DNA of 64,000 nucleotides from Sedimentisphaerales bacterium. GTDB lineage: Bacteria > Planctomycetota > Phycisphaerae > Sedimentisphaerales > SM23-30. The stretch is from assembly GCA_963666285.1 (NCBI GenBank), contig OY762711.1, one strand, 5' to 3'. Numbering within the stretch: position 1 is the first letter of the stretch; each line of letters starts with the position of its first letter. This document shows, piece by piece, positions 1 through 64,000 of this stretch. A model generated the notes under the pieces. The model ran no database searches, was not told the origin of the DNA, and worked only from the letters and a program-made list of their open reading frames with translations. Both the position numbers and the translations under genes were made by a program.

Positions 1-1248
1 TTCAGCAAAAGGTTCTAGCTCCAAAGAATCTTCAGTCATAAGCCAGAGTTTAGCTAATACAGAAAAGTCCACCAAATTTACCATGCAATCCAAGTCATAA
101 TCAGACTCAAGGTATCCCCAAATACCGCAGGAATCGTCAGAAATAACTACATTAATAGAAGGAACGAAGTTGTTTACAAAAGTTTCATCATTGCTGTTTA
201 CCGTATGCTCAATCACCATTGTATCAGAAAGCAGCTCCTGGCTACCGGCCATCTTCACTGTTATCGTTTTAGCCTGACTCCAGTCACTATCACTAAATGC
301 AACATCCAAGCTTTGACCATCACCATTTCCTACATCTAATCCTGATGGCGGAACTACTGTTACTATTACATCATCTGACGGCTGTTTTGCCAGTACAATA
401 GTATAATCATCGGAATAATCAGTATCATTTCTATACAACACTGTTATGCCATCTGACTCATTAAAAATCACCGGATTATAAAATAGAAACTCTGCTGGAG
501 CTAGAACCGTATCTGAAAATCGTACATTATCAAAATACCCCACAATCTGGTCAACATTATTACCATTATACCATCCCCTGCCGAATGTCCAGCTGTTACC
601 TGATTGAGCCAGAGCATTTTCCGCTGGCGTCTGATAAGAAATATCTAATTCACCTACAACCTGATAACCATTGCTATCAAGTTTATCACAATACATCGTT
701 AAGGTTATACCATCACAAACCAATACGAAATGATACCAATGGTTAGTTACTGGAACAAAATCACTATCCAGAATCCACCGTTCTCCACCAACTGTTTTAT
801 AATTCAGTCTGAATCTGTCATCAACACCATTATTCTGAAAATAAAAATCTGACTCTGCTTCATTTTGACTCGAACCATCACGACCTATAATTGTATTCCA
901 GTCTGACAAACTGTCAAGCTTGACAGAAATTTCAATTGTCCATAACTGAGGAGACCATGTATTCAAAAAGGTATCCGTAATATAACCATCTTGTCCTCCA
1001 TTACAGTACGCACTCAAACCGCTCCCAATAGAGGTATCATCTGAAAATGTTGGACCATAAGTAGTATTATACCCCCTCATAATATAACCATTAATTAAAT
1101 CTTCAGAACCACTGGAAGGCATATCAGAGAATGATAAACCATCCGTTCCATCATTAAAATCCCAATACGCTATTGTTGCACTATAAAGATTCACTCCCAT
1201 GCAAATCAAAACAATAACTATTTTTTTAATTATTGTTATATTTTTCAT
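1..1248 (-). CDS. Secreted LamG-like jellyroll protein with C-terminal dockerin-like motif (runs off window start)
   Basis: Not in the ORF track. ATG at 1248 with GGAGA RBS; begins MKNITIIKKIVIVLICMG..IAYWDFNDG and the window-edge end reads SDYDLDCMVNLVDFSVLAKLWL in the same frame, the same tail type as other secreted proteins here. Confidence 0.75.
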   Translation of the reverse strand, partial: MKNITIIKKIVIVLICMGVNLYSATIAYWDFNDGTDGLSFSDMPSSGSEDLINGYIMRGYNTTYGPTFSDDTSIGSGLSAYCNGGQDGYITDTFLNTWSPQLWTIEISVKLDSLSDWNTIIGRDGSSQNEAESDFYFQNNGVDDRFRLNYKTVGGERWILDSDFVPVTNHWYHFVLVCDGITLTMYCDKLDSNGYQVVGELDISYQTPAENALAQSGNSWTFGRGWYNGNNVDQIVGYFDNVRFSDTVLAPAEFLFYNPVIFNESDGITVLYRNDTDYSDDYTIVLAKQPSDDVIVTVVPPSGLDVGNGDGQSLDVAFSDSDWSQAKTITVKMAGSQELLSDTMVIEHTVNSNDETFVNNFVPSINVVISDDSCGIWGYLESDYDLDCMVNLVDFSVLAKLWLMTEDSLELEPFAE

Positions 1249-1353
1249 ACCAATTTCTCCTATTGCCAAAGAATAAATTACTTTTTAACTATATTCTATA
1301 TTCTCTTTATACCCCTTTGTTTTACCACAAAAGACTTGAAGAATAAATCAATC

Positions 1354-3006
1354 CTACTCTAATACAATAACCGGATTCTCAAAAACTCCATAATCCATAT
1401 CTATAGGTGTCAAAACCATATTATTATACTTTCGGCCTTCTGGGTCTTCACCATCGGTTACTATAAGAGTTAGAAAACGATCATCGTCCAAAATATCTAT
1501 CTCAATACACCCGTCAACTTTTTGCTCGTTATATTGCACCCTCTTGAATCTCAATTCACCATCAATAAGAACGTAAAAATCTGCATTCAGCAACCGTGGC
1601 GGTCTGGCAATCAATCCAAACCCGCTTTTAAATTTCGCAATCTTAGTGCCAGGCAGCATAGCTCTTATCGCATCAAGATCATAAGTTACACCAAGATTAG
1701 CATGCATCAAAATATATGATTCTTTATCATATTCAATATATTCATATAAAAGTAAACGTTCGAGTTCCGTATTCTCCGGAGTATTTATTACTCCGGAATA
1801 AGTCATTCCACAGGAAACAGGGCATTCTTTAAAAACATGTCCATAAGAACTGACTATCTGTTCAGTTTTGCCATTCGGAACAAACACTCCGTCAATAAGA
1901 GGGTTCTGTGAAACAAACTGATATACGTTTGATAGTGTTCGATTACCAAACTCAAGCTTATATGATTGTCCTGTACCAGGATCTATGCCAACATTTCTTT
2001 TTCCGCTACCAAAACCATTGCCTCCACCAACAATATCTGCCAGATCAATAATATTGTTTCCACGCCAGACAAAGTTGTCTCTTGAATCAAATGATCTGAC
2101 AAAATGCTCTTCATCAAACTCTATATCAGTAACTTCTGCAGTATTAGCCGCAATTTTTTTTGCCTGCCCTTTTAAGACATCAATGCTCGCTCTCCCTGAA
2201 TCTTTACCTGCAATTAACGCAGTTCTTCCCTTCACAACCTGCAAATATGTATCGCCCCATTTGTCAGTTTCTACACCAAACTCTGTTCCCATATCAATTA
2301 TTATCGCATTGGGTGTATAAACTGAAAAACCAATCGCTTCCTGAGGAACTGATGCATATAATTTACCAGACTGAAGACCAATCCTGTCAGTTGACAATAC
2401 CTGGTATTCTGCCGGAGCTTCCAAAATAACCTTTACACCATTATCAAAATTTAACTTCACAAAACCTTCCAGCAATGTATACGAATCAAATACTTCTGAC
2501 TCTCTACTTCCAGAATTTTTAACATTTTTCGTTTCTACAATCTTTGCATTATATTGATCTGAAATAGATGCATAATGAGGATGCTCCTGAGACAAACCAT
2601 ATTTCAAAATAAACACTACCATAAATACAGCAGCAACAGAAATAATTGCCCTAAAAGCAATCTTGGTTTTATTCCATACCCTTGGCTTAGGTGGCAAAAT
2701 AGGATCTTCAAATCGAAAGTCATAATGCTTCGGAGGAAACAGTGGTGCTATATTTTCATATTCAGCTAATGCATTCAAAACAGATGGGTCAAGATTGTTA
2801 CGGATATCCTGGTTTAGAATCTCAAATGAATCTCCTAAATATTCCAAGCCGATGTTTATATCCATAACTTCAAAATACAGCCTTCTAATCTCTGGATCAT
2901 ATAATAATTCTTCCAGGCGAATACCATCATCATATGTTAACTCACCTTCGGTATACAAGCTGACAAGGCGAACTAATTCATGTAAGAGTTTTTCTGACTC
3001 AGCCAT
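1354..3006 (-). CDS. FecR-family anti-sigma factor with C-terminal carbohydrate-binding-like domain
   Basis: Single TM helix, FecR-like motifs (LEAPA, GFSVYTPNAIIIDMGTEFGV); overlaps the upstream ECF sigma gene. Confidence 0.8.
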   Translation of the reverse strand: MAESEKLLHELVRLVSLYTEGELTYDDGIRLEELLYDPEIRRLYFEVMDINIGLEYLGDSFEILNQDIRNNLDPSVLNALAEYENIAPLFPPKHYDFRFEDPILPPKPRVWNKTKIAFRAIISVAAVFMVVFILKYGLSQEHPHYASISDQYNAKIVETKNVKNSGSRESEVFDSYTLLEGFVKLNFDNGVKVILEAPAEYQVLSTDRIGLQSGKLYASVPQEAIGFSVYTPNAIIIDMGTEFGVETDKWGDTYLQVVKGRTALIAGKDSGRASIDVLKGQAKKIAANTAEVTDIEFDEEHFVRSFDSRDNFVWRGNNIIDLADIVGGGNGFGSGKRNVGIDPGTGQSYKLEFGNRTLSNVYQFVSQNPLIDGVFVPNGKTEQIVSSYGHVFKECPVSCGMTYSGVINTPENTELERLLLYEYIEYDKESYILMHANLGVTYDLDAIRAMLPGTKIAKFKSGFGLIARPPRLLNADFYVLIDGELRFKRVQYNEQKVDGCIEIDILDDDRFLTLIVTDGEDPEGRKYNNMVLTPIDMDYGVFENPVIVLE

Positions 3007-3556
3007 TTATGCCGCCCTCATCTAAACGTAAAGTTAATCGGACACATTTTGCCAGATTTCCATGTATACGGTATATATTTTTATGCACAGCTGAAATCGA
3101 GTAACCTATTCGCCTGGCAATATTATCAAAGGTCAAACCCTTTTCATACCTTAGACTTATCAACTCTTTTTCCTTACTTGCAAGCTTGGAAGTGCACTTC
3201 TTTAACACATCTATCTTTTCTAACAAATTATCACATCGATGCTGTGATTCTGAATCGGTATGTAGTAATTCTATTACTTCAGTACCAAATAGATAATGAT
3301 TTCTATTTTTTTTCTGAGAGTAACTCAATACTTTATATTTGGCGATTGTCATTCCCCAGGAATCAAAACTTGTACCATCTTCAAACATATGAAATTTATT
3401 CCACATCTCTGTTAAGGTTTCCTGAAGTATATCATCTGCATCATTCCTGTTGGGTACCAAATAGCGAATAAAAGTATAAATTCTCCTCTGGTTAGCAACC
3501 AGAAGAGTCATAAATCGCTCTGTCTCAATGTTGTCTTTATTATTTTCCGGCATCAA
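2999..3556 (-). CDS. ECF sigma-70 factor
   Basis: Region 2 (DADDILQET, FDSWGMTIAKYKV) and region 4 HTH; adjacent anti-sigma gene. Confidence 0.9.
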   Translation of the reverse strand: MMPENNKDNIETERFMTLLVANQRRIYTFIRYLVPNRNDADDILQETLTEMWNKFHMFEDGTSFDSWGMTIAKYKVLSYSQKKNRNHYLFGTEVIELLHTDSESQHRCDNLLEKIDVLKKCTSKLASKEKELISLRYEKGLTFDNIARRIGYSISAVHKNIYRIHGNLAKCVRLTLRLDEGGING

Positions 3557-3779
3557 GGCTTTCCTTAAATATCCAAATATTTATATTCCATGAGCTTACA
3601 TTTAATTAATTCGTCAAATGACTCTGATTTTCACTGAAAAATACCTTATATCTTCTGTAAATAATTTAAGATTTAATAATAGCTCTGTAAATAACTATTA
3701 ACAAGTAACTTATAATAAATTTAATATCTAACTCATATTAGATTATTATCTTTTTTTTCAAATATGACTAATATCGGAC

Positions 3780-6700
3780 TTATCTATTTGCAAAGTCTGC
3801 AATTTCTGTCGATGACAGGCCAGTGTTATAAATTTTTACTTCATCAATCATTCCTTTGAAATAACCAACCGGGGTCTGAACTCCGGGTTCCATGTCGCTA
3901 TCATATGCTCCAACCAGAACATCTTCTGTAAATGCGGTATCAATTACCGCATCTAAACCAGCGGCATTTGTTTCAATTTCAACCCCATCGACATACAGCT
4001 TAACCTGGTTTATATTGCCTATACCATCCGGTAGTACCATTGCCACATGATGCCAGGTACCATCTTCCAGATCTGAACCTCCATACAGTCGAGCACCGTA
4101 GATTGCCAATGACAATTGCCCGGCTAAATCCAGCATTAAAATCATCTTCCTTTTCAGATCAACTGAATCCCCTTTTCCCCACGACGCTATGGCATGTAAA
4201 CCTGTTTCGCTGTTTGTCAGATCTGCATCTGCATTTATCCAGACTGATATTGTCCGAGGATTGGCTCCACTAATACCTCGATAATCTTTGACATAAACAT
4301 AATCATCTTCACCATCAAATACCAGACCACCACCAACATAGCCTGAAGCTGGAACTGGACCATTAACAAAATACACAGTACGACCGTAGATGGAATCATC
4401 CACAACTGACTCATTTTCAATAGTAGAAAAACTCAAATTTAGCTGAAGCGATTCATCAATCAGCCAAAATTGTGACATGATCGAAAAATCTAACAAATCC
4501 ACCCGTTCATCACTATTAAGACTTGCCCCATTGCACGCAGGAAAATCTAAACAGTCATAATTCAGCCAATTTGAGACTAAGCCAGATAAATCTTCGACAC
4601 CCTGGGTACCAGAGTAAATATTATCTATCTCAATCTGTAATTGAGCTGTATCATAAGAACCAGAACCGTTATCAACCCTTACCGTAAAAATATTTGTACC
4701 AACATCTGTATCAGAAGGCATTCCAGAAAATGACCCATCAGCTAAAACATTAAGCCAGTCTGGTCCAGAAACCTTACTATAATCAATGCCGTATTGAGAG
4801 TAGTTCGCTAGCGAATTACCTGAATACATTTCTAACTCAACACCTTTGGTATTAATAATCTGATCAGAAGTAAATGATGGCGGAAGACTCAGCAACGCAA
4901 TCTCATCAACGCTTAATGCGTAATTATATATACGAAAATCATCTATCCTGCCGTTAAATAACGGGTCTGAAGACCATTGGCTGTCACCTATATAATTAAC
5001 CTGTGGATTGAAATCACTCGGATTAATCGTCATTGAAGCATTTGTGGCTTTGAGAATACCATTTACATAAAGGTTTCCCGTATCGTCATTTAGAGTAACA
5101 GCAACGTGTATCCACACTCCAGTAGAAGGTGAAGAAGATTCCAAAATCTGCTCGGTGGCGCCATTTTTAATTGCAAATCTGATAGTAGAACTACTTGAAT
5201 TTGGCGTTAAAAACAGATACTGGCTAGTATCATTTCCAAAGTCAAAAATTCTTTGCCATGTATCAGAAGAAGACAGGTAGAACCAGCAGGCAATAGTAAA
5301 ATCATCAGTATTGAGAACGTTAGCAGGAACAGTCAGGTAATCGTCTGAACCATCAAAACTAATCGCCTGCCGATCGACTTTCCCATCGATATATGCCGGA
5401 CTGCCATATTCGTCAGCATCGAAATTGCCGGTACTGTCAAGAGCATTCCCTTCGAAAGGATAATATGCCGTTGGTGTGTCAAAGTTTCCAAAGGTAGTTA
5501 CACTTACAGGGCTGGAAGATTCTCCTACATTGCCCTGACTATCTCGCATTGTAACAGTATATGAATACTGAGTTAACGGCTGCAGGCCAGTATCAGAATA
5601 AACCGGTGAAGTTTGCCATTCGCTACTGGTACCTCCATTATTACCGGAAACTTCAGTAAATAAATATTCAATTTCGCCATAAGGACTGTAACCCGTTACA
5701 GCTGTCATAGATACGGAAAACGAGCTATTTGCGGTCGGCAATACGGTAAATCTGGCCGGATCAGGCGTAGGGCCGTCCGTTTCATCGCCCACAAGCTGAA
5801 TATACGGAACAGGCGGATCGCTCATGCCAGCACCAATGTAGAAACCAGGATGAGGCGGCTGGTTATATCCACAGCATTGCCAGGCCATTGCCAGTCGATA
5901 TTGCGGGTCATGCATAAATGTATATATACGGTATCCGGTAACTTCAGTAGAAACAAAAATTCTCAATTTTGTATTATCTGAAGATCGAAGTAGAATTTCT
6001 TCACGCCAGTCGCCGAGAATATCACCAGAAAGGCACGGGTTACCCTTGGTATAGTTATTACTAGCTGTACTATAAGAAGATGGGATATTATAAAAGCTTA
6101 TCAACCTATCAACACCGTTTCCGTTCCACTTGTTAAGAATCGGGTTAGCACCGGTACTACCAACAGCATCAAGCAGCTCTCGCTGAAGGTCGCCGGTCCA
6201 CCAGGCAAGGAAATTCATATCGGAACACCTAGTAGTGCTAAGTTGCGTGCCGTCAGCATTATAGGTGCCATCGGCAGCATAAGACCATACCTGATAACCA
6301 GTAAATCTCGAGTCAATATGAGCGGCACAGCACCTGCCGATATCGCCCTCACTATAATGGTCAATAAGAATCTCACCGGTGCCGGCATCTATCAGAGTGG
6401 CACCACCAAGCGTTGTTTCGATACACCGCCAGACTTCAAGGCCCGGTCGGTCAGGCAGCATATCGCCTAGATGGATAGCATCACCATGTCCAAGTGCAGT
6501 AGTATAAAGTCCGGTACCATCGTGATCTACACACATGCCGCCATAGACAATCTCATCTTTGCCGTCACTGTCCACATCACCAACGCTTAAATTGTGATTA
6601 CCCTGAGCATCATATCCGGGCCATTGCTCGCTGGTAAAATGCCAGAGTTTAGATAGTTTTCCACCCCTGAAATTCCATCCTTCCATTTTGGTTAGACCGT

Positions 6701-8531
6701 AAATGCCACGACAAATAACCAATGAAGGCTTATAGCCATCCAGGTAAGCAACGACCATATGGAACTTATTGGCACGATGGCCATAGGTATCGCCCCACTG
6801 GCTGAGAGCCACTCTAGGAATGTAGTTTGCCCTATCCAATTCGACACCGGTACGCCCATCAAAGATCGATAAAAATTCAGGCCCGGCATCAATATATCCA
6901 TCACCTTCATAACCGAAACTGCGATAATCGGTAATCCCATCGCCATTGGTATCACCAATGGTATTACCAGAATAGTCAGTCATGCCTTCACAAGTTCTTA
7001 AGGCTACTTCGGCATAACCGTCACTATCAAAATCATAAACGATAGGGTCAATCTCTACCATTGACAAGTGGTTAGGTCCAAGGTTAATCCTCCATTGGAA
7101 AGTTCCATCAAGCTTATATGCTTCAATAACCGGATATTCATCCCTGTCAGATGAAAATCTTTTTGCAACAATCTCATAAACACCATCACCATCAAGGTCA
7201 CCAACAGCACAATCATTAAGCTCATAAGACCAATCGGTATCACCGGGAACTCTCTGCATATCAATGGTATAGAAAGGGTCGGTATTGACAGAAACCGTAT
7301 TGGAAAACTCTATTTCCTGACCATCTAAAACAGCAGTAATACTATAAGTGGAAGAAGTAGAGCCAACACTATCAACATAATTAGTTGAGCCGGTGATTGG
7401 AGATGAATTTAATTTGACGCTTCCACGATAGACATTAAACGCAATATTTTCGGGGTCTGTACCAAACAAACGCCAGCCGATATAATTTGAAGAACCACTT
7501 CTCATAGCAATCAGGCCGCGATCGATTTTTTCCATCTTGCGAGGCTGAAGAGCAGCAACAGGTTTGAAAGACCATACCTGGCCTTTAATAACGGAAGAAG
7601 AATAAACAGTGTCAACTCTCCAGTAGTAAGTCTGACCATCGGCCAAAGTATATGGAACAGAAATAGAACTGCCAGAGGTACTACCAATAAATTCATCGTC
7701 AGATGTATCGGCATTATTAACTGCAGAAAGAACTGTTCCAAAATAAACCCTGCTTGAGACGGCTAAAGTACCAGGTTTCCAGCTAAGCGTATCAGTACCA
7801 ACAACTTCTGTTGCATCCCATGGGACAGGAAGCGAAGAGCCTGTAATTTTTTCAGCAGTAACACATGTTCTATTCATTTCAGATTGATATTCGACAATAA
7901 CCGCAGAATCAGCCGCGGTAGTGATTGTGCCGTTATCGACAAGATTCTGGAACCATGCAGTATCATTTCCACTAATATAGCAGAATCCGCCCTCTTCGAT
8001 ATATATATGACCGTAACCGCTACTGTAGCTAATCTGTGGACGAGAGGAGAAATATACAATCCCCTCCAATATCCTTAAGGTTCCATTACCTCCACTATAT
8101 CTGCCAATATACATGGTATATTTGGAAGTTAAGTAACCACCATCAATAGTTACGACACCAGTTCCACTACTACCGATATAGACATAACCTCGCATATTAA
8201 CAGAACCATTTTTGATGACAACATCACCATTAAGAGTATTATTACCGTAAGGATAATGTTCTCCACCAGTTATAGTAAAAAGAGCACCTTCGGTTGTACT
8301 AAGTGCATTTGGCCGGGTAGAAAGACCATAGTTTAGAATAGGGTCATAATTTGTGCCTGGTCCAATAGTAAGCACATCTCCGGTGTCATCAGTCACATCG
8401 ACAACCGGATTCCAGTTAGCCGAATCTTCAAAATCAGTACTTACGCTGCCCTCCCAGGTTGCGGTATCAGCGTAAGTACAAGATAGTACAGAAACTAGAA
8501 CTGTAATAATAAATAATGGTGTCCTATTCAT
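3780..8531 (-). CDS. Multimodular secreted rhamnogalacturonan lyase (PL11, YesW-like) with FN3, LamG and dockerin-like modules
   Basis: PL11 motifs MEKIDRGLIA, GDLDGDGVYE, QGNHNLSVGDVD, GHGDAIH, GDILGDWREE, HDPQYRLAMAWQ..YNQPPH; two LamG domains; signal peptide. Confidence 0.85.
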   Translation of the reverse strand: MNRTPLFIITVLVSVLSCTYADTATWEGSVSTDFEDSANWNPVVDVTDDTGDVLTIGPGTNYDPILNYGLSTRPNALSTTEGALFTITGGEHYPYGNNTLNGDVVIKNGSVNMRGYVYIGSSGTGVVTIDGGYLTSKYTMYIGRYSGGNGTLRILEGIVYFSSRPQISYSSGYGHIYIEEGGFCYISGNDTAWFQNLVDNGTITTAADSAVIVEYQSEMNRTCVTAEKITGSSLPVPWDATEVVGTDTLSWKPGTLAVSSRVYFGTVLSAVNNADTSDDEFIGSTSGSSISVPYTLADGQTYYWRVDTVYSSSVIKGQVWSFKPVAALQPRKMEKIDRGLIAMRSGSSNYIGWRLFGTDPENIAFNVYRGSVKLNSSPITGSTNYVDSVGSTSSTYSITAVLDGQEIEFSNTVSVNTDPFYTIDMQRVPGDTDWSYELNDCAVGDLDGDGVYEIVAKRFSSDRDEYPVIEAYKLDGTFQWRINLGPNHLSMVEIDPIVYDFDSDGYAEVALRTCEGMTDYSGNTIGDTNGDGITDYRSFGYEGDGYIDAGPEFLSIFDGRTGVELDRANYIPRVALSQWGDTYGHRANKFHMVVAYLDGYKPSLVICRGIYGLTKMEGWNFRGGKLSKLWHFTSEQWPGYDAQGNHNLSVGDVDSDGKDEIVYGGMCVDHDGTGLYTTALGHGDAIHLGDMLPDRPGLEVWRCIETTLGGATLIDAGTGEILIDHYSEGDIGRCCAAHIDSRFTGYQVWSYAADGTYNADGTQLSTTRCSDMNFLAWWTGDLQRELLDAVGSTGANPILNKWNGNGVDRLISFYNIPSSYSTASNNYTKGNPCLSGDILGDWREEILLRSSDNTKLRIFVSTEVTGYRIYTFMHDPQYRLAMAWQCCGYNQPPHPGFYIGAGMSDPPVPYIQLVGDETDGPTPDPARFTVLPTANSSFSVSMTAVTGYSPYGEIEYLFTEVSGNNGGTSSEWQTSPVYSDTGLQPLTQYSYTVTMRDSQGNVGESSSPVSVTTFGNFDTPTAYYPFEGNALDSTGNFDADEYGSPAYIDGKVDRQAISFDGSDDYLTVPANVLNTDDFTIACWFYLSSSDTWQRIFDFGNDTSQYLFLTPNSSSSTIRFAIKNGATEQILESSSPSTGVWIHVAVTLNDDTGNLYVNGILKATNASMTINPSDFNPQVNYIGDSQWSSDPLFNGRIDDFRIYNYALSVDEIALLSLPPSFTSDQIINTKGVELEMYSGNSLANYSQYGIDYSKVSGPDWLNVLADGSFSGMPSDTDVGTNIFTVRVDNGSGSYDTAQLQIEIDNIYSGTQGVEDLSGLVSNWLNYDCLDFPACNGASLNSDERVDLLDFSIMSQFWLIDESLQLNLSFSTIENESVVDDSIYGRTVYFVNGPVPASGYVGGGLVFDGEDDYVYVKDYRGISGANPRTISVWINADADLTNSETGLHAIASWGKGDSVDLKRKMILMLDLAGQLSLAIYGARLYGGSDLEDGTWHHVAMVLPDGIGNINQVKLYVDGVEIETNAAGLDAVIDTAFTEDVLVGAYDSDMEPGVQTPVGYFKGMIDEVKIYNTGLSSTEIADFANR

Positions 8532-8844
8532 TAAAATCGAACCTTTCTCGCTTAAAGAAATGCTGTCTCTCTATTCAAACACAAACACTTTAAGGTATTA
8601 TACTTATCGGAAAAAAACAGGGGAAGAATTACCAGATACCAGATGATCACCATATAGTACCAGATAACATAAGCTGTTATAGAACATATTGTTAAATAGA
8701 TCAAATATAACAATATGGCAATATTGAGTATTAAATACTATTCCCCTGCTAATATAATCTAACAGACAAACGAAATTAAGTTGTTCATAAATCAATATGT
8801 TAAAGTGTTGTTTTTTTCACTGATTTTTACAGATTTTGTATATA

Positions 8845-9044
8845 GTGCGGTTGCGCACTTTTGACTGTTCAACATTACACGCAAAGGCCAGAACAGGGCC
8901 TTGTGAATGAAAAACTTTATATTAAATTGTATTTCCGAGCTAATTCTCGAAAGTACATTTAATTCAAAGCGTTGCAGGAAGGCCCTTTTAGGCGATTTAC
9001 CAGAGGCACTTCGTTATTGCAACTTAAAAACTGCGAAAGTAAAC
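8845..9044 (+). repeat. Dispersed structured non-coding element A (longest copy)
   Basis: Homologous to the reverse complements of 48195-48276 and 62695-62854. Confidence 0.8.
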
Positions 9045-9587
9045 TATATATATAGATTATATAACAATTTAAATGGGCAATCCTACACCATTTTGCGTTA
9101 TAAAAGGTCCTGATTACGACAATGGTACAGATATGTAGATTGTTCTGGTACAAATGACTTAAGATAACAGATTAAACAGAAATTAAAACAGTTGGCGATA
9201 GTCAATTGCCAGTTAAAGATAGAAGGTTTAAAAGTTAAAAATATTTTAGCTTAGACTAAATTTATGTGGCCTAAAAGCTGGAAAATAATTGATTATACTT
9301 TTCAGTAATGGTGGTACCAAATGTGCAAAAATGGGCGATTTTGCCCCTCTTACGGCGGCGAACGGCGATGAATTGAGGCCTTACGGCGGGCGATGAACGA
9401 GAACGGCGGCGAACGGAGGAGCGCGGCGGGCAGCGGATTTTGTGGATATTTACGTAAGTTGTTATTTTTGGGCATTGGACCTACCAGATCTCGCGGAGCG
9501 GCGAGCTACACTAAATGAAAATTTAATAATTAAAAGTGAAAAATTAAGGTGTCCTGATGTACGTTGACATCAGGAATAATTCGCTGT

Positions 9588-10037
9588 CGCTCACGACTTG
9601 TTTTAAAGCTGACGCGTAAGAAAAATTCATGCCAAAATTTCGGCACCTGAAGGATGAGAAGAGTTAGAAGAAAGAAGCGAGGAGTGAGAAGGGAAAAAAA
9701 GCCCGGCGGCTCACACTTATTTTAAAGCTTACGCGGGAGTAAAGATTATATCAAAATTGCGGCATCTGAAGAATGATAAGAGTTAGAAGAAAGAAGCGAG
9801 GAGTGAGAAGGGAAAAAAAGCCCGGCGGCTCACACTTATTTTAAAGCTTACGCGGGAGTAAAGATTATATCAAAATTGCGGCATCTGAAGGATGAGAAGA
9901 GTTAGAAGAAAGAAGCGAGGAGCGAGAGGTAAAAGGTAAGTGTCGGCATGCCGACGATATTTAAACGCCGAAAGGCGGAAAAAAGCTTTACCACTGATAA
10001 GAAGAGTTAGAAGAAAGAAGCGAGGAGTGAGAGGTAA
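9588..10037. repeat. 119-bp tandem repeat (about 3 units) plus an extra copy of its purine-rich core
   Basis: Core AGAGTTAGAAGAAAGAAGCGAGGAGYGAGA at about 9660, 9779, 9898 and 10003; units 2 and 3 are nearly identical. Confidence 0.9.
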
Positions 10038-10371
10038 ATGCTTATCGCGAACTATTTAATAACTCCGCAAACTCAGAATCTGACGCAAATAACGCACATT
10101 TGAATGCTTATATTTATTGTTAGCTGACGCAAAAGTTGGCAGATTTTGAAATTGTTGTAAATTGTTCGGGTTTGGGGTATTATTATAGTTTGTGCCAAAG
10201 AAGATGAATTGTATAAAAATGGGTTACAATAACACAGAGTGTAAAACCGGTCGCGTTTTGAAGTGTAAATATCTGTAATATATAATCTTAAGAAAACAAG
10301 CCGGCCCTTATGCTATCTTTGTTGAGTTGCGATTGAGTATAATATTAAATATTTGATGTGGAGATTTTGTT

Positions 10372-13300
10372 ATGAAGCGGACTATCGATGAATTTACCAA
10401 TCTGTATTCTTTGAGTAAGACTTTGCGCTTTGAGCTTAAGCCAGTAGGTGAAACAGCGGAAAAGCTGGAAGAATTCAAAAATGAAGGATTAAAGACAATT
10501 GTCGAACAAGACAAAAATCGGGCAAAGGACTACAAGGAGATAAAAAAGATAATTGATAGCTATCATCGATATTTCATTGATGAAGTATTATCAGGAGAAA
10601 TATTAACTGCTGATGAGATTGTAGAAGCCTATAACCTGTACAGCAATGCCACTAAACCTGGGGCCGCAAAAGAGAAAAAAGAAGAATATGCAAAAACACA
10701 AGAGAAGTTAAGAAAGAAGATTTCCGAGAGGTTTTCTGCTGAGAGCAAGAAATACCATCTTTATAAAGGAGACTTTTCCAAGCTCATCAATATGCAAGGG
10801 TCCGGTAAAAATAAAACTAAAGGCAAATTATGGCACTGGCTAAAAGATAGACTTGATAGCGGAAAAATAACAAAAGAAGAATTTGATCAAGCTGACGAGT
10901 ATATAGCAGACTTTGATAAATTCACAACATACTTTGCTGGCTTTAATCAGAACAGGGATAATCTATATGTAGATAAGGACCAGTCAACTGCTATTGCCTA
11001 TCGCATAGTCCATGAGAATATGGCAAAGCATTTTGAGAATTGTAAGAGAATAAACAAAATTGAAATGGAAGAAAGATATTCAGAACTATCGGAATTACTT
11101 CGCTCTCGAAAAGAGATATTTAAGCCTGCTGAGTTTGTGAAATATCTCGGACAAAAAGGGATTGATATATATAACGAAGCAATCGGTCATAAGGCGGATG
11201 ATATAAATGCAAAAGGTATTAACCAGATAATTAATGAATACCGTCAGAAAAATAATATTAAACCGCGTGAACTGCCTGTAATGACGACATTATACAAGCA
11301 GATATTGAGTGATCGAGAAAACGGATTTGTGATTGATGAATTTTTGAGTGATAAAGAAGTATTTGAAGCTATTCAAGAAGTTAATAGAAGTTTAGTTGAT
11401 TCCGAGCTTGTTGAAAATATTATGAACTGTCTGGATGAATATATGCAAGCAGGCAGCCAAGTTGGAATGTACATAAAAAATGACCTTGCATTGACAGATA
11501 TTTCTCAAAAGTATTTCTGTGACTGGTCTTTAATTGGCAGGGCAATTAATGTTTATGCTGAAGAATCTTTAGGTCTTAATCTGGATAAGCGAGAAGCATT
11601 GAGTAAAGAAGATTTTTACTCAATAGAGTTTGTTCAAAAAACTGTTGATTATTACTATGATTCAATTAATATGCCAGATCAGAAAAAATATTTAGCGGAA
11701 TATTTCAGAGGATTTTCAGTTGATGGTAAATTGTTGAGTGATAGTTTTTGTGAAGCATATAAAGAAGTAGAAGCAGTATTAAAACAGGAAGAACTGAATA
11801 AAGACAGGCGGGTCCCCAAGGATGAAAAAGACAAAGGTGGAAAAGGATTTCAACAGATAGAGAAAATAAAGAAGTACCTGGACAGCGTGTTGGCAATTCA
11901 ACATTTTCTGAAACCACTATATATGATGAAAAGCGGCAAGATGATAGAGTTGGGAGAGAAAAACAGTGACTTTTATGACAGATTTAATCCGCTATATGAG
12001 AGTCTTTCAGACATTATCGGAGTATACAATAAAGTAAGGAATTATGTAACGAAAAAGCCCTACAAAACTGACAAATTTAAGATCAATTTTGAAAATAGCA
12101 CATTACTTGACGGTTGGGATGTTAATAAAGAAATTGCTAATAATAGCGTTTTATTATTCAAAGATAACAAATATTTCCTTGGAGTAATGAAAAAAGATTC
12201 TAACAATATGTTTAATTACAGACAGGAAGCAGATGATTCAAAAAACAAGTTGGAAGCTAAGAAAGCAATAGAGAAAAAGATAATAGCAACTGAATCTGAA
12301 GAATACTATGAAAAAATGGTTTACAAGCTTTTGCCAGATCCATCAAAAATGCTTCCAAAGGTATTTTTTAGTAAAAAGAACATCAATTATTATAGCCCTA
12401 CACAAGAAGTTTTGGAAATTCGAGAAAAAGGGTTATTTAAGAAGGCTGCAAACGACAAAAAATCAATGTATAAATGGATTGATTTCATGAAAGAATCTTT
12501 AGGGAGTCACCCTGAGTGGAATCAATATTTTGATTTCACTTTCACAAAAACTAAAGAATTTAGAGATAGTAGTGAGTTTTACAAAGAAGTTGCCGAACAG
12601 GGATATAGCCTAACATATGATAGAATCAAGAAATCATATATTGACGAACATGTTGCTAAGGGTAATTTATATCTATTTGAGATATACAATAAGGATATGT
12701 CGCCATACAGCAAGGGCAGGCCCAACCTCCATACAAGTTACTGGAAACTGTTATTTGCCCATGAAAACCTTAATGATCTTGTTATTAAATTAAATGGTCA
12801 AGCAGAAGTATTTTTCCGCCCACGATCGTTGAAAAAGAAAGAAACGGCAGTACACAAAGCAAATGAGGCAATAGAAAACAAGAACCCACTGAATGCCAAA
12901 AAGATTAGCAGATTTAACTATGATATAATAAAAGACAAAAGGTTCACACAAGATAAGTTTTTCTTTCACTGCCCTATCACGCTAAATTTCAAATCGGGTG
13001 GATTTGGCAAATTCAATGACAAAGTAATTGAGTTTTTGAGAAATAATCCAGATGTTTGTATTATTGGAATAGATAGAGGCGAACGTCATCTGCTGTATTA
13101 TACAGTTATAAATCAAAAAGGTGTAATCTTGGAACAAGGGAGTTTTAATACTATAACCAGCAATATGACAAGTGAAGGTAAGAAAGTCCCAATGACGACG
13201 GATTATCATAATCTGCTTGATAAAAAAGAGAAGGAGCGAGATGCTGCACGGAAAAGCTGGTCAGCAGTAGAGAATATAAAAGAACTCAAAAGCGGCTATT

Positions 13301-14244
13301 TGTCTCATGTAGTACACAAGCTGGCAACACTTATGGTTAAGCATAATGCTATAGTATGCCTGGAGGATCTGAATTTCGGGTTTAAACGCGGCAGGTTTAA
13401 ATTTGAAAAACAGGTATATCAGAAGTTTGAAAAAGCTCTTATAGATAAGTTGAATTACCTGGTATTTAAGGATAATAAACCGGAGGAAGCCGGACATTAT
13501 CTGAAAGCTTATCAGTTGACGGCTCCATTTGAGAGTTTTCAAAAGCTGGGAAAACAGAGCGGTTTTTTGTTTTATGTAACAAGTGACTATACATCAAAGA
13601 TTGATCCGGTGACAGGATTTGCCAATCGTATTAATACTAGGTACGAATCGGTCGAAAAGAGTTGTAAGCTTTTTGAGAAATTTGAGAGTATCCGGTATAG
13701 TCCAGAGAAGAATTATTTTGAATTTGTAATTGATTACTCACAACTGGAAGGAAGCGGGCTAGAGAAATGGACTATCTGTACGCACGGCAAGGAACGTTAC
13801 AGATATAACAGGGAAAAACAGAATTATGAATGTTATGACGTAACTTCAAACCTGAAAGATCTGTTTAGGTCAGAGCAAATAGAATATACAGCGGGAAAAG
13901 ATATAAGAGCCGACATTTTAGCTAGGAAAGAGAAGAAATATGCTGATTTCTTCAGGAAGTTACTATTCAACGTTTCATTAACAGTCCAATTGAGACATAC
14001 ATATAAAGTTAATAGCGAAGAGAAAGACTTTATTCTATCACCAGTAGCAAAAAATGGTAAGTTTTTTGACTCTCGTGAATACGAGAGTATAGAGAATTCG
14101 CAATTACCAATAAATGCAGATGCCAACGGAGCATATAATATAGCCAGGAAAGGTCTGCTGACATTATTAAAGCAAATTAATGAAGGAAATAAACCCTCAG
14201 CAATTAGGAATGCAGACTGGTTTGATTTTGTGCAGAAAAGATAA
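10372..14244 (+). CDS. cas12a: Type V-A CRISPR effector Cas12a (Cpf1)
   Basis: N-terminus FTNLYSLSKTLRFELKP; KLLPDPSKMLPKVFF; RuvC-I IGIDRGERHL, RuvC-II LEDLNFGFK, RuvC-III ADANGAYNIARKG; 1290 aa. Confidence 0.98.
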   Translation: MKRTIDEFTNLYSLSKTLRFELKPVGETAEKLEEFKNEGLKTIVEQDKNRAKDYKEIKKIIDSYHRYFIDEVLSGEILTADEIVEAYNLYSNATKPGAAKEKKEEYAKTQEKLRKKISERFSAESKKYHLYKGDFSKLINMQGSGKNKTKGKLWHWLKDRLDSGKITKEEFDQADEYIADFDKFTTYFAGFNQNRDNLYVDKDQSTAIAYRIVHENMAKHFENCKRINKIEMEERYSELSELLRSRKEIFKPAEFVKYLGQKGIDIYNEAIGHKADDINAKGINQIINEYRQKNNIKPRELPVMTTLYKQILSDRENGFVIDEFLSDKEVFEAIQEVNRSLVDSELVENIMNCLDEYMQAGSQVGMYIKNDLALTDISQKYFCDWSLIGRAINVYAEESLGLNLDKREALSKEDFYSIEFVQKTVDYYYDSINMPDQKKYLAEYFRGFSVDGKLLSDSFCEAYKEVEAVLKQEELNKDRRVPKDEKDKGGKGFQQIEKIKKYLDSVLAIQHFLKPLYMMKSGKMIELGEKNSDFYDRFNPLYESLSDIIGVYNKVRNYVTKKPYKTDKFKINFENSTLLDGWDVNKEIANNSVLLFKDNKYFLGVMKKDSNNMFNYRQEADDSKNKLEAKKAIEKKIIATESEEYYEKMVYKLLPDPSKMLPKVFFSKKNINYYSPTQEVLEIREKGLFKKAANDKKSMYKWIDFMKESLGSHPEWNQYFDFTFTKTKEFRDSSEFYKEVAEQGYSLTYDRIKKSYIDEHVAKGNLYLFEIYNKDMSPYSKGRPNLHTSYWKLLFAHENLNDLVIKLNGQAEVFFRPRSLKKKETAVHKANEAIENKNPLNAKKISRFNYDIIKDKRFTQDKFFFHCPITLNFKSGGFGKFNDKVIEFLRNNPDVCIIGIDRGERHLLYYTVINQKGVILEQGSFNTITSNMTSEGKKVPMTTDYHNLLDKKEKERDAARKSWSAVENIKELKSGYLSHVVHKLATLMVKHNAIVCLEDLNFGFKRGRFKFEKQVYQKFEKALIDKLNYLVFKDNKPEEAGHYLKAYQLTAPFESFQKLGKQSGFLFYVTSDYTSKIDPVTGFANRINTRYESVEKSCKLFEKFESIRYSPEKNYFEFVIDYSQLEGSGLEKWTICTHGKERYRYNREKQNYECYDVTSNLKDLFRSEQIEYTAGKDIRADILARKEKKYADFFRKLLFNVSLTVQLRHTYKVNSEEKDFILSPVAKNGKFFDSREYESIENSQLPINADANGAYNIARKGLLTLLKQINEGNKPSAIRNADWFDFVQKR

Positions 14245-14339
14245 AAAATAATTTAGTTAAGTTCTTTGACAATTAAATACGATATATCATACAAGATATA
14301 TAATTAATATGAGTGCAGTTCATTTGAGTGAGGTCATAG

Positions 14340-14903
14340 ATGGAGAGCTATATACCCATATCATATCTGAATGATTTTATATTTTGTCCGAGGTCGATCT
14401 ATTTCCATCAGCTCCATGGCCGGTTAAGCACGAAATTGTACCATGATGTCGCCCAGACAGCCGGTCGTGCAGCTCATGAAGCAATAGACAATAAGAAATA
14501 TTCCACTCGCAAGAATATTTTGCAGGGTATAGAGGTATATTGCTCTCAATACAATATTGCCGGTAAGATCGATATTTTTGACATTAAAACCGGTTTACTG
14601 ACTGAGCGTAAGAAGCAGATCAAAGCAATTTACGACGGCTATGTGTTCCAGTTATATGCCCAGTATTTCGGTTTGACAGAGGCTGGCTATGCGGTGAAAA
14701 CCATTCGTTTTTACAGTCGTGATGATAACAAGGTATGGCCGGTAGAATTACCAGACAATAATCAAGAAATGTTTGCTAAATTTGAAGAAACAGTTCGGCA
14801 AATACACAATTATGACCTCAATAATTATCGTCAGACAAATATAAAAAAATGTGAGAACTGCATATATGAGCCATTATGCGACCAATCTTTAGCGTTCAGA
14901 TAA
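14340..14903 (+). CDS. cas4: Type V CRISPR-associated Cas4
   Basis: ISYLNDFIFCPRSIYFH, GKIDIFD..ERK, QLYAQY, C-terminal CxxCxxxxxC. Confidence 0.95.
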   Translation: MESYIPISYLNDFIFCPRSIYFHQLHGRLSTKLYHDVAQTAGRAAHEAIDNKKYSTRKNILQGIEVYCSQYNIAGKIDIFDIKTGLLTERKKQIKAIYDGYVFQLYAQYFGLTEAGYAVKTIRFYSRDDNKVWPVELPDNNQEMFAKFEETVRQIHNYDLNNYRQTNIKKCENCIYEPLCDQSLAFR

Positions 14904-14918
14904 TAGAAGGGTAATGTT

Positions 14919-15902
14919 ATGTTAAGCGCACCAGATTTCAAACAGAAGCAAATTATCTTTGCCATGTTAAGCCATGGTGAACACTTAAGCTTTAAAAATG
15001 ACAATGTAATAATAAAAGACAGTGAAGGGGCGATCAAGCATCAATCAACATGCTACAGGCTGTTTGCTCTATTGATAGTAGGTCATATAAGCATAACAAG
15101 CGGTTTACTACAGCGAGCCGAGAAATTTGGCTTTACAATAGTACTAATGACCCATACCTTACGAGTTTACGGATTGTGGTCTTGCGGAGCTGAAGGCAAT
15201 GTCTTGCTGCGGAAGAAACAATATGATTATGAAAACTTATCTATAGCAAAACATATAGTCAAGAATAAGATCTTTAATCAATTATCAGCACTAAAACGTA
15301 TTCGAGGTAAAACAGAATCGCAACAAGCAGGGATAACAGACCTGCAATCATATTTGGAGCGTCTGGAAGAAACAAAAGATTTTGATTTACAGGAAATACT
15401 CGGTATAGAAGGAACTGCCGGTCGGTCATATTTCAAGAACATCTTTTCGGATTATAACTGGCAAGGTCGCCGTCCACGAGTAAAGCATGATATGACTAAC
15501 TGCATGATGGACATAGGCTATACGCTACTTTTTAACATAATAGAAGCCTTGCTCAAGGTGTATGGTTTTGACTTATATCGAGGTGTATATCATCAGGAAT
15601 TTTATCAGAGGAAATCGCTGGTATGCGACCTGGTTGAGCCGTTCAGGCCTTTGATTGACTGGCAAATACGGAAGTCATACAATTTGGGCCAGGTAAAGGA
15701 AAAAGATTTTACTATACGCCAGAATCAATATTGCCTATACGGTAAATCTGCAGGCCCATATATTGTAAATCTGCTTGAGCCGCTAATAAAAGAGAAGCAG
15801 AATATATTTCTCTATGTTCAGGGTTATTACCGCAGTTTTATGAAGGGCAAGGAAGCAGAAGAATTTCCATTTTATGAAATGGAGGCAGGTAAATGCTTAT
15901 AG
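14919..15902 (+). CDS. cas1: Type V CRISPR-associated Cas1
   Basis: GIEGTAGRSYF, GVYHQEFYQRKSLVCDLVEPFR; lies between cas4 and cas2. Confidence 0.96.
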   Translation: MLSAPDFKQKQIIFAMLSHGEHLSFKNDNVIIKDSEGAIKHQSTCYRLFALLIVGHISITSGLLQRAEKFGFTIVLMTHTLRVYGLWSCGAEGNVLLRKKQYDYENLSIAKHIVKNKIFNQLSALKRIRGKTESQQAGITDLQSYLERLEETKDFDLQEILGIEGTAGRSYFKNIFSDYNWQGRRPRVKHDMTNCMMDIGYTLLFNIIEALLKVYGFDLYRGVYHQEFYQRKSLVCDLVEPFRPLIDWQIRKSYNLGQVKEKDFTIRQNQYCLYGKSAGPYIVNLLEPLIKEKQNIFLYVQGYYRSFMKGKEAEEFPFYEMEAGKCL

Positions 15903-16168
15903 TGTCATATGATATAAGTGACGACAAATTACGAACACGCTTTGCAAAATACTTGAAAAAGTTTGGATATAGATTACAATATTCGGTGTTCGAGGTGCGA
16001 AACAGTCCTCGCGTTCTAAACTGCATAGCAACTGAAATAGACAGTAATTTCGGTAAACAGTTCGAACAGAAAGACAGTGTAATAATATTTAACCTAAGCC
16101 AACAGTGCAAAAAGTACTGTTACGGTTATGCCCGAAATGACCAGGACGATTTGATAGTAATTGATTGA
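15893..16168 (+). CDS. cas2: CRISPR-associated Cas2
   Basis: MLIVSYDISDDKLR..G.RLQYSVFE. Confidence 0.96.
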   Translation: MLIVSYDISDDKLRTRFAKYLKKFGYRLQYSVFEVRNSPRVLNCIATEIDSNFGKQFEQKDSVIIFNLSQQCKKYCYGYARNDQDDLIVID

Positions 16169-16294
16169 AATGTAAACCCTGGTATTAATGGCCTGCGAAC
16201 CGTTAATATAGTTGAAAATATGCCGATTATAACGATTATATCTGGATTTGCCTGTAAACTTACACAATCTGTAATGTTTGTACGAAGAATAGCC
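16169..16294 (+). promoter_or_regulatory. CRISPR leader
   Basis: AT-rich non-coding segment between cas2 and the first repeat. Confidence 0.7.
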
Positions 16295-16894
16295 GTCTAG
16301 AAGACATATTAAATTTCTACTGTTGTAGATGTTTTAGAACCACAGATGGACACGGAGTCTAGAAGACATATTAAATTTCTACTGTTGTAGATTCGATTCC
16401 TTACCACCCGCAGAGCAAGTCTAGAAGACATATTAAATTTCTACTGTTGTAGATTACGATCAGCATTGGTTAAATCAGCAGGTCTAGAAGACATATTAAA
16501 TTTCTACTGTTGTAGATTTCTTACTTGGTGTTATCTCTCAAATAGGTCTAGAAGACATATTAAATTTCTACTGTTGTAGATCTAAGTCGCATGCTCTGTG
16601 AATTACAGTCTAGAAGACATATTAAATTTCTACTGTTGTAGATCTGATATCATGGACGGATTATAAGCTTGTCTAGAAGACATATTAAATTTCTACTGTT
16701 GTAGATATAATAATTAGTATCTCTTTTGCTTTGGTCTAGAAGACATATTAAATTTCTACTGTTGTAGATTTACAATATCTTTTGCCTCAATATCTGTCTA
16801 GAAGACATATTAAATTTCTACTGTTGTAGATCGAACGTATACCCCCCTGTCTTCAGGGGTCTAGAAGACATATTAAATTTCTACTGTTGTAGAT
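16295..16894 (+). CRISPR. Type V-A array, leader-proximal part: 10 repeats, 9 intact spacers of 26-28 bp
   Basis: Repeat GTCTAGAAGACATATTAAATTTCTACTGTTGTAGAT (36 bp) starting at 16295, 16357, 16419, 16482, 16546, 16608, 16671, 16734, 16796, 16859; canonical Cas12a 3' handle AATTTCTACTGTTGTAGAT. Confidence 0.99.
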
Positions 16895-16980
16895 ATAGTT
16901 TCGTGCCTTTCGTGTTTTTCTATGAAGCCAGAATGCAACATTAATTTTCTAATTTTATTCATTTTTGCTATAATTCCTTT

Positions 16981-17070
16981 ATCTTGCAAAGGATAGGGCT
17001 CTGCTGAGGAGCAACCCGAGCGTTGCAAGTTGTCGAGAAGCCGGGGCGGTTTTACACCGCCTCGTTTTTT
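16981..17070 (+). ncRNA. Small structured RNA resembling the Acido-Lenti-1 motif, inside the IS end
   Basis: TGCTATAAT extended -10 at 16966-16974; stem CTTGCAA/TTGCAAG with inner hairpin; linker GTCGAGAAGCC; terminator hairpin 17042-17064 plus T6. Family resemblance is from memory of the motif. Confidence 0.5.
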
Positions 17071-17074
17071 GCTT

Positions 17075-17310
17075 TTTGACCTTATGCGATAAACCTATTT
17101 AAAACAATTTTCGCGTAGCGAATCATTATTTACCTGATTGTTTCATCTTTCTATCCGGAGTGTCCGAGGCTGTATTTTACGCCATGGTTCCATTATATAT
17201 ATTGCGATACGGCTTAATTTTCGTGTCAGGTTCAAAACCCAAATGCACGACCAAGGTTCCGTATCGATTTCAATCGGGAAAAATCATAGGTAATATTTTA
17301 TCTTTTACTT
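17075..17310 (-). ncRNA. Candidate bridge RNA / seekRNA of the IS1111-type element (boundaries approximate)
   Basis: 8-bp stem CGATACGG (17205-17212)/CCGTATCG (17259-17266) enclosing TTTTCGTG and CACGA, which match opposite strands of the insertion site. Confidence 0.65.
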
Positions 17311-17319
17311 ATATTGGTA

Positions 17320-18366
17320 TCAAACACTTTGCAACTCGGGCATCTGCCAACTTGTCCCATCTCGCATCATCGCCCACAATCGTACGAACAACCGTCGGGC
17401 TGTAGCTACTATCGCTATTTTTGCACGAGTTTTACTTCCCCTCTTTATTCTTTCGTATGTTTCTTTTATCCATGGATTCCAACGCAAACCCAGCCAGCAA
17501 ACCTCAACAAGTAATGCTCGCAATAACCTATTGCCATATTTACTTATCCGCCCATGACGGTCTGTATTACCTGATTGGTACTGACGCGGTGTCATACCAA
17601 TATAGCTGCCAACTTGTTTGCAATTCTTAAATCTATGTGGATCATCAATATAAGCTGCAACTGCCTCTGCCAGACGTGGGCCAACTCCGGGAACAGTCTG
17701 TAATAGTTTTACTTTTTCATCAGTACTATTTAACTCTTCCAGTTTATCTTCAACTACTTGCAAAGCGTCTGTTAATTGTTCCAGTAATATAAGCTCGCTC
17801 CATAGATTGCCTTTCCAGAGCTCATCTGGTTTAACTTTATCCATTGGCATAGCCATACTTCTTAACTGTTCCAGATTCTGCTTAGACCAGCACTTTCTGC
17901 CTGACGGCAACGAATACGCCTGGGCATTTAATAAAGAACGAATAGTATTTTTTACCTGAGTTATCCGTTCTGTAAGGCTCTGGCGATAATTAATTAAAGA
18001 TCGTTTCTCGCGAATTTCCTTTTTAGGAACATAGACAGTTGATAAATCTCCTAAAGCAGCACGCTTGGCCAGCCAAAATGCATCCTTTTTATCTGTTTTC
18101 TTCTTCAATTTTCTGCCAGACCATTCGCCGGTATTAGTATTTGCCACTTCATATTTTAATTCCAGGGTGTCAAAAAGGTCACAAATCCAGCCTATGATAT
18201 CACAAGCCTCAAATACAATAAGATCAGCAGGGTGAGATACTGCCAGGTCATGAAGCTCTTGAGGGTTAGTCTTAAACGACTTATATGTAGCCTTACAGCT
18301 TTTTACCTCATAAAAACAAACTACACTCTTGAATTTTCCTAAATCAATTGACATAATAGTCTTCAT
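17320..18366 (-). CDS. IS110-family DEDD recombinase/transposase
   Basis: IDLGK (D), FEAC (E), KTDKKDA (D,D), TVPGVGP, QSG catalytic serine, ISKYGNRLLR; 348 aa and intact. Confidence 0.96.
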   Translation of the reverse strand: MKTIMSIDLGKFKSVVCFYEVKSCKATYKSFKTNPQELHDLAVSHPADLIVFEACDIIGWICDLFDTLELKYEVANTNTGEWSGRKLKKKTDKKDAFWLAKRAALGDLSTVYVPKKEIREKRSLINYRQSLTERITQVKNTIRSLLNAQAYSLPSGRKCWSKQNLEQLRSMAMPMDKVKPDELWKGNLWSELILLEQLTDALQVVEDKLEELNSTDEKVKLLQTVPGVGPRLAEAVAAYIDDPHRFKNCKQVGSYIGMTPRQYQSGNTDRHGRISKYGNRLLRALLVEVCWLGLRWNPWIKETYERIKRGSKTRAKIAIVATARRLFVRLWAMMRDGTSWQMPELQSV

Positions 18367-18494
18367 AGCCAGAATACTCCGTATAAAATAGGTTAAATAT
18401 TTGAGCGTCCCTGTGACAGCTCGTGCTAAAATTATTGTGTATTATAACACAAGCCATGCTACAGGAATATTCTGGCTTTCATTGTATTTTCGTG

Positions 18495-18718
18495 GTCTAG
18501 AAGACATATTAAATTTCTACTGTTGTAGATTCACATCATCGCTTATTGATGAAGATGGTCTAGAAGACATATTAAATTTCTACTGTTGTAGATTTGCCTT
18601 CTTTCTTTTAAGTTTTATAGTCTAGAAGACATATTAAATTTCTACTGTTGTAGATTAAAAAAGGTGACGTGATCGATTATGGGTCTAGAAGACATATTAA
18701 ATTTCTACTGTTGTAGAT
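18495..18718 (+). CRISPR. Type V-A array, distal part: 4 repeats, 3 spacers
   Basis: Same 36-bp repeat at 18495, 18558, 18620, 18683. Confidence 0.99.
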
Positions 18719-18816
18719 TTGGCTCCGCCCTTAGAACATACGAGCAGTTGAACAGTAAAAAGAGGAGAGAGGCGGGAAGAAATTATAAATTATAAATGTT
18801 GAATTATGAAAAAAAA

Positions 18817-18867
18817 TCTCATCTTTTATCGGATTCCATATAAGGGAGAACCAGATAAAAGATGAGA
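18817..18867. terminator. Perfect 14-bp inverted repeat between the convergent CRISPR array and lysA; possible bidirectional terminator
   Basis: TCTCATCTTTTATC (18817-18830) and GATAAAAGATGAGA (18854-18867), flanked by A runs. Confidence 0.5.
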
Positions 18868-18938
18868 AAAGTTATATGTAAAGATCGCATTAAATCCACC
18901 ATTAAACTAGTGGACCGGCAGCCCTGAGACAAGGCTAT

Positions 18939-20216
18939 TTATTTTTCGTGGGCGGTGAGGTCCTGCCAGGTTTCTCGTTTGCGGATGACCTTGACGTCTG
19001 AGCCGTCGACGAGAATTTCTGCGGCACGCGGCCTGGAGTTGTACTGGCTGGCCATGACGAAACCGTAGGCACCGGCGGTGAAGACGGCGAGCAGGTCGCC
19101 GCGTTTGACCGGCGGCATGAGCCTGTCCTGGGCGAGGAAGTCGCTGGACTCGCAGACCGGACCAACGACGTCGGTTTTGACAGTGCCGGGCAGAGCCATG
19201 ACATCGTCACGCTGTTTGGGCAGGAAGTCCGTGGTGACGGAAACGGGCCAGATGAAATGGAACGCTTCGTATAATGCCGGGCGGATGAGGTCGTTCATCG
19301 CCCCGTCGATAATGGCGAAGTTCTTTTCGCCGCTGGTCTTGGTATAGTTGACCTGAGTGACGAGAATACCTGCGTTGCCCATGATGGATCTGCCGGGCTC
19401 GAGTATGAGCTTGAGGCCGGTATCCTTTAGCAGCGGTACGATAGCCGCGGCGTAGTCTGCCGGGGTTGGAGACTGGCCGGTGATATAGTCGCTGGCATAG
19501 CCGCCGCCGATATCGAGTGTGTCGATCTCGAAGCCCTTGGCACGGAGAGCTTCGATCATGGTAAGTGTCTTTTTGATGGCCTGCACGTATGGGTCCGGTG
19601 AATAAATCGGTGAGCCGATGTGCAGGTGGATGCCGGCGATATGAATATTTTCGTTGCGGCCGTAGGTTTCGAAAACGTTAATGGCACGTTCGATATCGAC
19701 GCCGAATTTTGATTCCTTCTTGCCGGTGGTGGTGTATCTGTGGGTTTTGGGGTCGACGTCGGGGTTGACCCGAAGAGCACATTTGACCTTTTTGCCCATC
19801 TGTGATGCGATATCGATGATATTTTCCAGCTCGGCCTCCGATTCGATATTGAAATAGCCGATGCCCTGCTCGATGGCGTACCTGATCTCGGGGTCAGTCT
19901 TGCCGACGCCGGCGTAAACTACCTTTGAAGGGTCGGCACCGGCCTCAACGACGCGGAACAGCTCGCCGCCGCTGACGACGTCGAATGTTTCGCCAAGCCG
20001 GGCTACCATTTTGAGGATATTTATATTACTGCAAACCTTTACAGAATAACAGATTGTGGTATCGATACCCTTGAAGGCCTGCTGAAAATTCTTAATGTGG
20101 GATTTGATAGTGTTGGCACTGTAAATGTATAGCGGTGTGCCATGTTCGGCTGCGATCTGCTCAACCGGCACATCTTCGCAAAACAGCTTGTTGTCTTTGT
20201 ACTGGAAAAGGTCCAT
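18939..20216 (-). CDS. lysA: Diaminopimelate decarboxylase
   Basis: YSVK PLP lysine, DVVSGGEL, HLHIGS, EPGR, VGPVCESSD, GAYGFVMASQYNSRPR. Confidence 0.95.
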   Translation of the reverse strand: MDLFQYKDNKLFCEDVPVEQIAAEHGTPLYIYSANTIKSHIKNFQQAFKGIDTTICYSVKVCSNINILKMVARLGETFDVVSGGELFRVVEAGADPSKVVYAGVGKTDPEIRYAIEQGIGYFNIESEAELENIIDIASQMGKKVKCALRVNPDVDPKTHRYTTTGKKESKFGVDIERAINVFETYGRNENIHIAGIHLHIGSPIYSPDPYVQAIKKTLTMIEALRAKGFEIDTLDIGGGYASDYITGQSPTPADYAAAIVPLLKDTGLKLILEPGRSIMGNAGILVTQVNYTKTSGEKNFAIIDGAMNDLIRPALYEAFHFIWPVSVTTDFLPKQRDDVMALPGTVKTDVVGPVCESSDFLAQDRLMPPVKRGDLLAVFTAGAYGFVMASQYNSRPRAAEILVDGSDVKVIRKRETWQDLTAHEK

Positions 20217-20486
20217 GTTATTTTTCTCCGAAAAAAATCTAAAAGTGAAGAATGCGGTTTATGCTTCGCATCATATTGTATTTAGCTACTTTATGAAAAC
20301 ATAAAATGTTAATTCAGTCACTTTAAGTAAATTTAAGTGTCAGGTAAGGTTATATGCCTTCTGTTCCTGTAAATATCGTTTAAGTCGTTAATTATACAGG
20401 AATAAGTGGGAATTTCCAGAGGAAACTTATCTGAAGGATTAAGTAAAAAGGATGAAAATAGTTTGAAGCGAGAAGTAAGAAAAAGG

Positions 20487-21773
20487 CTAGAGGCAGAAGT
20501 AGAGAACAGAGAGGATTGTGATGATCCACATGGTTGGTTTGATATCAGCGAATCTGCCGTCTAATACGTGGATGATGGTGTAGGAGATGAAACCGAATGC
20601 CAGGCCGGTACTAATGGAATAGCTGAGAGCGATCATGACCATGATGATGAATGCGGGCAGGCCGTGTTTGAGATCGGAGAAGTCGATGTTGCGAACCTGT
20701 TTCATCATGAATAATCCGATCATAATGAGAGCACCGGCGGTGGCGTAGCCCGGCACGACGCCGACGAGCGGCACAATGAAGATAGAAAGTAAAAACAGGA
20801 TGCCGGTAATAACCGAGGTGAGGCCGGTTTTGCCGCCCTGCTCGATACCAGCGGCAGATTCGATATAAGATGTTGTAGTTGAGGTGCCGCAGGCAGCACC
20901 AAACATGGTAGCACAGGCATCGATAGCCAGAATGCGGTCCATCTTGTCGAGTTTGCCATTGTCGTCATTCAGTCCGGCAGCAGGAGCAACGGCAAGTACT
21001 GTGCCGATACTGTCAAACATATCGACGAAAACCAGGGTAAATATGCTGGAGAACATGCTCCATTTGAGGGCACCGGCGAAATCCATTTTTAGAGCTATAG
21101 ATGATATGTCAAAATTGCACTCGAAGAATTTTTCAGGCCGCTGAATATCGCCGAACAAGGCAGCAAGCAAAGTTGAGAAAGCGATGCCTGCTAAAAGAGC
21201 ACCTGGTACTTTTTTCATCTCGAGGATAATCATCAGGACCAGGCCAGCGAGCCCATAGAGGATGGTAGGTGATATTTTGGCAGCAGTGACAAGAGTTACC
21301 GGATGGTCGATAATTATGCCCAGGTTCTGCAGGCCGATGAAGGTGATGAATAAACCAATGCCGACCGAAATGGCAGAGACAAGAGAACGAGGGATCGCTT
21401 CGACGAGTTTCTTACGCAGTCCGGCGAGAGTGAGAATGAGAAAAAAAGCACCGGATAAGAAAACAGTCGCCAGTGCGGTCTGCCATGATACTTTTTGGGT
21501 TAGAACAAGCGTATAGGCAAAGAAAGCGTTCAGGCCCATGCCGGGGGCCATAGCGATAGGAGCGTTGGCAAACAGCCCGGTGGCAATTGTTGCGATAGCG
21601 GTGACCAGGCAGGTGGTGACGATTAATGCGGATTTGTCCATGCCGGTTTCGGAAAGTATGTTTGGGTTGACGAAGATTATGTATGCCATAGTCAGAAATG
21701 TGGTGAACCCGGCAATAATCTCTGTTTTGACTGATGTCTGATTTTGTTTGATATTGAAATATTTTTTGAGCAT
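20487..21773 (-). CDS. NCS2/AzgA-family purine permease
   Basis: TTFLTMAYIIFVNP, APGMGLNAFF, YIESAAGIEQGGKTG. Confidence 0.92.
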   Translation of the reverse strand: MLKKYFNIKQNQTSVKTEIIAGFTTFLTMAYIIFVNPNILSETGMDKSALIVTTCLVTAIATIATGLFANAPIAMAPGMGLNAFFAYTLVLTQKVSWQTALATVFLSGAFFLILTLAGLRKKLVEAIPRSLVSAISVGIGLFITFIGLQNLGIIIDHPVTLVTAAKISPTILYGLAGLVLMIILEMKKVPGALLAGIAFSTLLAALFGDIQRPEKFFECNFDISSIALKMDFAGALKWSMFSSIFTLVFVDMFDSIGTVLAVAPAAGLNDDNGKLDKMDRILAIDACATMFGAACGTSTTTSYIESAAGIEQGGKTGLTSVITGILFLLSIFIVPLVGVVPGYATAGALIMIGLFMMKQVRNIDFSDLKHGLPAFIIMVMIALSYSISTGLAFGFISYTIIHVLDGRFADIKPTMWIITILSVLYFCL

Positions 21774-21838
21774 TACGGGAATTCCGTTTCAGGCAAAATA
21801 AGTCATGACCGCATAAAAAAACGTGGAGTTAAAAACCG

Positions 21839-22843
21839 CTACAGCACAGATTCCAGGTCGATTTCGTTTAGTATGGTTTTGCGTGACCGGCTGTCGCGTG
21901 CGTGGGTGAGTATCTTTAGCGACTGGTCACGGTCGAAGCCCAGGTCTGAAAGGCCGGCAGGCAGCCCGACCTGCTGCATGAAGGTCTGAAGCGATTTAGT
22001 ATTTTTTTTGTGCAGCTTCAGGATGAGAGGTGTAGCGGCTCCAACCTGTATGCCGTGGTAGGTAGATTTTTCAGGGTATAGCTCGTCAATAGCATGGCTG
22101 ACGGCGTGTTCGGCACCGCTGCACGGGCGGCTGCTGCCGGCGATCTCCATGGCAAGACCGCTGATAACCAGGCAGTATGCAAGCCGGCTGATGAAATCCT
22201 CAGAGCCAAACTCATCGGGATCGAGAGCAAGCAGCATGTCGCAGCTCATCATAGAGAGAGTGCGAGCAAAATCGTTGATATATTCGTTGTATTTCTCGGC
22301 GGCCAGCTGCCAGTCAAGCAGGGCCGACCTGTTGGAGATGACATCGCCTATGCCTGAACGGATGGCATCTTTGGGGGCAGATTTGACGACAAGCGTGTCA
22401 ACAATGATACCCATAGGTATGTTACCGTTGGCCCTGATGCGTTTTGACTTATCGGAAAGAACGATAACGGGTGAATATATGCCGTCATTGCTGAGTGCGG
22501 TTGGAATGGACAAGAAGTTCATCGCGAGTCGGGTAGCGGCATACTTGACAACGTCGATAACCTGTCCGCCCCCTACCGCTAAAATAAGGGTATCGGGCGG
22601 GCATGACTCCAGATGCTTTATAAGTCGGTCAGCCTCGGGCAGGCAATAATTCTCTATCAGAAACACATCGCTGCAACTGCCATCAATATGAGTCGTAACG
22701 ATATTTTTTAGATCCGGCATGGTAACAACCAGCTTATTGGGAAAGCTGAGGTTATGCCTGGAGATGATCTGGTCTATCTGGCCGAGGACTCCGGGGCCAA
22801 TAGTGAGAATAACCGGTAATCTTGTCGCGTGGGTAAAAAGCAT
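21839..22843 (-). CDS. Glycerol-1-phosphate dehydrogenase-like protein (EgsA/AraM family)
   Basis: GGGQVIDVVK, PTALSNDGIYSP, SRPCSGAEHAVSH, HGIQVG. Confidence 0.8.
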   Translation of the reverse strand: MLFTHATRLPVILTIGPGVLGQIDQIISRHNLSFPNKLVVTMPDLKNIVTTHIDGSCSDVFLIENYCLPEADRLIKHLESCPPDTLILAVGGGQVIDVVKYAATRLAMNFLSIPTALSNDGIYSPVIVLSDKSKRIRANGNIPMGIIVDTLVVKSAPKDAIRSGIGDVISNRSALLDWQLAAEKYNEYINDFARTLSMMSCDMLLALDPDEFGSEDFISRLAYCLVISGLAMEIAGSSRPCSGAEHAVSHAIDELYPEKSTYHGIQVGAATPLILKLHKKNTKSLQTFMQQVGLPAGLSDLGFDRDQSLKILTHARDSRSRKTILNEIDLESVL

Positions 22844-23233
22844 TGTAATAAAATTGTATCAGGTTTTAACAGGAAACTAAATTATAACAAATAATACTAA
22901 TACACCTGATTAAAACCTTAAATAGTTAGAAGTTAGAGGTTAGCAAAAAGATGTTTATAAGGTTCTCGCTAACACTCGTGCTAATTAAACAATCCAAGGT
23001 TGGGATTATAACAGAAAAAATGAGAGTGAGCTATAAAAATGCCTTAAATGGCACAATATTTGCGAAAAGTACATGGTAAGAGGCAATATAAGCCTTTTAT
23101 TGATAAATTACTGAAAGATATGTACTTAAAATAAATATAGAGAGAGTAGAAATAGGTACATATCTGTAGTTTTTGTTAACTTTTGTGAAATATTTGTAAC
23201 TTTTGTTTCAGATTGTGAAAGAAAACAACATAT

Positions 23234-23647
23234 ATGATAAGTGCAAGAAACCAGATAAAAGGAAAGATAAAAAGCATATCTCGCTGCACAATAAACGCAG
23301 AGATTATTATTATCACCGATAGCGGGCTGGAAATTTCATCAATTATCACCGCAGGCAGCTGTGTACAACTGGGACTGGAGCCAGGTATGGAGATAATAGC
23401 GTTGATAAAGTCTTCAGACGTTATGGTTGCTGTTGGCAATGGATTTCATATAAGCACAAGGAACAATATCCCGGGTAAGGTAAAGAAGATCACCGGCGGG
23501 ACAGTGAGCGATGAAGTTGTCATTGACGCAGATGGAACAGAACTGGTATCGGTGATAACCGAAGCCAGTGTAAAGAGGCTGCAGCTGGTTGAAGGAATGG
23601 AAGTGTCAGCTTTGTTCAAGGCATCAAATGTTTTGATAATCAGCTAG
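23234..23647 (+). CDS. Tandem TOBE/Mop molybdate-binding protein
   Basis: Two SARNQ/STRNN..SxIT..S...LGL repeats; upstream of modABC. Confidence 0.9.
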   Translation: MISARNQIKGKIKSISRCTINAEIIIITDSGLEISSIITAGSCVQLGLEPGMEIIALIKSSDVMVAVGNGFHISTRNNIPGKVKKITGGTVSDEVVIDADGTELVSVITEASVKRLQLVEGMEVSALFKASNVLIIS

Positions 23648-23725
23648 TTACTCAAACTGCCCGATGGTCAGCTTGAGAAGGATTAGGTATTTTTTTGTAT
23701 TAGACAAAAACAGGAAGAAATCAAA

Positions 23726-24511
23726 ATGAGAAGAGTAAAAAGAAATATTAAACTGGATATTTTTGCAATCTGTGTAATAATGGTGGCATTTATAGGCAGC
23801 TGCGGGAAGAACAAACAAGAGGCATCGGCGAAAATCCAGGTATTTGCCGCAGCCAGCACAACTAATGCAGTAACTGACATTGCCAAGGAATTTACTGCTT
23901 CGACAGGAATTGAAGTTGAAACTAATTTTGCGTCATCATCGACACTGGCACAGCAGATAGAAACCGGTGCAGAAGCCGATGTGTATATTTCTGCCAACCA
24001 GAAATGGGCAAATTACCTGGAAGAGAAAAAACTATGCCAGGAGCGAAAGACATTACTTGGCAACAGGATAGTAATAGTCGTTCCAGCGAAATCGGAAATA
24101 GCAGGAGATTCGCCAGAGATACTGCTGGGAGAAGAAATCAAGAATATTGCGATGGGTGATCCAAGCCATGTGCCAGCGGGCAAATACGGGAAGGAAGCAT
24201 TGGAGAAACTTGGGCTATGGGAGAAATTATCGACAAAAGTGACAGCGGCCAAAGATGTACGCTCAGCCCTGGCATACGTTGAAACCGAGGCAGCAGAAGC
24301 CGGAATAGTGTACTCGACAGATGCAGCGATAAGCGACAAAGTGAAAGTAATATATAAATTTCCGCAAGGAGCAACCAACCAGCCGATATCGTACCCGGCA
24401 ATGATATTGAATAAATCTGCTGAGCCGGAAAATGCGAAGAAATTTTTCGAATATCTGCAAGATGAAAAAGCAGATGAAATCTTCAAAGGATATGGATTTA
24501 TGATTAACTGA
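23726..24511 (+). CDS. modA: Molybdate ABC transporter substrate-binding lipoprotein
   Basis: FAAAS, FASSSTLAQQIETGAEADVYISAN, VPAGKYG, VYSTDA. Confidence 0.93.
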   Translation: MRRVKRNIKLDIFAICVIMVAFIGSCGKNKQEASAKIQVFAAASTTNAVTDIAKEFTASTGIEVETNFASSSTLAQQIETGAEADVYISANQKWANYLEEKKLCQERKTLLGNRIVIVVPAKSEIAGDSPEILLGEEIKNIAMGDPSHVPAGKYGKEALEKLGLWEKLSTKVTAAKDVRSALAYVETEAAEAGIVYSTDAAISDKVKVIYKFPQGATNQPISYPAMILNKSAEPENAKKFFEYLQDEKADEIFKGYGFMIN

Positions 24512-24610
24512 CCTAAACCGACCGATGGTAATTTTGAGCGGCATCAGGTGCCGAGTAAGGTATAAAAAAGGATAGCTGCGAAGCGGCGAACATAAGTTAA
24601 CAGAAAAACA

Positions 24611-25288
24611 ATGATATTAAGTCCGGAAGAATTTAGCGCTCTTAAGCTGAGTACGATATTTGCCTTGTCGGCAGCAACGCTGGCGATAGTGCCAGCGATA
24701 TTACTTGGATACTGGCTGGCACACAGCCGGGCAAAGTGGAAATGGATCGTAGAGGCAGCAGCCAACCTGCCGCTGGTTTTGCCGCCAGTGGTGACGGGAT
24801 ATGTATTACTACTTTTACTGGCACCTTCGGGAATAATAGGAGCATTGTGCGAGAAGCTAGGTTTCAAGATAATCTTTACCCCCTACGCCGCGATAACAGC
24901 CGCAATGGTAGTAAGTTTTCCGCTGGCAATGCGAACAACTAAGCTGGCATTTGAATCGATAGACAGCAAGATCGAGCAAACAGCAAGGACACTGGGGGCA
25001 ACGCGGCTTGAGGTATTCGGCCAGATATCATTACCACTGGCAAAATACGGCATATTAGGCGGCTGGATGCTGGCGTTTGCCAGAAGCCTGGGTGAGTTTG
25101 GGGCAACGATAATGATAGCAGGAAATATTATCGGTAAAACGCAGACAATACCACTGGCAATATTTTCAAAAGCAACTCAACCCGGCGGAATCGAGCAGTC
25201 ATGGCGACTGGTGATACTTTCGATAATAGTGTCATGTATAGCGATAGCGATAGGCGAAAAACTAGGCAGGAAGCGAAAATGCGGTTAG
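24611..25288 (+). CDS. modB: Molybdate ABC transporter permease
   Basis: LPLVLPPVVTGY, FARSLGEFGAT, TQTIPLAI. Confidence 0.95.
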   Translation: MILSPEEFSALKLSTIFALSAATLAIVPAILLGYWLAHSRAKWKWIVEAAANLPLVLPPVVTGYVLLLLLAPSGIIGALCEKLGFKIIFTPYAAITAAMVVSFPLAMRTTKLAFESIDSKIEQTARTLGATRLEVFGQISLPLAKYGILGGWMLAFARSLGEFGATIMIAGNIIGKTQTIPLAIFSKATQPGGIEQSWRLVILSIIVSCIAIAIGEKLGRKRKCG

Positions 25289-26049
25289 ATATAAAGTGCC
25301 AACATAGATTTTCAAATCATTTTGAGATCAATGTCGATCTAGCCTGTGATGTGCGCGCGATGGCAATATTCGGCCCTTCCGGCAGCGGCAAAACAACAAT
25401 GCTTTCGACTATGGCCGGAACCTTTACACCCGGCATCGGTAAAGTTTATGTAGATGAGCAAACATTACTGGATACGGAGAACAAAATATTTGTGCCGCCG
25501 GAAAAGCGGTCTATAGGAGTAACTCCTCAGCATTCACTATTATTTGAGCATATGAATGTACGCAGCAACCTTGAATATGGAATGCCTAAAAACCGGAAAT
25601 GGAAGCAAAAGTCATCGCTGATATGTAAACGAGAGATCAAATTTGATGATGTCGTTGAAATACTGGAACTGGAAAAACTGCTGGACAGGACACCGGATAA
25701 TTTATCGGGAGGCGAACAGCGGCGCATAGCAATAGGCCGAGCACTGCTAAGTCAGCCCCGTATGCTAATACTGGATGAGCCGCTATCGGCATTAGACGAA
25801 AATTTGAAAATGCGTATAATGGAATATCTGAAAAAAGTAATAGACCACTGGCATATTCCAACGATAATAATAACTCACAGTAAAGCCGTAGTGCATGCGC
25901 TAGCCGACAATGTGATCATTGTAGATAATGGCCACATTATTGGCATAGGCTCTCCAAGTCGAGTACTACCAGTTAAAAGAAACGGCTGTACCGATTACGG
26001 CAATAATCTGATCAAACAGTTGTCGCAGCAGGAATATAACCTGAGCTGA
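25279..26049 (+). CDS. modC: Molybdate ABC transporter ATPase (start moved to MRLDI, overlapping the modB stop)
   Basis: GPSGSGKTT, LSGGEQRR, LDEP; no C-terminal TOBE domain. Confidence 0.88.
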   Translation: MRLDIKCQHRFSNHFEINVDLACDVRAMAIFGPSGSGKTTMLSTMAGTFTPGIGKVYVDEQTLLDTENKIFVPPEKRSIGVTPQHSLLFEHMNVRSNLEYGMPKNRKWKQKSSLICKREIKFDDVVEILELEKLLDRTPDNLSGGEQRRIAIGRALLSQPRMLILDEPLSALDENLKMRIMEYLKKVIDHWHIPTIIITHSKAVVHALADNVIIVDNGHIIGIGSPSRVLPVKRNGCTDYGNNLIKQLSQQEYNLS

Positions 26050-26074
26050 CATTAAAGCACTTAATAACAACTGA

Positions 26075-26686
26075 TTATACTAAAACCCCGGCCTTGCGAG
26101 TTGACAGGTATGACTGTTTGCCGGCTTTTTCAGAATCAGAAATAATATAGTCCCTGTATTGTTCGAGCTTATCTTCAGAAGTAACAATACGATCAATAGC
26201 TTCATAATGCCAGAGATGATATCCCATGAAACCAGTAACCCTGTTGATTTCATTACTGGAGTATTGTTTCCAGCTCTGAACAATCTTATCAACGGTATTT
26301 TTACCCTGCGGAATAAAAATAACATGAACATGGTTAGGCATAATAACCCAGTAGTCCAGCTGATACTGTTCCTGGTCGAGATGTCTAAGAGCATCAACCA
26401 CAATAGAATTACATTCAGGACGCCTTAGAATACATCCGCCATGACTATCATCAAGCCAATTTTCAATCTTCTGATTGAACTGTACATCGTATTCTTCCTG
26501 TTCGATTTCATTATAAGGTTTAGTATGAACCGCCATCCACTGCTGGCGAGCGAGATGCAATTTGTGCAGATCATTAGCCGGAATAGCATCAGCCAGTCTG
26601 AAAGTCACGAAATAAATATTCTGGTTATCACTCCAACTCGAACCATCCTGCTCTGCATCAATTTTGCTTTGAAAGAAACTATTCAT
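26075..26686 (-). CDS. REP-associated tyrosine transposase (RAYT)-like HUH protein, divergent
   Basis: YFVTFRLADAIP, WVIMPNHVH, IVQSWKQYS; likely start MNSFF at 26686. Confidence 0.75.
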   Translation of the reverse strand: MNSFFQSKIDAEQDGSSWSDNQNIYFVTFRLADAIPANDLHKLHLARQQWMAVHTKPYNEIEQEEYDVQFNQKIENWLDDSHGGCILRRPECNSIVVDALRHLDQEQYQLDYWVIMPNHVHVIFIPQGKNTVDKIVQSWKQYSSNEINRVTGFMGYHLWHYEAIDRIVTSEDKLEQYRDYIISDSEKAGKQSYLSTRKAGVLV

Positions 26687-26885
26687 TTTTGTACCCCGCA
26701 TTTTTAAAGTAAGTATTAATAATTCGGCTTCAGGTAACGTAGAAAACGCATAAAGAAACTGAAGCAAACAGATCACAAAATATATTAAAACACTAATAAA
26801 AAAGACCTGGTGAAATCTCCGTTTTAAGGAATCTCGACCAGATCATGATGACTTGCAAGGTAAAAGAAAAATTGGCCGAGATTCA

Positions 26886-27785
26886 TTAGTTCGGCCAGTC
26901 TCCGGTAAACACCTCCGTTGCCGGGCCGGTCATATAAACAGGACCATTATCACGGTCCCACATCAGGTTGAGGTCACCGCCGGGCAAATGAGCGAGAATC
27001 CGGCACGACGAGTTACCGGTAAGAACACCAGCAACACATACCGCCGAAGCGCCAGTCCCGCAGGCAAGAGTGATTCCACTGCCGCGTTCCCAGGTGCGCA
27101 TAATAACTTCACCAGGCGAAACAACCTGGACAAAATGCACATTTATCCTTCGTGGGAAAAGAGGATGGTTTTCGAAAGCCGGCCCTATCTTATCCAAATC
27201 AATAGCAGCAACATCATCGCAATAGACCACCGCATGTGGATTGCCCATGGAAACGCAGGTCGTCAGCCATTTATGGCCAAGTACCTCAATTTCCGAATTG
27301 ACAATGTTGTCACCGTCAAGAGAAACAGGAATATCAGCAGGAGTCAGAATTGGAAGTCCCATGTTAACACATGCCTGCTGAACAAGGCCGCCGGACGAAG
27401 CAATAGCAATAGGCAAAACACCATTGCCGGTAAGTACTTCGATAATGCCGAAATTGTCAGCGAGAGGACAAGATTTTTTGAGGGATTCTTCCATAATTGG
27501 CTCACTAAGCGGCCTAGCACACACTAAGCCTTTATCGATACTATACTTAGCAACACATCTGACAGCATTTCCGCACATTTCAGACTCACTGCCGTCTGCA
27601 TTGAACATTCTCATTTGTACATCAGCTTTATCGGTCGGGCAAATAAGAACAAGCCCATCAGAACCAATGCCGAAATGTCTATCACTTACGGCGATTGCCA
27701 GTGATTTAGCATCAGGAACCTCTTGATTGAAGCAATTAATATAAACATAATCATTGCCGGCTCCATGCATTTTCGTAAATATCAT
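26886..27785 (-). CDS. dapF: Diaminopimelate epimerase
   Basis: FTKMHGAGNDY, EMCGNAVRC, SMGNPH, WERGSGITLACGTGA. Confidence 0.96.
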   Translation of the reverse strand: MIFTKMHGAGNDYVYINCFNQEVPDAKSLAIAVSDRHFGIGSDGLVLICPTDKADVQMRMFNADGSESEMCGNAVRCVAKYSIDKGLVCARPLSEPIMEESLKKSCPLADNFGIIEVLTGNGVLPIAIASSGGLVQQACVNMGLPILTPADIPVSLDGDNIVNSEIEVLGHKWLTTCVSMGNPHAVVYCDDVAAIDLDKIGPAFENHPLFPRRINVHFVQVVSPGEVIMRTWERGSGITLACGTGASAVCVAGVLTGNSSCRILAHLPGGDLNLMWDRDNGPVYMTGPATEVFTGDWPN

Positions 27786-28170
27786 CGTTAGATCCTTACC
27801 TTATTAATAAGATTTAACTATAGTTTATTCTACACCAAAAATATCAATTACGCAAAGAAATAATCGATATTTTTCATATTTTTTCACTCAAGATTCAAAA
27901 CACAAGTGAGTTTTTCTCGCAAAACGGTTGCAAAACCCAGCAAAAAGCCAGATTGTAACCATAAATAATACAATAATACCAAAAATATCAAAATATTGAT
28001 TCTATGCCTGTTACCAGGCGATCAATATTAGCTAAATATTGGGCTAAGTATTTTAATATATTATATTTCACTTGCAAAGTAATAAAAATAAAGGTTTAAT
28101 CTATGTTTCAAAGTGCCGGGGTATAAAGCCCCAGACAGATAACCAGTATATCATAGAAAGGATTTTGTGA

Positions 28171-29109
28171 ATGAGTAACCATTTTGCTGACAGGCTTACC
28201 CAGGCGATAAAGGACAAAGGCACTTGCGCTGCAGTTGGCATCGACCCAGTTTATGACAAGCTACCTAAAGCATTAATAGAGAGAGCTGACCTTAACGATC
28301 CTAAAGATCTGCCGGCTGCCCTGGATGCGATAGTTGAATTTTCAACAAAGGTAATGAAAATAGTTGCACCGATAGTCCCTGCAGTAAAGATCAACATAGC
28401 ATTCTTTGAGAAATACCTCTGGGAAGGTGTAGAGAATTATTATTCACTAATCCAAGAAGCCGAAGCCCTAGGCGTAGAAGTCATAGGCGATGTAAAACGC
28501 GGTGACATTGGCTCAACCGCAGAATCCTACGCAAAAGGCCATGTCCAGAATTGCGATTTTGTTGACATGGAATACATTGTAGCAGCAGATGCAATAACAG
28601 TAAACGGTTTTGCCGGCATTGACGGAATCAAACCATTTGCAGATACAGCAGCAGAAGAAGGCAAAGGCATATTTGTCTGGACAAGAGCATCCAATCCATC
28701 AGCCGGTATTCTACAGGACTTTGCAGATGCAGAAGGCAAGAAATTCTGGGAACTAATGGCAGAACAAGTTGCCTTACTGGCCTGTGAAAATGCTTACATG
28801 GGCAAATCAGGTTACAGCTCTGTAGGAATGGTAATAGGCGGCACAACAGCTGAGCAGACAAAATCACTGAGAGAAAGATACCCGCACATTATATTCCTGG
28901 TTCCGGGCTATGGCGCCCAGGGAGCCAGTGCAGAAGACTGCAAGAAATTCTGCAAAGAAGATGGCACCGGGGCAATTATACCGGCATCAAGATCAGTAAT
29001 ATATGCCTTTAACGATCCGAAATATTATGAAACCTATGGTGCAGCAAACTGGGAAAAATGCATTGAAAAAGCAGCCTTAGACATGAAAGCAGCTTTACCA
29101 TCATCATAA
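28171..29109 (+). CDS. pyrF: Orotidine-5'-phosphate decarboxylase
   Basis: VGIDP, AVK, DVKRGDIGST, LVPGYGAQG, SRSVIYA. Confidence 0.95.
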   Translation: MSNHFADRLTQAIKDKGTCAAVGIDPVYDKLPKALIERADLNDPKDLPAALDAIVEFSTKVMKIVAPIVPAVKINIAFFEKYLWEGVENYYSLIQEAEALGVEVIGDVKRGDIGSTAESYAKGHVQNCDFVDMEYIVAADAITVNGFAGIDGIKPFADTAAEEGKGIFVWTRASNPSAGILQDFADAEGKKFWELMAEQVALLACENAYMGKSGYSSVGMVIGGTTAEQTKSLRERYPHIIFLVPGYGAQGASAEDCKKFCKEDGTGAIIPASRSVIYAFNDPKYYETYGAANWEKCIEKAALDMKAALPSS

Positions 29110-29143
29110 CCCAAAAGCCCAGGTTACAAATATATAACTTATC

Positions 29144-29175
29144 AAAGCCTTGCCTGTTTACAGGTAAGGCTTTTT
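29144..29175. terminator. Rho-independent terminator after pyrF
   Basis: AAAGCCTTGCCTGT-TT-ACAGGTAAGGCTTTTT hairpin with T run. Confidence 0.75.
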
Positions 29176-29284
29176 ATACATATATAGTATGATTTTTTAC
29201 GATCGCTCGGAAAGTAAGCAATGTTATACCACGCTCGAACGGGCATTTTCAACTGCTATGGGTAAAGCCTGTCCCAACACACTG

Positions 29285-30289
29285 CTAACAGGAACCAATC
29301 AAATTCAACTTTCTCATCTGACGGTTCATCTGGTTTAAATCGAGAGGTTTTACAAAATAATGGTTTGCACCACATTTATAGCACGATTCCATAATAATCT
29401 TCGGGTCTTCAACACATGAAATCATAATAATGACACTCTCATTAGAAGTACCTTCGGCAAACTCTTTTCTCTCAATTTCCCTGATCTTTCTAGCGGCATC
29501 GGTACCGTCCATAACCGGCATTTGAACATCCATACAAATCAAGTCATAGGTAGCCAGCGGCTTAGCATCAAAAGATTTTTTAACCGCCATAACAGCTTCA
29601 TTTCCATCTTTAGCAATGTGACATTCGCCATATTTTGACAAAGCCGACACCAGCAGCTGGCGAGAAGTAAAGTCATCTTCAACAACAAGTATCCTGAGCG
29701 GCCTGTAAGTGTTTTTAGGCATCTGGCAGGAGTTATCTCTGTTCGGTTCAACAGCTGCGATATTGCCATCGATTTCGAGAACTATACCACCCCCACCAAC
29801 CGAAACGCATTCAGCTATATCATCCCTGACTTTTCTGTTTTCCAGGTTGTTATGATTATTAGCATCATCAAATTCATTATCTTCATCATTCGGGATATCG
29901 TCACCAATGCCAGAAAGAATAACATCTAACCGAAGTAACAGTTTCTCAGAGAGAGATTCCTTATCGTCCCGGTCGGGATCAATAATTATATTTCTTAACT
30001 TGCCGACCAGGTGGTTAAGAGTATCAATAAACGCATTATCAACAGCAATTTCTTCTGCCCTGACAGCAGAGATAATATCTTCGAATTTAACAGCAATGTC
30101 AGCAACCAACTTCAAGTCAGCCAGATTGGCGTTCCCCTTAACATTATGGAATCCCCGTAACAGAGAATTAATGAGCTCTCTTTGAGAAGCAGAACTCAAC
30201 CCTGAGATACTCGCCAGGATAATATCCAGAACATGCAGTATTTCCTGAATGTATTCGTTTTTGTGTACATCATTAGATTCATTAACCAT
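29285..30289 (-). CDS. Hpt plus receiver domain protein
   Basis: FHNVKGNA (Hpt), LVVEDD..CMDVQMP..FVKP (REC). Confidence 0.85.
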   Translation of the reverse strand: MVNESNDVHKNEYIQEILHVLDIILASISGLSSASQRELINSLLRGFHNVKGNANLADLKLVADIAVKFEDIISAVRAEEIAVDNAFIDTLNHLVGKLRNIIIDPDRDDKESLSEKLLLRLDVILSGIGDDIPNDEDNEFDDANNHNNLENRKVRDDIAECVSVGGGGIVLEIDGNIAAVEPNRDNSCQMPKNTYRPLRILVVEDDFTSRQLLVSALSKYGECHIAKDGNEAVMAVKKSFDAKPLATYDLICMDVQMPVMDGTDAARKIREIERKEFAEGTSNESVIIMISCVEDPKIIMESCYKCGANHYFVKPLDLNQMNRQMRKLNLIGSC

Positions 30290-30293
30290 ACTT

Positions 30294-31199
30294 CTACTCC
30301 ACCATTATCTTTGACTTTTGCATAAAATCTGTCAAAACAGCAATAAGTTTTTCAAATTCAATCTCCAGATCGGATATATTATTTTTCATATCGTCCAGTT
30401 TGCCTTCTTTACCGGCGACTTCCAACAAGGAGCTTATCGACCTTAATACTTCGCCCCCTATATTGGCAGCAGCACCTTTAATGGAATGAGCCTGACGGCC
30501 GGCAGCTATGCAATCACCAAGAGATATTAACCCCCTGAGTTTTTCAACCTGCGAAGGCATGTCGCGTAAAAAGCCATTAAGGACAATAGCCATAATCTTC
30601 TGGTCGTGCATAATCCGGTCCATAAACGCATCACAATCAAAAACAGGCAAATTATCAGATTCGCCAGAGAAAATATCATTATCTTTTGAACTCATAAGAC
30701 TTGTATTACCAACATTTTTATCATAATTATTCAATTTAAAATTACTAAGATACTTATTCAATATTCCATAAAGTGTTTCAGGAACGAAAGGTTTGGAAAC
30801 ATAATCATTCATCCCAACCTCAAAACACCTTTTTTTGTCACTGCTAAAAGCATTCGCAGTAAGAGCAACAATTACAACCGAAGGATTTAATACGCCGGAT
30901 TCCGGTTGGCGAATAATGGAGGTAGCTTCAAGCCCATCCATTTCCGGCATCTGAAGATCCATTAAAACCATATCATAATTTTTAAGCTTTAACGCTTCAA
31001 CAGCTTTAATGCCGTTATCAACAACATCAGTCTGAATACCAAATTTTCCCAGAACAACAACCCCCAACTGCTGGTTAGCAAGATTATCTTCAACAAGAAG
31101 CACCTTTGCTCCCTTCCAACGGTAATTCCCAGCGTTGCGATTGGAATCATCATTTATCCGGCTATTATCAGGTATTTCTTCCATCACGGTCAAGTCCAC
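30294..31199 (-). CDS. Receiver plus Hpt domain protein
   Basis: LLVEDN..LMDLQMP..ALTANA..VSKP, then AHSIKGAA. Confidence 0.88.
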   Translation of the reverse strand: MDLTVMEEIPDNSRINDDSNRNAGNYRWKGAKVLLVEDNLANQQLGVVVLGKFGIQTDVVDNGIKAVEALKLKNYDMVLMDLQMPEMDGLEATSIIRQPESGVLNPSVVIVALTANAFSSDKKRCFEVGMNDYVSKPFVPETLYGILNKYLSNFKLNNYDKNVGNTSLMSSKDNDIFSGESDNLPVFDCDAFMDRIMHDQKIMAIVLNGFLRDMPSQVEKLRGLISLGDCIAAGRQAHSIKGAAANIGGEVLRSISSLLEVAGKEGKLDDMKNNISDLEIEFEKLIAVLTDFMQKSKIMVE

Positions 31200-31381
31200 A
31201 AAATATACAATTATACATATATACTGTTTTTCGACCGATATCCCAGTTGACTTAAGCTAAGAATCAAGTGAGTTTTGAAAATAATACCACAATCTCACTC
31301 ATTATAGGACGTGGATTGCGAGCAAAACATATGCGGCAAAAAAACATACTTGTATTAAAATCTATGCCGGCGAGTTATTCG

Positions 31382-32572
31382 TTATTTATCAGCTTTCTGA
31401 GAAGAGACAGATTGAAAAAGCTGAGGGGCAAACTCATTAAGATAATCTCTCCAGTTAGCCCAGGTATGGGCACCTTCAGTTTTTTTATATACAATATTAA
31501 AGCCAAAATCACCCAGTAGTTTTACGGTTTTATCGGAAGTGTCGATAAGGAAATCTTCTTTGCCAACAGCAACCCAGAAAAGTTGCAGACCTTTTTTTAA
31601 TTCCTGGTCGGAAAGCACATCCTGATATTGTTCCTGCCAAGGCTTTTGAGAACCCGCATTCCCGGCGTTTGCTCCCATAAGATCAAAAATACCGGAACTA
31701 AAGACACCAACATATCCAAACTTATCCATATTTCTAGCAAAGATATTCAGGGTATGCCATCCCCCCATAGACAAACCTGCAACGGCATGGCTACTACGCC
31801 CGTCAAGCACCCGGTAATTGGATTCAATATATGGCATAATATCCTTCTCAAAATCTTCGATAAAAGGCTCAGTTCCGGGTAATGCCTGCCCCATATTAAA
31901 CGGACCGGTATGGCCTTTAGGCATAACAATAATCATCGGCACAGCTTCACCAGAGGCAATCAGATTATCAAGGATAATTCCTGCCCGGCCAACTGTAGAC
32001 CAGGAATCATCAGAGTCAAAAGCACCATGTAATAAATATAACACGGGGTATTGCTGCTTGCCTGCCTCGTATCCAGGAGGGGTATAGACATGCATTCGCC
32101 GCAACCGCCCCAGAGTTTTAGAGGAATAATTAACTTCAGATACCGCACCATGAAGAACATTGCAGCTATCCATAAATTTACTGCCGGGAATATGGATCAG
32201 ACTCCACATAACCTCGTTAGATTCACTTGTTGAAAGGTTTGCAGGATCAACAACAAGGACACTGTCAACAACAAATTTATACCTATAGGAACCAGACGCT
32301 AATGTATCCAGTTGAATTTCCCATGTTCCACTATCATTTTTCGTCATATCCAGCCCCTGCCAGATATTTGGAATATCACTACTGGAAAGTTTGACGGATT
32401 TAGCATCCGGAGCCTCAACTCTAAAGGCAACCTTGCCATCAGCCAGAATCTCAGGCGAATTTACCTGAGGCCGCTGAAACGGATTAGAATATAAGTTAAA
32501 TACAAGCATTAAAATAAAAGAAAAGACACCAATCGACATTCTTTTGAATCCAGACATTTCCAGGCCTTTCAA
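31382..32572 (-). CDS. Secreted esterase (CE1-like alpha/beta hydrolase with N-terminal Ig/CBM48-like domain)
   Basis: VYTPPGY, YPVLYLLHG, GLSMGG, GAHTWANWR. Confidence 0.88.
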   Translation of the reverse strand: MKGLEMSGFKRMSIGVFSFILMLVFNLYSNPFQRPQVNSPEILADGKVAFRVEAPDAKSVKLSSSDIPNIWQGLDMTKNDSGTWEIQLDTLASGSYRYKFVVDSVLVVDPANLSTSESNEVMWSLIHIPGSKFMDSCNVLHGAVSEVNYSSKTLGRLRRMHVYTPPGYEAGKQQYPVLYLLHGAFDSDDSWSTVGRAGIILDNLIASGEAVPMIIVMPKGHTGPFNMGQALPGTEPFIEDFEKDIMPYIESNYRVLDGRSSHAVAGLSMGGWHTLNIFARNMDKFGYVGVFSSGIFDLMGANAGNAGSQKPWQEQYQDVLSDQELKKGLQLFWVAVGKEDFLIDTSDKTVKLLGDFGFNIVYKKTEGAHTWANWRDYLNEFAPQLFQSVSSQKADK

Positions 32573-32737
32573 AATGAGAGTTCAGATTACCGCAAATTAC
32601 ATATTCTTTACTGCAAACCAATACTTTGCACGGGAAACACTTAAGACTAAAACATATTTCAGAATAAAGCCTTGCCGGACATTAGTCAACAGAAATCCAA
32701 TGCACCGCAAACTGAATTTTTGACAAAATTGAAACTT

Positions 32738-35700
32738 TTATTGAGATATCCACTGATCAACAAAGATAGTAAGATCGTTAATATCAACAACACAATCACA
32801 ATTCAGGTCTGTTTCACAAGCATCTGAGTCCTGCCAATAGAAAGCCAGAGTGGCAAAATCCTCGATATTCACCACAGTATCAGAAGTATAATCCGCAGAT
32901 AACGCATCTTCATTGTAAAGCTGCAAAACATCATCGGCGTTAAGTGCACGACTATATACCCGCACTTCATCTATGGAACCTTCGAATAAATGCAGTGGAA
33001 CATCATCCATAATAAAAGCTCCAAGCACCAGGTCAGAACCCAAACCAGTATTAATTGAAAGAGAATTATTGCTGATAATACCTGCCTGAACACCGTCAAC
33101 AAATAACTTAACTTCACTAATATTCGCAGAGCCGTCATTTTCAAGAACAGCAGCAACATGATGCCAATTATTGTCATTGACTGCCTTATTACTGGTAATA
33201 ATCCCCCCCCAACATGCAACTTCAAAATAACCATCACTATTAACACGTACGAGCCATTTATTATTAATTGAATTGTCCCCCCACCCGATAATCATACAAT
33301 ACTTGTTTGAATCTGAAGTTTTAATCCAAGCAGAACAAGTACGGCTACCGGCACCAGCGATCCCCTTAAATCTACTAACATTAATATAATCATCAGTACC
33401 ATCAAAAATGACTCCGCCACACGACTTGCCATCTCCCCAGTTCTCAATTCCCATATTATTAAATGTACCATCGTATTGATTCCCGGAACAATCTAAAACT
33501 ATGTCGCCACTACCCTCATTGAACTTCCAGTGCGCAATAGGGGCAAACGGATCAGCGGTATTTACCATAGGTAAGCCAGCTAAACCTCTTTTATAAATGG
33601 AATTAATTTCAGGTGAAGTCAAAGGGCGATCCCAAAAGCCAAAATCGTCCATATTCCCCTTGTAATACGGATCAGCCCAATTGCTTTTCCCTATATAGTT
33701 ATTTGTTCTGACGATAACTGGCGGAACTGGAATCCTGCCTGTTGCAACAAGTTCTCCATTTTTGAATATCCTGGCATATCCCAAAGGATTCAATGTTGCA
33801 GTGAACAACTGCCATTTATTAAGTTCAATAACGCCATCTGCATTTATCAAGCCGCTACTGGAACCGTCGTACACCTCAAGAGTTAAAGTATTTGAAACGC
33901 CATTACGTGCAAAAATGATATTGTTATTAGCAATTCCATTGCCAAAATCAATAAAACGAATCCAATTACCAACACTAGTGGGATAAGCCCAAACAGAAAC
34001 AGTAAAACCATTAGTAAGATCAATAAAGCTATCGGGAAGGTCTATATAATCATCACTACCATCAAAAGCCAGAGCTTCAGGTAAGTATCCGGAAGACACA
34101 ACAGAGGTACCAATAAGATTACCACTTAAAATCGTTCCTGTTGAGCCATCTATTATCGACTTGCCACTGTAAAAATCTGAATCCATATTATAATAAACCA
34201 TAAGATTGTCAGTCGGCAGAACAGCAGTGGTGAAACTCCAGATATGCCCCTTTGAAATACCAGATGAAAAGACCTGGTCAATTCGCCAAAAATAAGTTGC
34301 TTCAGGTGATAAGTCAGGAGCGTACTCAGCCTGAGTTTGACGACCTTTATATTCAGATGAGCTATTATTCGCATTATCTACAGAATCATAATCAGTACCA
34401 ATATAAACATCAAAACCAATTACATCAGAATCAGGCGTCCAGCTGAAAACCTGCGATTCGACGATATTCAAATAATTGTCAGCCGGTTCAGGATTTTCAG
34501 CCTGGCCCTTATTGAGATAGAGATGAATGACATCCTCATCCGAGAGCGGATAGTTATAGATTCTGAGATCATCCATTCTGCCTTTATAATTGGCGTCATC
34601 TTCCCAGTTACTTTTTCCAATATATGCATTCGTCCGAATAATATTAACAGGTATAGCAGTCTGGCCAGAAGCTACAGGGCTGCCATTTTTATATATAACA
34701 ACGTTGCCAGACATATCCAGGGCAGCAGTGAACAGCTGCCATTTATTTAATTCTATAGCACCGGCGGCCTGAACTTTGCCACCACTTGTATCGCGATTGT
34801 AAACTTCAAAATACAGGTCGTTTGAAGAACCCCGTCTGGCCAGCATAATATTGTTATCATAAGGGCCATTACCGATATCAATTATACGGGCCCAGTTTTT
34901 GACTTCGGTGGGATATACCCACACAGAGACAGTCATGCCGGTTCTAAAATTAGCAAATCCATCCGGCAGATCAATATAATCATCGCTGCCGTCAAAATCC
35001 AAAGCACCATTCAATTTTCCGGCAACAGAACCAGTATCAAAAGAAAATGAAGAACCGGTCAGGATACCATCATTAGCAAATGAGCTGGAATCGTAAGCAA
35101 CAGTACCACCGGCCTGATCAAAAGTCCATCGCCCTGCCATCCGGCTGATAAATTCACTATTGGTTGTCCATCCGCCATTAGTACGAGCCAAGGTAAGAAA
35201 AGACCTGGCAACAGAAGCATTATCAATGAGTGCTTCACTGTAATCACCATAAGTAATATTCCATACATCCGGATATAATCCGGTTTCAGGTTCAACACAA
35301 TTGAGATATAGGAATTCCAGATATCCGGCGGCAAGATCAAGCCAATACTGGTTACCATCAAGCAGATACAGATCAACATAAGCGTTGGTCATATCATGTC
35401 CGCCCCATTTACCATGCTGATTAAGAGCATGAGTAGTACCATTGATGAACTCATCTTCCATAGAGGCAGCCATAAGCTGAGCATGACTAAAATATTGATC
35501 CTCACCTGTGATCTCAAAAAGTCGAACGGCATTCTGGGTCATAACACCGGTCTGATAGCCCAAAGGCCCCTGGTTTGTTTCGTGATAAATCCAGCGGGAT
35601 AAACGCAGATCAGAATCTACCAGCCACCAGTACAGTCTTTTGCCGTTTTGCAGATAAGAATCAATACCGGTAAATTGATATGTCATCAGGTTAGCAAGAA

Positions 35701-36268
35701 TTGTCGGAGCAGTAGAACATACAGATGCGCCGTTAGAATCGCTTTCATGCCAGCGAATACCACCTGCGGGGTTATTACCGGCACCGTTTTCACCGCTCAT
35801 ACAGAAAATGAGAATTTCACGAGCCCAGTTAAGATACTTGCTGTTATCGGTAATTTCGTAAAGTTCAAGAAATCCAAGAGCAATCCAGGCATTATCATCA
35901 TAATATCGATCGCCACAGTTATACCTGCTGGCATTATAGGCCCAGTAGCCATTGTAATAACAACGGTATGATTTATACATCTCCTGGGCCTGTTTTTCGG
36001 CAACGGCAAGCCGACCGGAGTCAAGTCTGGCAGCGGCAACATTGGCACTGAGCGTTATGCCCTGCCCCCAGGCATATTCAGCTGAATTATCGCTTACAGA
36101 TTTACCATATACGCCATCACTGCGGCCAAAATAGTTGTCAATCCTGCCTAGAACTTCATTACCCCATTGCTCAAACATTTCACCACTAATGGTTTCTGCC
36201 TGAATGCAGGAGACGCAAAAAAACGATATAATAATTAATAACAAAGTAAAGCAACGGGCATTGCTCAT
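32738..36268 (-). CDS. GH76-family glycoside hydrolase with three LamG domains and a dockerin-like tail
   Basis: YYDDNAW catalytic motif; repeated LamG segments; DYTSDTVVNIEDF tail. Confidence 0.82.
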   Translation of the reverse strand: MSNARCFTLLLIIISFFCVSCIQAETISGEMFEQWGNEVLGRIDNYFGRSDGVYGKSVSDNSAEYAWGQGITLSANVAAARLDSGRLAVAEKQAQEMYKSYRCYYNGYWAYNASRYNCGDRYYDDNAWIALGFLELYEITDNSKYLNWAREILIFCMSGENGAGNNPAGGIRWHESDSNGASVCSTAPTILANLMTYQFTGIDSYLQNGKRLYWWLVDSDLRLSRWIYHETNQGPLGYQTGVMTQNAVRLFEITGEDQYFSHAQLMAASMEDEFINGTTHALNQHGKWGGHDMTNAYVDLYLLDGNQYWLDLAAGYLEFLYLNCVEPETGLYPDVWNITYGDYSEALIDNASVARSFLTLARTNGGWTTNSEFISRMAGRWTFDQAGGTVAYDSSSFANDGILTGSSFSFDTGSVAGKLNGALDFDGSDDYIDLPDGFANFRTGMTVSVWVYPTEVKNWARIIDIGNGPYDNNIMLARRGSSNDLYFEVYNRDTSGGKVQAAGAIELNKWQLFTAALDMSGNVVIYKNGSPVASGQTAIPVNIIRTNAYIGKSNWEDDANYKGRMDDLRIYNYPLSDEDVIHLYLNKGQAENPEPADNYLNIVESQVFSWTPDSDVIGFDVYIGTDYDSVDNANNSSSEYKGRQTQAEYAPDLSPEATYFWRIDQVFSSGISKGHIWSFTTAVLPTDNLMVYYNMDSDFYSGKSIIDGSTGTILSGNLIGTSVVSSGYLPEALAFDGSDDYIDLPDSFIDLTNGFTVSVWAYPTSVGNWIRFIDFGNGIANNNIIFARNGVSNTLTLEVYDGSSSGLINADGVIELNKWQLFTATLNPLGYARIFKNGELVATGRIPVPPVIVRTNNYIGKSNWADPYYKGNMDDFGFWDRPLTSPEINSIYKRGLAGLPMVNTADPFAPIAHWKFNEGSGDIVLDCSGNQYDGTFNNMGIENWGDGKSCGGVIFDGTDDYINVSRFKGIAGAGSRTCSAWIKTSDSNKYCMIIGWGDNSINNKWLVRVNSDGYFEVACWGGIITSNKAVNDNNWHHVAAVLENDGSANISEVKLFVDGVQAGIISNNSLSINTGLGSDLVLGAFIMDDVPLHLFEGSIDEVRVYSRALNADDVLQLYNEDALSADYTSDTVVNIEDFATLAFYWQDSDACETDLNCDCVVDINDLTIFVDQWISQ

Positions 36269-36889
36269 AATTCTCTACCTTCCATCCAATAAAAATTTTC
36301 AATGCTGGTCAAATACTATTTTTTCGTATATTGCAGATATCGTCAAAATTAATAGAGCGATTCACCAAAAACGGTAAATATTTTATAATTCATCACTTAC
36401 AGCAATAATAATCAGGTGTGCGGGGAATCTACTGACAAAAGCCAGCAGATACAATCAGTTGTAACTGCATATATTAAGACAAGTTATAACTCATACGAAA
36501 ATATGCAGATATTCTGATTTAATCGTACCAAAATAATAACATATGAGTCAAGATTATTCCAATAAAGAATCAGATTCGAGTGCATCCCACACCTGTTCGG
36601 CACTAAGTTTGCTATTGTAATGCATGGTATTTCATTCTGAGATTATTTTTCAGAAAAGTGCATAAAACTACCTATCTTAACTTGCGACTTGCGCAATTTG
36701 GTGCATGATGTATGCTATGACAGCATAACGTGAAGACATACTCGAATTTCAGCTCCAAGGCTTCAAATATTTCAAAGCTATCCCAGCTATGCTGGAATGG
36801 TTGGATTATGCCGGTTACGCTTTTACAATTAAAACGTTTACCAGCTATCAATAAAGTGTAAAAGCAGCAACCATAATTCTGTTATGGTT

Positions 36890-37261
36890 TTAGTATTGCG
36901 AGACATGCTTAATAATTAGGATACTAGCACATGCCAATAAAAATAATAACATTGTTACTATAAATAAAGCAATACATGAAATCTCTTTTATAAGAACTTT
37001 AACCTTATCATCTTTATGCAAAATATAATTTCCCCGACACTGTTTACATGATGCAATAATAGTATAGAACATACTATTCCATATTAATGTTGATATAAAA
37101 ATTATAATAATGTTTGAGGGCCATTCTGTAACCTTTGACAATAAATAATTATTACTAAAAGAGGAATAAACAGCCCAACCGGGAAATAAAGTAATTATAA
37201 ACAATAATTCAACAAAATGAGATATCCATAAAATAGAAAATGTGATAATAATACAAAACAC
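36890..37261 (-). CDS. Small AT-rich membrane protein, hypothetical
   Basis: Several hydrophobic stretches; abuts the upstream ORF. Confidence 0.4.
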   Translation of the reverse strand: MFCIIITFSILWISHFVELLFIITLFPGWAVYSSFSNNYLLSKVTEWPSNIIIIFISTLIWNSMFYTIIASCKQCRGNYILHKDDKVKVLIKEISCIALFIVTMLLFLLACASILIIKHVSQY

Positions 37262-37500
37262 TATTTTTTATTATTAGAGATAAAATCTTTAAATCTCCAG
37301 TATTTTAACGAAAGATAAAAAATATAAGTCCAGAATAATGAAGATATTATTATTAATATCTTCTCATCGATATCACATCGAGCCAAAAAGAAAAAGAAAT
37401 GTATCGGATCAATGAAATATAAATATGAATTGGTCGATAATAAATAATTAACAAAAAGGAAAAAGAATATAAGTATAATGTTTTTTTTCATGGTAACCAT
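37261..37500 (-). CDS. Small AT-rich membrane protein, hypothetical
   Basis: MKKNIILIFFF.. with two hydrophobic helices. Confidence 0.45.
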   Translation of the reverse strand: MVTMKKNIILIFFFLFVNYLLSTNSYLYFIDPIHFFFFLARCDIDEKILIIISSLFWTYIFYLSLKYWRFKDFISNNKK

Positions 37501-37883
37501 AACGTCTCTTCAAATTAGTCATTTGAAAATCTAAAGCAACATAAGCAATGTCACTGCCGGTGGATTTAACAACAAAATCAATATCAATGCGATTCGCTTA
37601 AGATAACCAATCATTTTGAATAAAAATATCAAATATATGAACTCACATTATACCGGCACCACCCATTTAAACAATAAAAAAACCTCCGCACATATGAACG
37701 AAGGTTTTCTGCAACGGAGAGAGGGGGATTCTCGCTCCCCGATTTTTGTAAAATCATAAAAGAACTACACTTAGCTCTTAACTCCAAAAATGACAAAGAT
37801 TTAGATTCTCTTGTTACTTTACTATCATCCCACGGTTTTTTACTATCTTTATAACTATTTTGAGGACAGATTGAGGACAGAAT

Positions 37884-39035
37884 TTATTCAGATTTACCAA
37901 TAACAGGGATTGTATACGTCCTGATCTCACCGCTTGAAAAAACTGCTATTTTACACGAATCTGGTGAAAACACCACACAATCTCTATACCCCGGCGTTCT
38001 AATCATGAATTCCACTTTTCCTGTTTCACGATTATACAAAAATACATTACCAGATACAACCGCTATCCACTTGCCATTAGAACTTATCTGCAAATCCGCA
38101 AAACCACCCATACGCTGCCGGGTGCCTACCATTTCGACAAGATTATGTTCTGCAATCACTTTGCCATCTTTCGCATCAAACTCGTACATTATTCCATTTG
38201 TTGAGCCGCTATAAACTCGACTGCCATCAGGAGTAATTGCAACTACGGTAGTATTGTGACAACTTTCAGGTTTAACCTCCCAGCGAAGCTCTCCTGCCTT
38301 AACATCTATCAGAGATGTCCCCCATCCGCGACCGGCAAGACCAATCAAACTACCATCATCCGTAACATAAGTATCACTAACATGAGTTGTTGCCTGGCCT
38401 GTTCCTTCTTCTCCTTCCAAAACACAAGCCTCCTTAAATTCATCTTTTTTTGTATCATACAAACAAACCCTTATTGGCCAGCCAAAGTAATGTTTTTCTT
38501 TATCATCCCATGGGCCACCTTGGTAAACTGAATAGTCCATATTAAAAACAATATAATTCCCATTATTCGATAATGAATAATGAAAAATCGAACTTCCTGG
38601 ATTCCAATAATAAGGAATCCAATCATTCAATTTCCTCTCTTCTTTTAGGGTTATAATATCTATCACAGCCATTTCAGGATTATCATATAGCTGTTCCGCT
38701 GTCCGGACATATCTGGTAAATATTTTATTATTTGGCATCCAAAATCCATTTGAACAACCTTTTGGGGCAAAATAAGTCTTAAACTTAAACTCACCATCCT
38801 GCCATTGCCAAACCTCGGTATCTTTATAATATCCCCACCCTCTGTCTTGCCTGGTCGCAACCTGAATTGCATAAGCACCAGGAACATCATCTCGATAGAA
38901 ACCTCCTTTCCAAGATTTTTCCTTTCCGGCCTTAAAAATGCCAACACCATTTTCACTCTTCAGCTCTGGAACACTGGCACAAGATGTCAGCGTTACAAAA
39001 CTTAACATAATTGCAATAATTATCAGCTTTTTCAT
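37884..39035 (-). CDS. Beta-propeller (WD40-like) lipoprotein, candidate immunity protein
   Basis: Lipobox LTSC; repeats such as VAITPDGSRVYSGS and VVFSPDS; starts 6 nt after the RHS stop. Confidence 0.7.
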   Translation of the reverse strand: MKKLIIIAIMLSFVTLTSCASVPELKSENGVGIFKAGKEKSWKGGFYRDDVPGAYAIQVATRQDRGWGYYKDTEVWQWQDGEFKFKTYFAPKGCSNGFWMPNNKIFTRYVRTAEQLYDNPEMAVIDIITLKEERKLNDWIPYYWNPGSSIFHYSLSNNGNYIVFNMDYSVYQGGPWDDKEKHYFGWPIRVCLYDTKKDEFKEACVLEGEEGTGQATTHVSDTYVTDDGSLIGLAGRGWGTSLIDVKAGELRWEVKPESCHNTTVVAITPDGSRVYSGSTNGIMYEFDAKDGKVIAEHNLVEMVGTRQRMGGFADLQISSNGKWIAVVSGNVFLYNRETGKVEFMIRTPGYRDCVVFSPDSCKIAVFSSGEIRTYTIPVIGKSE

Positions 39036-39041
39036 ATCTGT

Positions 39042-40869
39042 TTACCTGTATGTATTGGTTACTGGATCAAAATCTACAACATTGCGATTATCGTAAGGAA
39101 TTAAATCATCTGTTATTTTTTTTGGTTTGTTATATGGCTTTCCTCCGCAAGCACATGGACAATTTTGAGCAAATTCCAGAAACTTTTTATATAAATCATC
39201 TGCCATATCATGAACATCTGCACCAAATAAATCAGGGTCATCTGTTGATGTGGAAATCATAGTCAAAAAGCCACTTGGAATTCCAATATAAATACCAAAA
39301 ATATTCCAGACACCTCTTCCATGTCCCATGCCTATATTGCCGTCAACAGGACGTCCTTGATGAGACCAGGAATCCTGAAAAGTATGGATCCCTTCTGAAA
39401 ATAACTGCAAATCACATTTATCGATACCTTGATTCATAAATTCACTAGCATCACTACTTCCTGGATAAACTGTCCCATCACCACTTGCAGGAAAATGCCA
39501 TCTAGCTCCTTCAAGAATTTGTTGTCGAATTTCTTCTAATCTTTCTTCGCTAAAATCGGACAACGGATTAAGCCTTTTTAACCATTCCGAATAATATCGA
39601 TTCCATGCATCAATTGGCGAACGCCAATCTTCATCGGGTAGATTAGCCCATCCACTAACATCATCTACACAATTTCCAAAGCCTGCTAAATCTGCAACAA
39701 GCCCGGTTATCCCAACATGTATTCTCTCATCCCACAATCCTAGAGAATCTGTAAGAACAATAGAATTACTTCTAACATATTGATACATATTAATATCAGC
39801 TAAATATCCCAACGGATCACTACTCAAAAACCTGCCGGTTTCTGTATCATACCATCTGTTTTTATAGTAATTCATTACCAGATTTCCTTCGTCGAGAACA
39901 TCGAGTCTCTGACCGGTAAATCCTACATTAGTATAGCCGCCAACGGAAGATTTCGCAACATAATCCGCATCATAGACTGTACGTTTACCATATGCATCAT
40001 ACTCATATCTATCAAAAATTTCACCTTCACTCCAATATGAACTATTATCATAACCAGCTATTAACGCTGCTGGACTGTATAAGTGGTCATGAGCGTAATA
40101 TAAAAGACCGTCATTATGGCGATAATGATGAAAAACTGTCTCATCCAAATAATTACCATAGATAAAATCACGCATTGAACTAACTGTACCAAGTGAAATT
40201 TCTTCAGTCAACAGCTGCCAGCCATTATAAAATAAATTGAAAGTTAAACTAGCTCCAGTACTATTATACTCTATCTTCCGTACTCTGCGTCCAAAAGCGT
40301 CGTAAGCGTATTCTGCAACAGTAGTTGTGTCGTTATCCTTTGTAATCTTTGTCAAATGATTTTCATAATCCCACTGGTAGCTATACCCGCGATGGTCACG
40401 GGTAAGGTTACCGGCAAGATCGTATTCTACCTTACTTCCAAGTGAAGCGATTTCACTTTCATCCAACGCTCGATCATATATTAAGATATTGTCCATCAAT
40501 CCTTTATAATATTCCCGATTTGAATCATAAGCTGCACCAACCCTAATATCATATGTAGAAAAATCATTCCTGTCACCAGTAGCTGTACTTTGTTTATAAT
40601 ATGACACCTCCTGTCCATCAATATATAGATACGTAATCATGTTTTTATGAACAGCAGTTATATTATACCATTGTCCGGCAGTTAGAACATCATTTGACAG
40701 ACTGTCTGCCCTAACTCCTGAATAGTAAGTATATGATCTTATTTTCCCATTATAAAGGAATAGACTATCCGTCCAGACACTGGCACGAGATATTAATGGC
40801 CCATAGCCTGACAGACTATCCTGGTCAGGACAAATCCAGATAGAGTATGAATAATCTCCGGTCAAAAAG
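39042..40869 (-). pseudogene. 5'-truncated LamG-containing RHS protein with C-terminal toxin domain
   Basis: YDLAGNL, YAYDAFGRR, GFTGQRLD, YYKNRWYDTETGRFLSSDPLG, DSLGL; the frame begins mid-LamG at the tRNA end, and the ORF-track start lies inside the tRNA. Confidence 0.8.
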
Positions 40870-40871
40870 AA

Positions 40872-40957
<86 letters not shown>

Positions 40958-41065
40958 TGATTATTTTAACTTTCATATTCATATCTCCATGTTATACATA
41001 CAGATACGAATTGTGAGAATTTAATATATTAACAATAATGATTTAAATATGCAAGAGAAAAGAAG

Positions 41066-41674
41066 TTAATTGATATGCCGCTTTATCTCCTCGGCTATAA
41101 TCGCGGCACTCTGAGCCAGCCTGAGGTCCACCGAACCGCAATCTATTCTTATTAAAGGACTTACATCCCAACCATCAAATAATTTTTCGTATTCCAGCTT
41201 CAATTTTGTTAGAAAGTCACCACTTATGCTCCTCTCAAAATCCCGGCCCCGCCTCGAAATCCGCTCCAGGCAGTTCTCAACCGTATCGTATAGATAAATC
41301 ACCACATCCGGCACTGCAACTATCTGGTTAACGGTATATTCAATCTCATCATATATGGCCATCTGCCGTTCATCCAGGCTCATAGAGGCAAAAAAACGAT
41401 TCTTCTGCATAATGTAGTCAGTTATCAGTAAATCAGAACTGTTCACATGCTCTACGGCCAGCTGATGTGCCCTCGTCAGCAAAAAGAAAAGCTCCGATGG
41501 CAATGCCGCATCTCCGCAGCCGCTAAACTGCCGGGCTAAAAAGGGATTCTCCTTAAACTTCTCATATACTACCTCACCATCCAGTTCATTCGCAAGATTA
41601 TCGGCTAGTGTTGTCTTACCAACACCAATAATGCCTGCTATCGAGATAAGGCCACGCATTTTTTTTTCCGACAT
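41066..41674 (-). CDS. Deoxynucleoside kinase
   Basis: GIIGVGKTT, ENPFL, PDVVIYL, RISRRGRDFE. Confidence 0.9.
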   Translation of the reverse strand: MSEKKMRGLISIAGIIGVGKTTLADNLANELDGEVVYEKFKENPFLARQFSGCGDAALPSELFFLLTRAHQLAVEHVNSSDLLITDYIMQKNRFFASMSLDERQMAIYDEIEYTVNQIVAVPDVVIYLYDTVENCLERISRRGRDFERSISGDFLTKLKLEYEKLFDGWDVSPLIRIDCGSVDLRLAQSAAIIAEEIKRHIN

Positions 41675-41690
41675 AGTAACCCTTACTCTC

Positions 41691-42416
41691 CTATTTAGCT
41701 GTTCGCAATATCGCCTTCTGATACACTGGCTCCGGCTTTATCTGGTATGCCCTCTGATAGCATTTTAATGCCTGGTCATTCCGGTTCAAAGATTCATACG
41801 CCACACCCAGATTATAATATGCGGCATGATCATCCGGGCGAGCATCAATAGCAAGCTTAAAATTTTCTATCGCATTTCCAAAATCGCCCTGGGCTAACTG
41901 CTTTCTGCCTAGAGCATCATACCCTGTCCACCCCTTTGCCACCGGAACTGTCAAATCCGATGCCTGGGAAAACTGGCTGAAGAAACCTGACACCATATCT
42001 TCCACTAAACCCTGAACCTCATTTGGTGAATCTACATGACCATGTAATACTGTTTTTCTTACAGTTGAATTGGTAGTGAGATTTATAAACTCCAGTTTTA
42101 GAATAACAAATAAAAGGCTCTTTGACTTTTCCTGATCTGCATATCTTCTGGTCAAAGTAAAATCACAATTCAAACCATAGCTTGCCAATAATGGGTCAAT
42201 AGCAGCCAGGTTAGACTTTTCCAGTAAATCCTGCAATGAATGCCGGATATTCGTTGCCAGGTTTGTATCACCGGCTGTAACAAGATTTACCCTGGATTTT
42301 CCGATAAGGTCGCTGCCGGGATTCTTGATCGAAACATTCATATCAGGAGTACTGCAGCCGCTTAAATATAAAGTGAAACATACTAGCAAAATTATATGCA
42401 TTCTGGAATTTTTCAT
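41691..42416 (-). CDS. TPR-containing lipoprotein
   Basis: Lipobox LSGC; AAYYNLGVAYE TPR. Confidence 0.8.
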   Translation of the reverse strand: MKNSRMHIILLVCFTLYLSGCSTPDMNVSIKNPGSDLIGKSRVNLVTAGDTNLATNIRHSLQDLLEKSNLAAIDPLLASYGLNCDFTLTRRYADQEKSKSLLFVILKLEFINLTTNSTVRKTVLHGHVDSPNEVQGLVEDMVSGFFSQFSQASDLTVPVAKGWTGYDALGRKQLAQGDFGNAIENFKLAIDARPDDHAAYYNLGVAYESLNRNDQALKCYQRAYQIKPEPVYQKAILRTAK

Positions 42417-42512
42417 AACTTTTCCTTTTCGTAATTATTCGTGACAAAACCAGAAACGTCTATTTCATGTTAATTATAAATATCAAATATATATATTAAA
42501 AGCATAATGTAA

Positions 42513-43910
42513 TTATTTACTGCCCAGTCTGGTCACCATATCAGGGCTTATCAGAAAATCAAACTGATCAGAGCTAAGCAGCCCTAACTCGATTACTACT
42601 TCTCGAATAGTCTTCGATTCTCTCTTAGACTGCAATGCGACCTCCTGGGCCTTCTGATATCCAATCTCTGAAACCAACGCTGTCACAACCGCAGATGATG
42701 TCTCTATGTGCTCGCGGCATTTTTCCTCATCTACCTCTATTCCAGAAACACAAAATTCTCTGAAAATCCGGCATGACTCTGTCAGAAGAGTTAAACTTTC
42801 AAGCAGCGAATCGGCTATCAGCGGCATAAATGCGTTCAACTCCAGATTACCCATCGAGGCCGCTTGTGCTATTGATTGGTCATGTGCAAATACCCTCATG
42901 GCTGCCTGCGATACCGCCTCCGGTATTACCGGATTTACCTTGCCCGGCATAACTGATGAGCCGGCCTGTCTTTCCGGCAAAGATATCTCACCTATACCGG
43001 CATCCGGGCCAGATGACATAAACCGCAAATCTGACGCTACTTTCAGCAAATTGGACGCACAGGCCTTCAATATACCGGATACCTCGACGAACACATCCGC
43101 ATTCTGGGTAACATCTATCATATTCTCTCCACGCGCCAAACCTAAACCGGTAATGGTACGCAATTCTTCTATCACATTGAATATATACTGACGCGGGGCC
43201 GACAATCCCGTACCAATTGCCGTACCGCCGATATTAACCACTCTTAACCGCTCCTCACATTTATATATTCGCCATCGATCACGGCCAAAAGTTTCCGCAT
43301 ATGCACTCATCTCACGACCTAATGTCGTCAATACCGCATCCTGCATCTGGGTGCGCCCAACCTTCACTATATTTGCGGTACGCTTTTCCAGCATCTGAAA
43401 TTCTTCAACTAGCTTTGCCACCTGCTCCTCCAATAGTCGCAGCTTCCAGATACACGCCACTTTTAACGCTGTCGGATACGTATCATTAGTTGACTGATGC
43501 AGGTTAACATGGTCAAGCGGGTCAATAATATCATAACTGCCCGGTTTCTCACCTAAAATCTGCAGCGCCCGATTTGCTATTACCTCGTTGACATTCATAT
43601 TCGTTGAGGTACCTGCCCCTCCCTGCAAGGCATCTACTATGATATGTTCGTTTAATACCCCAGAAAGCATCTCCTCACAAGCCGAACATATAGCCGACAA
43701 AATCTTTTCATCCAGCTTGCCCAGCTGACCGTTCACCCTGGCCGCCGCAAGCTTTACTGCTCCATATGCAGATATAAATTTGGCATCTATCATTTTACCG
43801 GTCAAAGGAAAATTCTCAACTGCCCGGACAGTATATATACCCCACAAAGCTTCCGCTGGAACCTGCATTTGACCTAAAAGATCTTTTTCTATTCGATATT
43901 TCTCTGACAT
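42513..43910 (-). CDS. aspA: Aspartate ammonia-lyase
   Basis: QGGAGTSTNMNVNEVIANRA, QSTND, GSSVMPGKVNPVIPE. Confidence 0.9.
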   Translation of the reverse strand: MSEKYRIEKDLLGQMQVPAEALWGIYTVRAVENFPLTGKMIDAKFISAYGAVKLAAARVNGQLGKLDEKILSAICSACEEMLSGVLNEHIIVDALQGGAGTSTNMNVNEVIANRALQILGEKPGSYDIIDPLDHVNLHQSTNDTYPTALKVACIWKLRLLEEQVAKLVEEFQMLEKRTANIVKVGRTQMQDAVLTTLGREMSAYAETFGRDRWRIYKCEERLRVVNIGGTAIGTGLSAPRQYIFNVIEELRTITGLGLARGENMIDVTQNADVFVEVSGILKACASNLLKVASDLRFMSSGPDAGIGEISLPERQAGSSVMPGKVNPVIPEAVSQAAMRVFAHDQSIAQAASMGNLELNAFMPLIADSLLESLTLLTESCRIFREFCVSGIEVDEEKCREHIETSSAVVTALVSEIGYQKAQEVALQSKRESKTIREVVIELGLLSSDQFDFLISPDMVTRLGSK

Positions 43911-43927
43911 GTCTATACCTGACTGAC

Positions 43928-44980
43928 TTAATTCCTGGCCACAAATTTCACTGAATCACCACGCCCTTGACCAACTTTTCGGCCGATAGATTCAATTCGC
44001 TTCCTGATTTGTTCGTGAAAATGTTCCGCATCTTCATTTATACACGACTTGGCCGGATATATCTCATATAATTTTCGATATTCAAGAGGAGTAATATTTG
44101 GCATTATTACATTACCGCCGCAGTTTAAACCCTGCTCTCGACCGCTATCCGAAAGAGTTGACAGGGCCGTTGTGCTTGGCAGGTTTGTTTGCGGACACAA
44201 TATCCGCGTTAAGGCTAATACCTTACATGTCATCTCCTGAATGTTTGGTACCTGCTCACTGTCATCTAAAACAATTATATCTTCACCTCTACCCAGCGAA
44301 GTATCCGGATGAGCAATATAGGGTCCGACTCCTATCATATGCAAACCAAGCTCTTTAAATGCAAGGATATCATTTGCCAGGATATCATAACTCTGACCCG
44401 GGATACCCACCATTACGCCACTTCCGGTTTCATAGCCGATGGACTTTAGCTGTTTCAATACTTCAAAACGATCTACATGCGTCTGACCCTTTACCGGCGG
44501 ATGTATATTCTTATACAACTCCGGATCTGATGTCTCAAATCTTAGCAGATATCGGTCTGCCCCGGCTTTATGCCAGACAACAAATTCATCTTCACTTCTC
44601 TCACCCAGGCTCAACGTAATCGCCAGTTCACTGTTATCCTTCACCCATCTGATAAAACCTTCAATCATTTCCTTGGTCAAACCGTAATCTTCACCTGCCT
44701 GTACCACAATTGTACCATATCCAAATTTAACTGCCAGCTTGACACATTCCTGCATCTCGTCAACAGTCATACGATACCTGGGTATTTTTTGCCCCTGTAA
44801 CGCATTTATCCCACAATATCGACACTGACGTACACATATGTTAGACGCTTCAATCAAGCCCCGCAGATGAACCTCATCACCTACATTATCTTTGCGAACC
44901 TGGTCTGCCTTTTCCCATAACTCTTTGAGTTTAGCGGGATCGGTTTCTTTTAGCCATTGCAGAATTTCATTTTTATTCAT
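43928..44980 (-). CDS. hydE: [FeFe]-hydrogenase maturase radical SAM protein
   Basis: LRGLIE, CVRQCRYC, YLLRFET, TGSGVMVGIPGQ, NVIMPN, YEIYP. Confidence 0.9.
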   Translation of the reverse strand: MNKNEILQWLKETDPAKLKELWEKADQVRKDNVGDEVHLRGLIEASNICVRQCRYCGINALQGQKIPRYRMTVDEMQECVKLAVKFGYGTIVVQAGEDYGLTKEMIEGFIRWVKDNSELAITLSLGERSEDEFVVWHKAGADRYLLRFETSDPELYKNIHPPVKGQTHVDRFEVLKQLKSIGYETGSGVMVGIPGQSYDILANDILAFKELGLHMIGVGPYIAHPDTSLGRGEDIIVLDDSEQVPNIQEMTCKVLALTRILCPQTNLPSTTALSTLSDSGREQGLNCGGNVIMPNITPLEYRKLYEIYPAKSCINEDAEHFHEQIRKRIESIGRKVGQGRGDSVKFVARN

Positions 44981-45142
44981 ATCTATTTGATTCTTACCTT
45001 ATGATACAAGTACCTGATTCACAATACAGGCATAAAGTGAGCCTGATAATATCAATTATTCTTACATAAAATTATATAGCAAACTAATTTAAAAGGAAAG
45101 CTGTTTGAACAACCAAATACAATTACTTGCTCAATAGCGCAT

Positions 45143-45176
45143 AAAAAAAGGCCGCATATACAAATATGCAGCCTTG
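45143..45176 (-). terminator. Terminator after rpmA
   Basis: AAGGCTGCATAT..ATATGCGGCCTTTTTTT on the minus strand. Confidence 0.7.
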
Positions 45177-45195
45177 ATATTTCTAATTCAATTCC

Positions 45196-45438
45196 TTACT
45201 GGGCAGGAATGATGTTTACTATACGATTATGAAAGTCCACTACACCGTCTTTAAGTGCAAATAGTGTATAATCTTTACCACAGCCAACATTCTTGCCGGG
45301 TTTGAAAGTCGTGCCAACCTGCCTGACAATAATACTTCCGGTTGTTACTGACTGGCCGCCATAAGCCTTGATACCACGATACTGCGGATTACTGTCACGA
45401 CCGTTTCTCGAAGAACCCTGTCCTTTTTTATGTGCCAT
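45196..45438 (-). CDS. rpmA: 50S ribosomal protein L27
   Basis: [16 protein letters not shown]. Confidence 0.98.
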
Positions 45439-45481
45439 TTTTTATTCTCGCCTATCTTATAAATTATTATATATTATTAAG

Positions 45482-46135
45482 TTAACGCATTATCCATTCC
45501 TTGCGACGAAACAACATGACTTTTTTGTCCTGATTGTTAACGTCACCGGGAACGGTATATTCTATCATTAAAGTCTTACGAAGCAAGACTTTTTTAGATT
45601 TTTTTTCATTTTTGTCATCTGCTACTTCAATTGTCTGCGTTTCATTGGAAAACCCGCTGATAAAAAGCTTTACAGATGTAGCGTTAGGATCGAAATCGTC
45701 CAAAATACATACACAATCACGGGCATTATCTTCACCCTGAAGTATCCTGCCGGCAACCTGAATTTCCGGCTCCAATAGTGGAACTGATTTCTTATAAAGC
45801 TTTTCAACTGCTTCATATACAGGTTTAGAAGGTACTTTGCCGGCCTCATACAACATGAAGGTATTTGTCATTACCTCAAATGTCGGGTAAAAATCTACAT
45901 CTTTACCTGTATTATTGGTAATAGTATACACCAAATACCAGAACCTTGTCGGAACTTCATCTCCAGGCAGCTTTACTTCCAATTGCTCTGGATTACCATG
46001 AAATTGAACATCTAACTGCCAGACATCGGTTGGCTGCAAGGCTGCCGGAACTGGAACGTCCGCTGGCACCTCAGCATAAGATACCGACATCATCACTAAC
46101 AATGCTAACAAAAAAGTGGTAAGTCTTGATTTCAT
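45482..46135 (-). CDS. Exported hypothetical protein
   Basis: Signal peptide, 217-aa ORF co-oriented with rpmA. Confidence 0.75.
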
Positions 46136-46187
46136 AATGGTTTGTCCGTATATGGCAGGTATATTTATCTGATATAAACAGACATAT

Positions 46188-46216
46188 ATAATAATTACAC
46201 TCGTATATTATGTCAA
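46188..46216 (-). promoter_or_regulatory. Sigma-70 promoter for the hypothetical-rpmA unit
   Basis: TTGACA-N17-TATTAT on the minus strand. Confidence 0.6.
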
Positions 46217-46361
46217 GATTTTTACATAATTATCTGCTATTATATTATTTATATCTACTAAATCTACTCTTGAACATATTCTCCCAAGGCAATATAATGA
46301 TAGCCCTTTGTGAAAACTGTTAATATTTTATAACTTAAACTTTTGATTTTACACGTTTTTT

Positions 46362-46805
46362 ATGGCCCACTGCGACGAATCATTAAAACTTATCGGTGAA
46401 AAAATCGCCGAATATCAGAAAAACCATGATGGCATGTTCCCGCCTTCGCTTGACACTCTTGTCGAACTGGAAATGATTACTGTTTGGGAACTGGTATGCC
46501 CGGTTAGCCCGTTCCCGGTCGGACAATGCAGCTATTTCTACCGCGGAGCCGATTTATTTACCGGCGTTCCCAAGGAAATGGTCGTTGCCTACGACAAAGT
46601 CAACGGCCACAAAGAACGCCGTAATATACTTTTTGCTAACGGCAGAGTCCACCGACCGCCTGAAGGCGTATTCAACAGTTTCATTAGAAAAGATAACGAG
46701 TTCCGCAGACAAATGAACCTGCAGGAAATCAAAGCCGAAATCGTCTGGGTCGATCAGCTTAAACACCTGCGACCACATGACGACCTCGAAGACATCGAAG
46801 AATAG
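46362..46805 (+). CDS. H-X9-DG-type protein lacking a prepilin N-terminus
   Basis: C..SLKLIG, FPPSL, HKERRNILFANGRV. Confidence 0.65.
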   Translation: MAHCDESLKLIGEKIAEYQKNHDGMFPPSLDTLVELEMITVWELVCPVSPFPVGQCSYFYRGADLFTGVPKEMVVAYDKVNGHKERRNILFANGRVHRPPEGVFNSFIRKDNEFRRQMNLQEIKAEIVWVDQLKHLRPHDDLEDIEE

Positions 46806-47098
46806 CTTCAGTCTATTATTATATCCAACCAAGCATATAATTGGAGTTCTTTTCTGTAATCCAATTGACATAGATATCTAATTGACAAGTAAAAAAATGT
46901 TACTCAACATAAAAAAATAATGACGCCCAATCCACATTGAGCGCCATTATATAATATACATATCTGATCACACATACTTAACCAGAATGTCAAAAAGACT
47001 TACGACTGGCTATCTATACCCCTGCTATTTGTCTTCCATCCTGCTGATTATGTTTTGAATTACTAACAAATCATACCAGTCTGTTTTTAAAAAGCATC

Positions 47099-48019
47099 CT
47101 AATGTTTCTGGTAGTTCTGGCTATTGGGAAAGCGATTGAAAAGCCATTCTAGATCTTCATTATCTGTAAACGACTCAGGCCTGCCGGCTGCCCTATACGC
47201 GGAACGATCCCTGAAATAATCTGCAATATCCTTGTTTAACCATTTTCGACTTTCTACATGACCGTCAGCAAAACCAAAGGTACTGGATTTACCATGCCAT
47301 ATTGACAAAGGAACCCATAAAGTTTTGGTCGCTGAATTTTTCAAGTTCATATCAATTATAAACTGGTCAGGGTAATTTTTTTGCCAGTTATTATCATATG
47401 ATACTTCTGCAAAAATATATTTCTCACTTGAAAACTTAATTGCTGATGCCTTAGTGATAAACTTATCTGATGCTATACCGCTATTACTATTTTTAGCAGC
47501 ACCTATTCCGGATGGAATGGCATATGTCCTATACATCTGCTTATCCAAATCCCCTTCTTTTTGACGCTTATCACCAGGGCAGTGAAAAACCTCTTCTTCT
47601 TTAAGATACTTCCACATTGCACCTGCACGCAACCCTGTTTTCCTCATACCTTCAGTTACATTGCTACCTACAGCACCTCTATACCTTCCTGATGGAACTA
47701 GTGAAAAATCCGGACCTGTTGAATCACCAGGTATTTGTGGTGGCTCAACCCATGAATGTGGATTGCCGGAACCCCTCATATGACTTTCTGTTACGTAATG
47801 GGCCACAATATTGTCATTGTTAGAATCATTATATTGAATCCAGGCCAATACCAGATTCTTTTGGTTTGATGAGCACGCTACCTGATACGCCTGCTGTTTT
47901 GCCTTATTCAAAGCCGGCATAAGAATACTCACCAGCAAAGCAATGATAGAAATCACCACCAGTAACTCTATCAAAGTAAATCCTTTAAACGTTTTTTTTG
48001 TACCTTTACTTTTTGACAT
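47099..48019 (-). CDS. Prepilin-type N-terminal cleavage/methylation protein with H-X9-DG motif
   Basis: GFTLIELLVVISIIALLVSILMPAL, CSSNQK, FHCPGD, HGKSSTFGFADGH. Confidence 0.92.
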   Translation of the reverse strand: MSKSKGTKKTFKGFTLIELLVVISIIALLVSILMPALNKAKQQAYQVACSSNQKNLVLAWIQYNDSNNDNIVAHYVTESHMRGSGNPHSWVEPPQIPGDSTGPDFSLVPSGRYRGAVGSNVTEGMRKTGLRAGAMWKYLKEEEVFHCPGDKRQKEGDLDKQMYRTYAIPSGIGAAKNSNSGIASDKFITKASAIKFSSEKYIFAEVSYDNNWQKNYPDQFIIDMNLKNSATKTLWVPLSIWHGKSSTFGFADGHVESRKWLNKDIADYFRDRSAYRAAGRPESFTDNEDLEWLFNRFPNSQNYQKH

Positions 48020-48194
48020 TTTTTTCTCCTGTTAAAGAAATAAAAAATAATGAAAAATAAACCTGCACTAGCTCCATTTGCTTATTACAAACATTAATTT
48101 CATAAATTGCATTTTTTAAAAGGGGTTTATTTTTTCTATCTACTCTACTTACTTGTTTGTCTGCTCTACTATCCAGTTAATGCATTTTATTGTT

Positions 48195-48276
48195 GTTAAC
48201 TTTCGTAGTTTTTAAGTTGCAATAACGAAGTGCCTCTGGCAAATCGCCTAAAACAGTCAAAGTGCCATACCGCACT
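48195..48276 (-). repeat. Element A, internally deleted copy
   Basis: Reverse complement GTGCGGTATGGCACTTTGACTGTT joined directly to TTAGGCGATTTGCCAGAGGCACTTCGTTATTGCAACTTAAAAACTACGAAAGTTAAC; matches both ends of 8845-9044. Confidence 0.8.
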
Positions 48277-48733
48277 TGTTAACTCTTTGCGTAAGTAAAT
48301 TGCACTTATCAACAATATTGGAAAAACGCATTTCTATTTATTATCTGCACCAACTTGAAAAAAATGCCCTTAAAATATATTGATTTTAACCCACCCTAAA
48401 TCGACCCCAAAAATTAACTCACATAATCAGTTAAAACACATACAGTTACACTTATACTAGCAAACTTAAGTGGAGAAAAATTTTAAAACTTTTTTTAATA
48501 AATTTCTAACCACACGCCTCAAATAGAAACACATAATTGCACTATAGTGATATGCAAAACTTACAGACAACATCCCTTTAACGCGTGAATATAGGCATTA
48601 TTTTACAATTAAAACAAACATATGATGCCTGGAGAAATTAGTGAATTACATACACTAATTGCACAATAGCAATAATTCGAAAATTAAATAAACTATAATA
48701 CGAATAGAGTTCCCAAAGATATAGATATGACTT

Positions 48734-49558
48734 TTACTTGCAGGATATTCTCTGTCTTCTCGCCTCATATAACATAATCGCCCCACTGCAACTAACATTC
48801 AAACTGTCCATTTGGCCGACCATCGGTATATAAACCGAATTCTTTTCCTCTTGCAGCCACTCGTCCGGCAAACCGGTATGCTCGCTGCCAAGTACTATTG
48901 CTGTCGGGCGACAATAATCAACTTCCCAGAGACTTTTCGTAGCCGCAGGGCTGGTCAAAACAATCTGTACGCCGGATTCTTTAAGCAAAGCTATTACTTC
49001 TGCCAAAGGCAGACAAAACACCTCCAGAGTAAAGATAGAGCCCAGGCTCGAACGGATTGCGTTTGGATTGTACAGATCGGTACCGCCATTATCAGCTACC
49101 AGTACCATATCCACTCCCGCACCGTCTGCCGTCCTCAACATAGCCCCCAGGTTGCCTGGCTTCTCAACTCCCTCGATCACCAGTATCAGTGGATTCTCTG
49201 GCAATGCCTCCATAGCCGGTTCCTTTTCAGGATACCTCGCAACCGCATAAATTCCCTCGACATTCGACCGATACGCAATCTTATTATATACCGAGGCAGA
49301 AACTTCAAATATATGATCAACCGATGACGAGATTGCATCCAGCATACCCGGATACTCACTCAAGGCTTCATCATCTGCCAGTATCTCCGGACATAAATAC
49401 ACTTCACAGATATCTATCCCGCTGTTAAATGCATGGGCTATCTCTTTGCGGCCTTCAATAGGAAACAAACCAAGCTTACGCCGTTTACCACCGGTATTCA
49501 ACGACACCACCCGCTTGATATTATCATTCTTTACACTTGTTATTATTTTAACTGCCAT
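48734..49558 (-). CDS. TrmH/SpoU-family RNA methyltransferase
   Basis: EKPGNLGAMLRTAD, LGSEHTGL, IPMVGQMDSLNVS. Confidence 0.93.
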   Translation of the reverse strand: MAVKIITSVKNDNIKRVVSLNTGGKRRKLGLFPIEGRKEIAHAFNSGIDICEVYLCPEILADDEALSEYPGMLDAISSSVDHIFEVSASVYNKIAYRSNVEGIYAVARYPEKEPAMEALPENPLILVIEGVEKPGNLGAMLRTADGAGVDMVLVADNGGTDLYNPNAIRSSLGSIFTLEVFCLPLAEVIALLKESGVQIVLTSPAATKSLWEVDYCRPTAIVLGSEHTGLPDEWLQEEKNSVYIPMVGQMDSLNVSCSGAIMLYEARRQRISCK

Positions 49559-49666
49559 ATAAACGGTATTTTATTATTTTATTACTCATGCGTCAGCTTG
49601 AATAGGTCGCGTAAGCGAATCCTGATTTTTCACTTTTTTGATTATTTAATCTATGATTCAATAATT

Positions 49667-49708
49667 AAAAATAGCTCATTGTCTCCGAAAAGACAAGAGC
49701 TATTTTAA
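49667..49708 (-). terminator. Terminator after the V-ATPase operon
   Basis: AAAATAGCTC..TTGTC..GACAA GAGCTATTTT hairpin. Confidence 0.65.
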
Positions 49709-49770
49709 ATACTTATCATATCTGCACGGCATAAATACCATGCTTCATATTTAATACTTTCAATCTTTCA

Positions 49771-50262
49771 TTATGCTGGCAGCAGCATGAACAGGAAGAT
49801 AAAGCCTAGCAGACCTACTGATTCTACCAGACCCATCGCAATAATCAGAAATGTAAAGTTTACACCTTCTGAATCACTCAAAGCTCGACAAGCTGCAGCA
49901 CCTACTTTGCCCTGGTACCACGCTGAGAATAGCTCGATCAAACCACCTGCCAGGCCAATACCAAATAACGCTCCTGGATATGCTCCTGCAAGAGCTTCTG
50001 TACCGTCGGCACCAAATGATTTTGCTTTCATAAATACAAATGCCAGAATAAAAGCATAAAATGTCTGGGAAAGTGGCATACCTGCCAGGATAATATAATT
50101 AAAATTCAAGGCTTTGCCTGCTTTGGCTTCCTTTGCCCATGCTCCGGCAGCAGCTTGGCCTGCAATACCGATACCAAGAGCACTTCCAACGGCGCCCAAA
50201 CCCATAGCTAATGCGAGCCCCATCTGCCCCATTGTAATTGGCATTGTAGTAATAATATCCAT
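49771..50262 (-). CDS. atpK: V-type ATPase subunit K (proteolipid)
   Basis: Four TM helices; PLSQTFY, SAWYQG, GLVES. Confidence 0.9.
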   Translation of the reverse strand: MDIITTMPITMGQMGLALAMGLGAVGSALGIGIAGQAAAGAWAKEAKAGKALNFNYIILAGMPLSQTFYAFILAFVFMKAKSFGADGTEALAGAYPGALFGIGLAGGLIELFSAWYQGKVGAAACRALSDSEGVNFTFLIIAMGLVESVGLLGFIFLFMLLPA

Positions 50263-50305
50263 TTGAAATCTCCTTATAAACTAAATAAGTTAATAAATAC
50301 TTTTG

Positions 50306-52141
50306 TTATTTTTTATTTCCAAACGGCTCATACGCATAGCCGCCCCACTGAATACCGGCACCACCGGAAAATTCAAGCATATTTAAGCGGACGCCATGAG
50401 CGAGTACCGCAATTAAAGCCAAAAATATATTCAATACATGACCGAAAGCTATAACGATCGAGCCAAATACTACTCCAAATATCCCCAAGCCAAACAAGTC
50501 TGTTCCCATCTGGTTAAACGATGCCGCAAGGTAATAACTCGCCAGACCTACCGCCATCAGACGAATATAACTCATCATATCGCCGAAAGCTCCGATTGTC
50601 GGTAATATTGATGACGCCAGCCCAATTGATACTCTTACCGCTGGATTATTATGCGGATGAGTAAATATTACCGCTAACGCCAGACCCGCAGGCAGCAAAA
50701 TCAATATCATACCCCATGGTATAACCATTTTGTCTGGATAGAACAAACCCCAGATTATGCCAAACATTGCCATCATAACCAATACCCAGCCAATCTCGGC
50801 AAAAGCTCGCTTATTAGGCCAGATAAATGCAGCCTGGCATAAATGTGCCAGAACAAGATGCACACACCCGATTACAAAACTCAGTTTGGTAACTTTGTTT
50901 ATACCTTCTATTGTGTCTATATCCCAGAAAACTGCCGGCATCGCAAACAACTTGCCAAAACTGGTCAATTCACCGGCATCATTTTTAAAGTTTGCTGGTG
51001 TTACACCAAATATGTTGCCTGATAGAATTCCCCAAACAAATGTGGTAATACCAATTATCTTGATCAAATCTGCCATATCTTTTCCGGCAGCTTTAACCAG
51101 CTTATCTCTCATGCCATATGCAAGTGCTACAAATATCAGGCCATAACCGGCATCACCGATAATCATCGCTGCAAATAGTGGAAACGCCACCATAAAAAAC
51201 TTTGACAGCTCTGGCTCTCTATAACCAGGCAAGGTTCCCAATACGCCAAATAATGCCTTTATCGGTAAAGTCCATTTAGGATAATCTACCTCGGTTGGTG
51301 GAAGTTCTTCTTCACCAGTCTCGACTATCCTCATGCCGCAATGAATATGGTTCTTATCAAGATCATTGCCCAGACTTTCAAACTTTTCTGTTGGAAGCCA
51401 TCCCTGGATAGCATACAAATCTGAGTCATTTAACCCTGAATTTGCCGCGGTTGAATATTCGTGGACTGACTCCATATCGTTTACATACTTGGCAACCTTA
51501 TCAAAATGGGATGCCAGTTTGTTGATCTCTTCTTTAGCTTCTGCCTTTTTACTCTCAAGCTCAGTAATCTCGGCTTTTAATGTCGGATTATCAAATTCCG
51601 GCATATGCACCGGCTCAAAACCTGAATCTTCAGGCAGTTCTACTTTTTCCGCTCCGACAACGGCTACCAGTTTCTTTCCCAGCGGAGCTCCGCTTAATGT
51701 GGTAACATATTCTGCGTCAAAATCTATCTCTGCATTTTCCGGAGCTACAAAAAACAGGAGGCTCTTACCTGCTGTTTTCAAAAATTCCAGGTCTGCCAGG
51801 GACAAATTACCCCACATATGCTGGTTGTCTATGGCACGAAGATTTGCTGAAATCTTATGCCTGCATTCGTCAATTATTTTCTGGTTTGCCAGCACATCAG
51901 AAAATACCTCACTTACTTTGAGGGATTCACTTGATGGTACTACCGGCTGGTGATGATTCAATATAGAATAAGCATGCTGGGCGTCAGCTAACTGCTGGGC
52001 CACCTGCTCGTCCGCTGCTGCCAGATCCGCTGATACAGGAACAACGTGCAACACTCCATATTTCTGGAGTTCGGTCAGCAGGCTGTCTTTGTCAGCCATA
52101 CTTACTACTACCTGAATTTTTGACATATTTACTATTGACAT
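50306..52141 (-). CDS. atpI: V-type ATPase subunit I
   Basis: LPGYRE, GDAGYG, DMMSYIRLMAVGLA, HGVRLNMLEF. Confidence 0.93.
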   Translation of the reverse strand: MSIVNMSKIQVVVSMADKDSLLTELQKYGVLHVVPVSADLAAADEQVAQQLADAQHAYSILNHHQPVVPSSESLKVSEVFSDVLANQKIIDECRHKISANLRAIDNQHMWGNLSLADLEFLKTAGKSLLFFVAPENAEIDFDAEYVTTLSGAPLGKKLVAVVGAEKVELPEDSGFEPVHMPEFDNPTLKAEITELESKKAEAKEEINKLASHFDKVAKYVNDMESVHEYSTAANSGLNDSDLYAIQGWLPTEKFESLGNDLDKNHIHCGMRIVETGEEELPPTEVDYPKWTLPIKALFGVLGTLPGYREPELSKFFMVAFPLFAAMIIGDAGYGLIFVALAYGMRDKLVKAAGKDMADLIKIIGITTFVWGILSGNIFGVTPANFKNDAGELTSFGKLFAMPAVFWDIDTIEGINKVTKLSFVIGCVHLVLAHLCQAAFIWPNKRAFAEIGWVLVMMAMFGIIWGLFYPDKMVIPWGMILILLPAGLALAVIFTHPHNNPAVRVSIGLASSILPTIGAFGDMMSYIRLMAVGLASYYLAASFNQMGTDLFGLGIFGVVFGSIVIAFGHVLNIFLALIAVLAHGVRLNMLEFSGGAGIQWGGYAYEPFGNKK

Positions 52142-52332
52142 TTATATAACCCTTTACAGTTTATAATGTCCATTCGAACTTAATAAAAGCTTTGAGCGAA
52201 GTTTATACTTCTACTTTCAACTCTTGTTTTTCACTATTTACTTATTTTGCCACGCCTCGCGAAGCTATCAATTAAGGTCGCGCCAGTGACACCTAAACTC
52301 TTCACTTAATCAAACTTGTGATGCGAGTTTGA

Positions 52333-52956
52333 TTACGATCCATTATCTATCTCTTTTTCAACCAGCTTACTCTTGGCTATCTTGGCCCGACCTACCGCTG
52401 CCGCCATCTCATCTGAAAGCTGGATCTTGATCTTGCGAATATTTTCTTTCGCTTCCGGTATCTTTACCTTTTCAAACAAATTAACTCGCTGAATCAGCTT
52501 GGTTAACTCTTTCTGCAAAAGATCAAATTGACGCTGCAAGATTTCCATACGGGCATTACAGCGATTTACTTCTCGCAAATCTTCTATCGTATCATCTACC
52601 CAGGCCGGGGTAGCAAACAAGCTGTAGCTGGCTTCTTCAAAAACTACTTCTTCATAAACCGGAACGTTCACACCAGCTATATTACTCTGATGGGTCTTTA
52701 TCTCTTTGCATTCCGCCAGAGATTTTACATTAACACCGGCAACATCATTGGTAATGGAACTATACCGATCAAAGATCGCTTCAGCCTTCTTCTTCGCTTC
52801 TTCTGCCTCGTCACGCTGTTGAGAAATCTTACGCATTGTCATCTGCAGCATCTGCTGTTTCAGCTTCAGCATAGGCAGATACCTGGCAAATCTCTTCAGA
52901 TCGTCACGCTGACGCTTTAGCTCGGGCCTGGTAAATTTTATCTTTTTCTTTGCCAT
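52333..52956 (-). CDS. atpD: V-type ATPase subunit D
   Basis: RYLPMLKLK, QRVNLFEKVKIP. Confidence 0.93.
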   Translation of the reverse strand: MAKKKIKFTRPELKRQRDDLKRFARYLPMLKLKQQMLQMTMRKISQQRDEAEEAKKKAEAIFDRYSSITNDVAGVNVKSLAECKEIKTHQSNIAGVNVPVYEEVVFEEASYSLFATPAWVDDTIEDLREVNRCNARMEILQRQFDLLQKELTKLIQRVNLFEKVKIPEAKENIRKIKIQLSDEMAAAVGRAKIAKSKLVEKEIDNGS

Positions 52957-53095
52957 ATTTATAATACCTGGTTATCTGTTCCTGGTACTTAGTTAATACA
53001 ATTCAGTCTCAAGTCAAGTTCACTTTTGAGTTAGCTTAAAATCTGTTTCGCCTTGGCGAAATCAGCAAAACTTAACTCTTAGCTCTTCACTGACT

Positions 53096-54400
53096 TTAGC
53101 TTGCCAGTGGTTTCGGCCAGTGGTTTTCAATGATATTACGACGAATACCGATTTCTTCCGGCTCAAAACAATCCGCCAGCATTTCCCAGCAGCGATCCAA
53201 AGCGTCAAACAACGGAATATTCACTGACAGGTCCATAATACGCTCTTCAAACAGCTCACCATATCTGAGCAGACGACTATCCCATTTACTCATCTCAAAA
53301 CCCATATCGCGTTTTTCTCGAGCTTCACGACACTGTGCGTACAACTGTAAACACGCATCCATAATTGCTCGATGATCGTCACGGGTCTTGCCGTTTACCT
53401 GCTGTTTCAAACGACTCAAAGAACCAAACGGCTCGATTCGACCGTTTCGCAGGTAAAACTGACCTTCGGTAATATATCCGGTATTATCCGGTACCGGGTG
53501 TGTTACATCGTCACCAGGCATTGTTGTACATGTCAGCAGGGTCATTGAACCACTGCCGTCAAAGTCTACCGCCTTTTCATAACGACGTGCCAGCTGACTG
53601 TACAGGTCACCCGGATAACCACGGTTAGATGGAATCTGCTCCATAACAATCGCGATTTCCTTCATGGCGTCAGCAAAAGCTGTCATATCAGTAATCAGGA
53701 CAAGAACTTTCTTGTTCTGTAATGCAAAACTTTCACCTACCGCAAGGCACATGTCAGGAACCATCATACCTTCTACGATCGGGTCAGCCGCTGTATGAAT
53801 AAACATTATTGTACGGCCCAGTACGCCGCCTTCTTCAAACGCTTTTCGGAACTTCAGGTAGTCATCATTACGAAGACCTACACCGCCCAGGATAATTACA
53901 TCAGCATCAGCCTGCAGACCAACTCGGGCCAGCAGCTCATTGTACGGTTCACCCGCAACTGAGAAAATTGGTAGCTTCTGGGATTCTACCAGCGAGTTAA
54001 AGATATCGATCATTGGAATACCGGTCTGCACCATCTTGTCAGGCATACGACGCATAACTGGGTTTACCGCTGGTGAGCCTATCTCTATTCGCTCGGCTTC
54101 TACTTCCGGACGCCCGTCACGAGGCTTACCAGAACCGTCAAAAATCCGGCCCAGCAGGTCTTCGCTAAACGGTACATCCATCGCCTTGCCAAGAAAACGT
54201 ACACGGTCACCGGTCGATACGCCCTGCGTACCGCCAAAAACCTGTAAGCTCACTCGCTCACCCTGAATATGCACTACCTGTGCCATTGATGTGCCGTGGC
54301 TGCTGGTTACTATTGCAAGTTCTTCATAACTTACATTATCAGCGATTACTGTTACCACATTACCGGCAATACGTACTATTTCGTCGTAATACTTTCTCAT
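53096..54400 (-). CDS. atpB: V-type ATPase subunit B
   Basis: [34 protein letters not shown]. Confidence 0.96.
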
Positions 54401-54505
54401 CGCATGAGTTTCCTGAAATTTATATTTCCAATTTTAGTCTAAAACTATATTATTCTAATCTTATCAGCCCGCCTCTGGCGGTTCTTCAACTATTAGTTAT
54501 TTAGT

Positions 54506-56236
54506 TTATCCTCGCCCTTTGCTCTCGATAAACTTCTCGATCTTGGCCAGCGACTTCTTAAATTCTTCGCTATCTGTCGCTTCATAGTTCCAGTTACGGA
54601 ACGTATCGGTAATTCCTACCATAGTCTTACGTGCTATTTCCTTATCATCGAAGTCAAAATCTGCTTCCATGATCTCCATAACTTTTCCGAACAACAGCTT
54701 CTGGCGTTCGGCAGGACAGGCTGAATCTACTTCATCAAATGAATTCTGCTGCAGGTATACCGCATCGAAAAATTCTGCTTTATGCATCGTTGTATAGTCT
54801 GAGGTACTCGTTCCTTCCTCACCTACAACTGTCATCATCTGTTTGATCTCATTTCCGCGACGAAGGATATCAACTGATCTTGTCACCATATCAGGATCAA
54901 TAATTCCGCCATACTTGGTCCATGAATCCAGCGGGTCAATCGCTGGATAACGACGGGCATCGGAACGAGCTCGGTTCAAACCTAAAAACGCTCCCACTAC
55001 CTTCAAAGTACCCTGAGTTACAGGCTCTTCAAAGTTACCACCGGCAGGTGATACTGTTCCGCCAATTGTCAGTGAACCTCTGCTGCCGTCTTTTAGTTCC
55101 AGCATTCCGGCACGTTCATAAAAACTCGCGATACGACTTTCTAGATACGCCGGGAAGGCTTCTTCACCTGGAATTTCTTCCAAACGACCTGATACTTCTC
55201 GCATCGCCTGGGCCCAACGTGATGTGGAGTCTGCCAGCAGCAGGACATTCAAGCCCATCTGGCGATAGTATTCGCCCAGAGTCGCTGCTGTATAAACCGA
55301 CGCTTCACGAGCCGCTACCGGCATAGCTGAGGTATTACAAATAATGATTGTTCGTTCCATCAATGGCTTACCAGTACGTGGGTCTTCCAGTTCTGGGAAC
55401 TCACGAAGGGTTTCCACAACCTCACCGGCACGCTCACCGCATGCCGCGACAATCACGATGTCTACATCGGCATAACGCGAGATTACCTGCTGCAATACTG
55501 TCTTACCGGCACCAAACGGACCTGGAATACAGAATGTACCGCCTAGTACCACAGGGAAAGTCGTATCGATAATACGTGTCTGCGTTACCATCGGAACTTC
55601 TGGCAGTAAACGCTCTTTACATATATTCAAAGCTCGTTTTACCGGCCACTGCTGCTGCATCGCAACTGATATTGTCTCACCTGTTGAATCTTTCAGGACC
55701 GCTATTTCCTGATCTACGGTATAATCGCCGCCAGACGATACTGATTCTACTGTCAGCTCGCCCTTAACCAGAAGGTTAAACGGTACCATTATCTTATGAG
55801 TAAACAAGCCCTCAGGTACTGTTCCCAGCATATCGCCGGCTGATACCTTGTCACCTGCTGAGACTGTCGGGGTAAATGACCATTTGACATCTTTCTTCAA
55901 ACCTGGTAGATAGTTACCTGGTTTTAGGAAAAAGCCGACTTTCTCTGACAGGGCTACCAATGGGTTCTGCAAACCGTCATAAATCTGCCCCAATAGGCCG
56001 GGACCCAATGTTACAGACAACATCTCATCCTGGAACTCGATCTTATCACCAACCTTTAGGCCGCGTGTTTCTTCAAATACCTGCAAGTCACATTGATTGC
56101 CGCGAACTCGAATTGTTTCACTTAACAGTCTTGTGCCATCCTCGCGTACACAGTATGCCGTTGAGTTCTGCACAACTTTGTCACTAGTCTCTGCAACCAC
56201 CAGGTTACCGTAAACAGCTACTATTTTGCCATCCAC
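54506..56236 (-). CDS. atpA: V-type ATPase subunit A
   Basis: GPFGAGKT, CGERAGE, DSTSRWAQA, PGEEAFPAYL. Confidence 0.96.
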   Translation of the reverse strand: MDGKIVAVYGNLVVAETSDKVVQNSTAYCVREDGTRLLSETIRVRGNQCDLQVFEETRGLKVGDKIEFQDEMLSVTLGPGLLGQIYDGLQNPLVALSEKVGFFLKPGNYLPGLKKDVKWSFTPTVSAGDKVSAGDMLGTVPEGLFTHKIMVPFNLLVKGELTVESVSSGGDYTVDQEIAVLKDSTGETISVAMQQQWPVKRALNICKERLLPEVPMVTQTRIIDTTFPVVLGGTFCIPGPFGAGKTVLQQVISRYADVDIVIVAACGERAGEVVETLREFPELEDPRTGKPLMERTIIICNTSAMPVAAREASVYTAATLGEYYRQMGLNVLLLADSTSRWAQAMREVSGRLEEIPGEEAFPAYLESRIASFYERAGMLELKDGSRGSLTIGGTVSPAGGNFEEPVTQGTLKVVGAFLGLNRARSDARRYPAIDPLDSWTKYGGIIDPDMVTRSVDILRRGNEIKQMMTVVGEEGTSTSDYTTMHKAEFFDAVYLQQNSFDEVDSACPAERQKLLFGKVMEIMEADFDFDDKEIARKTMVGITDTFRNWNYEATDSEEFKKSLAKIEKFIESKGRG

Positions 56237-56289
56237 TGGTCAGTACCTCACGTTATAACAGTTATAATTACTAAACAAAAAAAATGTGA

Positions 56290-56967
56290 TCAACTCGCTG
56301 CGGTTACTTTTCCACTGAGTCGTTCCCATCTCTTCAACAATAAAAGCCTGGCACCATATACTACCAGCTCATCATATGTAAACTTAAACCAGCTGTCATT
56401 TTCCGCCAGCCAGTTCCATCTTGCCTTATCCAATACCATCATACCGGCCATCGGGTTCTCCGCTCCCGACCATTCATTGATCAAAGAACTGAAATCCTGA
56501 TCTCCTGACAGATCACGGGCGACATAAAATTCTTCCGGATCCAGCGACAGCTTCCTTGCTCGGGCGGTTATCAAGGCATTTCTCAATCCCACTTCGTAAC
56601 CTATCCATAATTTCAGGAACTCACAACCATAATCGTTCGCAGTCTTCCAGGCATATCTGAAATAATCTTCCCACATCGCATCTGGTTTATCATATCCAGC
56701 TGTTATGGTAAGATATTCTGGCAGATCCTCTTCACCAATTGCCTGCATCTCGGTCAAAACTGATGGACTGACATGCTCGATTTCTTGTGCCTTTAAAGCC
56801 TGTACCTGCACCAGATCGTCACTCAACAACACTGATTTTACCAGGTCGTAGGCAACTGCACTTTCATCAACCAGATCAAGATATTCAGACCCGGTCACTG
56901 GGGCATCACTGCCAAGTTCCTCCAGTGAAGGTAATGAAGTTATCAAATAATAAAACTGGCCGGCCAT
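56290..56967 (-). CDS. V-type ATPase C-like subunit (DUF2764-like)
   Basis: YYLITSLPSL N-terminus; position between E and A. Confidence 0.75.
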   Translation of the reverse strand: MAGQFYYLITSLPSLEELGSDAPVTGSEYLDLVDESAVAYDLVKSVLLSDDLVQVQALKAQEIEHVSPSVLTEMQAIGEEDLPEYLTITAGYDKPDAMWEDYFRYAWKTANDYGCEFLKLWIGYEVGLRNALITARARKLSLDPEEFYVARDLSGDQDFSSLINEWSGAENPMAGMMVLDKARWNWLAENDSWFKFTYDELVVYGARLLLLKRWERLSGKVTAAS

Positions 56968-57034
56968 ATGACTGTTATACTCCTATAGATTACCAATTTA
57001 ACTTTCCAATTTATGCCTGAATACGAATACTCGC

Positions 57035-57652
57035 TTATTTCGCGGCATCAAATATCTCACGAAGCTTAGGACCTACCAAAGACATCAGCAATTCGGTTAC
57101 TGATTCCTGAGTCATCTCAACAGTTGCACCTGTTAAATTGTACTCAAAACCGGACTGCTTCAATGTGCCTTTAAGGTCAACACAAACACCGTCTTTCTTG
57201 GCATGTTTGCGGATCTGCTTTACCGCCCACTCTGCTAAAGCATGATATTGCTCGTCTTGAAGGGTAAGCTTTACATCGCCCGTTCCTTCAATGTCGGCTT
57301 CTACATACTTCATCATAATATCTGTAAGCACTGTCCTCAGAAACTCTGTATCATTCAATGCTTCATCTACCGGACCGGCTATTACTGCCTCCAGCGATTT
57401 TGCCAGAGTCTCACGAAGCTTCATTGCTGAATCGCGAGCAGCAAGCTCCAATTCGGTATTACTGCGAGCCAGGATATCTTCGCCCTGCTTCTTGGCGGCT
57501 GCAATTATCTTTTCAGCTTCGGATTTTGCATCTGCAACTATCTTTTCTGCTTCTGATTTTGCATCACCAACAATACTGTCAGCTTCTTTACGACCCTGCT
57601 CTACGCCTTCGGTTTTTAGTTTTGCAACAAAGGATTCAATTGTTTCGGCCAT
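57035..57652 (-). CDS. atpE: V-type ATPase subunit E
   Basis: KLKTEGVEQG followed by AKSEAEKI coiled-coil repeats; first gene of the operon. Confidence 0.85.
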   Translation of the reverse strand: MAETIESFVAKLKTEGVEQGRKEADSIVGDAKSEAEKIVADAKSEAEKIIAAAKKQGEDILARSNTELELAARDSAMKLRETLAKSLEAVIAGPVDEALNDTEFLRTVLTDIMMKYVEADIEGTGDVKLTLQDEQYHALAEWAVKQIRKHAKKDGVCVDLKGTLKQSGFEYNLTGATVEMTQESVTELLMSLVGPKLREIFDAAK

Positions 57653-58150
57653 TTTTCAGCTCCGAATACTTACATTAAGTTATTGTTATATTCTACCGGA
57701 TTATTACCCGGTACACTTGTTTATTTGCGACACCGTTCTACTATCTCGTCACTATTTCATATAACCTTTAAGGTTTCACAAAAATGTAACAGTTTCATGC
57801 ACGCTTTCACTATGTAAACGTACATTAACCCTCATATATTAAACGATTTACAGCTTAATCCCCCGATTGCTACTTTCTGTAATATTTTCTCTCTATTCTT
57901 ACTCTTAATTGTTATGGGTCTTAACTTTAGCGGTAATTTAAGTAAATTGCAATGATTATTCTGCTTATTTTGATAAATTTTTCTCAATTAAAAATACAGT
58001 AAATTATCCGGACGAATTTATACTATTGTCATATTTCTTGATAATCTTTGTTTATCGCTTTTCAGGGCTGTTTATGCAAAAATAAGCCAACCTCCATCAT
58101 TATTCATGTGAAAAGTTGGCTTTATGTTTTTATAAAAATATTTTTACTAC

Positions 58151-58296
58151 AGGGTGCTTCCGAAAATTGCTTTTGATACCATAGTTTAAGACTTTGGTTG
58201 CTGACAAGGAACATAGAATCGTGAATATTAGGCTATATTTACTGATATATTTGACGCGTGTCAGCAGGCAAAAAAAACTAGTCGCTCAAAATTAAT
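58151..58296. repeat. MITE-like palindromic element B, copy 1 (right end degenerate)
   Basis: Aligns in direct orientation with 62529-62694. Confidence 0.8.
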
Positions 58297-58413
58297 CAAT
58301 TCTTATGTGTAAGCTAACAATTAGCTTCCTGATAAACATCGGGATTTCCTTAACTTATTTCTTATTACTTTCTTTTGGTTGCGGCTTGCTCTTGTATTCA
58401 TCAAACCTGCATA

Positions 58414-59931
58414 TCAGTATCGATCGTTCCCATGCGATTCAATACCCTTAAAACCATAGCATTTGCAGATTTTATAAGTTTGTATCGCTCGCCCGTAAAT
58501 ATCTGTAATCGGACAATCCTCTACTTCAACCCGATCAAACAGCTCATATACTATATCCTTTATCCCTTTTCGAGGGATAAATATTGCGTTTTCACCTTTT
58601 TTCTCATTTAGATCCTGCCAGAGATCATATTGATTCATCCTGGTATTTCCGGTGTTAATATAATATACCTCTGGATTACCTTCACAATAAAAAGCCATCT
58701 CAGCTGTCACCATATAATAATCAGTCAGGACAAAAAACGGCGATTCCATCTCTGCCCGTTTGGCATCTGCCGCACTGGCCAGTTGCCGCCATCCGGTTAG
58801 CTTTCTTACCGGGTTAAGATCATTTGGCCACGGAACCAGCTCGACCAAAAACGGCATATGCAAAATTATCATTATTACCGCCGGAATACTCACAGCCGAA
58901 CGGGACAAATTACGCCATCGGTTCTTAACATCCAGTTCCAGGTAACCAGAAACAAAATAATCTGCCATTGGTACAATGCCCGCTATCCATGCCGTGGCAA
59001 CCCAGTTCGGCTGAACCTTACCCTGGATACTTTTTATCAGGAAACATATAAGTATGGGTATGCAAAACCAGAAACCCAGAGAGTAGCTCTTCCGTTTTAT
59101 TATCAGCAGAACAACTATCAATACCGCTGTCACCGGCGTAACTATCATTAATTGACCGCCCAGGAAACTGATTAAATAACCAAAGGAAAAACTAACCCCT
59201 TCGGCAATATTTGTATGCCCCAGGTCATGCCTGAATGTTACCCAGTTGTTTTGACTGTTCCAATATATAACCGGGATAAAAAAAACGAAACTGGACAGAA
59301 TTGATATATAAGGCCATGGCCCCCGCAAAGCCTTTCTGCCATTCTCACTAAAAAACATGTACAAAAACGCCGGTACGATAAAAAATACTATCGCATACTT
59401 ACATAACATTGCCAGCCCGATCGAGACAGTTAACCCTGCCCAATATCGCTTTCTGCCTTTCTCTACTGCCTGGTAAAAAAACAGCAAACTCCAGCACCAG
59501 AACATTATGAGCGGTGAATCCGGCGTCATACCGATTCCATATAGGCCAAAAGCCGGTACAACCTGGAATAATACTGCCGCGATACAACCAGTGCGTTCAT
59601 TATACATTTCCTTTCCCAAAAGGTACATTGCAATTGATGCAATAAAGGAACAGACTATTGCCATGAAACGAACGCCTAATTCATTATTGCCGAATATATG
59701 GGTACCTGCATATATAAGTGCTGCAACCCCCGGCGGCTTGGAATAAAAACACCAATCCATCCTGCGTGACCAGTCCCAGTATTGAGCTTCATCCCCACTG
59801 AGCTCTACCAGCCCCAACGCCTGTATCAATATCCGGAAAAAGGCTGTTATAGACAAAAATATCAACATCACTTTCAATGAGCTGTATTTTCCCAAAAATA
59901 TCTCTTTTACTTTACTATCTATTATTTTCAT
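58414..59931 (-). CDS. ArnT/PMT-like (GT-C) glycosyltransferase
   Basis: DEAQYWDWSR, YSKPPG, TPDSPL, CKY; polytopic. Confidence 0.88.
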   Translation of the reverse strand: MKIIDSKVKEIFLGKYSSLKVMLIFLSITAFFRILIQALGLVELSGDEAQYWDWSRRMDWCFYSKPPGVAALIYAGTHIFGNNELGVRFMAIVCSFIASIAMYLLGKEMYNERTGCIAAVLFQVVPAFGLYGIGMTPDSPLIMFWCWSLLFFYQAVEKGRKRYWAGLTVSIGLAMLCKYAIVFFIVPAFLYMFFSENGRKALRGPWPYISILSSFVFFIPVIYWNSQNNWVTFRHDLGHTNIAEGVSFSFGYLISFLGGQLMIVTPVTAVLIVVLLIIKRKSYSLGFWFCIPILICFLIKSIQGKVQPNWVATAWIAGIVPMADYFVSGYLELDVKNRWRNLSRSAVSIPAVIMIILHMPFLVELVPWPNDLNPVRKLTGWRQLASAADAKRAEMESPFFVLTDYYMVTAEMAFYCEGNPEVYYINTGNTRMNQYDLWQDLNEKKGENAIFIPRKGIKDIVYELFDRVEVEDCPITDIYGRAIQTYKICKCYGFKGIESHGNDRY

Positions 59932-59948
59932 TTTCTGACTGTTTCAAG

Positions 59949-61040
59949 CTATGGCATTTGCGCTTTTTGCACAACAACATTCTTCGAGACACCATTTTCC
60001 AGATTTGACAATCTGTATCTCTGGTAAATTTCTTTATCTGGTAAAACAACCAGGGTCCCTTCAAATTCAGGAGAACCCTGCCTGGCAAAACTGTGGTCTT
60101 CTTTTTCCAGCATATCTATATAGAATTCATAATTACCCGGTTCATCCGGTACCTGTATTGTATGACACACATTGACACTTTCACCAGGTTCTAGATCTTC
60201 AGATTTCAGCAGTGTACAGGTACTGTATTTCTCCCTTGGCTCCAGTATTTCATTGCTTTCTTTTATACGCGTAAACAGCCTGAACCTGCGATCTGTATCT
60301 CCCGCGGGAATTGTCTCGTCAGATAAATTTGTTACCTTCACCTGAAATTCTGACATCCCACCCGGCTCTGTATATATTACTTCTTTTGCCTTATACCCTA
60401 CATAAAAATAATCCGGATGATAGATACGCCTTGCCCATTCCTCAAAATATATTCTATCATCAATATTATGGCTGGTTTTATCGCAATATTCTTCATAATC
60501 TGCAAAGATATTACTTATATGCTGCCCGGTTCCATTCCTGTTCTTCCATGGTCCCGGCATCACGAACGATTGCTTCTTAGCTTCTGTATAAGTATCAAAG
60601 CCAAGCAGCCATGAGGCAAGAGCTGACGCCGTCCCCGACCGGTCAACACCATGATTGCAATGCAGCAAAACCGGCATCTCTATACTATCTATGACATCCA
60701 GCAGCTCTACCAGCCTGTCACTCGGTATCTTTTTATAAGCGTTAAGCTTAACGTATAATATATTTATGTTTTTACCATCACAGACTTTCGCTTCATCTTC
60801 TGCCTGCGGAGCCGTCGGCCCCCTCAGATCAACCACTGTTTTAAGTTTATATTTATCAATCCATTCTGCTAGCTGGCTCATTTCCGGCTGACCGGAACGA
60901 TAGATTTTATCCGCAACTACAACCTTAAAGTTATTGCATGTATAATATCTATAATACAATGAACTCACCGCTGCAATCACAATCAGTATTATAACTGCTT
61001 TTATATAAAATTTATACTTTGTATTAAATATCGAATTCAT
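59949..61040 (-). CDS. Membrane-anchored cysteine-dependent (PTP/DSP-like) phosphatase with C-terminal Ig-like domain
   Basis: IYRSGQP, VVDLRG, HCNHGVDRSG (CX5R). Confidence 0.85.
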   Translation of the reverse strand: MNSIFNTKYKFYIKAVIILIVIAAVSSLYYRYYTCNNFKVVVADKIYRSGQPEMSQLAEWIDKYKLKTVVDLRGPTAPQAEDEAKVCDGKNINILYVKLNAYKKIPSDRLVELLDVIDSIEMPVLLHCNHGVDRSGTASALASWLLGFDTYTEAKKQSFVMPGPWKNRNGTGQHISNIFADYEEYCDKTSHNIDDRIYFEEWARRIYHPDYFYVGYKAKEVIYTEPGGMSEFQVKVTNLSDETIPAGDTDRRFRLFTRIKESNEILEPREKYSTCTLLKSEDLEPGESVNVCHTIQVPDEPGNYEFYIDMLEKEDHSFARQGSPEFEGTLVVLPDKEIYQRYRLSNLENGVSKNVVVQKAQMP

Positions 61041-61075
61041 TATTCTATCAGATCAAATTTTAATCTGTCCTTTTA

Positions 61076-62524
61076 TTAGTACGATTCTATCAGAGTATAT
61101 TCCCCTTCACTTGCAATGCAGTATTTGCGTTTGCGTATTTTTTCAGGCAATTTACTGTAACTCTTCTTACTGATTACACATAATGAGTTATCTAAATTTT
61201 CGATATGATCTAAACTTTCAGATACAGATTCGTCCGGATGTGGCACAACCTTATCTTTGGCATAAAAGTACGCCGAATAAGGCACATCATGTACAAAATA
61301 TATTCTAGCTCCATCAGATATATTTTTACAAATATCAATAATATCTTTTGTTGATTTATTCTGAGATATTACCGGGGCTGCAATTAATAAGGCAATTGCC
61401 GTACCCACACATAAGACAAAAGCATGACTACTGAAGGAATGACGTTTTACATTTTTCGACTCATCCTGTTTTTGTATCAAAAACGCCAGCCAAACAGCAA
61501 ATGCCGGTACTAGCGGAAACAGATAAGTCATTAGTAACTGGCGTGCCATCGACCACAATAAAGTATCCGCTGCCACAATAAATAAGAAGAAATTCATATA
61601 CTCGTTATTGAGAATTTGTTTTATTGAATAGAATCTCCGGCAATGAAACATCCTGAATATCGCATAAAAACTCCATGGACTTGCCGCTGCCAGCATCATC
61701 AAAATCGCTGTACCGCGAATATGTTCGTGTCCGCTGCCGTATTTATCTCCATAATCACGAACAACGAACCTGAGAAAGTTCTCGTTTACAAAAAAGTACT
61801 TTATAAAACCGGGATTCTTTATCTCCGCCAAAACAAACCACGGCGCTGTTATAAGTAGAAAAATTCCAAAACCGGTCAGCCAGGCATGGTGCTTCAAATC
61901 ACCTGACCGGCGATAATATACTGTCCAGGCAAAAACAGGTACGCCAAATAAAAGTATCGCTACCGGACCTTTTACCATAAAGCCTATCGCTAGAAACAGA
62001 AATACTGTCCGACTCCATTTTTTTCGCAACTTTATATCTGGTTCCTTAATAAAAGCAAAATATGCAAAATATGCTCCTGCAACCCCCAGCGATAGCATTA
62101 AATCAACTATAACAAATCCGCTCGCCGCAAATATCACAACGCTGGATAATAACAAAAACACTGCTCGCCAGGCTATCTCTGTGCTTATATATTTCCTTAT
62201 TATAATGAACATTATTAGGAGAATGTTTACAAATGATAAAAATCCCGGTAACCTCGCGGCAAATTCGTTCTGACCAAAATATTTCATACATATTGCACTG
62301 CTCCAGAAAAACAGCGGCGGCTTTCCCAGAAATGGTACCAGCTCCCCATTATGCCATAATTTGGGTGTTATCCAGTTGTCATAATCCACTATATTCTTGG
62401 CAATACCGGCATATCGGCCCTCGGTCGTATCGACAAAAGAAAAAGCCGGCAGCGTTACTGCTCTTATCATTAACAATAGAGCAATAATATATATGTATTT
62501 TTTATGTTGTTTATTTTTTTCCAT
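61076..62524 (-). CDS. ArnT-like glycosyltransferase
   Basis: DTTEGRYAGIA, FLGKPPLFFW, EFAARLP, VKGPVA, ENFLRF. Confidence 0.9.
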   Translation of the reverse strand: MEKNKQHKKYIYIIALLLMIRAVTLPAFSFVDTTEGRYAGIAKNIVDYDNWITPKLWHNGELVPFLGKPPLFFWSSAICMKYFGQNEFAARLPGFLSFVNILLIMFIIIRKYISTEIAWRAVFLLLSSVVIFAASGFVIVDLMLSLGVAGAYFAYFAFIKEPDIKLRKKWSRTVFLFLAIGFMVKGPVAILLFGVPVFAWTVYYRRSGDLKHHAWLTGFGIFLLITAPWFVLAEIKNPGFIKYFFVNENFLRFVVRDYGDKYGSGHEHIRGTAILMMLAAASPWSFYAIFRMFHCRRFYSIKQILNNEYMNFFLFIVAADTLLWSMARQLLMTYLFPLVPAFAVWLAFLIQKQDESKNVKRHSFSSHAFVLCVGTAIALLIAAPVISQNKSTKDIIDICKNISDGARIYFVHDVPYSAYFYAKDKVVPHPDESVSESLDHIENLDNSLCVISKKSYSKLPEKIRKRKYCIASEGEYTLIESY

Positions 62525-62528
62525 CTTT

Positions 62529-62694
62529 AGGGGACCTCTGGAAATTGCTTTTGATGCGATAGTTTAAGATTTTGGTTGCTGACAAGGAACATAAAATCGT
62601 GCATATTGGGCTATATTCACCGTTTTATGTGACACATGTCAGCAGGCAAAAGAAAAACTTGTCGCTCAAAATGAATTTTCTGAGGTTTCCTTTA
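62529..62694. repeat. MITE-like palindromic element B, copy 2
   Basis: Imperfect terminal inverted repeats GGACCTCTGGAAATT / AATTTTCTGAGGTTTCC; nested palindromes GCTGACA..TGTCAGC and ACATAAAA..TTTTATGT. Confidence 0.8.
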
Positions 62695-62854
62695 GTTAAC
62701 TTTCGCACTTTTCAGGTTGCATAAAACGCCCAAAAGGGCCTTCCTGTTGCTTCTTGAATTAAATGCAAGTACGGTAAAAATTTAAATGCTGTCAAATTCA
62801 TTCACAAGGCCCTGTTCTGGCCTTTGCGGATAAGGTTGAACAGTTAAAAGTACG
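62695..62854 (-). repeat. Element A, copy abutting element B
   Basis: Reverse complement shares CGCAAAGGCCAGAACAGGGCCTTGTGAATGAA, CATTTAATTCAA, CAGGAAGGCCCTTTT and TGCGAAAGT with 8845-9044. Confidence 0.8.
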
Positions 62855-62891
62855 CCTTGTATAAGATGCGAAGCATAAAGCGTACCTTTAA

Positions 62892-63761
62892 TTAAAGCAT
62901 ACTTATAATTGCAAGGTATTGTTTCTTTATCCGCCTCATTATTTTTATATGTGTCAGCTTGATCATCAGGACAGTCTGTATCATTTTTAGCCCATCAGCA
63001 ATCACCCTTACTTTTGAACCGGCTATATCATTCCATGTAATACCAATCTCACGTATCCGCAGCCCCCTGATATAGGCAAGGTAAACTATATCCAGGTCAA
63101 ACTCAAACCCATCATATTTTGACAGCCTGAACAAAAGCCTGGCAACCTTCCTCTTAAAAAGTTTACATCCGCATTGAGTATCCAGGTATGGCAGCGACAG
63201 TGCCGCCTTGGTAAAAAACGAAAACAACCTTCCCAGGGTATACCTTCTGATATTCTGACGTTTGATCACCGCCCCGGGCACCCGCCTGGAACCAATAATT
63301 ACATCCGCCTTCTCCTTCTCAAGCAGTCTGACTAGTCTTATCAATTCGATTGGCGGAGTTGAACCGTCAGCATCAATAAAAGCAACAATATCACCACCTG
63401 CCGCTAACATCCCCTTTCTCACGGCATATCCCTTACCTTTATTATCCGGGTAACTGATTACCCTGATCGGCAGCCTGCCCGACCACTCTTCGATTATAGA
63501 ACCGGTATTATCTGTGCACCCATCACAAACAATTATTATCTCCAGGCTAATCTGGTCTGCAACTTCTTCGAAGAACGCCAGGGTTGAAGGCAACCGCTTC
63601 TCTTCGTTAAAAGCAGGTATTACTACCGAAAGATCCGTCTGCCCTGTAATCGCTTTTACTTGGAGATCTGTTTTTTTATAACTATCCTTCATATTTTGCT
63701 TTTTTATTAAAAATATAACTAGCCTTCCGTCTGCCCTGAGTTTATCGTAGGGCTGCGGCAT
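62892..63761 (-). CDS. GT2 polyprenyl-phosphate glycosyltransferase (dolichyl-P beta-glucosyltransferase-like); true start may be downstream
   Basis: VIPAFNEEKRL, NKGKGYAVRKG, DADGS, DTQCGCKLF. Confidence 0.88.
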   Translation of the reverse strand: MPQPYDKLRADGRLVIFLIKKQNMKDSYKKTDLQVKAITGQTDLSVVIPAFNEEKRLPSTLAFFEEVADQISLEIIIVCDGCTDNTGSIIEEWSGRLPIRVISYPDNKGKGYAVRKGMLAAGGDIVAFIDADGSTPPIELIRLVRLLEKEKADVIIGSRRVPGAVIKRQNIRRYTLGRLFSFFTKAALSLPYLDTQCGCKLFKRKVARLLFRLSKYDGFEFDLDIVYLAYIRGLRIREIGITWNDIAGSKVRVIADGLKMIQTVLMIKLTHIKIMRRIKKQYLAIISML

Positions 63762-64000
63762 TCCTTGCCTAATACCTAAAAACTCATACCTAATACCTTT
63801 TATTTCTTTACATACTTTTCCAGTATTTCAAAATATTCTACCAACTGAGCATTAAGATAAACTGAGCCGAACCTTAAGATTTGCTTAATTTTCCGCAATA
63901 TCCGCCTTTTTTTGCATTATTTATTGAAAATCCGGATATTTAATGCTCTAATTATCTTCTGTAAATTACTCAAAGTGAACTGTTTTACTCTTTGCTTTGC

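What the first reader, a model, noticed from the sequence alone, without database searches (positions are those of the whole stretch)
16895..18494. IS1111-type element inserted inside a Cas12a spacer, not a repeat
Seen: removing the IS joins ATAGTTTCGTGCCTTTCGTG + T4-5 + CGTG into a 28-29-nt spacer between two perfect repeats. Established: IS110/IS1111 elements insert sequence-specifically without target duplication, and some target REP repeats. Inference: the array captured a copy of the element's preferred REP-like target and so created a landing pad. One RNA-guided system then disabled a guide of another, which could be selected for if that spacer was self-targeting.
Basis: partly seen in the sequence, partly recalled or inferred. 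Interest (0 to 1): 0.8.

Follow-up and report, generated by a model that had tools for sequence, protein, structure and literature searches.

The report
RNA-guided jumping gene inside CRISPR spacer
A site-specific jumping gene that finds its landing site with its own small guide RNA has landed inside one stored "memory" of a CRISPR immune array, because that memory is a copy of the short repeat motif the element normally hunts.

Summary
Two perfect 36-nt Cas12a repeats (16859-16894 and 18495-18530) enclose 1600 nt. About 1571 nt of this (16919-18489) is an IS110/IS1111-type element, flanked by 24 nt and 5 nt of spacer.

The genome holds 8 more copies at 99% identity. All 9 sit in one orientation in the same short target, TCGTG-NN-T3/4-CGTGG, and unoccupied sites exist.

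The element has every structural IS1111 mark I could test. It also has a candidate seekRNA whose two guide segments match the target 9/10 and 10/10; 0 of 1000 shuffles reproduced this arrangement.

The rejoined spacer is 29 nt. Its bases 5-24 occur exactly in 261 distinct public loci across many phyla, and 223 of those continue with T+CGTG, as the right flank does. So the spacer copies a foreign variant of a widespread TTTCGTG-repeat motif.

The "disabled a self-targeting guide" idea does not hold:
- No genomic match within 5 mismatches, and no PAM.
- The first 24 nt of the guide remain intact.
- The likelier effect is transcription termination ahead of spacers 11-13.

No empty allele of the array itself was found. 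The element is a new member of a known IS family, in an unusual and informative location.

The parts
10372..14244 (+). cas12a (1290 aa)
   Evidence: Pfam RuvC_1, REC1, cas_Cpf1_2nd, NUC and Cpf1_PI-like. TIGR04330 cas_Cpf1 at 1149 bits.
14340..16168 (+). cas4 (14340-14903), cas1 (14919-15902), cas2 (15893-16168)
   Evidence: Pfam Cas_Cas4, Cas_Cas1 and CRISPR_Cas2.
16295..18718 (+). CRISPR array: 14 identical 36-nt repeats and 13 spacers. It is the only array with this repeat in the genome.
16895..16918 (+). Spacer 10, left (PAM-proximal) 24 nt
   Evidence: Bases 16899-16918 equal an exact 20-mer found in 261 distinct public loci.
16919..18489 (-). IS1111-family insertion sequence, 1571 bp. 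The ends are uncertain by 1-2 nt because they lie inside T runs.
   Evidence: Nine copies at 99% identity. Ends defined by flank comparison and by empty sites.
18490..18494 (+). Spacer 10, right 5 nt (TCGTG)
   Evidence: 223 of 261 public copies of the 20-mer continue with T+CGTG.
17320..18366 (-). Transposase/recombinase, 348 aa, DEDD type
   Evidence: PF01548 and PF02371. NF033542. The GMTPRQYQSG motif is visible in the translation.
16922..16934 (.). Subterminal inverted repeat at the element's right end (transposase sense): ATGAAGCCAGAAT on the + strand
   Evidence: Read. It pairs with 18469-18482 with one extra base.
18469..18482 (.). Subterminal inverted repeat at the element's left end (transposase sense): ATTCTGGCTTTCAT on the + strand
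17206..17265 (-). Candidate seekRNA target-binding module. Basal stem 17259-17265 / 17206-17212. 5' guide 17241-17250 (UCGUGCAUUU). Distal hairpin 17228-17240. 3' guide 17216-17225 (CACGAAAAUU).
   Evidence: Matches to the target. Folds (z = -3.39, 0 of 200 shuffles fold as well). Shuffle test 0 of 1000. Invariant in all 9 copies.
17042..17074 (+). Intrinsic-terminator-like hairpin (9 pairs, 7 G-C) plus a T run. It lies on the strand of the CRISPR transcript, antisense to the transposase.

Best explanation
An IS1111-family insertion sequence (1571 bp, 9 copies) recognises a ~15-bp target with a seekRNA. The seekRNA is encoded in the 400-nt non-coding region downstream of its DEDD recombinase gene. 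In transposase sense the target is CACG-AAAATT-CACGA; on the window's + strand it is TCGTG-AA-TTTT-CGTG.

Its usual targets here are about 18 copies of an intergenic repeat built from three TTTCGTG heptamers at a 10-bp period. Seven of these are occupied.

At some time the Cas12a adaptation machinery stored a 29-nt spacer from foreign DNA. That DNA carried the widespread 9-bp-period form of the same heptamer motif. The spacer reproduced enough of the target for the element to recombine into its T run: 8/10 matches to each guide, plus the T-run core. The insertion is conservative, has the usual orientation and makes no duplication.

Shown:
- The insertion and the common target.
- The empty sites.
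- The identity of the spacer with the public motif.
- The guide-to-target matches.

Inferred:
- That the RNA is made and guides recombination.
- That the spacer was foreign-derived.
- The consequences. crRNA 10 keeps its first 24 nt, so it is probably still usable. A terminator inside the element probably cuts spacers 11-13 off from the leader promoter.

The event looks like a neutral accident of target mimicry, not a selected inactivation.
For: - Family: Pfam and NCBIfam hits.
- Copies and flanks: 9 copies at 99% identity. 9 of 9 have the same orientation, and 8 of 8 other copies sit in TTTYGTG-NN-TTT | IS | TTTT-CGTGGTT flanks. Of the 18 canonical repeat copies among the 24 genome hits to the 10-nt anchor, 11 are unoccupied and 7 occupied.
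- Motif specificity: TCGTG-N2-T3-4-CGTG occurs 11 times in the genome, all in that repeat family or in spacer 10.
- seekRNA: a 10-nt same-sense match CACGAAAATT and a 9/10 antisense match lie 25 nt apart, on the two sides of a hairpin inside a 7-8-bp stem. In 1000 dinucleotide shuffles, the same-sense match of 10 or more occurred 15 times, the antisense match of 9/10 or better 109 times, and both in that order within 60 nt 0 times. The order (top-strand complement first, the two matches overlapping in the target) is the one described for IS1111 seekRNAs (PMC11187229, sections read). The guides are identical in all 9 copies.
223 of these continue T+CGTG, and 218 then have G. T4 occurs in 4 and T6 in 2. 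The 16-nt core TTTCGTGCCTTTCGTG occurs nowhere else in this genome.
- Terminator on the array's strand.
- Cas12a works with 19-nt spacers, and sequence downstream of the spacer had only minor effects (PMC7102956, passages seen).
Against: - No empty allele of this array was seen. The one public run that holds the locus (X1, Logan contigs) lacks all of these spacers.
- The exact protospacer was not found: 0 matches in metagenome and genome contigs for the first 20 nt. There was 1 viral match; it diverges after 20 nt and has GAAC where a PAM should be.
- The spacer matches each guide only 8/10. The spacing between the two CGTG blocks (5 or 6 nt) cannot be settled because of the T runs.
- The seekRNA is a prediction. 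There are no expression data, there was no Rfam hit in 16000-19000, and I could not identify a donor-binding module.
- The array copy has 6 private differences from all other copies. It is therefore not a fresh insertion, and the order of events is unknown.
- None of the 250 public motif loci carries a relative of this transposase.
Confidence: 0.85

Rival explanations
1. Selected inactivation. Spacer 10 targeted the host's own repeat copies, and the insertion was favoured because it destroyed the autoimmune guide.
For: - The spacer belongs to the same heptamer-repeat family as about 18 chromosomal elements.
- Self-targeting does occur in this array: spacer 2 matches the resident Mu-like prophage with 1 mismatch.
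Against: - The rejoined spacer (T4, T5 or T6) has no genomic match with 5 or fewer mismatches. The nearest (C1:5184396) has 6, three of them in the first four PAM-proximal bases, and ATTA where TTTV should be.
- The first 24 nt of the guide are untouched. 19-nt Cas12a guides work, and downstream sequence matters little (passages).
- Spacer 2, the real near-self match, lies upstream and is unaffected.
Confidence: 0.05
2. Chance resemblance. The spacer is unrelated to the element's target family and merely happened to contain a usable site.
For: - The guides need only about 15 bp, and the spacer matches them imperfectly (8/10 and 8/10).
- The exact protospacer is not in any collection searched.
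Against: - The motif occurs nowhere in 6.35 Mb outside the repeat family.
- 25 of the 29 spacer bases equal a sequence found contiguously in 223 public loci. That is far more than the guides require, and includes a third TTTCGTG unit upstream of the recognised part.
Confidence: 0.03
3. Not an insertion into a pre-existing spacer. The element, with bits of its old flanks, was placed between repeats by another route, such as integration of a long fragment by Cas1-Cas2 or recombination.
For: Earlier notes of this scan describe arrays with kilobase 'spacers' in other organisms (unchecked here).
Against: - The two flanks add up to one ordinary-sized spacer (29 nt against 26-28 nt for the other 12).
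- Together the flanks recreate a sequence that is contiguous elsewhere.
- Both junctions have exactly the geometry of the 8 chromosomal insertions.
Confidence: 0.03

Closest known systems
IS1111-family elements with seekRNA (ISEc11, ISPa11, ISKpn4/ISPst6; Siddiquee et al. 2024, PMC11187229)
   Same: - DEDD recombinase of 330-350 aa.
- Subterminal inverted repeats.
- Long non-coding region downstream of the gene.
- A short RNA carrying first a top-strand complement and then a bottom-strand complement, overlapping in the target.
- Orientation-specific insertion without duplication.
- Some members (ISPa11) target chromosomal repeat elements.
   Different: - The protein is only distantly related to the named elements seen. 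The best plasmid hit is 42% identical (Acaryochloris), and an ISEc11-family hit covers only aa 195-333 at 32%.
- The target is a TTTCGTG heptamer repeat.
- One copy sits in a CRISPR spacer.
- The RNA has not been shown experimentally.
IS621 / IS110 bridge RNA recombinases
   Same: RNA-guided DEDD recombinase. Internal-loop architecture with guides on both sides of a hairpin. A core shared by donor and target.
   Different: In IS110-type elements the RNA is upstream of the gene and the guide order is reversed (PMC11187229, abstract and introduction read). I could not find a donor-binding loop here.
IS4321/IS5075 in the terminal repeats of Tn21-type transposons, and ISKpn4/ISPst6 in integron attC sites
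   Same: IS1111-family elements whose target is a short conserved sequence that travels on other mobile DNA. The attC case is named in PMC11187229; the IS4321 target is mentioned there, and the rest is recalled.
   Different: Here the target copy was carried into the chromosome as a CRISPR spacer, not as part of a transposon or cassette.
Paired tandem-repeat 'global regulator binding sites' of Geobacter metallireducens (Aklujkar et al. 2009, PMC2700814), and intergenic heptamer direct repeats (MacGregor 2015, PMC4679880)
   Same: Intergenic arrays of 7-9-nt tandem repeats, often as two arrays on opposite strands at variable distance. In Geobacter, ISGme8/ISGme9 lie at a fixed distance from them (passages read; for MacGregor only the search listing and abstract start).
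   Different: Different repeat words. The TTTCGTG form found here is shared letter for letter across many phyla. Its function or mobility is unknown.

Membership tests
IS1111 family (within IS110 sensu ISFinder) | DEDD/RuvC-like N-terminal domain plus PF02371 C-terminal domain | tested here: met
   PF01548 E 1.8e-13 and PF02371 E 1.5e-26. NF033542 at 214 bits, cut-off 140.
IS1111 family (within IS110 sensu ISFinder) | Transposase of 330-350 aa with a G(L)-P----S/T-G motif | tested here: met
   348 aa. GMTPRQYQSG in the translation, with M in place of L. Criterion taken from PMC11187229, section read.
IS1111 family (within IS110 sensu ISFinder) | Subterminal inverted repeats of about 11-13 bp | tested here: met
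   16922-16934 against 18469-18482: 13 of 14 positions pair, with one extra base in the left-end arm.
IS1111 family (within IS110 sensu ISFinder) | Asymmetric terminal extensions (7 bp left, 3 bp right; sometimes 6 and 3) | tested here: inconclusive
   Both 7/3 and 6/3 fit, because the ends lie in T runs. Empty sites with 5-nt and 6-nt linkers both exist, and none with 7. This favours 7/3.
IS1111 family (within IS110 sensu ISFinder) | Longer non-coding region downstream of the transposase gene | tested here: met
   About 400 nt downstream (16919-17319) against about 123 nt upstream (18367-18489).
IS1111 family (within IS110 sensu ISFinder) | One specific target, one orientation, no target duplication | tested here: met
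   9 of 9 copies. Empty sites rejoin without gain or loss apart from the shared T run.
IS1111 family (within IS110 sensu ISFinder) | seekRNA from the non-coding region, with the top-strand complement 5' of the bottom-strand complement | tested here: met
   Met in sequence only. RNA production and co-purification with the protein are not testable here.
IS1111 family (within IS110 sensu ISFinder) | Placement inside the IS1111 clade of a transposase tree | not tested
   Only pairwise hits were seen. No tree with named IS1111 and IS110 references was built.
Type V-A CRISPR-Cas | Cas12a with cas4-cas1-cas2 and a downstream array of 36-nt repeats, no tracrRNA needed | tested here: met
   That the repeat's 3' 19 nt resemble the known Cas12a crRNA handle is recalled, not tested.
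REP elements in the strict sense (palindromic units) | Each unit is an imperfect palindrome able to form a hairpin | tested here: not met
   The genome's own target copies show no inverted partner in the 55 nt printed upstream. In the public 9-bp-period family, 134 of 238 copies do have an inverted heptamer array within 200 nt. 'REP-like' fits as a description, not as membership.

The most novel reading that the evidence does not exclude
CRISPR arrays may be natural traps for RNA-guided, site-specific mobile elements. Any spacer taken from DNA that carries the element's target recreates that target in the chromosome.

Here the trapped target is a ~28-nt TTTCGTG heptad motif that is identical across many phyla. 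It is 16/17 identical to the transposase-binding end of phage Mu. It may be the end or landing signal of a cross-phylum mobile element.

On this reading, the insertion sequence hunts that motif to board incoming mobile DNA, and the spacer records such an invader. The event would also show in vivo that about 29 bp, stripped of all native context, is a sufficient target for an IS1111-type element.
Probability: 0.2. Interest if true: 0.75.

Novelty: new member of a known kind. Interest (0 to 1): 0.5.

Why it matters
- It is a natural experiment on target sufficiency for seekRNA/bridge-type recombinases. A 29-nt copy of the target, flanked only by CRISPR repeats and mismatched at 2 of 10 positions in each guide, was still used.
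- It shows one way in which CRISPR memory can import landing sites for selfish elements. An insertion in a spacer can split an array's transcription unit without destroying the guide it hits.
- It ties a CRISPR spacer and an insertion sequence to an unexplained heptamer-repeat motif conserved letter for letter across phyla. That gives two independent handles for finding out what the motif is.

Tried and rejected
- **Rfam**, E-value mode, on 16000-19000: no hit.
- **Sequencing runs**: one run only (X1, Logan contigs). When laid, it has the cas2 side and the trailer with no differences, but none of spacers 2-9 or 11-12. One contig joins 16294 to 18683 across a single repeat. This gave no empty allele and no expression data.
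- **Exact first 20 nt of the spacer**: 0 matches in metagenome and genome contigs. One viral contig, L011, diverges after 20 nt, is G+C-rich, and has GAAC in place of a PAM. I judged it chance-level; by my own arithmetic, about 0.1-0.2 such hits are expected.
- **Literature by sequence words**: none. Two searches on IS plus CRISPR array gave nothing on an IS in a spacer by target mimicry (listings only). Two searches failed on term format.
- **Earlier findings by sequence**: nothing.
- **Promoter-like sites** in 16100-18900: 12 found against 10.5 +/- 3.1 in shuffles, so there is no evidence for read-out promoters.
- **Donor-binding module**: I found only same-sense matches to both element ends (AAAATACA near 17178, ATAGAAA near 17150; read). 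This is not the expected sense/antisense pair, so it is unresolved.
- **Relatives, as a test of natural reprogramming**:
  - 5 of 301 genomes of the phylum have a match at E <= 1e-40, G000 included. The best outside it is 46% identical and single-copy, with no subterminal repeats found.
  - Two Acaryochloris plasmid copies (42% identical to ours, 81% to each other) share the right-end GGCTTCATAG. They have an 8-nt same-sense match across their flank junction, but I found no 5' guide. Inconclusive.
- **Is the public motif a transposon end?**
  - Of 145 flanking ORFs, 0 are Mu/Tn7-type transposases. One is IS1595, lying beside the motif with its own 8-bp duplication; one is an IS5-type; three are PF13366.
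  - No target duplications were seen by eye at 9 inverted pairs.
  - The genome's own Mu-like prophage region has only 4 scattered heptamers.

Full report
**What is there.**
The window carries a type V-A locus: cas12a (10372-14244), cas4, cas1 and cas2, identified by Pfam. Cas12a scores 1149 bits on TIGR04330. A leader follows, then an array of 14 identical 36-nt repeats (16295-18718). Twelve spacers are 26-28 nt. The tenth interval (16895-18494) is 1600 nt. It is the only array with this repeat in the 6.35-Mb genome.

**The insert.**
The insert encodes, on the minus strand, a 348-aa protein (17320-18366). It has PF01548 (DEDD_Tnp_IS110) and PF02371. It also hits NF033542 'IS110 family RNA-guided transposase' at 214 bits against a cut-off of 140.

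**Copies, ends and target.**
The genome holds 9 full copies at 99% identity, plus one 35-nt fragment. All 9 copies, put in the window's orientation, have related flanks:
- Seven read ...TTTCGTGTTCTTTCGTGAA-T3/4 | CTATGAAGCC...CATTGTA | T4-CGTGGTTG.
- One (C1:6009881) reads ...TTTTTGTGTA-TTT | IS | TTTT-CGTGGTTC.
- The array copy reads ...TTTCGTGCCTTTCGTG-T5 | IS | T4-CGTG, followed by the repeat.

A search with the 10-nt anchor CTTTCGTGAA gave 24 genome hits. Eighteen of these are repeat copies, 11 empty and 7 occupied. The empty ones read CTTTCGTGAATTT(T)CGTGG. The odd copy also has an empty paralogue, at C1:5752362. Insertion is therefore site-specific, orientation-specific and conservative, with a T run shared by element and target.

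**Family membership.**
The element shows the structural marks that Siddiquee et al. list for the IS1111 family (PMC11187229; sections read):
- Subterminal inverted repeats (16922-16934 and 18469-18482).
- A long non-coding region downstream of the gene.
- A 348-aa protein with GMTPRQYQSG.

With their 7-bp/3-bp extension rule, the element is 16919-18489 and the spacer is 24 + 5 = 29 nt. A 6/3 reading would give 30 nt. Empty sites with 5-nt and 6-nt linkers both exist, and none has 7. This favours 7/3.

**How it finds the target.**
The candidate guide RNA lies in the downstream non-coding region, read in transposase sense. There, a 7-8-bp stem (17259-17265 with 17206-17212) encloses three parts in order:
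1. UCGUGCAUUU (17241-17250).
2. A small hairpin.
3. CACGAAAAUU (17216-17225).

The 73-nt piece folds with z = -3.39, and 0 of 200 shuffles fold as well.

The second segment equals the target's top strand, CACGAAAATT, at 10/10. The first is complementary to AAATTCACGA at 9/10. The two footprints overlap across the crossover. This is the order and overlap reported for IS1111 seekRNAs.

In 1000 dinucleotide shuffles of the non-coding region:
- The 10-nt match recurred 15 times.
- A 9/10 antisense match recurred 109 times.
- Both, in that order and within 60 nt, recurred 0 times.

No copy differs in this region. Against the spacer each segment matches 8/10. This part is prediction only. Rfam gave nothing, no RNA data were available, and I could not find a donor-binding module.

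**Where the spacer came from.**
- The rejoined spacer (tried with T4, T5 and T6) has no match in the genome within 5 mismatches.
- Its core, TTTCGTGCCTTTCGTG, occurs only in the array.
- Its first 20 nt gave 0 hits in metagenome and genome contigs. It gave one viral hit, which diverges after 20 nt and lacks a PAM.

After removing overlaps there are 261 distinct matches. Of these, 223 continue T+CGTG, exactly as the right flank does, and 218 then have G.

The hosts span many groups (record titles):
- Gallionellaceae, Methylococcales and Burkholderiales
- Planctomycetes, Verrucomicrobia and Lentisphaeria
- Syntrophobacter, Anaerolineales and Acidobacteria
- Gemmatimonadales, Bacteroidetes and a cyanobacterium

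The neighbouring genes are ordinary housekeeping genes of all kinds (145 ORFs). In 134 of 238 copies an inverted heptamer array lies within 200 nt upstream.

The spacer is therefore a copy of a widespread intergenic heptamer-repeat motif, in its 9-bp-period form. The genome's own copies are a 10-bp-period variant, and the guides fit that variant best. It also supports the idea that the array captured a landing pad, from foreign DNA. The donor and its PAM remain unknown: TTTV stands at the right distance in only 8 of 261 public copies.

**Consequences for the array.**
- The insertion lies after spacer position 24. Creutzburg et al. used 19-nt Cas12a spacers and found only minor effects of sequence downstream of the spacer (PMC7102956; passages). 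The guide is therefore probably not disabled.
- On the array's strand the element carries a strong terminator-like hairpin with a T run (17042-17074). Spacers 11-13 are probably cut off from the leader promoter.
- Promoter-like matches are no more frequent than in shuffles.
- Selection against self-targeting is unsupported.
- The one near-self spacer is spacer 2. It matches C1:5307714 with one mismatch, inside the gene of a Mu-type transposase, and it lies upstream of the insertion.

**Age and relatives.**
- The array copy differs from the main group of copies at 8-10 positions, 6 of them private. The insertion is therefore not fresh.
- A related strain in run X1 carries the element at about 9.5 times chromosomal depth, in the main-group sequence. 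It shows the canonical flanks and the variant flank of the copy at C1:6009881. It lacks these spacers altogether: one contig joins leader and trailer across one repeat.
- In 301 genomes of the phylum (G000 included), 5 have a relative at E <= 1e-40. The best outside G000 is 46% identical.
- The best plasmid hit is 42% identical, in Acaryochloris.
- None of the 250 public motif loci holds a relative.

**Comparison and verdict.**
The element is a new, distant member of the IS1111 family. It works, as far as sequence can show, like ISEc11 or ISPa11. The heptamer-repeat target belongs to a poorly understood class:
- Aklujkar et al. described paired tandem-repeat sites with insertion sequences at a fixed distance (PMC2700814; passages).
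- MacGregor described intergenic heptamer repeats (PMC4679880; listing only).
- Earlier notes of this scan met CACGAAA arrays in other genomes, and heptad arrays in this one.

I found no report of an IS1111/IS110 element landing in a spacer through target mimicry (searches; listings only). The case is a tidy natural demonstration rather than a new kind of system.

Noticed in passing
window 16393-16418 (spacer 2); G000 C1:5307714: Spacer 2 matches the chromosome with one mismatch (position 18). The site lies inside the 675-aa ORF that carries the Mu transposase C-terminal domain (PF09299, C1:5308038-5308208), that is, the resident Mu-like prophage. The 4 nt upstream are CTTC, not TTTV.
   Followed up: partly
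L012-L262 (public loci); e.g. L013 115-134 and onward: A ~28-nt motif (three TTTCGTG units with CC and TT linkers, then G) is identical in 218-223 of 261 distinct public loci from many phyla. It lies in intergenic DNA beside housekeeping genes. In 134 of 238 copies an inverted partner array lies 12-174 nt away. Some loci hold long tandem runs of the 9-10-nt unit (L031, L102, L121). Its nature is unknown.
   Followed up: partly
L280 292-308 (phage Mu, NC_000929 36691-36707): The right end of phage Mu, where its transposase binds (role recalled), reads CTTTCGCGTTTTTCGTG. This is 16 of 17 identical to the motif's CTTTCGTGTTTTTCGTG. No Mu/Tn7-type transposase was found among 145 ORFs flanking the motif, and this genome's own Mu-like prophage lacks such clusters.
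   Followed up: partly
window 17042-17074 (+): The element carries a strong intrinsic-terminator-like hairpin on the strand antisense to its own gene. It could block read-through from outside into the element. It is present in all 9 copies.
   Followed up: no
window 16294/18683 in run X1: A close relative has identical cas2-side and trailer sequence, with 0 differences in about 1.4 kb. It has leader and trailer joined across a single repeat and none of the 13 spacers, while carrying the same insertion sequence at about 9.5 times chromosomal depth.
   Followed up: partly
G000 C1:714000-718200 and 909000-918300: Insertion-sequence copies and empty target repeats cluster. Two copies lie 470 bp apart (714496-716068 and 716540-718112), with an empty site at 714197. 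Two more lie at 909034-910609 and 915067-916639, with empty sites at 912859 and 918242.
   Followed up: no
window 16901-16914: The spacer holds a second, unoccupied near-target (TCGTG-CC-TTT-CGTG) one repeat unit upstream of the occupied one. By my count it matches the guides about as well (7/10 and 9/10).
   Followed up: no
L184 and L191 (Gallionellales/Gallionella MAGs): In other genomes a ~44-nt hairpin module (GCGAGCTTTCGCC...GGCGAAATGCC...) sits at the same T run of the motif where this insertion sequence inserts. In L033 an IS1595-family element with an 8-bp duplication lies 13 nt beyond the motif.
   Followed up: no
L284 and L285 (Acaryochloris marina pREB2): The nearest plasmid relatives (42% identical protein) share the right-end sequence GGCTTCATAG with this element. 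Both sit at the same place in a DDE-transposase remnant, which suggests a family habit of targeting other mobile DNA.
   Followed up: partly

Follow-up and report, generated by a model that had tools for sequence, protein, structure and literature searches.

A small structured RNA, predicted to be independently transcribed, recurs as cargo of unrelated insertion sequences, plasmids and phages

We describe here a structured RNA of about 90 nt, predicted to be transcribed independently, that has been captured as cargo by mobile elements. The family appears to be widespread, lies outside Rfam, and is apparently uncatalogued, in that no published description of it was found. One copy is present in the window (the whole 64,000-nucleotide stretch of DNA analysed here), within an insertion sequence (IS) that interrupts a CRISPR array; its place in the array is incidental. 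The existence of a conserved structured element is close to certain, and its pairing pattern, promoters and terminators indicate that it very probably works as an RNA. We propose that the RNA acts in trans by binding a conserved host protein, and that it would protect or process, or else tune, single-stranded or branched circle intermediates, a reading to which we assign a probability of about 0.45.

Results

The window copy is on the plus strand and belongs to the subfamily that we call type A. An extended -10 box (TG at 16966-16967 and TATAAT at 16969-16974), read from the sequence as the predicted promoter, precedes a predicted RNA of about 90 nt (16981..17070) whose start is placed 7 nt past the box. 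The conserved rod (16983..17029) comprises an outer stem, P1 (CTTGCAA at 16983-16989 and TTGCAAG at 17023-17029), a purine-rich internal loop, P2 (16996-16998/17015-17017), a 3x1 bulge, and P3 with a 4-nt purine loop. A linker (17032-17042) leads to an intrinsic terminator (17042..17070) consisting of a 9-pair hairpin (17042-17064) and T6 (17065-17070), and a terminator scan agrees with this assignment. The first-pass annotation had located the box, the stem, the linker and the 9-bp hairpin with T6 correctly, and its view of the locus as IS cargo, a passenger gene for a small RNA complete with promoter and terminator, is supported, with transcription being predicted. It had not included the most conserved part of the RNA, an inner hairpin within the outer stem (16997..17016, plus strand), which is the family core common to both subfamilies and has the sequence GGCWCTGCWGRRRWGCAACC. 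The 90-nt unit folds as a rod with an inner 4-bp hairpin followed by the terminator, and this fold beats 199 of 200 shuffles (z -2.8). The fold is more than chance, because it reappears in unrelated contexts with compensatory substitutions, and the promoter, stem and terminator of the window copy are real. The copy scores 70.2 bits with covariance model R1, whose training set included the window.

The carrier is an IS110 element with an IS1111-like layout (16917..18491, minus strand), present in nine near-identical genomic copies. It sits between repeats 10 and 11 of a type V-A CRISPR array of 14 repeats (16295..18718, plus strand), which lies 3' of cas12a-cas4-cas1-cas2 (10372-16168), and it interrupts spacer 10. 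The element is multicopy, has DEDD and Transposase_20 domains, and has a short duplicated core of 4 nt (16917-16920 and 18488-18491, from junction comparison of the copies); there are also imperfect subterminal inverted repeats (16922-16934 and 18469-18482) and a transposase of 348 aa (17320..18366, minus strand; PF01548 and PF02371, with NF033542 above cut-off). Downstream of the transposase, a probable bridge/seek RNA (17090..17265, minus strand) is predicted from its fold (z -1.5) and from short words like the target repeat and the donor junction. As previously annotated, the small RNA converges on the region where the bridge RNA is expected and is oriented like the pre-crRNA, in the sense direction of the array. 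Junction comparison places the other copies of this element in a TTTCGTG-type interspersed repeat, and the 5' 26 nt of the interrupted spacer 10 (16895..16920, plus strand) resemble that repeat. The insertion in spacer 10 is thus plausibly a consequence of this resemblance, and a repeat-targeting IS110 could enter an array by such a route. Self-targeting by spacer 10 was considered as a cause of insertion and rejected, there being no genomic match within 5 mismatches.

BLAST of the 90-nt unit found its inner part at further places in the source genome. A degenerate 20-mer derived from the genomic copies has exactly 15 matches plus two unrelated sites with 3 mismatches, and the covariance models return the same 15 copies and, among the best 150 candidates, nothing else at E up to 1. 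All 15 are inside three unrelated IS (nine in IS110, two in IS256 and four in an IS3/IS481-type element); every copy lies within the repeated IS unit and has a -10 box and a terminator of its own, and the outer stem varies through compensatory changes. In the same genome the RNA is absent from two multicopy IS701 elements (7 and 5 copies) and from IS5/ISNCY-like elements, and also from circle-forming multicopy elements, namely two IS3, one IS30, one IS256 and two IS110. An RNA-less IS256 is inserted in one IS3-type copy just upstream of the RNA cassette (G000:C1:229462-230909), and two multicopy elements (G000:C1:1407237, 7 copies, and 4257608, 3 copies) have ORFs of 231 aa and about 510 aa with no Pfam or NCBIfam match.

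A total of 139 non-redundant sequences includes 33 of type A (window-like) and 79 of type C, the rest being other or truncated forms; 10 further type C sequences added by eye bring that subfamily to 89, and six loci were left out of the structural sets as likely chance matches (L030, L129, L201, L213, L204 and L208). Type C has a larger purine-rich loop than type A, with UGAAR-like and AGNRA-like words on the two strands of the internal loop that do not occur in type A. The apical part is common to both and consists of a short P2, the 3x1 bulge, a 4-bp P3 and a purine tetraloop. The search pattern permitted all four combinations at the top pair of P3, and among the 119 metagenome matches listed this pair is T-A in 92, A-T in 26 and T-T in one; G-C variants also occur among relatives. 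In the 33 type A sequences, pairing is 88.7%, compared with 72.4±1.2% in shuffled sequences and 27.7-49.3% in slid controls, and covariation is 0.430 versus 0.141; both sides change in nine of 15 pairs, a count that shuffles reach too. Since the window sequence served to draw the type A structure and the core served as the search pattern, the invariance of the core is partly built in, but the signal in P1 and in the P2 extension is not. Near-invariant unpaired bases are kept across phyla, and the flanks of relatives have a median identity of 45-48%. G-U pairs exceed A-C on the promoter strand by 55 to 15 in 84 of the 89 type C sequences and by 11 to 7 in type A.

The transcription unit recurs along with the fold. 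A -10-like or Bacteroidota-type box is present at offsets -34 to -28, a range picked from the promoter profile of the same sequences, in 27/33 type A and 60/89 type C members, compared with 7-10/33 and 19-20/89 in four upstream control windows, and a TTG word peaks about 17 nt upstream of the box. Terminator-like hairpins in 109 relatives number 73 downstream in the sense orientation, 32 antisense and 19 upstream. The family thus has what is expected of a stand-alone small RNA gene, a covarying structure on one strand, a promoter at fixed distance and a 3' terminator, and the covariation, the -10 box at constant distance and the terminators on the sense strand together support a transcribed RNA.

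Carriers were typed at 80 metagenome loci with flanks, among the matches listed, by scanning the longest ORF on each side (147 proteins, counting those from genome and viral loci); a second search then used the transposases found, 21 proteins were typed with NCBIfam, and 77 of 81 further ORFs from blank loci were scanned. A transposase lies within 900 nt at 48 of the 80 loci, representing 35 lineages at 50% identity. These are IS3-type (17), IS110 (13), IS21 (4), IS256 (3), ISL3 (3), IS481-type (3), IS30 (2), IS1202/ISNCY (2) and ISH6-like (1). All 48 belong to circle-forming families, as assigned with a library built from the carrier matches themselves and with the scan for further IS confined to loci where no circle-forming transposase had already been found. 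None of the 48 is an IS4, IS5, IS630, IS66, IS6, IS200/605 or Tn3 transposase, whereas in 33 motif-bearing genomes DDE_Tnp_1 (IS4/IS5-type) matches outnumber those of rve_3 (IS3-type) by 351 to 201, a background that counts copies rather than lineages and comes from one phylum. The carrier list is nearly equal to the list of circle-forming, presumed copy-out families given in part of an earlier study (10.1101/2023.06.07.543989). The earlier reading is also too narrow, as the RNA is not IS110-specific, being found in plasmids, in phages and with nine IS groups. Types A and C are each represented in IS110, IS3, IS21, IS30 and IS1202, which suggests that the cassette has been captured by, or has crossed between, families repeatedly.

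The arrangement is variable: relative to the mobile-element gene (n=54), the RNA is convergent in 33 cases, in tandem in 11 and on the 5' side in 10. A further seven of the 80 loci have Rep_1, Mob, integrase, AAA_22 or DUF1670 genes, and 25 have no mobile-element gene in these scans; 13 of the 25 end less than 300 nt downstream, and one (L114) has an integrase by PHROGs. In genome G062 the transposases nearest to two copies are an IS4 and an IS66 fragment; both copies are near-identical to the IS3-borne cassette of that genome and look like nested insertions, one of them being deprived of its promoter by the IS4 end. A fragment of a group II maturase is found close to one genome locus. At L073 (639-1751) a DUF1670 gene ends just ahead of a tandem type A copy, placed as a transposase gene would be, and DUF1670 may mark an unrecognised mobile element.

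Four Microviridae records, with genomes of 4.7-5.3 kb, carry the RNA. In the three that were opened (65.0, 40.8 and 28.3 bits) it occupies the gene (virion) strand and lies either between genes or across the end of an ORF, and one of the three has a Bacteroidota-type promoter. A 12-kb plasmid has the RNA 3' of repL, Rep_1 genes are near the RNA in five loci, Mob neighbours are also seen, and in genome G319 two copies adjoin ardC. IMG/VR contains 20 exact matches: about four fall within long ORFs and probably arose by chance, several belong to IS inside phage, and several are genuine copies in regions of tailed phage, close to terminase, portal or recombination genes.

The core pattern matches 23 of 201 genomes of the order (reversed control, 0), with one match being a CRISPR spacer, and, in a second phylum, two of 151 genomes, one of which has a full member; covariance model R2 has matches in 14 of 151 genomes of the phylum, and a pattern scan of metagenomes gave at least 118 stretches. 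The spacer is in another genome of the order (G138; L016:1501-1520), and capture of the RNA core in this form is a sign of its arrival on invading DNA. Named carriers include Bacteroidota and Acidobacteriota plasmids, and the IS110 beside locus L062 clusters with Parabacteroides proteins, where the clustering is by transposase protein and not by cassette. A transposase-led search of genome contigs gave just two distant loci and was uninformative, and blastn of five short queries against PLSDB, an insensitive search, gave two genuine records, the other rows being short chance matches. At L115 (1801-1912), beside an IS256, the promoter and the 5' part of the RNA are partially duplicated in tandem, and at L014, L035 and L090 the cassette is flanked by short inverted repeats, has no transposase close by and may be a miniature non-autonomous element.

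Comparison with described RNAs places the family apart from each of them. The first-pass annotation had likened it to Acido-Lenti-1 (RF01687), but that model has no match in the window at gathering threshold, nor in 16800-18600 at E up to 10. The two are alike in being small, multicopy motifs of unknown function, but Acido-Lenti-1, as partly described in PMC2864571, is a 46-nt two-hairpin motif that differs in length, topology and sequence and does not have the family core. Rfam 15 gave no match in 20 loci at gathering, and only five unrelated sub-threshold matches in 20 other loci at E up to 10; the core also has no match to the CRISPR repeat of the window array. The closest described case is Ssr9/Asr9 of the IS110 element ISPpu9 of Pseudomonas putida, RNA genes with their own promoters and a predicted terminator downstream of the transposase; in the relevant part of that account they are dispensable for transposition, ISPpu9 targets an interspersed repeat, and the RNAs are complementary to the 5' region of their own element and confined to it (PMC12288879). 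In contrast, the present fold is common to nine IS groups, plasmids and phages, a distinction drawn from description, and it has no fixed relation to the start of the transposase gene. It also departs from cis-antisense regulators of IS such as RNA-OUT and Asr9, since 44 of 54 copies are past the 3' end of the gene and orientation is variable. Bridge and seek RNAs of IS110/IS1111 are likewise non-coding RNAs in an IS end region, but in the window the small RNA is on the opposite strand, its loops are invariant rather than programmable, and most of its carriers are not IS110 (IS3, IS21, IS30, IS256, ISL3, IS481 and IS1202).

A full-text search of the literature found no description, although the family may exist as an unnamed cluster in catalogues of candidate RNAs. 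The core words are absent from the supplements of PMC8632094 and from the covered parts of those of PMC10690425 and PMC8040213, and the portions considered of 10.64898/2026.09.15.751765, 10.64898/2026.08.14.744561 and PMC7780238 make no mention of it. It may be an unnamed cluster in the database of 10.64898/2026.10.21.760802, which was partially covered.

Discussion

The diversity of the carriers suggests where the RNA might act. IS are usually taken to hold only what their own transposase needs, but an RNA common to DDE, Mutator-like and DEDD chemistries and to 5-kb phages must act on a host target that all of them face, and with no protein common to the carriers the RNA should act on the host. 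The nature of these carriers suggests a role directed at a host factor that handles DNA circles: they are IS families that copy out through a circle bridged by one strand, plasmids that replicate by rolling circle, ssDNA phages, and integrative elements bearing ardC. Most of them, IS110 included, have in common a circular intermediate that arises when one strand is displaced or bridged. Action in trans is favoured by the variable orientation, by the promoter that the RNA has of its own, and by its absence from neighbouring IS that also form circles. The near-invariant apical hairpin (2-3 bp, a 3x1 bulge, 4 bp and a purine tetraloop) would be the putative binding site for the host protein, and the RNA might decoy or tune a factor that attacks, or processes, circular DNA in single-stranded or branched form, such as a nuclease, a helicase, or an SOS or defence sensor. 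Adenovirus VA RNA decoys a host sensor, and this RNA and the RNA anti-CRISPRs resemble our family as small stand-alone parasite RNAs with a proposed titration of host protein, as a functional analogy. The IEE PrimPol-helicase is similar in that its reach is set by the copy-out pathway and not by transposase family, but, in the part of the study concerned, it is a protein and aborts transposition (10.1101/2023.06.07.543989). IEE/AEP-TOTE was rejected as an obligatory partner, as 5/23 motif-bearing and 12/178 other genomes are over the cut-off, none is over it in the source genome, and the association is weak and confounded by mobile-DNA load.

Several observations weigh against a circle role. 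Most circle-forming IS do not have the RNA, including seven or more multicopy elements in the source genome, the tailed-phage contexts near terminase, portal and recombination genes have no obvious ssDNA circle, 25 of 80 loci have no mobile-element gene, and the G062 copies are nearest to IS4 and IS66. A trans-acting RNA could instead have a general anti-defence or translation job unrelated to circles, such as inhibition of a ribonuclease toxin or of an abortive-infection protein, or binding to tRNA, in which case the IS bias would reflect spare 3' space or which lineages captured the RNA first. Its presence in tailed phages fits this alternative, and the type C loop words recall the paired T-loops with which RNase P, T-boxes and the L1 stalk hold the elbow of tRNA, as set out in part of PMC4810234, but type A, including the window copy, does not have that loop and yet keeps the core. 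Comparison with shuffles found no core-like or complementary stretch beyond chance in host RNase P RNA, 16S rRNA or 23S rRNA. As the absence of IS4/IS5-type neighbours (0/48) is also left unexplained, we regard such a job as unlikely. A single-strand origin acting in cis is a somewhat weaker candidate, in which the hairpin on the displaced strand lets the host prime the second strand in the manner of ssi or sso sites. All carriers need conversion of ssDNA to dsDNA, the element is on the virion strand in the three opened microviruses and on the rep/mob strand where checked, and it has short purine-rich words in common with the phiX174 F-G region and with ColE1; primosome assembly sites such as those of phiX174 and ColE1 ssiA are, in the covered part of PMC3167613, also hairpins with purine-rich words in replicons that pass through ssDNA. 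But these are DNA signals without a promoter or terminator, phiX174 and ColE1 score at most 10.4 bits (E 0.66) with either model, and a DNA signal needs neither a lineage-appropriate promoter at fixed distance nor a downstream terminator. The genes of such replicons are co-oriented in any case, and the element is found on either strand of IS110, although IS110 is reported, in part of 10.1101/2025.10.25.684509, to copy out the top strand only, via ssDNA or dsDNA circles.

The RNA itself might be functionless, either as a selfish or neutral cassette or as an insulator that shields the transposase from read-through, and its usual position 3' of the transposase, its patchy distribution and its presence in some short remnants bounded by inverted repeats would fit. 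We consider this improbable given the compensatory changes and the conservation in the rod relative to the flanks, and its retention in phage genomes as small as those of the microviruses. The near-invariant unpaired bases could also belong to a new class of small ribozyme or ligand-binding RNA, but 40 loci have no match to an Rfam ribozyme or riboswitch and the RNA is a stand-alone transcription unit with no fixed downstream gene, which makes this reading slightly more improbable still. Least credible, to the point of being very nearly dismissed, is the role originally annotated, the silencing of distal crRNAs together with ending of the bridge RNA. An intrinsic terminator at this position would halt leader-driven transcription ahead of spacers 11-13, and a sense-strand terminator does separate spacer 10 from spacers 11-13. 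Silencing is at most a side effect, however, as eight of nine IS110 copies are outside the array, as are 14 of the 15 genomic copies of the RNA, the initial 26 nt of spacer 10 are retained, and a promoter-like site on the plus strand at the far IS end (18348-18375, 10/12 match), pointing outward, could re-start transcription of spacers 11-13. The proposal that the terminator sets the 3' end of the bridge RNA is unsupported, since no U tract accompanies the hairpin when it is read on the minus strand and the terminator is listed on the plus strand only, and most carriers have no bridge RNA.

A host-directed action in trans on circle intermediates thus remains our preferred reading. The carrier list tracks transposition pathway and not ancestry, and the host side of copy-out is poorly known. 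More tentatively, and with the odds somewhat against it, the RNA could be a pan-mobilome factor, captured independently in several phyla by the majority of copy-out IS families, by rolling-circle plasmids and by ssDNA phages, that neutralises or recruits a host protein on ssDNA and figure-eight circles. Were this true, it would indicate a host checkpoint, so far unrecognised, that acts on copy-out transposition and on ssDNA replicons, together with the first RNA counter-measure common to unrelated IS families. The small RNA is a ready bait for pulling down the host factor, cultured Parabacteroides have annotated relatives of one carrier IS110, and, should it increase the yield of circles, the RNA could be relevant to tools built on the IS110 bridge recombinase.

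The array itself offers two minor observations. Spacer 2 (16393-16418) has a one-mismatch match to the host chromosome (G000:C1:5307714), preceded by CTTC and not by a canonical Cas12a TTTV PAM; the matched gene encodes a Mu-type transposase and is followed by a transposition ATPase, consistent with targeting of a resident Mu-like prophage. A 20-bp inverted repeat past the array (18817-18867) is a likely terminator between the array and lysA.

Follow-up and report, generated by a model that had tools for sequence, protein, structure and literature searches.

The window analysed here (the whole stretch of DNA, 64,000 nt) contained a type V-A CRISPR-Cas locus, identified as such by a Cas12a with RuvC, REC, PI, and Nuc domains together with cas4-cas1-cas2 and an array of 36-nt repeats (Table 1). 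One spacer of the array was split by an insertion sequence: two perfect repeats at 16859-16894 and 18495-18530 bracketed the two spacer parts, and the gap between these repeats measured 1600 nt. Because the insertion adds 1570 bp, the spacer was computed to have been about 30 nt long beforehand, slightly above the 26-28 nt of its neighbours. Its own sequence was a triple TTTCGTG repeat in diverged form. Of the spacer, the unbroken 22 nt at 16895-16916 gave no exact match in viral contigs and none in metagenome contigs, and 400 further genomes of this order contained no match to it at up to two mismatches. The last repeat of the array was the same as the other 14, a degenerate terminal repeat being absent.

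The gene carried by the inserted element, tnp, encoded a protein matching PF01548 (E 1.8e-13) and PF02371 (E 1.5e-26), and it scored 214 bits against NCBIfam NF033542, "IS110 family RNA-guided transposase" (cut-off 140). Its C-terminal domain matched the solved structures of the IS621 and ISCro4 recombinases (E 3.4e-14 for IS621). Elements of the IS1111 group are described as having a longer non-coding region downstream of tnp, subterminal inverted repeats of 7-17 bp, and a G..P....S/T-G motif (PMC11187229). In our element, 400 nt of non-coding DNA lay 3' of tnp (17319-16920) versus 120 nt 5' of it (18486-18367), subterminal inverted repeats (ATGAAAGCCAGAAT versus ATTCTGGCTT-CAT) conserved in relatives were located 3-5 nt inside the ends, and the motif was present in the translation as GMTPRQYQSG. 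Judged by the inverted repeats and the distribution of non-coding DNA, the element was of IS1111 type. Each of its ends was uncertain by about 3 nt, because two or three of the flanking A residues were either duplicated or the element's own.

Full-length matches of the transposase to annotated IS110-family genes were obtained with plasmids only. The best plasmid-borne match was 42% identical, the listed Klebsiella and Pantoea plasmid copies about 29%; relatives in genome contigs and in metagenome contigs reached only 28-32% and 27-31%, respectively. The same genome held a second, unrelated IS110-family gene (C1:1589823-1590821, 36% identity).

Table 1. Features of the CRISPR-Cas locus and of the inserted element (positions in the window)
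Feature	Position	Strand	Basis or description
cas12a	10372-14244	+	Pfam
cas4	14340-14903	+	Pfam
cas1	14919-15902	+	Pfam
cas2	15893-16168	+	Pfam
Type V-A CRISPR array	16295-18718	+	15 identical 36-nt repeats, 13 intact spacers (26-28 nt), 1 interrupted spacer
Interrupted spacer, promoter-proximal part, 25 nt	16895-16919	+	Right target flank in the element's orientation
Interrupted spacer, distal part, 8 nt	18487-18494	+	Left target flank in the element's orientation
IS1111-type (IS110 family) insertion sequence, minimal extent	16920-18486	-	TACAATG... to ...CATAG in tnp sense
Transposase/recombinase gene (tnp), 348 aa	17320-18366	-	PF01548 (DEDD), PF02371, NF033542
Left subterminal inverted repeat ATGAAAGCCAGAAT	18469-18482	-	Kept as CTATGAAAGCCAG in relatives
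Right subterminal inverted repeat ATTCTGGCTTCAT	16922-16934	-	By inspection, matches 18469-18482 in inverted orientation, 1-nt indel
Promoter-like site TTGATA-17-TAAAAT just upstream of predicted RNA	17295-17323	-	Consensus scan 10/12; regional site total not above shuffles; lead only
Predicted seekRNA/bridge RNA core, ~140 nt	17136-17275	-	Closing helix P1 GATTG 17275-17271/CAATC 17140-17136; architecture common to 13 elements
Predicted target-binding arm	17205-17266	-	Outer stem 17266-17259 (CGATACGG)/17212-17205 (CCGTATCG), inner helix 17255-17252/17216-17213, hairpin 17241-17237/17231-17227
Predicted right-target guide TCGTGCATTT	17241-17250	-	Complementary to top strand AAATTCACGA of natural site, 9/10
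Predicted left-target guide CACGAAAATT	17216-17225	-	Equals top strand of natural empty site, 10/10; would pair with bottom strand
AAAATACA (TGTATTTT on top strand)	17171-17178	-	Loop of variable hairpin P4; unsupported donor candidate
ATAGAAA (TTTCTAT on top strand), probable left-donor guide	17148-17154	-	Multiloop strand after P4; identical to element right end CATAGAAA
Short terminator-like hairpin after predicted RNA	17110-17122	-	Same stem in the G098 relative
Intrinsic-terminator-like hairpin (strong) in element	17042-17074	+	9 pairs, 7 G-C, then T-run TTTTTTGCTT

Genomic copies of the element and its natural target

The genome contained nine copies of the element at 99-100% identity. 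In Logan assembly contigs of three DNA runs, the element was collapsed into one contig of about 229x versus 26x for the flank, i.e. about 9 times, a depth that does not count as independent support because these runs may stem from the source sample; no joint across the element was found in these contigs. Read in the orientation of the element, every copy started ...CACGAAAA/TACAATGAAAGCCAGAAT and ended ATTCTGGCTTCATAG/AAA..., the slash marking the junction. Seven of the nine insertions shared one dispersed repeat and one register, reading gtcaaCCACGAAAA-IS-A(A)TTCACGAAAGAACACGAAAAAAAA..., and were thus site-specific; one further copy resided in a variant of this repeat and one in the spacer. 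Unoccupied copies of the repeat read CCACGAAAATTCACGAAAG, and five exact empty 15-mers CACGAAAATTCACGA were left in the genome where 0.016 were expected. On these grounds, the natural target is located at the first junction within a triple CACGAAA repeat, CCACGAAAATTCACGA. Subtraction of the empty from the occupied site left the element plus 3 A, 1570 bp in total, and there was no long target duplication. From the junctions alone, the crossover core dinucleotide was AA or AT.

The first-pass annotation had matched the target-binding loop to the interrupted spacer. The spacer did match the two predicted guides (9/10 for the left and 8/10 for the right guide, all mismatches falling at two positions beside the A-run), but the cognate target is the genomic repeat and the spacer is an imperfect look-alike of it, a near-match with two central mismatches. 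The insertion into the spacer is therefore a near-cognate hit. The predicted RNA was identical in all nine copies, with no difference between 17278 and 17036, so the spacer copy had not been retargeted. Compared with most other copies, the array copy had one A more (17299) and differed at 17279, 17302, 17335, and 17338, just upstream of the predicted RNA and inside the promoter-like site.

The target repeat was embedded in a mosaic of other short intergenic repeats. Copies of the element were clustered (C1:714490-718130 and C1:909028-918317), two of them being only 450 bp apart, and occupied and empty target repeats alternated within about 10 kb. In the closest relative, G098 (loci L014/L036), the target likewise lay at the first junction in a repeat of three heptamers, in which GTGAAG occurred three times with a period of about 10 nt and the heptamer sequence was unlike ours. 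It seems that the guides have tracked a repeat family specific to the host.

A predicted guide RNA downstream of the transposase gene

The minus strand from 17275 to 17136 very probably encodes the guide RNA (seekRNA or bridge RNA) of the element, as judged from sequence comparison. Its predicted parts were the closing helix P1, a target arm consisting of an 8-bp stem and a 4-bp helix, a variable hairpin P4, and single-stranded multiloop segments. The outer stem of the arm was perfect over its 8 bp and enclosed TCGTG (17250-17246), an inner hairpin (17241-17227), and CACGAAAA (17225-17218). The stem, the two loop segments, the inner hairpin, and the segments TTTCTAT and TGTATTTT had all been located correctly by the first-pass annotation. 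In addition, a 4-bp helix formed by CTTG and TAAG directly closed the target loop. Against the natural empty site, each guide extended over 10 nt; the annotation had been right about the presence of two guides in the loop and had drawn both too short. At this site, the footprints of the guides overlapped on AAATT. The right guide contained a central C-T mismatch even there.

Within this one sequence, the evidence for the guides was weak, barely above chance. The exact complementarity of the right guide amounted to 5 nt, and such a complement was present in 4997 of 5000 shuffles that preserved the dinucleotides of the non-coding region; 84 of these 5000 contained a same-sense match of at least 10 nt to the natural target. 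Matches of at least 8 nt to the left junction were found in 757 of 3000 shuffles, and matches of at least 7 nt to the right junction in 1935 of 3000. The case therefore rests on comparison with relatives, and this comparison was decisive for reading the loop strands as predicted guides.

Relatives were collected from 200 other genomes of the same order, 11 of which encoded transposases 45-66% identical to ours, and 12 elements were aligned with ours, giving a comparison set of 13 elements from 12 genomes. Guides were read from fixed alignment columns, and flanks were placed from inverted-repeat anchors. The scaffold was common to all 13 elements, whereas the loop strands varied, each matching the flanks of its own element. 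On average, the left guide agreed at 8.85 of 10 positions with the flank of its own element and at 5.49 with the flanks of the others; for the right guide, the means were 8.5 of 10 and 5.01, respectively. None of 100,000 permutations was as good in either case. The test of the right guide was run without G171, whose contig stops at the junction. When the set was reduced to eight distinct targets, 3 (left) and 5 (right) of 100,000 permutations reached the observed total. All these permutation counts overstate independence, since the relatives are phylogenetically clustered. G098 illustrated the covariation: it kept the scaffold (CGATAYGG...AAGCCGTATCG), and both guides and both flanks were changed together, the loop strands being TTCACTTGAT and CGTGAAGATT and the site CCGTGAAGAT-IS-(A/T)GTGAAG. 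Such natural retargeting among relatives suggests that the RNA would be reprogrammable.

The helices beside the guides covaried. Across the 13 elements, 98.3% of the cells in the arm helices were paired and 9 of 14 pairs had changed on both sides (RNAalifold and pair counts); not one of 500 shuffles gave pairing as good, and the pairing collapsed when the partners were slid by one column or more. Because MAFFT misaligned P1 and the outer stem between subclades, these two helices were judged per sequence and not by column counts. P1 read GATTG/CAATC in seven elements, GGTTG/CAATC in one, and GATCG/CGATC in five. The unconstrained minimum-energy fold of our RNA paired the two guides with each other and closed the loop, since the guides are mutually complementary, which in turn follows from the target being a direct repeat. 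For the comparison of the 13 elements, the loop was therefore held open, and with the guides so constrained P1 and the outer stem were recovered in 13 of 13 folds. No Rfam family was found at E<=1 in 16000-19000. Three G-U pairs were invariant in all 13 elements (window positions 17252/17216, 17241/17227, and 17192/17156; alignment columns 27/67, 38/56, and 94/141). They bound the guide strands and the base of P4 and are candidates for recognition by the protein.

A covariance model of the target arm, R1, was run on 37 loci outside its training set and returned 11 new loops, some of them in elements with proteins just 31-38% identical to ours. Guides were read at constant positions of the model. 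In eight of nine testable elements, the reverse complement of the predicted right guide matched the right junction, with scores of 10, 10, 9, 9, 9, 8, and 8 of 10 and, for L052, 7/7 before the contig end; in L061 it failed at the right junction (4/10). In a blind search downstream of the loop, spanning at most 460 nt (132 and 127 nt at two loci ending with the contig), 7 of the 11 new loops had the best match of their reverse-complemented right guide precisely at the right junction. The left guide matched the left junction at 8 or 9 of 10 positions in five of six testable elements and at 6/10 in L052. No placement was obtained for L029 and for the right guide of L059. At E<=0.01, R1 detected nothing in 10 of 15 class-level loci encoding relatives; without filters, 3 of these 10 gave weak hits at the expected place.

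On the donor side, the multiloop segment ATAGAAA following P4 was compared with the right ends of the elements. Segment and right end agreed at 87 of 91 positions over the 13 elements, a value reached by 4 of 100,000 permutations. The two changed together, ATAGGAG occurring with CATAGGAG and ATAGAGGAT with CATAGAGGAT, and the segment followed the right end in three lineages (AAG, GAG, AGG, AAA). It is thus a probable left-donor guide, and its position fits the remark that the donor-binding nucleotides of IS1111 elements sit in the multiloop (PMC11208160). The second donor guide put forward by the first-pass annotation, TGTATTTT (i.e. AAAATACA in the RNA), had to be dropped: it was without counterpart in most relatives and, as the shuffles given above for the left junction show, a match of its length is expected by chance. 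For the right donor, just a candidate of 3-5 nt was seen by eye in the strand between the arm and P4, namely AGTT versus AACT, GAT versus ATC in G098, and TAT versus ACA in our element.

Alternative explanations and proposed mode of insertion

Three other explanations were weighed. The stem-loop might be a common structured element in the 3' untranslated region of the transposase mRNA, with a role in stability or termination, and its likeness to the target a product of chance in A/T-rich, low-complexity sequence. The near-chance matches within the single sequence and the simple extended hairpin obtained as unconstrained fold would both agree with this. However, a terminator loop would not vary together with the DNA adjoining the element, whereas the guides tracked their targets in the 13 elements as well as in those outside the training set, which renders this explanation extremely improbable. 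Guide-target covariation alone cannot distinguish RNA from DNA, and the matching segments could accordingly act as DNA, i.e. as an internal copy of the target halves that is recognized by the recombinase or pairs DNA-to-DNA during synapsis. This point was addressed by the helices. They were kept through G-U pairs, the three invariant ones and 12 further cells; on the opposite strand, and likewise in a cruciform of DNA, these pairs would turn into A-C mismatches. The invariant G-U pairs therefore fix the strand and favour RNA. Moreover, the architecture equals that of the RNAs described as co-purifying with IS1111-type transposases (PMC11187229). A function of the segments as DNA is thus very unlikely.

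The third explanation concerns the array copy, which might have arrived by homologous recombination or another rearrangement and not by guide-directed insertion. In its favour, the spacer of about 30 nt would have been longer than the 13 intact spacers, and its two central positions mismatch both guides. Against this stands the junction register, which was exactly that of the eight other sites. The flanks in the spacer were unlike those of every other copy, so that there was no homology tract at the spacer, and they still fitted the guides at 9/10 and 8/10. We give such a rearrangement hardly any weight.

The reading of the locus as an IS1111-type element with a guide RNA of its own is thus retained. 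It had been anticipated by the first-pass annotation, which proposed such an RNA downstream of tnp with one loop segment for each target strand, and it was supported by the compensatory helix changes, the predictions of the covariance model, and the covariation of loop and target across homologous elements. We infer from these data that the RNA is produced, binds the protein, and directs insertion. In the predicted RNA, P1 would bound a multiloop, one arm of which would be a stem around an internal loop split by a small hairpin. The two loop strands would pair with opposite strands of CCACGAAAATTCACGA, and the ATAGAAA segment of the multiloop would probably pair with the right end of the element itself. 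The complex of transposase and RNA may hold the circularised element through this match and through inverted repeats recognized by the protein, and strand exchange would take place within the central A/T run, where the guide footprints overlap. In this manner, the circularised element would be inserted into the first junction of the triple CACGAAA repeat scattered in the genome, and the spacer, which holds a diverged repeat differing at two central positions, would have been struck as a near-cognate site.

Relation to known systems and consequences for the array

Systems of this type became known in 2024, and the prediction of bridge RNAs covered 93% of the IS1111 elements (PMC11208160). The closest described counterparts are the IS1111-family seekRNA elements ISEc11 and ISXne4 (Siddiquee et al. 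2024, PMC11187229). As described there, they share with our element the long non-coding region 3' of tnp, the subterminal inverted repeats, and a transposase of 330-350 aa with the G..P....SG motif. The seekRNAs of this group carry the complement of the top strand 5' and that of the bottom strand 3', overlapping in the target, and both guide order and overlap are the same in the predicted RNA here. Relatives keep the scaffold and swap the guides (natural reprogramming) in both cases. Our transposase is only distantly related to characterised ones, as far as the 42% identity to the best plasmid-borne match indicates. In contrast to the targets of ISEc11/ISXne4-type elements, ours lies at the first junction within a triple heptamer repeat, which makes the guides mutually complementary. 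Expression, protein binding, and function of our RNA are predictions from the sequence.

The bridge RNA of IS621 (Durrant et al. 2024, PMC11208160) is described with the same strand logic, and in it, as here, a second region of the RNA matches the donor end. It differs in that it is located 5' of the gene, whereas our RNA lies 3' of tnp with the guide order reversed; in addition, the match of our transposase to the IS621 structure was confined to the C-terminal domain and our donor match to the left-donor side. ISPpu9, another member of the IS110 family, resembles our element in that multiple copies reside in a dispersed intergenic repeat and a small-RNA gene lies downstream of the transposase (PMC12288879). 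The repeat described for ISPpu9 is a palindromic REP (PMC12288879), whereas ours is a triple direct heptamer within a repeat mosaic, with one copy of the element in a CRISPR spacer. Judged from the listings of full-text literature searches, guide-directed insertion of an IS1111 element into a spacer had no earlier description. As far as these listings show, the new features are the element itself together with its clade, in which the guides can be read off clearly, the mutual complementarity that the target imposes on the guides, and a guide-consistent insertion in a Cas12a spacer.

RNA-guided IS110/IS1111 recombinases are under development as compact genome-writing tools. The clade offers a natural panel of at least 24 orthologous elements, in each of which two predicted 10-nt guides can be read at fixed positions bounded by invariant G-U pairs, and this panel spans at least eight different natural targets. 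The sites used with the same RNA and differing at two crossover-adjacent positions, i.e. the spacer and the L003 variant site, show mismatches that were tolerated in nature. Although its two guides are complementary and can pair with one another, the element has attained nine copies.

Our main interpretation, that a small element carrying its own predicted guide RNA landed in a spacer of a Cas12a array, holds. The element would have been inserted there because the spacer resembles the genomic repeat that it normally targets. A target-like spacer can thus be struck by such an element, which leaves the known mechanism unchanged. Relief from autoimmunity through the insertion was considered and found to be unsupported: the best match of the computed 30-nt spacer within its own genome was 23/26 and lacked the PAM-proximal 4 nt. 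The strong terminator-like hairpin at 17042-17074 has the orientation of the CRISPR array, opposite to that of tnp, and it could stop pre-crRNA transcription ahead of the four distal spacers. At the equivalent place, the G098 relative possesses a G+C-rich stem preceded by an A-run.

It is conceivable, though unlikely, that the hit on the array was systematic and not accidental. Spacers acquired from foreign DNA bearing the target repeat would then serve as landing pads, the clade would preferentially erase this memory, and the terminator-like hairpin would cut off the four distal spacers from the leader promoter, so that the element would act as a sequence-addressed silencer for part of the array. 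The CRISPR memory lost in this way would be that against DNA holding the future homes of the elements themselves.

Two further observations were made on the relatives. At their right ends, most carried a TTGACA hexamer facing outward, 9-10 nt inside the right inverted repeat, the corresponding hexamer of our element being TTGCAT; the hexamer of the relatives might be a junction promoter in the circular form. At locus L023 (genome G068), upstream of tnp, a solo target together with the first ~15 nt of a left end (GGAATAATTAAGAAACTATGAAAGCCAG) stood directly before the complete element. This solo copy may be a footprint or an aborted event.
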